Source: Trichosphaerium sp. ATCC 40318
Taxonomy: Eukaryota > Protista > Tubulinea
Reading direction: 5' to 3'
NCBI GenBank assembly: GCA_038496445.1
Contig: JALMLS010000634.1
Location: forward strand, 1 to 36,979
DNA: 36,979 nucleotides
The notes below the pieces were generated by a model. That model did no database searches, was not told the origin of the DNA, and saw nothing but the letters and a program-made list of their open reading frames with translations. Position 1 is the first letter of the stretch, and each line of letters starts with the position of its first letter. Positions 1-36,979 of the stretch are shown piece by piece. The translations under genes were made by a program, and so were the position numbers.

Positions 1-132
1 AGCGCAATCACGTGATTTTTGTATTCTGTTCCCACAATTATAAAGACGATGTAGTAACTAACATTCTTGTAAAGTGAAAGCGCTTGTTTTCAATATGTAC
101 AGTTCAAAATCGTTCAAGTTCTGAAATTTGTA
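1..132 (+). repeat. Left copy of a perfect 132-bp inverted repeat (may extend beyond the window start)
   Basis: 1-132 (agcgcaatcacgtg...ctgaaatttgta) is the exact reverse complement of 11984-12115. Confidence 0.95.
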
Positions 133-1043
133 TTAATAAAACGCGTTGCGTGTATTTCGCTTATAAAAACAGTATTTTCAAGTGGAAAACAAGTAGAGCG
201 TTATCTCTAAACACTGTAATTAATTAAAAGCTTCCGGAATCATCTCCGCTGTTCTTTTATAGTGCTACTGTGCTGTTTCCGGCATTGGCAAAATGCATCC
301 AATGGTGTGTACTAAACTCCTTACGTGTAGTATGAATAGTAATGCGTGATAAGCTTTGTACAAGCATGCAAAATCAAAAAAATGTCCTAATGTACATGCC
401 ACAACATGCCACAACAAACCATGTACTTTTTAGAATTTTTTTAAACCATGGGGAGTTCAAAAAGTTAAGTCTTATGAATGGGGATATTAAGGCTTAGGAT
501 CTCGGCAGTAGATGGATATAGTTGGGTTAATAGCTGTCTGTAGAAATACGCCTTTGTATACCATTACATCATTTTCTTCTTCCTCCTTGTTGCCTTATTT
601 CTTAGTCATAAGGCGCTGTCTTGTGCGTTTGGAAAACTTGATTTACTACTAGTGCTACCTCTGAGAAGCTCAAAGTGCCAGTTCTTGTAATACACTTGTG
701 CTTAAGTTGTTTACCTATTCAGAAAATAGTTAGTGCTTGGTGTTTGTAGTCTCTACAGGGACTAAAATCAGGGCTGAAACTCAGCTAGGCATTGCCTTCA
801 AGAATGATGCATATTCCTAATTTTGGCATTAGATGGAAAAATCAAGGCATTTGCATTTGGCACTGTCCAATAAAATAAGGCATTTTTACAAAAAGGCAAT
901 GCCTTCATCAAAAAGACATTAAAACAAGGCATTTTTTGGCATTTTTTGGCATTGCATAAAATCAGGTAATGCCTTGTATTGCTATTTTTGGCATTACATA
1001 AAATCAAGTAATGCCCTGTATTGCAAGTACTTTATGCCTTTAT

Positions 1044-2938
1044 CAGGGGTAAAAATATTCTCAGCAAATAAATAGCATTTGCCAGCAAAATTTACTGGCA
1101 AATCTAAGATTTTGCTGGCAAAAAAATCCATTAAATCAGAGCTGAAACTCAGCTAGGCATTGCCTTAAAAAATGATGCATATTCCTAACATTTGGCATTA
1201 GATGGCAAAATCAAGGCATTTGCATTTGGCAATGCCCAATAAAATAAGGCATTTTTACAAAAAGGCAATGCCTTCATCAAAAAGGCATTAATACCAGGCA
1301 TTTTTGGGCATCTTTTGGCATTGCATAAAATCAGGTAATGCCTTGTATTGCATTTTTTTGGCATTGCATAAAATCAAGTAATGCCCTGTATTGCAAGTAC
1401 TTTATGCCTTTATTATGCCTTATTTTTTTAAGCAATATATGCCTTGTATTTTAATTCATATATAAGGCATTGCCTATACTATATCATAGGACTGATCACA
1501 TTAAGGAAGTGGTTTAAGGTAAGTAACAGTCAAACAACTTTTACACTTTTTTTTTCACATCACCTACTGACGTTTTATATAGATAGGCATCTAGCGCTCT
1601 TAGTAATTCATGAAATTAGACGAAACCACCGCCAAACGAACCGCAGCACCCTATTTCACCTACAACAGTAGTAGGAGTGAACTCCGCGATATTTCCAGGA
1701 CCGTGGAATTCTAACACTACAAGGTAAGTTTTTTTTTTTTTTTTTTCTACACCATCTCATATTTTCTTTAAGGTTTTTTCAAATGTGGACTTAGGAGTTT
1801 TGTGTATTGTATGTGTACTGTATTATAAAATAAATAGTTGTGTTATTACCTGAAAATGCCCTGGTTTATTAGGCACTGTAGACTATGACAATGCTTTCTT
1901 TTTGCCTTCAAAATAAGGCATTGATGCATGAGTTATGCCCTAATTTGAAGGCATAATTCCTTAAAATATGCAGGCAAAACCATTGCAATCTTGTGTACCA
2001 GATGCAAGCATTTTTCATCAAATATGAGGCATTTTTGGAGCAAAAAATAAGGCATTATTTGATGAAAATGCCAAGGCATTGTCCAAAAATGCCTTGTTGA
2101 GTTTCAGCCCTGATTCAGGGTTTTTGCTGTTTTTTTTGGCAAACATTACTTGCAAATATCATCATTTGCCAGCAAATATCTATGGTATTTGCTGAAAATA
2201 CACAGTAAAAAAAAGCACATTTGGCAATAAAACCAGACAGGAGTTTCAATCAATGCACAAGTTATTTTATTTAAATCACATGCACAAATACAAAATCACA
2301 TTACAATGTACATAGAGTGTTTTTCTGTTGGGTGATTGGAACATTTCGCCATATGATTCTATACCATCTAACCCCCTGTAAAATGGTGCTGCGCATTTAA
2401 TGCAAGTGGTTTCATCAAAATCCGTGTATTACTAAGAGCTACAGAAGTATGTAAATATAAATCACTCGAAAATAAATAAATAAATACTTATATACCTCCG
2501 GACGCCTGCGGAAGGCAGGTAATTCCATAATACTTTTGTTGTTAATGTAAATTGGTTTTGCGGTCACAGGGAGCTTGGTTTGGTTAAATTCCGTCAATTA
2601 CTAAGAACGCTACATACCATTTAATAGTGATCATCCAAAATCGTTTTGGGCTCACATTGAAAAAGTATGTCAAGTCAATGAGTTTTTTCTGGGGAATATT
2701 ATAGCTGATGTTTTTTGGCCAACTCAGCAAAACCATGGCATTTGCCAACAAATGGCAAATATTTGGATTTGCTGGCAAATGACAGTTTTTGCAAAATGGC
2801 AAAACCATGGCTGATACCAAGATTTGCCATCAAATACCAGTTTTTGCCATTTCAGTAAAAATGGCAAAACCCAGCATTTGCCAGCAAGTGGCAAATATCA
2901 AAATTTGCCAGCAATTGCCATAGATATTTTTACCCCTG
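1044..2938. mobile_element. Non-autonomous TIR element B nested in A1
   Basis: TIRs caggggtaaaaata (1044) and tatttttacccctg (ends 2938). 3-bp duplication TAT/TAT relative to the uninterrupted A copy (gcctttattatgcc). TTTGCCAGCAA-type subterminal repeats. Confidence 0.9.
1137..2112 (+). mobile_element. Family A copy A2 nested in element B
   Basis: Termini cagagctgaaactca...tgagtttcagccctg, flanked by AT/AT. About 976 bp and highly similar to A3. Confidence 0.9.
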
Positions 2939-3768
2939 TATTATGTCTTATTTTTTTAAGCATTATATGCCTTGTATTTTAATTCATATATAAGGCATTG
3001 CCAATACTATATCATAGGACTGATCACATTAAGGAAGTGGTTTAAAGGATGGTAAGTTTGCTTTGAAATATTCCTCTTGTATACTACATTACATGTACTA
3101 CTCAATAAAGCTAGTTTCTATGTTTTTGTGGTAAGTTGTGGGAAAAAAAAAATGTCACAGGATTTAAATTTTTTCATTGAAAAAGCCAAGCTGGGGAGAC
3201 AGCAAGACAAACAAAGCAACAAATAGTATCAAGAGATGAAAATAACCAAAGACAAGTGTGTGTTATGCAAAAAAAACACTTTGATTAATGCAGGTATTGT
3301 CTGTATCATTCAAGTTTGCTAATCTTTGCAACTATTTGCTGTTTGTGACATTTGGTTTTTGTGTTTAGTCAGATTTGACAAATCTTGTAACTTCTGTTAG
3401 TTCTTGCAAGATCTTGTTAGTTCTTGCAAGATCTGTTAAAAACTACAAGATCTGACAGATCTTGTCAGTTTTGGAACAAACTAAATCCACTTGGACAGGT
3501 ACAACGCATACAAATTATTGTGACACCACATGTTCTTAACCACCATTATTTATTTGGTACATTAGCTTATGCCTCTGATGACCTCTACGGTCCAACGATT
3601 GTCTCCTATACTCCAAAACGGATTATTTCGCTATGTTATACTGTACATGCAGCACAAGATACTTTGGAAGTGCTTGGAATTTTCTTTGAGGTTTTAACGT
3701 TATCTCACGTTAAATACTCCTCTTTATGCCTGAATGTGCCAGCATTTGCATGTGGTAGTGGTGCTTGT

Positions 3769-3841
3769 AAGTTAATATGTAAATAATTATTGATTCGTAT
3801 TCGTTTTTATGGCTCCTGGGTGAGTAGTAATGAGAGCACCC
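3769..3841 (+). repeat. Diverged copy of the ~75-bp segment at 11906-11983 (candidate transposon end)
   Basis: aagttaatatgt...tatggctcctgggtgagtagtaatgagagcaccc|taa aligns with aagttaacatgt...tatggctccttggggtgagttaagtaatgagagcgcacc|tac. Confidence 0.7.
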
Positions 3842-4371
3842 TAAGTAAAATACTGTGATTGTCTTGTTAGATGATATGACTTTGACACTTTTTTGTCTTG
3901 CCTTAATGTACATAAGGACAGCAAAGAAGGGGCACTTTTTCATGAGTTATAGAATGTGATGCATTCACATTGCACTGGTTCTGCAGGTTTTAAGCTGTCA
4001 GTTCTTGCAAAAACTATCAAAACTGACAAAATCTGACAGAACTTGCAAGAACTAGCAGAACTTACAAGATCTGTCAGTTTTGTTACTTCTGCCAAACTTG
4101 TCGCAAACTTGAATGATACGGACAATATACAAAGAACTGATGTAATATGGGAATATAGTTTTTTCTGAATTTTCCAAAAACAAAAATTCAAAAGTGTAGA
4201 AAGATGCATAGCTAGGGCAGTCCACTAAACTAGAAAGCGCCTGGTTCACTTACAGTCGGGTCCTCGCTGTGCTTGGAACTAGAACCCAACCTTTGTTCAC
4301 ATATAGTGATCCATTGGTGGGTATAAGCATTCAGTTTTTGTATTGAATTCTATTTTTTCAAATTTTTTCTT

Positions 4372-5407
4372 CAGGGCTGAAACTCAGCTAGGCATTGCCT
4401 TAAAAAATGATGCATATTCCTAATTTTGGCATTGATGCATATTCCTAATTTTGGCATTAGATGGAAAAATCAAGGCATTTGCATTTGGCACTGTCCAATA
4501 AAATAAGGCATTTTTACAAAAAGGCAATGCCTTCATCAAAAAGACATTAATACCAGGCATTTTTGGGCATCTTTTGGCATTGCATAAAATCAGGCAATGC
4601 CTTGTATTGCATTTTTTGACATTGCATAAAATCAAGTAATGCCCTGTATTGCAAGTACTTTATGCCTTTATTATGCCTTATTTTTTTAAGCATTATATGC
4701 CTTGTATTTTAATTCATATATAAGACATTGCCTATACTATATCATAGGACTGATCACATTAAGGAAGTGGTTTAAGGTAAGTAACAGTCAAACAACTTTT
4801 ACACTTTTTTTTCACATCACCTACTGACGTTTTATATAGACAGGCACCTAGAGATATTAGTAATTCATGAAATTAGACGAAACCACCCCCAACCAAACCG
4901 CAGCACCCCATTTCATCTACAAAAGTAGTAGAAGCGAGCTCCACAATATTTCCAGGACCGTGGAATTCTAACACTACAAGGTAAGTTTTTTTTTTTTTTT
5001 TTCCCCCAACTCATATTTTCTTTAAGGTTTTTTCAAATGTGGACTTAGGAGTTTTGTGTATTGTATGTGTACTGTATTATAAAATAAATAGTTGTGTTAT
5101 TACCTGAAAATGCCCTGGTTTATTAGGCACTGTAGACTATGACAATGCTTTCTTTTTGCCTTCAAAATAAGGCATTGATGCATGAGTTATGCCCTAATTT
5201 GAAGGCATAATTCCTTAAAATATGCAGGCAAAACCATTCAATCTTGTGTACCAGATGCAAGCAGTTTTCATCAAATATAAGGCATTTTTGGAACAAAAAA
5301 TAAGGCACTGCCCTGTATTTGCCTTTTTGAATGAGGCAAAAACTAGGCATTTTTGTAAAAAATAAGGCATTATTTGAATGAAAATGCTTTGTTGAGTTTC
5401 AACCCTG
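4372..5407 (+). mobile_element. Family A copy A3 (complete)
   Basis: Termini cagggctgaaactca...tgagtttcaaccctg; colinear with A2. Confidence 0.9.
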
Positions 5408-5792
5408 ATACTATCCAAAAACAAAAAAATAGATTGACAACTAAATGACACAGTACCTCTCTTAGACATTGTTGAAGCTCTCTTTTTGCATATAACTGTA
5501 GATTGGGTACAAGAGTCCTCAAAATCAACACAATTCCATGTTAAAGCACTGCAATATGATGATATTTAAAAAAGACCAAAAAATACAACAACTTTTTCAT
5601 CTTGTTGTTACTTACCTTACCTTCTATTTCAGCTGAAACCTGTCTATGTCTATTCAAAATATGTTCTCCAACACCTCTTTGGGTTGCTTGATGCCCTTTT
5701 CAAATTCTACTTGACCTTTGTAGTCACTATCTAGAAAGAAGAGTGAGTGAGGTTTAATTTGATTAACAAAATGGTGTTGTGTTGTTTTACAC

Positions 5793-7387
5793 CAAGTCTA
5801 ACAATTAAAGTGGTATATACCACTTTTTTCAACAAAATGGTATATGGACTGGTATATATTTTTAAAATACCACTTTTTTTAGAAATTAAGTGAATAAAAA
5901 AGTGGTATATGGAAGGTATATCTGGCTCAGCCATGGCATATTTTTGGCTCAGCCATGGCAGTTCTCTGTTTATTATTGAACCTACCATAAGTTACTTTCA
6001 ACTAAAAAATTACAACAGCATTACCAGTGTTCAAGGCAATAATGTCACAGAATATTAGTCAATTAAAGTCTTTACATGTAGAAATATAAGGCAATTGATG
6101 AAAACTCTTACATTTTATTTGTTAGTACATAGGCACCAACTAAACAGATTGTTCCCAATACTTTTCATACCATGTATAGTTTAGTATGATTGATATACTA
6201 TATAAAAATGTGACAAATGTTTGAAACCTTCATGGCTTGTGGCAATTATTTTTTTCAACTAGAAAAAAATAGCTGGTACAAAAAAAACAATGTGCTACAT
6301 AATGAAATGTAATGTATTGATCTTCATGATAACACATCTAAAGTTTTTACTTTAGAATTAACATAAACTCCCCTACCATCAATGAGATTAAACACAAAAT
6401 AGTCCATTTATGACTTCAAAAACTTGATTGTAAAAAAACAATATTCAAAAAAAAAAAAAAAATACAACATCCATTATTTCTGATTCCAAGGTTCATTTGT
6501 AACTCTGCTGTTTACATAACATAGACAACACTGTTTTGGTGCAATAACTACAATCACAGATTTGTTGGTTTAGTTTTAAGGGCTGGGGAAGCTTTTTCTT
6601 AAAAAATGAATTTTTTACTGGTGAACACAATGTATGCTTTGTGTTCACTGAATTATGCTGTTATAATCACATGGTATACACATTATGCTTGCCTATATGG
6701 TAGTAAATTTTTATTGGATTGTGTGCTTTAGACACATACTAATACTTAAAATACTTGCCATGGCTGAGCCAAAAATTTGCCATGATTGAGCTAGATATAC
6801 CACTTTTTTATGGTATGTGGTATATACCACCTTTTTATTGGTATATACCACTTTTATGGTATGCTTCAAGAAGGTCATTAAGGAGCTTTTTGGTAATGGG
6901 TTTTCTTGTTGAATGATCATAGATGTCACACATTAAATGGTGTATAGAGACCTTATTATATCATAGAATCTAACTAAACCAAGCTCATTCGAACCACAGG
7001 ACCTGATTCCAGTACCAACATTAAGGAACCTATATTGCAGGTATTATACAGACGTTCGTGGATACCAGACAAAGTTTTATTTTATTTTCGTTTGATATAT
7101 ATTAACTGACCTCCGTAGGCCTTAGTAATTTATGGATTCAGGTGGAACCACTTTCATTAGGTGCACATCATGTTTTTACAGTAGTTACAGCAAGCTCATG
7201 GAGATGGACGAATTTTCCAGATGCCCATAGTAATGTAACTGTAGTGGACATTGTCCAAAACTTGTAACTCACAAACTGTATTAAATAAAGTGTATTTTCT
7301 GGAATTGCAGGTGTACCATAAGTAGGCATAAAGTGGTATATAAGAGTGGTATATACCATAAAAACCTGGTATATTTTTTTAGACCTG
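5793..7387. mobile_element. Non-autonomous TIR element C (possibly composite) with palindromic GTGGTATATACCAC subterminal repeats
   Basis: Termini caagtcta...tagacctg flanked by AC/AC. GTGGTATATAC repeats at 5808-5920, 6795-6855 and 7330-7375. Internal inverted pair ~5900-5961 / ~6756-6810 (gccatggctgagccaaaaa). Confidence 0.6.
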
Positions 7388-7822
7388 ACCGAATAAATAC
7401 TAATGCTAACACCAGCACTATTAATACTTACTTGACATTCTCTGGTAACAAACTGAGAACATGTCAAAGAACAACTTCAACATTTGAAAATGTCAAGTGT
7501 TGTGCCAGGTGATGTGTCTGGATGGCAAGTCACATTGTTCACAGAGAATATGAATGTCCTACCAGAAACTTGAGAACAAAAGTGCTAGTACAAATAGTAG
7601 ACTTTTTTTCTATGCAGTTGAAACTTAAGAAAACTAATTTTGGCCATCAACACAATTTCAGAGTCTGTAATAATATTTGCTGTTGCTACATACAGTTGGC
7701 ATGTATAAAAACAGTTTTGATACTGTGATGCTTGTAGTTGGTGCAGGGCAGTACACTTATTGCAACTACTTTGCTTTGTTTTGCGTTTTTCCCTAGAACA
7801 GTGGGTAGTTAAAAAAAATAGC

Positions 7823-8095
7823 TTACTTTATGACACTTTCAACTTCAGGAAAGTCAATTATCATGGCTTCCACTATGTAAGTGTTCTTTGGTGTAGAGCA
7901 CGCATAAGCCAAGTGTGACAACGTATTCAACGCAAAGAAATTCTTTATGAACTCATTTTGTGCTTTTTTAGAGCATGCTGCTCCATCTGCTCTATTGTGA
8001 GCACGTAGGGTGCTAAAAATTTCCATGTAAAAATAGCGTTGGCATTGCGGCGCTGTATACGGAGTTGAAGTTTGGCAACAGCATAATGTATTGCC
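7823..8095 (-). pseudogene. Degenerate fragment of a transposase paralogous to 9104-11720
   Basis: After correcting one frameshift it reads AIHYAVAKLQLRIQRRNANAIFTWKFLAP(L)RAHNRADGAACSKKAQNEFIKNFFALNTLSHLAYACSTPKNTYIVEAMIIDFP. This aligns with PIHAVVANIQQRLKTRDPGANIIWRFLAPLRAHNRADGSAASSKKLQNKYIRNFFVLSELSHLAYACRTLKNTYMLEAMVNDFP. Confidence 0.85.
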
Positions 8096-8289
8096 TGTTT
8101 CATTCAAATTTTGAGAGACAGACTGACTTTTGCTGCAAAAAAAATCCAGTTTCTGCCTGATCTGTCAGATCTGACGGATTTGACACTTCTGACAGATCTT
8201 GCAAATTGTCATTTTTTAAATGTGAGCTACCTGTACGTTGAGTTTTTGAAGCAAAACTAAAGCAAACAGTGTTTGAGGCAGCTTACTGT

Positions 8290-8600
8290 GTTTGGCAGTA
8301 ATGTGATAGTTTTGTAGGACATCACACCTTTTTAATTCGCTTTTAGCGCATTGAACCTTATGTGGTTTGATCGTACAGTTTGCGTGGGTAAAATGCTGCG
8401 ATTATCTTCCATGGTCTGTTGAAACTTACATTGAAAATCTTGCTATCACTTACCGTAAGGTACCTAAGTCATATAATGAAGGACAACATTGTAACACAAA
8501 TAGTTCACATTGTGATAGATCTACACCATTTGACAGAAGTGTCAGATCTTGCTAGATCTGCTAAAAGTGCTAAAAACTCACTTTCTAGAAAATATTACAG
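8290..8600. repeat. Old dispersed repeat (family D) with an inverted diverged copy at ~26190-26520
   Basis: Shared blocks in opposite orientation: tatcactt...taaggtac(c/a)taag, gttcacattgtg, gtca(g)atcttg. Related GATCTGACAG/CTTGCAAG microrepeats also occur at 3370-3470, 3995-4100 and 8155-8200. Confidence 0.5.
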
Positions 8601-9103
8601 AACCCATTTACAAACTTTGAACAATAAATAGGCTGGGAAACCCAAATATGTAGAACCTTGTCAAAAAAAAGTCGAAAATTCGGCACACTAACTATCCTAT
8701 ATTATGCCATAGGAACTATTTAGAAAGCCCCCCCTTTCAGGGGGGGGTTTGGGGGGGCAGAGCCTAGCGGCGACTCAGCGCCATAACCCAGTTGTCTCCC
8801 TTTGTGGCGAACAGTTCAATATCACTTTGACATTTTTTCAACTTTTTTTTCGACATTTTAGTACACACCCTTGTAATTTTCCTCTTTACGCCTGAACATG
8901 CCAAAATTACCACCTGGTGCTAGTAATGAGAACTTTTTGCTAAGCAGTTGATACCTCTCAATGGAACGATTTATGCGTGTAAAACATGCACAGAAAGTTT
9001 CTGTGGTTAAAGTGTACCTCAAATGCGTAAAAAAATTAAATACTATTTTTGACGAGTTTTTTTCTGGTTTTGGAAAGTTTTGCATATTACTGGTCAACAA
9101 CAG

Positions 9104-11720
9104 ATGCAACGCAATCCAAGTGAAAGGATTTGGTTTATTTGCGTGTGCTGCAATAAAAAAAAGCATAGGGAGTCAGGAGAAAACAGGTTAAACAAAATAG
9201 AAGGTGAATACTTCATTGGATACTCGCCATGCGTTTTAGCACGCGTAGAAAACGCTACGGGCAGCTTTGCTTGCAATACATGCCGAAAAAAAAATGCAAA
9301 TGAGCTAAAGGTATGGTAGACCGAAACCGCCTGCTTTTTTGAAGCTGCGTATACAAAGCTGTGGCTTAATTACACGTGTGTACAACTTTTCAAAGCAGGC
9401 CTTGGCGGTGGGGCCTCTGGTTTCAAGTTTTTCGCCAATCAACTAAAAAAAAGCGCCAAAATGTCATTCTTATTTAGCATTTAGTGTAACCCAGGTAGAC
9501 CTGTAGTACAATTTGAAGCTCTGCGGACACATCAGCAACGCAAAAGGTATTGACACTTTTTACATAAAAATCCAAACAACTAATTTTTTCGTAGAAAATT
9601 GGATGCTTTACACAAAGAAATAATAACTTATGTTGACCATCTACTTGCTCAAAGAGATCCAAAGTTGGTTAATGCATATAGAAAAAGGTATTCAGATCCA
9701 TCTCAATCACCAACAAAGGCACTGAGGAATAAAATTGTTGTCGACAGAGTAATACAACTGTATTTGAGTCTTTCAAAGAACTCACCAGTTCGTAAAAGTG
9801 CATTGCTCTCCTTCTTTGATGGCATTGATGATAGTACGTAATTGTGACTACCTTTTGGTGCTGATTATATCAGAGAATACAGCTAAGATGATCAGCCAAA
9901 CAACTCAAGCAGTAAACAAAGCCAGACAAAATATTAGAAGCTGTCCACCTCTTGATTACTTTCTACGAGACCTTGGGTTCAGAAGGGACAAACTAGGAAA
10001 TAAGGGGAATACAATTTAGGAATGGCTTGAGATGAATTGTGTTGTTCCATCGGGTAAGTACACGTTGAAATAGTCCACCAATTTTGGCTAAAATAAAAAT
10101 GTGTATTAACAAAACCATTTAGGTAGTACAAATCGGCGTTTTAGAGGCACAAAAGAAGCAATGTATCTAACATATTGTGCATGGGCAGAAGAACAAGGTC
10201 TTGACACAGTGAGCAGGCCAGTGTTTGAGCGTTTTGTAGATGCCGAACAAATTCAAGTCAGAGAGGGTGATAAATTTGAATCTAAGGAAGCTATTAAGCT
10301 TCAAGAAAAGGTAACAGAGTTGAATGAAAAGGTGACCAGTGGCATACCTGAGGAAAGTCTACAAAAGCTACGAAAAGAAATAGCCAACCTAAAAACAATA
10401 GATGAGTTTGCACGTGCTAGGATATATGAGTATGTAAAGGATCACCTTGATCTTGAAGCAAAACCTGATAGAGGTGTTATCACGCTAGATTTTACAGCTT
10501 CTCAAACTAACATGGAAACTAACTACATTATCCTTGTCTTGGTTTTAGCAACGAAGAACAAAATAGAATTGCCAGAAACATTGAAGAAGTATATGGTGTC
10601 ACCTACAAAACCACCATCAACATCAAATATAACTCTCGACAAACCTCAAAAAAAGAAAAGAAAAAGACGCACTAAGAAAGAGATGGAAAGAGATCAAGCA
10701 AAAAACCCTAAGAAACGACGAATGTCACACACACAAAAGCTTAAACAAGATGCTAAACCAACTCCACAATTGAAAAGTATTCCATCTATTAACTGCTCAA
10801 CATACAAACCTTGTGTTACATACTTACACTTCACTGTTAAAAAAGAACAAAAGAATAAAAAGGTAAAACAAACTGCTGACTATGTACAGTGGGTTCTAGA
10901 GCTTCTATACCAACATAAGTTCTTTGACCTGTTCAAAGAAATTATTTTATGGCACGTACCTTTTTTGTTGTTTCATTTTCTCTTTATTCAGCAACTGGCA
11001 AACATTTTAAAACATACCCTATACATGCTGTTGTTGCCAATATTCAACAGCGCTTAAAAACACGTGATCCAGGAGCCAATATTATATGGCGGTTTTTGGC
11101 ACCACTTCGTGCTCACAACAGAGCTGATGGTTCCGCAGCAAGCTCTAAAAAGCTACAAAATAAGTACATACGAAATTTCTTTGTACTGAGTGAACTGTCG
11201 CACCTTGCATATGCTTGTCGTACTCTCAAAAATACGTACATGTTAGAAGCCATGGTGAATGATTTTCCTGTTCTCGAACCAGCTGAACCTATTGGTGATA
11301 CATTTATGCGAAATGCATTTCAATTTAGCTACGGCATACCAGAAAATGGTTTTGATGACTGTGAACACACGTGCGTTAGCAAAAAACAAATGCGAGTACT
11401 AATTTTCTGTTAAATATAGTTGTGATCCTAAAGGCCCAAACAGAACATGTAACCACAATTGTGGGGGTTGTAGACGTGATCCTATCCGATTTTTGCCTGT
11501 GACGGTAGCCATGCGTTATGGTTCTGAGTTGGTGCTTGAGGACAAGAGGATACAACTCAGCTATAACGGTCCCAAACCAACAAAAAAAGATGGATGGAAT
11601 ACTAAGAGAGACAAACAAAGAAGAAATCCAAAACGTAGAATACGCTCTAGGGGAACTAGTTATATACACCTAGCACAAGATGAGCCAATTGAGGATGGAC
11701 AAAAGGAGTATATTCCGTAA
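9104..11720 (+). pseudogene. Intron-containing DDD-type transposase (Sola2/Zator-like by motif), apparently disrupted
   Basis: N-terminal CVCC...CNTC; MYLTY...VSRPVFERF; VITLDF; KEIILW...GKHFK; WRFLAPLRAHNRADG; basic NLS-like tract. In-frame TAG at 10017-10019, and no splice at ~10952-10991 restores the expected second Asp. Start position uncertain. Confidence 0.7.
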
Positions 11721-11983
11721 ATAAAGAAAAAAACTACATTTTTTTACAATAAAAGTCTTTGTCCTGTTCAGAAGTGTTTGATAGTCGAGTCCTATAAACT
11801 TGTATATATATGCCACAACATATATAACTTTTGGTTTGGTGAGATTAAGCTGTGATGTGAAATTGAATTATTTTAAAATAATCAACTACTTAGCAAAAAA
11901 TTCTCAAGTTAACATGTTTATCATTATTAATTCGTAGCCGTTTGTATGGCTCCTTGGGGTGAGTTAAGTAATGAGAGCGCACC

Positions 11984-12115
11984 TACAAATTTCAGAACTT
12001 GAACGATTTTGAACTGTACATATTGAAAACAAGCGCTTTCACTTTACAAGAATGTTAGTTACTACATCGTCTTTATAATTGTGGGAACAGAATACAAAAA
12101 TCACGTGATTGCGCT
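11984..12115 (-). repeat. Right copy of the 132-bp inverted repeat
   Basis: Exact reverse complement of 1-132. Lies ~300 bp upstream of the ankyrin-ART start and contains TCACGTGA. Confidence 0.95.
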
Positions 12116-12416
12116 ATGTGGAATGGTGAAAACGGCAAAAACGGCAAAAACTGCAAACGAAAACTTGTGGGTAATAACTAACTACCCTTTTGAACACTTG
12201 GGTTTTTTTTTTCGAACTGAACACAGTGTATAATGTCTTTGTATTGTGTTATAGCGCTACAGGCACAAGGAAAACAAAATTATTGTTATTGTAATGAATC
12301 AGTAAACACAAAACCAGAACCGTAGCGCAATAACAATTCAACAAAAAATCTCATATCCAGTTAACACTGACTTAAACTACTTTTGTACTATTTAACCTCA
12401 AGAGTGACAACACGTC

Positions 12417-15400
12417 ATGACAGAACCACAAAGTGAGGAAAACAAATGTTTAACAGGTAAAAAAAAACAATACTCAAAACCATCTCTATTCAGTACAGGA
12501 ACCTTAGCAGTTAAACCAACCAACACTCTCTATCATTCAAGTGCTCGTGTAATTGAACTTGTGATTTTGTTTGCAGGTTTGTAAGACGTAGTAATCTAAT
12601 GGCTGATCAATTATAGCAACGAATGGCTATAAATACATTGTTTCAACATTAATTGATGTGAATGCCAATCTTGATGCTGTTGATTATGATGAATATACAG
12701 CATTGATGTATGCAGGTAAGTAATGTGACAATATTAAAATACAATATCTAAACTGACATTACTATTTTAGCAAAAAATGGACACGATTCAATTGTATCAA
12801 TGTTAATCAATGCCAAAGCCAATCTTGATGCTGTTAATTATGATGAATATACAGCATTGATGCATGCAGGTAAGTAATGTGACAATATTAAAATACAATA
12901 TCTAAACTGACATTACTATTTTAGCACAAAATGGACACGATTCAATTGTATCAATGTTAATCAGTGCCAAAGCCAATCTTGATGCTGTTAATTATGATGG
13001 ATATACAGCATTGATGTATGCAGGTAAGTAATGTGACAATATTAAAATACAATATCTAAACTGACATTACTATTTTAGCACAAAATGGACACGATTCAAT
13101 TGTATCAATGTTAATCAATGCCAAAGCCAATCTTGATGCTGTTAATGATGATGGAGGTACAGCATTGATGTATGCAGGTAAGTAATGTGACAATATTAAA
13201 ATACAATATCTAAACTGACATTACTATTTTAGCACAAAATGGACACAATTCAATTGTATCAATGTTAATCAATGCCAAAGCCAATCTTGATGCTGTTAAT
13301 TATGGTGGATATACAGCATTGATGTATGCAGGTAAGTAATGTGACAATATTAAAATACAATATCTAAACTGACATTACTATTTTAGCACAAAATGGACAC
13401 AATTCAATTGTATCAATGTTAATCAATGCCAAAGCCAATCTTGATGCTGTTGATAGTGATAGATATACAGCATTGATGTATGCAGGTAAGTAATGTGACA
13501 ATATTAAAATACAATATCTAAACTGACATTACTATTTTAGCACAAAATGGACACGATTCAATTGTATCAATGTTAATCAATGCCAAAGCCAATCTTGATG
13601 TTGTAAATACTCCTTTTAATTATGGTGGATATACAGCATTGATGTGTGCAGGTAAGTAATGTGACAATATTAAAATACAATATCTAAACTGACATTACTA
13701 TTTTAGCACAAAATGGACACGATTCAATTGTATCAATGTTAATCAATGCCAAAGCCAATCTTGATACTTTTAATAGTGGTGGATATACAGCATTGATATA
13801 TGCAGGTAAGTAATGTGACAATATTAAAATACAATATCTAAACTGACATTACTATTTTAGTACAAAATGGACACGATTCAATTGTATCAATGTTAATCAA
13901 TGCCAAAGCCAATCTTGATGCTGTTAGTGATGGATATACAGCATTGATGCATGCAGGTAAGTAATGTGACAATATTAAAATACAATATCTAAACTGACAT
14001 TACTATTTTAGCACAAAATGGACACAATTCAATTGTATCAATGTTAATCAATGCCAAAGCCAATCTTGATGCTGTTAATTATGGTGGATATACAGCATTG
14101 ATGTATGCAGGTAAGTAATGTGACAATATTAAAATACAATATCTAAACTGACATTACTATTTTAGCACAAAATGGACACGATTCAATTGTATCAATGTTA
14201 ATCAATGCCAAAGCCAATCTTGATGCTGTTAATACTGGTAAATATACAGCATTGATGTATGCAGGTAAGTAATGTGACAATATTAAAATACAATATCTAA
14301 ACTGACATTACTATTTTAGCACAAAATGGACACGATTCAATTGTATCAATGTTACTCAATGCCAAAGCCAATCTTGATACTGTTAATGGAGGTAGAAAAA
14401 ACCCTGATTCAGGTACCATTGCAATTTATCTTGTAGCACTATTTGTTGGAAGGAAAATTAATGTTGTTAGTTTTATCACCTGATAAAGAAAAGTGGCAAG
14501 ACAACCCTCTTGTGTTATTTAAAGGAGTGATATCAAATGCCCCTTTTTTTGTTGACTGGTTTATAACATTTTTAAAACGATGTCCAAGTGGCAAACAATG
14601 CCACACACTGTGGAAATCATGTTCATCATTTGCAACCAAAACACTGGAAGCACTTTCCTTTGAATTAATGGATAAAGATAAAATGATAAAGTGGTTTCGT
14701 TTCTTGGTATGCCTACATTATATAATATCCTTTGTTGATTATTAATATACAACCTTCAGCCAACACGTTCATATTTTAACCTGGCAATGGAAAAAGGTAC
14801 ATGTTATTTAATATGCTCTGTATTCGATCCCAAAGTTGTAATGTCTCCAGTACGATATCCACAAATCATAAATACACTTTTGTAACACTCTTTGTTTATC
14901 AGGACTTCTGGAAACAAAATGGACAATTAATGCAAGGTATCTTGTATGATATGCCTGATGATGCATGGAGCAATACAAATCAAAATGAGTACTTAAAAGA
15001 CACCACTGCAGGTAACAAGTCACTGTTTCTGTTACAAAAACTAAAAGGTATTACAAAAGGGGTGAAGGCTGAAAACGCATGGAACCTGAATCCGCGATTG
15101 TATTTTGCAAACAATTGGGACAGATCTAATAGCACGTGCGTTCAAAGAGTTGTCAACTGTTGGTTTTAGTTTATTTATTTTACAAAAAGAGGTGTTATTG
15201 TAAAGGCAACGCACTATAGAAGACTGAATCTTCTTGATAAAACTGACAAAGTGGCTGTCAGAGAGCTCAAGATCCTCAAACAGGAAATGTCGAAAATGCA
15301 TGGATGTGACAATTATGATATCATTGAAGCAACTCTTGTTTACAATCATATCTTGACAGAGAACTTTGGTCGATCCAACAAAATACTAAAACACAGGCAT

Positions 15401-16737
15401 CAGTAAGTATTATCAGCAGTGTTGCTGAATCTAAGTGAGTTTATTTTTAGAGAATTGAACATGTTGTTTAAAAAGCAAGATTGGAAAAAGGATACCTGCA
15501 AAGAGTACAAAGAGAGAATTTACAAAAAATACAATGCCATACCCACTCAAAATGATACAAATACCAATAACAAAGACATCTCAGAACAAGAGGTAATGTT
15601 CATCAAAAAAGTATGCACTTATATACTTGTTGTTTAGTTGCCAGTGATATTGATGGCCCACGGAACAACTGAAGAAGCGGCTTATAGTATTGTGAAGGCT
15701 GGTTTTACTCCGAGTGGTTTAGCTGCTGGCTACTATGGTCAAGGGATCTACTTCACAGTACGCACAAAACAACATGACATTCTATTCACTTTAGTTTTTC
15801 CACTGTAGCGGAGTATAAAGTATGCTTGTTCATACGATACTAAAGGACAAAAAGAAAAAACAGTTATTTTGAGTCTCGTCACTCCTGGCAACATATATCC
15901 TGTACACAAACAAGAATTTTATATCATATTAATTAATGACTACAAAAGGTAAGCCCAAACAACAAGCTAAGAGGAAAGCCAATAAAACCAGGCTATCAAA
16001 GTCATTACACATTGGTAGATCGTAAGGGTAAACCTGTCACTGAAGATAAAGTCGCCAATGCAGTATACGATGAGCTTGTTGTTGCACAAGGTAATTCTTT
16101 AAAGAAAGTGAAGTTTCGATCTAAATCTAAGCATCATGTTATCAGATACTCAAGCTGTTGCTCGATATGTCATCAAAGTTGCGCGAAAACAAGGAAAAAA
16201 GAAAACACGCAACACAAATAAACCCAATAAAGGAAATAAAAAGGCAGAGAAAGGAGAAAATAAACAAACTGAAAAAGATCACGTTTCAGATGATCTCTCC
16301 GATTCTGAGAATGATATTCTTATTAGTAACCGGTAAGACATCACAATTTAGGTTTCCTGAATAGCTTATATTGTTGTACTAGAAAATTGTGGGCTTCTCA
16401 TGTGGACTCAACTGACGACCAACTGTCAACTAACAACAACGTCAATGATGTCAGTCTTGAAATAGAATTAAGAGAGGCCAACCATGAGGTTGACAAACTA
16501 AAGAAGAGCAATGCGAATACGCAGGAAGTTAATGAGAATTTACGGCAAACGTTTGATAAGCATCAACAATGCATAGCCAACTTGAAGCAAGACGAAGGCA
16601 AGTTAATAGAACGTGCTAATCACCTACAAAATGCCCATTCGACCCAACAACAACGAATTGCCACGTTAACAGAAATCGTCACTAGCCTACAAGAGATCAA
16701 CGCCAAACTAGCTCAACTTGAAAGTACAACGAAGTAG
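12417..16737 (+). CDS. Multi-exon ankyrin-repeat / PARP-like ADP-ribosyltransferase / coiled-coil protein
   Basis: ATG 12417 (MTEPQSEENKCLT). 12 ankyrin exons (AQNGHDSIVSMLINAKANLDAVNxxGYTALMYA). ART motifs HGT (15659), GYYGQGIYFT, SIKYA, VILSLVTPGN, GYQSHY and YDELVV (16069-16074). Coiled coil to TAG 16737, AATAAA ~16770. The splice junction at ~14390-14453 is ambiguous. Confidence 0.88.
12617..14412 (+). repeat. Tandem 154-bp exon+intron array (99-nt ankyrin exon plus identical 55-nt intron)
   Basis: Intron gtaagtaatgtgacaatattaaaatacaatatctaaactgacattactattttag starts at 12716, 12870, 13024, 13178, 13332, 13486, 13652, 13806, 13957, 14111 and 14265. Full exons are 99 nt except 13541-13651 (111) and 13861-13956 (96). 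Confidence 0.97.
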
Positions 16738-19399
16738 ATCCATGTAAGCAATTGCCAATATTCTCTCACAAATAAACAATCAGTTAGCTTAACTCATTGT
16801 ACTCTTTGTTTACACCTCAACACAAACTTGTCGCGGCCATACAAAGTGCCAAACATACACCAGAAAAAACACATCTCTAGGATTCACCACAGGCAAGATG
16901 ATTTTGCTCGCGCCAAGCAACAAATAAGCATGACGCTCTCAATAGTTAGATTTTTAATTTGGCTCCGAATGCGAATCTGTTCAACTGAAAATACGGTATC
17001 ATCACTTCCTTTAATACCTACCCACTTGTAATATTACATAGCTATACGTTCACGTTCACTTTTTTAAATGTTGTTGTTACACTACTCTATACAGCATAGT
17101 CAATATAGTCTGTTTGCAACATCACAGTTAGTGCAGTTACTTATACCGGTTAGGTACATGATTGATGTAATAATCCTTCAGCTATCCTCACTTTCTAGTT
17201 AGAACAGATACCAGTTATTTATTTGACATGTGCTGATGTGTATGACAGGTAACAGTACTGTTGATTACGAGTCTTTGAGTCATCCTATGACTTGGAAGGG
17301 ACAGTAACATACGCAGACAAATGAACTAGGCAGAGAAGACTTCTGTATACCTTGCAGTAGCAAACCTCACGATTTCCGCCTAGTAGGCGGCGTCCTTGAT
17401 GTCTTCTTCACGTTGAAAGCCTCATTGAAACTACGACGTAAGCCTAACAGACACCATATGTACATCTGTCTTAGAATGAGGCGTTTTAAGCAACGGAGAT
17501 AAAAAGTTTGTAGAAGTAGCACATTGTGAAAATGCTTTTAAACTCAGTGCTATTGATATTGTAGAAAGGACATATAGAACGTAATACGCGCTTTATTAAC
17601 ATAAAGTGTTGCTAGGTGATTGCAACCACAAAACAAACTTGATCATTCCGTAAGTTTCTCAACTTTCACGTGGCTATTGATTCCGTCAACGAACGTGTGC
17701 TTGCAGTGCTCAATGCGCCAGGCCTACGATTTTGGTAGAAGCAGCATTACCGAGTTAAGGTTTCGAACAGGCAGAAAAAAATTGCAAAACGTTCGAAAAG
17801 GTTTTTCAACTATTTAATCAAACAATAGCGAATACCCTGCAGTGCAAGACCTATCCCCTTAACTTTGTAACCTGCAAGTGACGCTTTTTAGAGCGCTGTT
17901 TCGCGGACCATTTGTTAGTCCGACCGTCACGCACCATTATCATAACGTATTATAACGAGAACCGTACGCCAAAATACAAGAAGTGCGTTGTTCATATCTT
18001 TTCACTGCGTAAGTGTATTGAGAAAGGTTTTTTATTGCGATCACGTGTGGTGAGATACAATCTTGCGCTTAGGTTTAAAAAATATTCTTTCTGTCTGTTG
18101 TTGTCATGTTAGGAGCGATAGACTACTTTACAATGGCGTATTTTAGTGGTAAAAGTAAATGCGTGAGGATTCTCACAGTCTTTTGGTCATACATAGACAC
18201 TTTAGCGCAGCGGCGCGTAGCAGTGGCTATTAGACTGGTTTTATTTTGCGTTTAACCTAATGCCGTTCTTCAAGTGATCGTCCTGGTTTATGTACTGCAG
18301 AATTGTACGCGTATAAACATAAAACCCCGCAGTGAAACAAGCTAATGCCCGAATGAAGTAATACCACAGTTGGTTTCAGTTACGTGACCAGTTGCATGCG
18401 TAAAGCAACTTGCGACTTGCAACAAAACGCCTTTGAGGTTTTTTTGCTCAACTAACACCATAGCAACCCTCAGCACGCGTGTGTGACTATTACACTCACA
18501 AAAAAAAAACAACTAGTTCACTCTGTGCAATAACACTCAACGCAACCTCAGCACTGTATATGCGTGCGCCGTGAGCGTTGTAACCTCAAAACAAAATAGG
18601 ACATAGTAACAAGTGGTTTTGAATGAGAGCCTTAAAAGAAGGATCACTCTGGTGCTTTGTCTAGATACTATGCTACCGAAAAAACATAAGAAAAGAAGTT
18701 GCACAAGAAATTTAATTAAGGTTACCTTATGTTGTATCGACGCCAGGTGGAGTATTGAGAGAGTACAGGTGATGGAGAAAAGACTAAAAACCACAACGGA
18801 GCTGCACGAGGTAACAGTAAACCCTTATCACCTACGAATGGGATACCTCTACAATAAAAGCCGAACAGAGTTCAAGCCAATACTCCTATGTTGTTGCAGC
18901 TTAGGTCTTCCTCCATAAGAAGCAAAGTCATGACTTTTCTTTAACGGTAGTTTTTTTGTTGGTTGAATTTTCATTTTTACGCTTTGTTTCGTTAGTTATG
19001 GTGTACACGTTGTTTTAGTGGTATTATTATAATACAGATTGCAAAGGCTTGAATAAACAAGGTACGGGACTTGAGTTGCACAGAGATCAAAAGCTTTATT
19101 GTTTACATCGACTGCGACGTGACTTTATAGTCCGTTGTTATCCCTTGGTCTCTTTGTTTCAAAAAGTCGAAATAATGCTACCGTAGAGTCACCTACGCAC
19201 AGCAATGCCAGAAATAAACTTTTTGCACTGTTTTTGAGCGAGCGAATCTTCTTTAGGTCAATTCCGTCTTGAGTCAGCAGTGAGCTTGATACCAAGTTAA
19301 GGTGCGTCTTTGAATCCTATTGATCAAGGTGAGGTGACTGTAGGCTAATACATAACCTTTTTAAGAACCTATTTGATTGATTCGGGTGAGGTGACTACA

Positions 19400-20190
19400 T
19401 ACTAATACTCATCCTTGCTAATGATCAGAACATACAATACATAAATTGTATCAAGTACATTTAAACGAATCCCAACATGGACTCCAAAGTATGCGTCAGA
19501 TAATGTCACATGTGATATCTTTACACGTACTGAAAACAGGTAATAAGACACAGAAAAATTATGAATATTATTCGATTGTCCGTAGATGAACCCGTTTCTT
19601 TGATCACTGGTGGAAATGTAGCTGGTGAGCTTGTTGTTGGTGCTTTCGTAGTAGAAGTCATTATTGGAGCTAATGTTGTTGGAGGTGCGGTTGGAGTAAG
19701 GTTGACAGTGGCGTAGGAAATTGATCTATAGAGTGTTAGTTAAAAGATATGAAATGGAGTTGTAAGTGTACCAATAAAACAGTCAACGCCGAGAAAACAT
19801 GTGCTACATAAAGAAAAAAAATCAATCAAACTACACTTTTTATATTTGCTTGTTACTGTTGTAATATCCTTGAGTACGAGGGTCGAAGCATTCGCTTTTG
19901 TCAGTAATACCTAATAAAGGCGGTAGACAAGCTTAAATCAATCGTATACTTGGACAGTAGTTGAGGCCATGAGCGCAGATGGCGCCTTGAAAACAGACAA
20001 TAGCGTCATTGATACAACACCAGGATCGACTCCGCCATTCAAACCACCTGAAAAACCATTCAATACTCACGATCTGGAGTTTAACAACAAAAGCAAAGTA
20101 CGCTCACATAGTCTCATCTAAGGTACAGAACACTGTTCTTCCACAACAGTTTGTGGAGAAGTATTGTACATTCTCCAAAAGTACGTCCAT
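19400..20190 (-). CDS. Putative Cys-rich surface protein with Ser/Thr/Pro stalk and hydrophobic segment (possibly degenerate; ends uncertain)
   Basis: Minus-strand pieces bounded by GT-AG: NCCGRTVFC, WCCINDAIVCFQGAICAHGLNYCP, ECFDPRTQGYY, TVNLTPTAPPTTLAPIMTSTTKAPTTSSPATFPP, RIIFIIFSVSYYLF. Minus-strand AATAAA near 19095. Confidence 0.5.
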
Positions 20191-20351
20191 CGAGAAAAAG
20201 GATAAAATTTAGTGCTCTTTCCACAGTAAGCCGTTGGCATTTTTGGGTGTTTATGTTCACACAAGGAATGTTCGCGTTAGTGGTCGTTGGTAGGTATTGG
20301 AGGTTCTTTTGGTGCCTTAACAAATTTATTGATAACATTAGTTTTAGCCAA

Positions 20352-21870
20352 ATGAAAGTACTCTCAGTTGTTGTTCTTATTGCCGTTAGCGTTTGTTCAG
20401 CGACAATATTGGATTTAGTACTCCTTAAAGATCCAGGAGCTGTATGTAACGATGGATCACAAGCCGGGTAATTTAACACGTGATAAGTACCGCGACAGCG
20501 TTTTCTTACCGGCATTAGTTACTACATTGAAAAAGGATCAAATCCAAAAACTTTCGTTTTGTACTTACAGGGTAAGTGCTTTAAATCTTTAATATCGCCA
20601 CTGACATAGCGTAGGAGGAGGTTATTGCTTTGATAATACAAGTTGTGGGTTGAGGTGGGGAAAAGGAGCTCCTAACCTTATGAGTTCTTTACACTGGGAG
20701 AAAACAATGAATGGACAAGGCATCTTGTCGTCAAACGCTTCACAAAATCCTTATTGGTATGAAGCGACTCGTGTGATGATAAATTACTGTAGTTCTGATC
20801 TATGGACAGGTAGTAAGACGCTAACACCCAATTCGCGTACGATGCTCAAAAGTTTTTTTTTGTCACGTGATTAACTCGTCAAAAATAAATAGCTACTCCA
20901 TGGTTTTACAAAGGCAGCGAAATTATATCTGCTGCAATATCCGATTTAAAGGATAATTACGGACTACGCGAAGCAACAGATGTTTTGTTCACTGGAAGTA
21001 GTGCTGGAGGCATAGGTAACATTGAACACACGTGAGGTCTCGTATTTTGTCTGACTGGAACTTATAAGGCCTTCTCCCCAACGCTGATAGAGTGGCTGAA
21101 ATGCTTCCTACCAGTAAAGTTACTGTACTTGGTAAGTAATCAAGACAAAAGTGGAATAATGCTAACAGCTATTTCTAACAATCGATAGTTGATTCCGGAT
21201 GGTTCTTAGATTTCAAGCCTTACAAGCAAGGATCTTGTAAAGATGTTCCTGATTGTACAGAACAACAGGGTATGTCTCGAGGCTACAAGATATGGGAGCC
21301 AATCGTTAACAAAGGTAAAAGAAAACAAGCACTTTTTTTTCCTTTCCTAATTTACAAGGATGTTCCGCTTCAATGCCACCTGATAAGCTATATCAATGTA
21401 CTCTTGGATACCACGCTTTCCCATTCATTAAAACTGATACGTTCATATTCCAATACCAGTACGTAACGTTACTTATCAGGCATTTGTGGTTAATATATTA
21501 CTAATGTTGTTTTTAGGTTCGATGGTGCTCAGATGGGTCATGATGGCATTCATGAATCCCCAAAATCTGGAGCGGAATTAATATATGCTCAAAAAGCAGC
21601 GAAAAACTTGACTGAAACATTTAGAAGCAGTGGAGCCAAAGGTGTCTTCAGGTAAACGTTTCTATGATTGTTACCTTTCGAAAAACTAAACGTGTTTGTA
21701 GTCCTTCATGTTACTTTCATACTGTACTTCGTGTTCCTTCGTGGACATCTTTGAAGATAGCTGGAAAGAGTCTAGCTGACGTATTTCATATGTGGCGTAC
21801 AGGTACTGATAAAAATCAATTGTATATAGACACATGTAATACGCCTGGGTGCAACCCAACCTGCCTTTAA
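20352..21870 (+). CDS. Secreted pectin acetylesterase / Notum-family carboxylesterase
   Basis: Signal peptide MKVLSVVVLIAVSVCSA. Motifs AVCNDGS.AGYY, LYLQGGGYC, NYCSSDLWTG, GSSAGG (nucleophile), DSGWFLD, QYQFD, PSCYFH, C-terminal CNPTC*. About 9 exons with canonical introns. Confidence 0.93.
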
Positions 21871-24184
21871 ATGAATAAAAAAAACTACCTGCAACTCTGC
21901 TTCAACACGGCGTTTTCAGCGCCATGCTTCACAAAAAACAGCGTCACTCCTATCAACGAAGATTCATTGCGTTACCAATCAATACATGCGTGGTAGACAA
22001 CCACAGTCTTAACTGTTTACTGAACATTAAAAACCCGACTGTACCGATTGTCTGGCAAGGTAACAAATACATTATTTTATTCTGGTTTGCTACTTTACAC
22101 TATGGGTTGAAGCGTTTCCCTTAGAAAGTACCAGTACGAAGTCATTGCTAAACTCTGTATTAAAGAAATAGCCAAAGAAGTTGCTGTTATAAACATGGGT
22201 GGCAGTCGTCATCCTCACTGACGCAATTTGTTACCCTTATAGGAGCGTTGGTATAAACACTTCACATTGAAATGACGAGTATAATCACAGTGAAAGTCTT
22301 GAGTTTTGTTAAAGTAAAGGCTTGCTGACCCTCCTAATTGTTTTTTCTTTTCGAACCGCTGTGCGCGTGAGTGTAACTCCATAGCTAAGGTAGCTAAGAT
22401 TTCAGTAGTACAGCGTTAATTGTGAAGCTAGCAAGTGATTTGACGAGATGTCGTGATAGAGCGAAACAAGTTCCAACACCGGTTTCTCAAAATACAGTTG
22501 TGAAAACAAAGAAAAACCCTTTGGATGGCAAAACCTATTTTCTTTGTAGTTTGCAGTAATGTAGAACGTGCGGACTATTTTTTAACCCGACAGGCAACAA
22601 TGTGTTATTATAAAAACATTATCATAACGAGAACCACGAATTCGTCGACCTGTTTTTACGCTAGGCAGACGCTGTAATCACTTGGGGTTTTTTTGTGCGA
22701 TCACATGTTTGAGATAGATTTTTTTTCGTGTTTTGTTAGTTTCTATCTTCCCCTTGTTTCATTTGTGACACTTTATATTGTCAGGGTAGGCGATGGCTAT
22801 TTAAATTACTGTATTTTGAGCTGAACAGAACCAACAACACTGCGGGCATGAAACCGGCACCAACGAACTCCTTACGCGCCATAATACGCTATCTACTCTC
22901 TAAAGAACATGTACTACAACAATTTTTTCTGCTATTTTGTGTATCTATGACGTAGAAGATTAACATAGTGCCAACAGGCGTTATGTCGAAAAAAATTGAG
23001 TCTGCGGTTTTAAAGTGCTTTTTCCCTACGTCTCATAGCCGTCACGCTTCGTTCCGTTTTTTTTTTTGTTGAGGCTTTGGTATTACTCTTGTTTCTTTAT
23101 AATTGCGCAAGCTGACATCCAGTCGTTTCATTGCCCAACCACAGCAGATAGCCAATATATTGCATTACTAGTATTGAGCGCTAACACCACTACATAAGTA
23201 TTTTTGCAACAACTTTTTTTTTTTGTGTGTTTGATCTTCGTAGCAACCATGAACGCTTCCAACCATTTGTTGTCTAAACCTAAATGATGTAGTATCCACT
23301 GGTGATGACATGTTCACATAGCAATCCGTGTCATTCAGGTTTGAATAGTTGTGATCTAGATGAGATGCCCTCCGTGTACTGCTTCGCCTTGGTTATTTGG
23401 TTCTTCGCCAACATAGTTAACATTTAATCCAAGTGAAAGTCTTGAGTAACCAGTGCTTACACTAATGGTAAAAGAAACTATTTTGTTCTGTTTTCTTCCT
23501 TGTGTTGCTTGGGCACATATAATATGAGGCTCCTTGTAATACGGTAACATTATGCTTACAAGTCAAAAATTTTTGTTCAATCTGCTGTTTTTTTTTTCCT
23601 CAAATGTTTTCGAATTCAATGAAAACCAAGCATCGAAAATATTTTTATTACAGTTTTATACGCACATATACATGTCGCATTAGTGTGCAAAGAATCAGGT
23701 CAAAAATCGATTTTTCGAGACAGCTGTGAGGACTTCTTTCTGGTTTTTTTGAGCCAAAAACGAGGAATGTTTATAAATCTTTTTCTCGTTGAAAATACAA
23801 AACATGTGCATTGACATGTAGATCTGTTGTGGAAAAAATCAGAACTGAACTTGACCGTGTTTGCCATAAAATTTACCTTTCTTATTTTTTTCTGTATTTT
23901 CGCTGTGAAAATTGTTGTGTCATTGGCAGCATGTTATGGATTTATTTGAGCACACTGACCATTCAAAGATACCGACGGTAATAATAGTATTTACATGCTG
24001 ATATCCCAGCCTTTTAGTCGTTATGGTGGCCATTGCAGGTTCATCGCTGCAGTAATTTATGCAGTTACAATATGTTCCTTTTAAGTTTGTTCATGTTTGC
24101 ATAGCTCTTCTCTAGTTTTATCAACCTTATTATTTGCTTCTTGTAACTCTAGTTCAAAACCATCTTACATTAAAACTCTTGTCC

Positions 24185-24425
24185 AGTCACCAGTGATGTA
24201 TATTGTCCATGAAATCAGCTTACAGTATTGTAAGGGTGGTTTTGGAATTTCAAAGTTTGTTGGATGCTGGTTACTTTGGTAAGGGATATACTTCACAGTA
24301 TGTTACAAAAGTACTATGTGTGCTCTCATACCTACTTCTTACACTTAAAATTATAAACCATGATTGTTCACATGATATTTAGGAAAGAATGAAAAAACAC
24401 TCATCTTGAGTCTTGTCACTATAGA
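24185..24425 (+). pseudogene. Decayed PARP-like ART fragment paralogous to the 15638-15900 exons
   Basis: Frameshifted PVMYIVH...SAYSI.KGGFG...LDAGYFGKG(I)YFT|gt with the same donor position as the intact gene, followed by EKTLILSLVT. Confidence 0.75.
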
Positions 24426-26599
24426 TTTGGTTATTAATAGCTATGTGAGTGGTTCCCAACAACTCAAGTATAGCCAGCTGGTGGCCTTTGAGCAAGAGTT
24501 TACAATATGGGTAAAAAAAAAATTGCAGTAGGCCTTTACTCAACTTTATGCACCTTTTGAAAATAATAGCACATGGTTCTTTAAAGTGGCAGTTCTGTTA
24601 TGAATGGTGAATAATATGAATATTCAAATACAGCACTATTCACTAGTATTTATGAGTAAAAAAATTCATTCATTATTCATACCTATTTTACCTGACAGTA
24701 AACTGTTGAGAAGTTTGCGAGTTGACTGGTTGATTCTAACTCCCACAAAGTGCTGCTATACGTTTCCATGGCGTTTTACGAGCACGTGACAAATATCGCT
24801 TGTTTGACGCCAAAGTAAACAAACCGTTTAGTGCTAGAAAACAGTTGGATTTGATAATGGTCATGATGCATAGTATCACTCATAAGTAAAGTGATTTCGG
24901 TACGTTTTGGTGTTCTGTTGGCTAGTAGCAAAAAAAACAGCAAGTTTGTTGTTGGAAATCACGTGAAGCGACATTGTCCTTTATTGTCTGTTTCATTCAT
25001 GTCTGATTGATTCTCCATAAAGGTTAACAATAGAGGATAACAATGCGATTTGGGGTGTTTAAACAACTTTTATTAAAAACACAGATTGATTTTTCACCTA
25101 TCCGTGATAGATCAGCGTTGAATGGTTTTTTTATGATTGAATAATGTGGAATACACATTTTACTAGGAGGGGTAGATACGAGAACTATTTTCTGTCACCA
25201 TGGTTGTGAGTATGAGATCGGGTTTTGGTATTCTATGATTGAAATAGGCGGGAAACACAGAACGAGGAGGGGATACCAGAACTGGTTTTACAGCAATAGT
25301 CAATCGCTTGGCACTTGAGGTGCCGTAATACATTGATTGGTGATCTATATCCCTGAGTGTGCGTACCTGTGATTACACACCAGTTGCTACTAGACACAAC
25401 CTTGCTCTGGTAGCAAAGTTTGGCAGTTTAGTTATCAATCTCAGGTAGGTGGAGTCCTATATTGACAAAAAATTGTTTTTTTAACCTGATTTTTTGTTAG
25501 CACTTTAAACCACATGACTTCAACACCCACACGATATGATAGACACGTGCGTTTTCCACATTGCTTCCAAATTAAGCAGTAAGCATTTTTTACATTACTT
25601 GTATGAAAAATTATTTATGTTCATTTCATCACGGCCCATGGCGCCCATCTATTAATTTTATAAGCTGTCCAGTTTTTGGGAAAAAAAGTAATTTTTAAGT
25701 GTTATTTTTTGCTTATCAAAAACTTGTACTTTTTTTGTGTGTTTACCGTAAACATTATTATGTTTTTTTCAAAATTCTGTGTTGTGTGTTGTGCAATAAC
25801 TTTTTAAGCCATACTTTACCATTTAAGACTGTAAATACGTGTTTGGTGGAAGTTTACAGCGGAATTGAAGAGGGGTTAGCTGAGCGTGAAAAGTCGCTTA
25901 TTTTAAAGAAAAAAACGCAATTCTATTTAGCGGAAAAAATATTTAGCGCTACCTAAAGTGTAGAAATGGGTGTGTTGAGTACACACAGTAAATTATAGCT
26001 AAATCTGTGAAGGGTTAATGGAGATTCAGACAATAAGGGACTCACCTTAACTTGGAATCTTTATTTTCTCTATGCTTTGTATGTTGCCACTGCGTGGCAA
26101 CTATCTATCGAGGCTATTTATTCTACTCTCGATTAAATAGCATCTAAACACAGAGTATTGTCAGTGTCATTCAAGTTATTTTTTGCCTCTTTCTATTTCT
26201 AGCAAAAACTTGCAACTTCTTTCAGACCTTACAAGACTTGACAGTTCGGAGAGAACTACACAATGTGAACCTGTTTACATGTCACTTTAGTTTGGGATGC
26301 AGTTGCCATCAGCAATATGTACGTATCACATGACCTTATGTACCTTAAGTGCAAGTGATATTTCAATGGCAACGAAAAACAATAACTCAAGCAAATGAGC
26401 AAAATGACCATAGTATTTATCAGGTGTGCATGTACACCCTACACAAACCAAACAAAGCATCGAAGAGCTGTAGGGGAATAAAAAAGGTATGATTGCACTA
26501 AAAACTACACATTAACACAAACCATGTATTTATGATACTCGCTAACGTGTTTGAGAAAATTCTGTTCAAAAAACCCAACCAGCACGGATTTACTTCCTT

Positions 26600-28310
26600 G
26601 CTTTGCCAACAGCTCTACCCTACGATAAAACAGCAGCCCTCATGGTCAAGCGCGAGCGGAGAATGCTATGTCAACGTAACGTACCAGGGTTGCCTATGGT
26701 CGATAATAGGGCTGAAGAACTATCAGATCACAAATGGGTTATGAAGGGAATGGCGGAGACGGTAGCGAACATGCTGGGTCTGGAGAAGGCTAAAGCGCAA
26801 GCAGCTACTAGGATTATCAATATGGCATATATCACATTACTGCACTGTAAATATAAAGTACGGCGTACCACAGAAGCGAAGTTCAGAAACGAGATGTAGA
26901 ACTACTGGAAGAAACAGATGGAAATCCACCAGGAAAAAAAAAGGATTGTAATGCGTAAGGGGAATAGAAATGAGGGAAGATGGAGTGTCACAAATGTGCT
27001 TGGAATGGAGATTGTGGACAGGTTTTTACGCCAAGGGGGCTTTTCCAGCAAGGGAAGGTTTTACTATTTTTCCTCCAACTTTTCTTTTGGCTACTTTATT
27101 GTAAAGGTGGTATAGCCATGTCGGTATCTCCAAGTGGCCTTATCTGCGCCCTGATAAGTCAACCCCAGACACTAAACAATAAACGTACCAAATATACTCT
27201 AGAATGCAAACTGACACATTGGAGAGCTTTGCCATCAAGGGAAAAATCATGTCACCATCACAATTTGGCTTTATTAAAGGCAAATCAATTCACATGGCAC
27301 AGAAGCAATTCTTTTCGATTATCCGAGACGCTAAAAACACAGGCAACAACTTTTATGCTCTTTATATAGACCTTAGGAAAGCGTATGATTCGATAACTTA
27401 CTGGGCAATCAACAAAAGACTTGTATGGCATAGATATAGCAAGTACAAGGAAAGCAACCATGTCAATGTATCACAAGTTAACTACTACCCCTTGTAGGAA
27501 ATGTATTTCAAATGGTTCTCTGGAAAGGGGAACAAGACAAGGAGATATCATTTCTAATATTATATGTGACCTCTTTATTAACCCTTCTTCACCAGCTCAA
27601 CTCACTGAACGTTGGGTACATGGATTCGCATGGCGACATAACATCAGTCATTGCATACATAGACGACTACTAGCCAATAACCTTGAAAACATTCAAAAAC
27701 TTTATGATACACTAACCAATTGTTGCAACTTCTATAACTCAAGGTAACACGGAAAAATCCACAATTACACCGAAGAGAATAATATATCTATCAGACGCAA
27801 TCCACTCTTTTGGAAAGATACGCTCATCCCTATTTTAAAGCCTCAGAATCATACAAATACCAGGGAATACTAACCAACATAATATTTTACATAACAGTTC
27901 AAAAAGCTTAGCTTGTCTTTTATGTCTACGGTCTCTTTAGTTAACACTAATTACTTTACCACTGGTCAAAAAATACAGCTCATAAACCAGGTAGCAATCT
28001 TGTATTAGATTCACACAAAATACTATTCATATTGAGGAGAAAGATCTTAAATAATGGATGACCGAGAAAAGATTATTAAAAGGAAAAGTGAAAATGCAAG
28101 TCAACGCCTACAACCAACGAGTACAATCCTCTACCTTGGATACGGTATCTCTTCTGGATACTCAGATCGCTGCCTACCTCAAAACAACACTAAAAGATAA
28201 CCTTAGCTGTCTCGAGGCTACCATTTCCAACGAAACATTACTCTATGATATCGATAAGATCTCTTCTCTCCCTAAAGAAAAAGAGACCAAGACTTGTTAA
28301 AACTAAATCT
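26600..28310 (+). mobile_element. Degenerate non-LTR retrotransposon, reverse transcriptase region
   Basis: QFGFIKGKS, ALYIDLRKAYDSI, RGTRQGDIIS...LF, AYIDD (27653-27667) and YKYQG across several frameshifts. Confidence 0.88.
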
Positions 28311-28327
28311 AATGGTGGTAGTACGAC

Positions 28328-31300
28328 GGAATTGACTCAGATTATCGATAACCTGTTGTATCGATAATTTTTTTTTTCAGGTGACCATGAACCACAAGCC
28401 GGGAAGCTGGTTGATGCCGGTGAACCAGCCGGCATCAAGTAACACCATAGAGGCCGGACATTCAGCCGGCCTTGTAGTACAGACAATAGGTAAATGAATG
28501 CGGTAACTATACCAACTTACCCCCAATTCATGAGAACAGCATGTTTTGCCTGTCCTTCTTTGGAGCCTGAAGCGCTTGCACTAAATGAAAAGAGTTCTAG
28601 TGTTTTGATCCTGTTTGCTAGTTATTGGGGACCAAGACAACGCTATCATCCCTCTGATTACCTTTCTATGTCTGTCTTTTTGTTGTTCAACCAACCCGAG
28701 TAGAATGCCTTTACAATCCACTTTGTTAAATTTATAGCTGAGCAACTTTGCATTAGCTTCCACTGAGTCTTGCATCTCATTCACTAATCTGAATGCGGTA
28801 TTCATATGTCAATTTATACAAAAATAGATTAGATCACTAACGTGCAAACAACAACACCAGATTAGAGAAGAACCTATCTCTTGGCTTGACCGCTTGGTCA
28901 CGAATCCTGAGGCCTTTCTTTTATTAAAGTCAAAATAACACTATCCGAAAACCAACAACTTTTCCGGAAGAGTGACCTCCCTTAGTCTCAAAAGTTCGTA
29001 AAACCTGGTATGTACTGCCAATACCCTTTGCCCATTTTAAATCTGTAACGTTGATTGGTAGATAGCAGTTGCGTAGTTCACTTATTAAGTTCTTCAATAC
29101 AAGTATTGTTATCCATTTTAGTTTGTACTTTTAGAACGCTCGATGCAGTGCTATAGTTTAGGTATTATTATGAGTATATAACTGAGTACTTCCATAAACG
29201 AGCAGAAGCTCCCAAGTGCAAGTTTTTTCTAACATTCCGACAGCTGCCTTTATATTACAGATGATGGTAAGAGTTCATACTATTGACCTAACTATAATTA
29301 ATATTATTTCTAGAACGCAATTTTCCACACGGACTCAAAGGGCGGAACTTGAGGCTATTGAGATGGCAATCATCACATAACCACCTCCCATTCTCATCGT
29401 TACAAGCTATTATCAGAACGTTCAGGTAGTGTTGATCATATGGTACCCTAGCCATACTCTCGAGACTGATAAGGAAAAACAGCAGCTATTATCACGTATT
29501 AATTCTCAGTGAACTAGTCCCACTTGCCATTGTTATGAACCTATGCTGACTCCATATTGTCATAATTGTCACTCTTTGGAAGGAGTCTCTTGGGTTCTGG
29601 AGTCCACCCTGTCGGCGCTGCTAATTTCTGATTATTTATCAAAAACGACCCTTTGGAAGGTTTTAAAAAAACAAGCAGAACAAACAAAGATTGAATGCAT
29701 AAACAATATATCCGCTACAAAGGTAGCAGTAGAAAAGAGTTAATTACAGACTTGTCAATCATCACTACTAAGTACATCAACTCTGAGAATGTTGTTGATT
29801 TTTCGTTTAGAGTCAAACATCACGCATTATATATCAATAACACAGTCTTTCACAAACTACCTAAGTATCTCTATGTCTTTATCACCGTGTACAACGTATA
29901 TGTTATCCCAATCCTAGATGTTCCCTCTATGACCTTCCAGCTGAAACTTTTCAACAGTTGATCCAATGCTCTAACAATTCGTTCGACATTAGATCTCACC
30001 TCTTCCATCATATTGTATGAATCTATGATAAAATTACAAATAACACGTTGCCTACAGATGGCTCTAAGTTTAATTGTTACGACCTAATCTGCCACAAAGC
30101 TACTAATAATTATTTCCTACCAAACGTCTCGGTCCCTTTTTACAATAAAATCCAACTCGGACGCTCTTTAGAATCCCTAATTGGGGACGATCTCTGAACT
30201 GTTAGGTGTACAGATAACAAACTGTGAAATTTTAGTGGAGCTCTTAAATTCTTTTGGATATAGTGGGAATCAAAACAACGTAGACGACTTTAGAATATCT
30301 CAAGGATCATAACTCCCTTACTGGATAACATTCAAAAACTTTTCAAACTCACTCCAAACAACAATAGGCACATAGACGTATACTGGCTTATATGATGCTT
30401 CTATACCGAAGATACAGACAAAGACGCGAAGACGATATTGAACACAAGAAAGATTGGTGTTTTCATTAACCCCAGGTTGCTTCGGATGGCACGAGCAAAA
30501 TATCAAGAGGTATTGGTCAACTGTTTTACTTTTTTATGATTGCGCATGTTATACCAGGGAACCTTGCAGGTAAAAGAAAGTTGCAACATTAAGGTAGTCA
30601 TTCCCTGTGGTGATAACAACTTCACCACGAGCTACGAATTCCCACTGCATAAGTATGATATCCTTACTCACCTCAGAATGCTTTTTGCGTACTCTATTAG
30701 TATACTAATACGCCTATTAATTTTACAGGCCAGATACACAGACTTTGCAAGGTATATCTCAAGGCATTACAACATAAGCAGTGAAAAAGTAACGAGTTAC
30801 CAAAGTATCAATTTATAAATTACAAAAACAAAAGCAGCACTGTTTGACTTGCCTGGTTTCCAAATAGCTGGCAGTACTTCAGCCTGTATATGATTCTTTT
30901 ACAATCAAACTTATTTAATTGGTATCAGTGAGTACATGCCTGGCCAATCACAGCAGCTAAAAGAGCAAAATAACATGGTTCATCATGCTACCAATTGAAA
31001 ATTTAAATGTTTAGTCTGATTTCGAAAAATAAAGGCGTAGTACATGAAAAGCAATATTTCACCGCAATACAGAGAAGATGTGGTTACAACGTTAATAAAT
31101 ATACTTTATCGAAATACAAGGCAAACCTATTGCAATCGGACTTTCTTTGTAGGTCTTCTATATTTCATGTTCCTCAATGAACCCTATGTACTACAAAAAG
31201 AGTACTTCTTTGTTTAGGTGAAGTTCAGGCAAGCATGATGTAAACATACAAAAGTATTCTACACGGGAGATGGTTGATTGTACAGTACTGGAGGTTTAGG

Positions 31301-31564
31301 TGGCTACATTTAGGTATTGGTGCTCTACTTTTACAGCACCAGCATTGTCAACAGAGTACTAAAGAACCAAGACCCATGGTCATGGACGCCTAGTCATGAG
31401 TTCCAGCCACTGACTAACTTTATTGACAGCCGGAAAACCAACCGGAAGTGGTGCAATGGATGGTCGGTCTTGAGAAAAATAGCCGGCATAATTATAAGAG
31501 CCCGAAAAACAACATCTCAAAAAAAAGTATCGACACAAGATTATCGATAATCTGAGTCAATTCC
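28328..31564. mobile_element. TIR-bounded ~3.2-kb segment (putative non-autonomous DNA element)
   Basis: ggaattgactcagattatcgataa (28328-28351) is the exact reverse complement of 31541-31564, with imperfect extension to ~50 bp. GCCGG repeats lie just inside both ends. No TSD is evident. Confidence 0.7.
29230..30250 (+). pseudogene. Decayed RNase H and C-terminal region of a non-LTR retroelement
   Basis: YITD(D)G-like remnant at ~29270, TQRAELEAIEMAI at 29333-29371 and NNTLPT at ~30040; many stops. Confidence 0.6.
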
Positions 31565-31937
31565 CTCTCTCTTACGCGAAAAGCATGCAAAGAATCACAC
31601 TTCGCTCTCTTACGCAAATAAAGGCCGTACAACGGCGGAAACGTTTCAAGTTGGTGGAAGTCGACAACTGTAGCGTAACAGGAACAAAGGCTGTCATTAG
31701 GATTGTATCGAGAATACGGCCAACTCCTAATAAGCAGATCTTTCTAATTTTGTACTACAGTTCTGTACAAGGGTAATTAGATGGGTATAAGATTGAGTGT
31801 GATGTCATACGCGTTGCAAACGCACACGTAGTCAAACATACAAGTAGTGCAAAAATAGTTCGAGAAAGTTAAACGAAATGTCATTGTTTAATTCTGTTGA
31901 ATTTATCAAGCTCCGATTTTCTAACCAGTAATTCATA

Positions 31938-34027
31938 ATGCACAACCGCTCGGTTTTACTAGTTATTGCAGTATCATGCGCTGTTTTGGCGTTAGCACAA
32001 GCTTCACAGCTAGACACATTCAAAGGGTTTTTTCTCGACAGGAAACTTGATAATAGTGCTCAAATGGACCTCGAACGCGCATACAACAACGTAGTTCACC
32101 CTTTTTCGCAGTACGTTTAGCCAATCGTCGAACTCTGAACTGCTTTTTAACCCTACCGGTACTAGACACATTGCAGGTGACGTAAACGGTCGTATTTCCA
32201 ACCTTCCTCAAGATTTTTCCGGTTTTTTCGCCTTGGAAGAGTCATACTACACGTACGTAGCAAGAACCCATGACGTTTGCCAACTTGTTCGTCATTGTGT
32301 TAACTAACTTTGTTTCTTCCAGATTTGAAGGAAAACCTACTTTGTACAAACCTTACCTCTTTTACTTCTCATCAACTCAGGTATGTCCGCCTTACTTCTC
32401 GATTTGATCAAATTCCTTTTTTGGTACTTTTCGGAGCACGAGAGTACAACCCTACGCGGGCGTTACTGTTGTAGCCTATGCTTACGTTATTAAAATGACT
32501 TTGCGGTTAAATTATTTATTGACCGGTTTTTTACAGACTGGAGCTGTAAGACTCACTGCGTATGACATACCAAAGCGTATACCAGTTGATACTTTCAAAT
32601 TGGATGATCTCACTTGGTCCATCGACTACAACGAGCTCAAAGTACGACTTTGATTTTTTTGTTTACCACTTCCCCTTTTGTTGGTTCATTTGCGAACGTT
32701 TTGTCCGCTCCAAGCATTTTACGCGTATTCACGAGTAGTGAACGATTTGTAACAAAAAGGTGCCTAAAAATGCTATAAAATTAGCCCAACAGCTTCACTG
32801 CGCGTAGAAAGAAACATTTTCAGTACACCGCATTCTAAAGAAAGCGTTTCAATCTTTTATTTTTGTTTTTTTGAAAATCCTTGATTGCCTTCTTATAATT
32901 GTGTTACAGGTTTCAGCAGAGTTCTCACCAGCTGAATACAAATACAATCCTGTAAACAGCAACTTCCACATCTACTCTAAGACGCCTGGTACTCGTGGTA
33001 CCTTTATTCTTAATGAAACAATTTCAATGAACGCTTTCATTGTTATGGTACGCTAACAAGTTTGATGCATTATTTATCATTTTATTATCACGTACTAACG
33101 ACTATGTCATAGGAGGACGTCCTTGTTAACGGAAAGAGTGTCATGCCATACCACACACCAATCATTTATCGTCCAGTTGCTGTACGTGTCAAACACAAAC
33201 AAAAAAATTTGCAATAACAGAACTTTTCTTTTTTTCTTTATTGCGGGTACTTACATGGTTTATAGTCAGAAAAAACTGAGATTACTACTTTCAAACATTT
33301 AATGTCAGTTCTTGAGAGTGGTTCGAAAGTAAGCGGTATCTACTATTACTACAACGTGCGTTACCACTTTTTTTTTATTTCCTTTTTTTTTTTTTTGTTT
33401 TTTGTTTATTTCTTACTTCTGTTCAGTGTGAATTCAATGGAGGTCCAGGAAAAGGACCAAAAGCTGTTGGAGGTCAAGATGTTGCTACATGGGAATATTT
33501 CTTACCTGGTCTTATTAGTAAGCGGATAATTAATATCAATAGACCTTTCTTTCTTTTGTGTCTCTATGTATTTACTTCTCGAATAGGCAAGCGTGGATAC
33601 GTTGCTTTTAGCGAAGCAAAGCTTATTGATTATCCTGGTGCTTACGGATGGATTTATGATTACGCTAATGTCAGAGTCTACGATGATGATACTGTACGTT
33701 TTTTGTTTCTCGTTTTCTTAATTTAATGTTTTCTTTTTTTTTTTTGATTTATTTTGCGTACCACTTGTTTAGTTTTTTCTTTATTATTATTCACTGTACT
33801 TTTCGCCTAAATCTACTGCTTTTGGAGCTTGTTTTTTGAAAAGTGCACAGCGTAGTCACAATACAACAACCTTGCGTTTTTTTCTTATTTTTTTGATTTT
33901 ATTTATTTATTTTCTCTAGATCACAATTGGCGTTAAATACGCAACACCTGGTGACTTCAAGACAATTGTAAATGAAACATTCCAATGCGCATTTGGAAAG
34001 AGCAACGGTATTGTTTTCACATACTAG
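31938..34027 (+). CDS. Multi-exon secreted protein of unknown function
   Basis: Signal peptide MHNRSVLLVIAVSCAVLALAQA. About 10 short exons with gtacgt/gtatgt donors and T-rich introns. Last exon ITIGVKYATPGDFKTIVNETFQCAFGKSNGIVFTY*, then AATAAA. Confidence 0.8.
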
Positions 34028-34199
34028 AAGATTTGTTGTATCTCATCAAAATAAAAAACAAAAAATACTTGTTGAATAGTGTCAAGTTTTTTGAATCCTG
34101 ATTGTTGTATTCCATTTATCCACTTGGATATATATGAACCTATTTCGATGCAACATAAACTTCGTGGCATTTACCTTGAAGACATAAGGCATCATAGCA

Positions 34200-34576
34200 T
34201 TAGCTTGCCTGGTTTGAGCCTGAAGTGCTTTATTGTAATAAGATTCGCAACTATTTATTTGGTACGTATGAGGAAAGGCAAAAGAAATGTGACACATGCT
34301 TTTGAAATACCACCAGTTTTTCAAAAAATAAAGGCCATTATTTACTGCGAGATGATTATCTGCGTTGTCTTCTGGTGGATTGCTGCGGATTTGACCCGGA
34401 ATAACCTATTTTGGTTTAGCGCTAAGCCTGATTTTTCGGGATGGTTTGTGAGCATAGGGTGGCCTTGTGCAACTCTGCTAGCTATTACATTAGTGTATCC
34501 TTATGGAGTACTTCATGTGAGCATAAAAGAAAAGTCACGTGCTTTCTACATATCGGAGTGGCCTCTTAAAAAGTAG
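34200..34576 (+). other. Possible multi-TM membrane protein fragment
   Basis: ORF with three hydrophobic segments separated by a basic loop. No clear start, and it directly follows the upstream polyA signal. Confidence 0.3.
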
Positions 34577-34853
34577 GCTCAGCGCTACGATAAAATAGCC
34601 CTATTTCAAGTCAAATCCTGGCAAGGAGTACGCTGTAAATAATTTAGAGTTTATAAAACATTTCAAAATCCGGAACGTTAGGAGCGCTACAACTAATTTA
34701 TTGCATTAAAGAGGTACCCTTATAATCAACTGGACTTTTTACCAGTACCTTAAAGGTCTCTATGACGTCATACGTATAATTAATAGTTCGCAGTGTGTGA
34801 ACGGATTCACAATTCTAATACAACTATACTCCGGTGATATAATTGCATTTACA

Positions 34854-35818
34854 ATGGCACGAAACCAAATGTTATAAACAAAATAACCAAATGTAGGCGT
34901 GCTCTTATACAACAAAACCAATTAAACTATCCTCCCAACCTTTAACAGCTGCGTACATCGATAAAACCGTAGAAACTGCAGTAGACATATGGATTCGCTC
35001 AAACACCATCGCCCGAGGGTTAGAACTCAGTCGTAATGAAATCAGGCCCTATTTGGCTCGTATTGTAGAAAAGGCAGCGCAATACCCATCTGTACGTTAC
35101 AAATATGGTTATATTTGATGCATATACGTTGCATAAAGTTTGTTTTTCCGAAGTTACAAAAACTATCTTAAAAATCACGATCCTTATGTTCACGACAGCA
35201 CATTTCATGTAAAAATAGTGTTTTCTTTAAATATCTATGTACAGCAATTTCTGACTTATTAAGATGGTCATTCTTTGTGGCAGTAATGTTGTTGGTTTTA
35301 TCCTGAGCTACGATTATGCAGTTAAAGATACGATAGAAACATGTGGTTTATCGCCAAAGGTGCAAATATGGAGATCATTCATATCTCAATGTGAGGATGA
35401 GGCTCTCCCTGTCTTGAAGCAAAAAGGTATTCCATTAGAACATGGTAACGTCCTATATGGGGTAGCAGGAGGTCTAAAGAAGGAATACACCAGACAACAG
35501 AGCTTTGCTTATTTTGTATGAATGTCATTTAGCATACGTGTACTGATGTTTTACTAGGGCTATGAGTACTTGAGGTGGTTAATAAATACAGACTACAAGT
35601 ATACCTATGGTATAGCAACCCATGCTGTGACTCACCGCAACATAATGCAAGAGTATGTCATACTAGAAAAACCTTGGAGTTCATTCACGTGTAAAGATGG
35701 AACAAAGCCATTGGCTATTATATCAAGCCCTCCAAGTGCTAAAGTGTATGTCGTAAATTTTTCTCATAGTGTCTTGGCTAAAGCAGCTACGGAATACGAA
35801 CAAAAAGCCAAGTTGTAG
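34854..35818 (+). CDS. Putative GNAT-fold N-acetyltransferase (AANAT-like)
   Basis: Exons encode VVGFILSYD, LYGVAGGLKKEYTRQ, YKYTYGIATHAVTHR and FTCKDGTKPL...SPP, a pattern resembling GNAT motifs A and B. One internal junction (~35092-35140) is unresolved. Confidence 0.6.
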
Positions 35819-36579
35819 TGTTTATAAAATTAAAACAAGGTGATACTAAATTTTCAAGAAACGAGTACCGTTGCAAAGTACACGTGTACAGTTCCCATTG
35901 AATTTGTTTTCAGAAATACGAAGTTAATATTGTACAGTTAACAGTAAGTATACAAAGTGCGTTACTCTCATCATCTAATTTAACATATGATTGATGATAG
36001 AGGTATGAAATGAGGAAGCCAAACATTTTATGAACTTGATGTAAAGAAAAGACGAAAGATGTCTCATTCCTTTAGGAAAATAATCGTCTCGTGTAATTTC
36101 TAATCTCTTTTGGTACTTCTTTCTACGTCTTCACCGTATTTTATCATCAAAATACAAACTTTAACGAGAATTTTTGTTACACCTTAAATCGATGTGAAAC
36201 AATACAAGCTGAAAGAGGTATATAAAAGTCGTGTTTTGGTATTGCAAAAATACTTCTATAGGGTTTTTTCATGTCGATTTTGTTCTTCAGTCTCCTGATC
36301 TCGGTGCCACACTTCAGATGGTACAAAAAAAAAGTGACAATTCGGTCTATTTGCTATGTATTTCAAAAAGACAAAAAAGATAGTGCACAGAAAAACAAAG
36401 TAAGGACACAGTGTACTACAATAACGCAATCAATACGCTACAGCAGCGGTATAGTATGCATATTAGAGTTAGGCGGTATGTGTTTGTAGTGTAACTTGTT
36501 AATGAACTTACGATAAGAAGAATCATTAAAATATAATTTGTACAGGTTTAAATTTACACTCTTTTTTTTTTTGTCTTTG

Positions 36580-36979
36580 TTATAAGGCCATTACGTTATT
36601 ATTATTGTATCCGCGTTCTCTATGTTTTGTCATATACTTCAATAACATTGGCTTATAACCAAAGAAATCAGTTATATTTCCATTAGCACCATGTGCTATT
36701 AGTAACCTTGAAACAAGCATATAAGTTACTGCAAAAAACAACTTGTTGTACGTACCTGGCACATTCTTGGTGGCCATGTTCTAAGGCTTGGTGTAGAGGT
36801 GTAGAACCCAATACATTTTGGGTATTAACACATTGGTGATGAGGCTCTTGTGCTCGTAAGAGTATGGATAATACTTCAATATGTCCTAATGTAGCAGCCT
36901 AAAAAAAAAAAGTAAACAATCAAGTACGAAAAAAGTAAGAATAACTAAGTTCATGTCAAACAGAAAATTGTCGCAATCT
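36580..36979 (-). CDS. 3' end of an ankyrin-repeat protein gene (runs off the window)
   Basis: AATLGHIEVLSILL...NTQNVLGSTPLHQALEHGHQECAR^LLIAHGANGNITDFFGYKP...*, with a canonical gtacgt...ag intron. Confidence 0.85.

Follow-up and report, generated by a model that had tools for sequence, protein, structure and literature searches.

Repeats that are homogenised and at the same time hypervariable on their binding face are an established mark of fast-evolving recognition proteins, one that until now has been associated chiefly with fungal NLRs and, less closely, with receptors of brown algae. The ANK, TPR and WD domains of fungal NLRs are internally highly conserved and at the same time polymorphic in repeat number and positively selected (Dyrka et al., 2014; PMC4986451). 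This HiC repeat pattern was interpreted as concerted evolution together with diversifying selection for a quick change of binding specificity, and the repeats were modelled on PDB 4GPM (PMC4986451); Podospora het-d/het-e are examples of HiC-repeat NLRs (PMC12222747). In Ectocarpus, LRR (ROCO) and TPR (NB-ARC) genes carry one repeat per exon, and a hypothesis of somatic shuffling has been raised for them (Zambounis et al., 2012; PMC3341825). Spider silk genes offer a precedent at the level of introns: within one gene, their iterated introns share 94-99.7% identity (a mean of 97.6% in Argiope MaSp2), and they have been proposed to aid unequal crossing-over and homogenisation (PMC9779670). More generally, new repeat copies undergo accelerated divergence, which is due in part to positive selection (Persi et al.; PMC5120217).

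For the gene examined here, from the amoeba Trichosphaerium sp. ATCC 40318, the most fitting description is a recognition arm that evolves fast and is attached to a PARP-type enzyme. What is new is that the homogenised, hypervariable regime occurs together with one intron per repeat, with a PARP-type enzyme where fungal NLRs have a NOD module, and in an amoeba host; the underlying pattern is already known. The likeness to the HiC repeats of fungal NLRs lies in near-identical tandem ankyrin repeats whose variation and positive selection are confined, apart from a few helix 2 positions given below, to the beta-hairpin/loop and inner-helix face, and the fungal template 4GPM is also the best PDB match of the amoeba repeat. 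Across 363 residues, the 11 repeats have a mean pairwise identity of 84.9%, where the HiC criterion is at least 85% over at least 100 residues. The layout differs, in that the fungal arrays are built without an intron per repeat and lie C-terminal to NACHT/NB-ARC, whereas the amoeba array consists of an exon and an intron per repeat and is N-terminal. The partner domain differs as well, a PARP-type transferase taking the place of the fungal NOD module, and Pfam gives no match to NACHT/NB-ARC in the window segments or in the paralogs. Repeat-number polymorphism has been shown in Podospora, whereas the amoeba array is known from one assembly.

The window, by which we mean the whole stretch of DNA analysed, comprises the 36,979 nt of contig JALMLS010000634.1 (assembly GCA_038496445.1) and is AT-rich, with a G+C content of 33-40%. 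An exact-string search of this window returns 11 copies of a 55-nt intron (GTAAGT...TATTTTAG) on the + strand with zero differences among them, and none outside the array. Each of the ten internal exons encodes one ankyrin repeat and is of phase 1-1 (10/10), so that the unit of the array is a frame-neutral repeat plus its intron; eight of these exons are 99 nt long, one is 111 nt and one is 96 nt. Joined, the array exons form a single open frame of ankyrin repeats. A first-pass annotation of this DNA had described a one-exon-per-repeat array with 11 identical 55-nt introns between differing exons at 12617-14412, and this description holds in every respect: the limits are exactly the outer limits of exons 2 to 13, the exons are symmetric with one repeat each, both of the in-frame indels that it gave (+12 and -3) are present as the 111-nt and the 96-nt exon, and all of the loop peptides that it quoted, as well as the MY/MH/MC/IY and K/Q differences, can be found in the codon tables. 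The features of the gene are the following.

12417..12456, + strand: exon 1, ATG and 13 further codons (MTEPQSEENKCLT), with a phase-1 end (in-frame junction with exon 2)
12457..12616, + strand: intron 1, a 160-nt GT-AG intron unrelated in sequence to the array intron (gene model)
12617..12715, + strand: exon 2, a capping repeat at the N-terminus, diverged except for the 3' half, which from about 12664 on lies within the homogenised array (exon alignment)
12664..14387, + strand: homogenised tandem array of 11.1 copies of a 154-nt unit made up of a 99-nt exon and a 55-nt intron (Tandem Repeats Finder, 94% matches, score 3060)
Within 12716..14319, + strand: 11 identical 55-nt phase-1 introns (exact matches)
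12716, 12870, 13024, 13178, 13332, 13486, 13652, 13806, 13957, 14111 and 14265, + strand: starts of the array introns
12771-12869, 12925-13023, 13079-13177, 13233-13331 and 13387-13485, + strand: internal ankyrin exons 1-5 of ten (codon tables)
13541-13651, 13707-13805, 13861-13956, 14012-14110 and 14166-14264, + strand: internal ankyrin exons 6-10 of ten (codon tables)
14320..14412, + strand: exon 13, comprising the final helix-2 segment and a C-terminal cap that is diverged (…NAKANLDTVNGGRKNPDS) (exon alignment, gene model)
14413..14470, + strand: intron 13, 58 nt, at the junction of ankyrin array and linker (parallel to an intron retained in the paralog transcript L001)
14471-14706, 14760-14834, 14903-15135, 15190-15402 and 15451-15592, + strand: linker/pre-catalytic exons (tblastn with the paralog P0004, gene model)
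15638-15757, 15809-15901 and 15949-16090, + strand: predicted PARP-type core exons (Pfam PF00644, family alignment motifs, paralog model)
16146..16332, + strand: end of the predicted catalytic domain, then a Lys-rich and an acidic low-complexity segment (tblastn, gene model)
16383..16737, + strand: C-terminal coiled-coil-like tail and TAG stop at 16735-16737 (weak coiled-coil family matches; aligns to the C-terminus of P0004)

The ankyrin array is thus the N-terminal arm of a larger gene, whose further parts are, in order, a linker, an ADP-ribosyltransferase domain of the PARP type (H-Y-E) and a coiled coil. The gene model extends from the ATG at 12417 to a TAG stop ending at 16737 on the + strand and contains 23 exons and 22 GT-AG introns, which together give an intact open reading frame of 1008 residues; intron 1 has 160 nt and all others have 45-68 nt. 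Nothing in the sequence of exon 1 looks like the start of a signal peptide. Support for the exons downstream of the array comes from P0004, a paralog of 590 residues from a JGI contig, which covers every one of them by tblastn. The contig of P0004, L001, is a spliced transcript in which an uninterrupted run of seven and a half ankyrin repeats precedes P0004 (Ank_2 match, E=3.6e-38). At the junction of array and linker, NPDS/VLSPDKEKW (the slash marks the junction) matches NTIS/VISPDKKMW of L001, in which an intron is retained at the same position. The linker region itself (14471..15592, about 300 residues) has no significant Pfam family. Within it, an optional in-frame 36-nt GT-AG segment (15012-15047) was kept in the model; its residues are absent from P0004.

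A PARP-type ADP-ribosyltransferase domain is predicted for this gene from its motifs, from the Pfam scores of paralogs and from a structural match of one paralog. The putative H-Y-E triad consists of H in MAHGT (15659-15661), Y in GQGIYFT (15749-15751) and E in YDELVV (16072-16074), and all three residues align with conserved columns of the family in the motifs HGT, GQGIYFT and DELVV. In some distant family members, Q replaces the H of the triad. Pfam PF00644 scores 18.8 bits on the best single exon of the window, against a cut-off of 26.7 and with the domain split over three exons, and lies above the gathering score in the paralogs P0004 (30.9 bits; 57% identical to the gene model), P0007 (36.5 bits; 54% identical) and P0012 (52.7 bits). 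An AlphaFold model of P0004:150-410 (mean pLDDT 63) matches PARP12, tankyrase 1/2 and PARP13/14/15 at E values of about 1e-7 and target TM scores of 0.6-0.7, a fold that is accordingly seen on the paralog and not on the window protein. At the level of sequence, a phmmer search of P0004 against all PDB sequences returned nothing at E<=0.01, and hence no match to solved PARPs.

A close parallel to this domain order is offered by tankyrase (PARP5a/b), whose ankyrin arm at the N-terminus brings partners to the H-Y-E PARP domain at the C-terminus and which contains an oligomerisation module. Its catalytic domain ranks with the best structural matches of the P0004 model; the phmmer search of P0004 shows no kinship of the catalytic domains at the sequence level. 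In place of the SAM domain of tankyrase, for which Pfam finds no match in any window segment or in P0004, the amoeba gene has the linker and the coiled coil. The two also differ in their ankyrin repeats, as the ankyrin clusters of tankyrase are conserved and neither homogenised nor hypervariable.

The repeat encoded by each array exon is an ankyrin repeat by its 33-residue length and its T-A/P-L-x-x-A…G-H motif, which matches ankyrin profiles. Because it contains one repeat only, a single 32-residue exon stays under the gathering score of Pfam Ank_4/Ank (E=7e-4), and in a phmmer search of the PDB it matches designed ankyrin proteins (best E=1.6e-8). Mean pairwise nucleotide identity among the 99-nt exons is 94%; the exons at 13233-13331 and 14012-14110 have the same sequence, and nine distinct sequences are found among the ten internal exons when singletons and the two indels are included. 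The fully invariant block consists of the intron plus 5 nt, and the roughly 60 exon nt that follow vary by singletons alone. The variable patch that remains in each unit measures about 35 nt, and some 120 nt of near-perfect identity flank every such patch. At its edges the array is diverged: the homogenised tract begins within exon 2 and stops within exon 13, and the outer halves of both exons differ.

Outside the array, the gene has 11 further introns that resemble neither the array intron nor each other, and identity of the introns is therefore a property of the array and not a general splicing constraint. The same kind of organisation, tandem exon-intron units with near-identical introns, is known from spider silk (flagelliform; MaSp2), with the array introns of the amoeba gene going further in being identical in 11/11 copies. 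Silk exons, unlike those of the amoeba, are structural, of low complexity and themselves homogenised, and come without a hypervariable binding patch or an enzyme domain.

The differences between the ten internal exons can be accounted for by a minimum of 22 substitutions and two in-frame indels. Only one of the substitutions is synonymous and 21/22 are nonsynonymous, in agreement with the initial impression that nearly every difference between repeats changes an amino acid, and the 11 array introns contain 0 substitutions. If mutation were uniform over the unit, all 22 events would fall in the exon by chance with p=6e-5. When intron and synonymous sites are taken together as a neutral class, nonsynonymous sites have changed more (Fisher p=2.7e-6). 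The events are also clustered, 15 of the 22 lying in the 21 of 99 exon nt that make up the seven beta-hairpin codons (p=2.9e-6). A comparison of dN/dS across repeats, which the first-pass annotation had suggested as a check, was made with a Goldman-Yang codon model in IQ-TREE and gives an omega of about 7.3, above 1, with kappa 6.3; the error on this omega is wide, as dS is anchored by one synonymous change and the tree model takes no account of exchange between repeats. With omega held at 1 and kappa profiled, the log-likelihood drops by 3.6 units (LRT 7.14, p=0.0075). Together with the nonsynonymous excess, this result bears out diversifying selection at moderate statistical strength.

To place the variable positions on the ankyrin fold, the register was taken from an alignment of a single exon to NI3C (2QYJ/2XEH) and OR264 (4GPM), at E=1e-7 to 1e-8, with N/D/S as position 1 of the D-x-x-G-x-T-P-L hairpin; the mapping of the binding face rests on this alignment to solved designed ankyrins. 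Variation is found at 14 of the 33 positions (1-5, 9, 10, 12, 13, 17, 24, 25, 32 and 33), and 63% of the positional entropy falls in positions 32-5. In ANK-N5C, the randomised positions form a continuous binding surface of beta-turn 1 and helix 1 (PMC4308713). All six of them (2, 3, 5, 10, 13, 33) are variable in the array. The classical DARPins of Binz et al. (2003) are reportedly randomised at positions 2, 3, 5, 13, 14 and 33; five of these six vary in the array, a modest overlap (hypergeometric p=0.037). Judged by this alignment, the variation concentrates on the ankyrin binding face, as the first reading had it. Clustering on that surface stands for the hairpin and inner-helix face, while positions 17, 24 and 25 sit on helix 2, off the binding face, so that not all differences belong to it. 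Of the hairpin residues, 91% are Y, G, D, N or S, a composition that would resemble those of paratopes.

The comparison with DARPins, which the first-pass annotation had drawn, is apt in that both have a constant framework and vary at positions 2, 3, 5, 10, 13 and 33. It differs in that positions 1, 4 and 32 are additionally variable in the array and position 14 is constant there. Moreover, DARPins are a man-made library of separate molecules, whereas the amoeba variants are successive repeats in one protein.

Based on these observations, we propose that the array has probably arisen by tandem amplification and homogenisation of a 154-nt unit, with positive selection acting on the concave binding surface of the recognition arm of an ankyrin-PARP protein. 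In this mechanism, the unit, an ankyrin exon plus a short phase-1 intron, would have been amplified in tandem, and we infer that the copies are kept near-uniform through unequal crossing-over or gene conversion among units. Diverged edges, such as those in the 5' half of exon 2 and at the 3' end of exon 13, are expected because unequal crossing-over between tandem units produces them. Positive selection would then fix amino-acid changes almost exclusively on the concave face, at the tip of the beta-hairpin and on the inner helix. The array introns, in turn, would be identical as neutral passengers of recent or ongoing homogenisation, with no role of their own. At the level of the protein, the array could serve as the target-recognition arm of an intracellular ankyrin-PARP enzyme: the ankyrin arm may select the substrate or the trigger of ADP-ribosylation, and the coiled coil may oligomerise the protein. 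The fast evolution of the arm might reflect a conflict with changing partners, for example viruses or bacteria, and a role of the gene in immunity is conceivable on this basis.

An alternative origin of the variation, which we consider unlikely, is that the hairpin codons are diversified by mechanism and not by selection, either at a local mutational hotspot or by short templated conversion from paralogous ankyrin arrays. Such a process would fit the tight multi-nucleotide clusters in the exons starting at 13387 and 14166, where 4-5 differences fall within about 10 nt, as well as the 12-nt insertion in the exon at 13541, and when the hairpin is taken alone, its shortage of synonymous change is only marginal. 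Also consistent with it are four-gamete violations: five pairs of informative sites, even in adjacent codons, show all four combinations, a pattern that fits exchange between repeats and equally well recurrent mutation toward a small set of residues. A blind hotspot, however, would not be expected to spare the third codon positions of the hairpin, which account for just 1/15 events there, and the nonsynonymous excess is also seen outside the hairpin, at positions 9, 10, 12, 13, 17 and 25. The spectrum of changes is an ordinary mix, with 15/22 transitions and all four bases hit. A DGR-like, adenine-specific mutagenesis is therefore not indicated, and this candidate was rejected.

The identical introns had initially been taken for a special recombination substrate within a cassette system. 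The first part of this idea is not borne out, since the identical block exceeds the intron by 5 nt and passes into the 60 or so near-identical exon nt: the exon framework is almost as invariant as the intron, and the homologous substrate is therefore the entire 154-nt unit minus the variable patch. A cassette system with programmed, somatic or splicing-based shuffling likewise finds no confirmation; recurrent mutation fits the four-gamete violations as well as exchange does. We would still allow a small chance for a germline or even somatic repertoire, in which loop cassettes are swapped between units and between paralogous arrays via the identical framework-plus-intron spacers. If true, this reading would mean a non-NLR family of intracellular receptors that answer recognition by ADP-ribosylation.

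Distinctly less probable, in our view, is a programmed diversity generator that yields many versions of the receptor by somatic recombination of identical units or by combinatorial skipping of frame-neutral exons. Skipping or reordering would indeed preserve the frame, all internal exons being of phase 1-1, and near-perfect identity flanks the variable patches; the idea has also been put forward for Ectocarpus (PMC3341825). Against it, neither a recombination signal nor a dedicated enzyme is visible within the window, and passive tandem duplication gives the same anatomy. The Ectocarpus receptors (PMC3341825; PMC11378527) are alike in that each exon holds one repeat and is frame-neutral, that positive selection acts on predicted ligand contacts and that exon shuffling has been hypothesised. 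They differ from the amoeba gene in the type of repeat (here ankyrin), the signalling domain (here PARP) and the lineage (here an amoeba); in addition, the amoeba array has introns with 100% identity and a homogenised exon framework.

About as improbable is a very recent neutral amplification under relaxed constraint, with loops that tolerate change and are not under positive selection. New repeat copies commonly undergo strongly relaxed selection (PMC5120217), and the counts in the array are small, both of which would suit this explanation, but relaxation is unable to raise nonsynonymous change above the rate of intron plus synonymous sites, as is seen here in both tests (21 versus 1 events and p=2.7e-6; omega 7.3 and p=0.0075). 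Least credible of all is an artefact of assembly or polishing that made the introns identical, or collapsed or reordered the repeats: a 1.7-kb array of 154-nt units is difficult for short reads, but polishing that removed intron variants would also have removed single-copy exon variants, of which nine distinct exon sequences remain, and the spliced ORF is perfect.

If homogenisation under positive selection on the binding surface is the correct reading, the amoeba gene would suggest that the same evolutionary solution has originated independently on different effector scaffolds, and recognition in protists could then have ADP-ribosylation as one of its outputs. The locus is compact and testable, as the 1.7-kb array fits in one long read.

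The array intron was also considered as a structured or functional element. Its 8-bp terminal stem (AGUAAUGU/ACAUUACU) is no better than that of shuffled sequences (z about -1), nothing similar occurs in the other introns of the gene, and Rfam gives chance matches only, all of them in exons; a structured intron was therefore rejected, and a box C/D-like reading was dropped on the same grounds of a stem at shuffled level and chance Rfam matches. Searches for related loci were of limited yield. The 42-nt pattern of the exon framework has no match in metagenome_contigs, and a protein-pattern scan of public contigs with poor patterns from the P0004/P0007 alignment confirmed no locus. An exhaustive representative search with the 78-residue linker exon found one true relative, P0004, the five other matches being repetitive and spurious. 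The repeats of its transcript L001 are much more diverged, with a nucleotide identity of about 64%, a value lowered in part by one mis-registered 32-residue repeat, versus 94% in the array described here. Homogenisation is therefore a state of particular members of this family.

The PARP subtype of the main ankyrin-PARP gene (…GYYGQGIYFT…PGYQSHY…ELVV) is also found in three related proteins, P0012 (contigs L003 and L004), P0008 (L005) and P0011, the sources of which are eukaryote-like transcripts. N-terminal to this subtype, these proteins carry non-homogenised ankyrin repeats or other regions. P0008 contains the subtype twice within one protein, and in several members of the set the catalytic H is replaced by Q. 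A further PARP-like sequence lies in the window itself, approximately 8 kb downstream of the main gene:

24175-24420, + strand: degenerate PARP-like fragment, residues …KSAYSIVR…LLDAGYFGKGIYFT…EKTLILSLVT

Its reading is interrupted by frame changes and stops. This fragment is probably the leftover of a second member of the ankyrin-PARP family.

Within the main gene, the linker region holds one short segment that can be read in two ways:

15012-15047, + strand: in-frame 36-nt GT…AG segment

This segment is either a 12-residue insertion or a very short intron; the paralog protein P0004 lacks the matching residues. The paralog transcript contig (L001) still carries, at 705-783, the intron that separates the ankyrin array from the linker, and this intron contains a run of N. 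Because of this retained intron with its N run, the public gene caller cut the L001 protein into two ORFs. In the array, the ends of each intron (12719-12763 in the first copy) could pair over 8 bp (AGUAAUGU/ACAUUACU), which would place the donor near the branch region; this pairing was not significant against shuffles.

The remaining features lie elsewhere in the window:

27204-27494, + strand: ORF fragment with a reverse transcriptase RVT_1 match (E=1.2e-5, below the gathering score)
7823-8107, - strand: ORF with a common motif of ~60 residues, RAHNRADG…SHLAYAC…KNTY…DFP
10949-11413, + strand: ORF with the same motif
10161-11057: 298-residue orphan ORF adjoining ORF 10949-11413 (+)
943-1024, 1313-1395 and 4567-4653: three two-copy tandem repeats of 42-43 nt with a common core, GCATTGCATAAAATCAAGTAATGCCCTGTATT

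ORFs overlap one another around the RVT_1 match, an arrangement that suggests a decayed retroelement at ~26980-27747. The RAHNRADG…DFP sequence, which had no match in Pfam and occurs in opposite orientations in its two ORFs, looks like a dispersed repeat or a transposon-borne sequence. The 42-43 nt repeats look like a small dispersed family.
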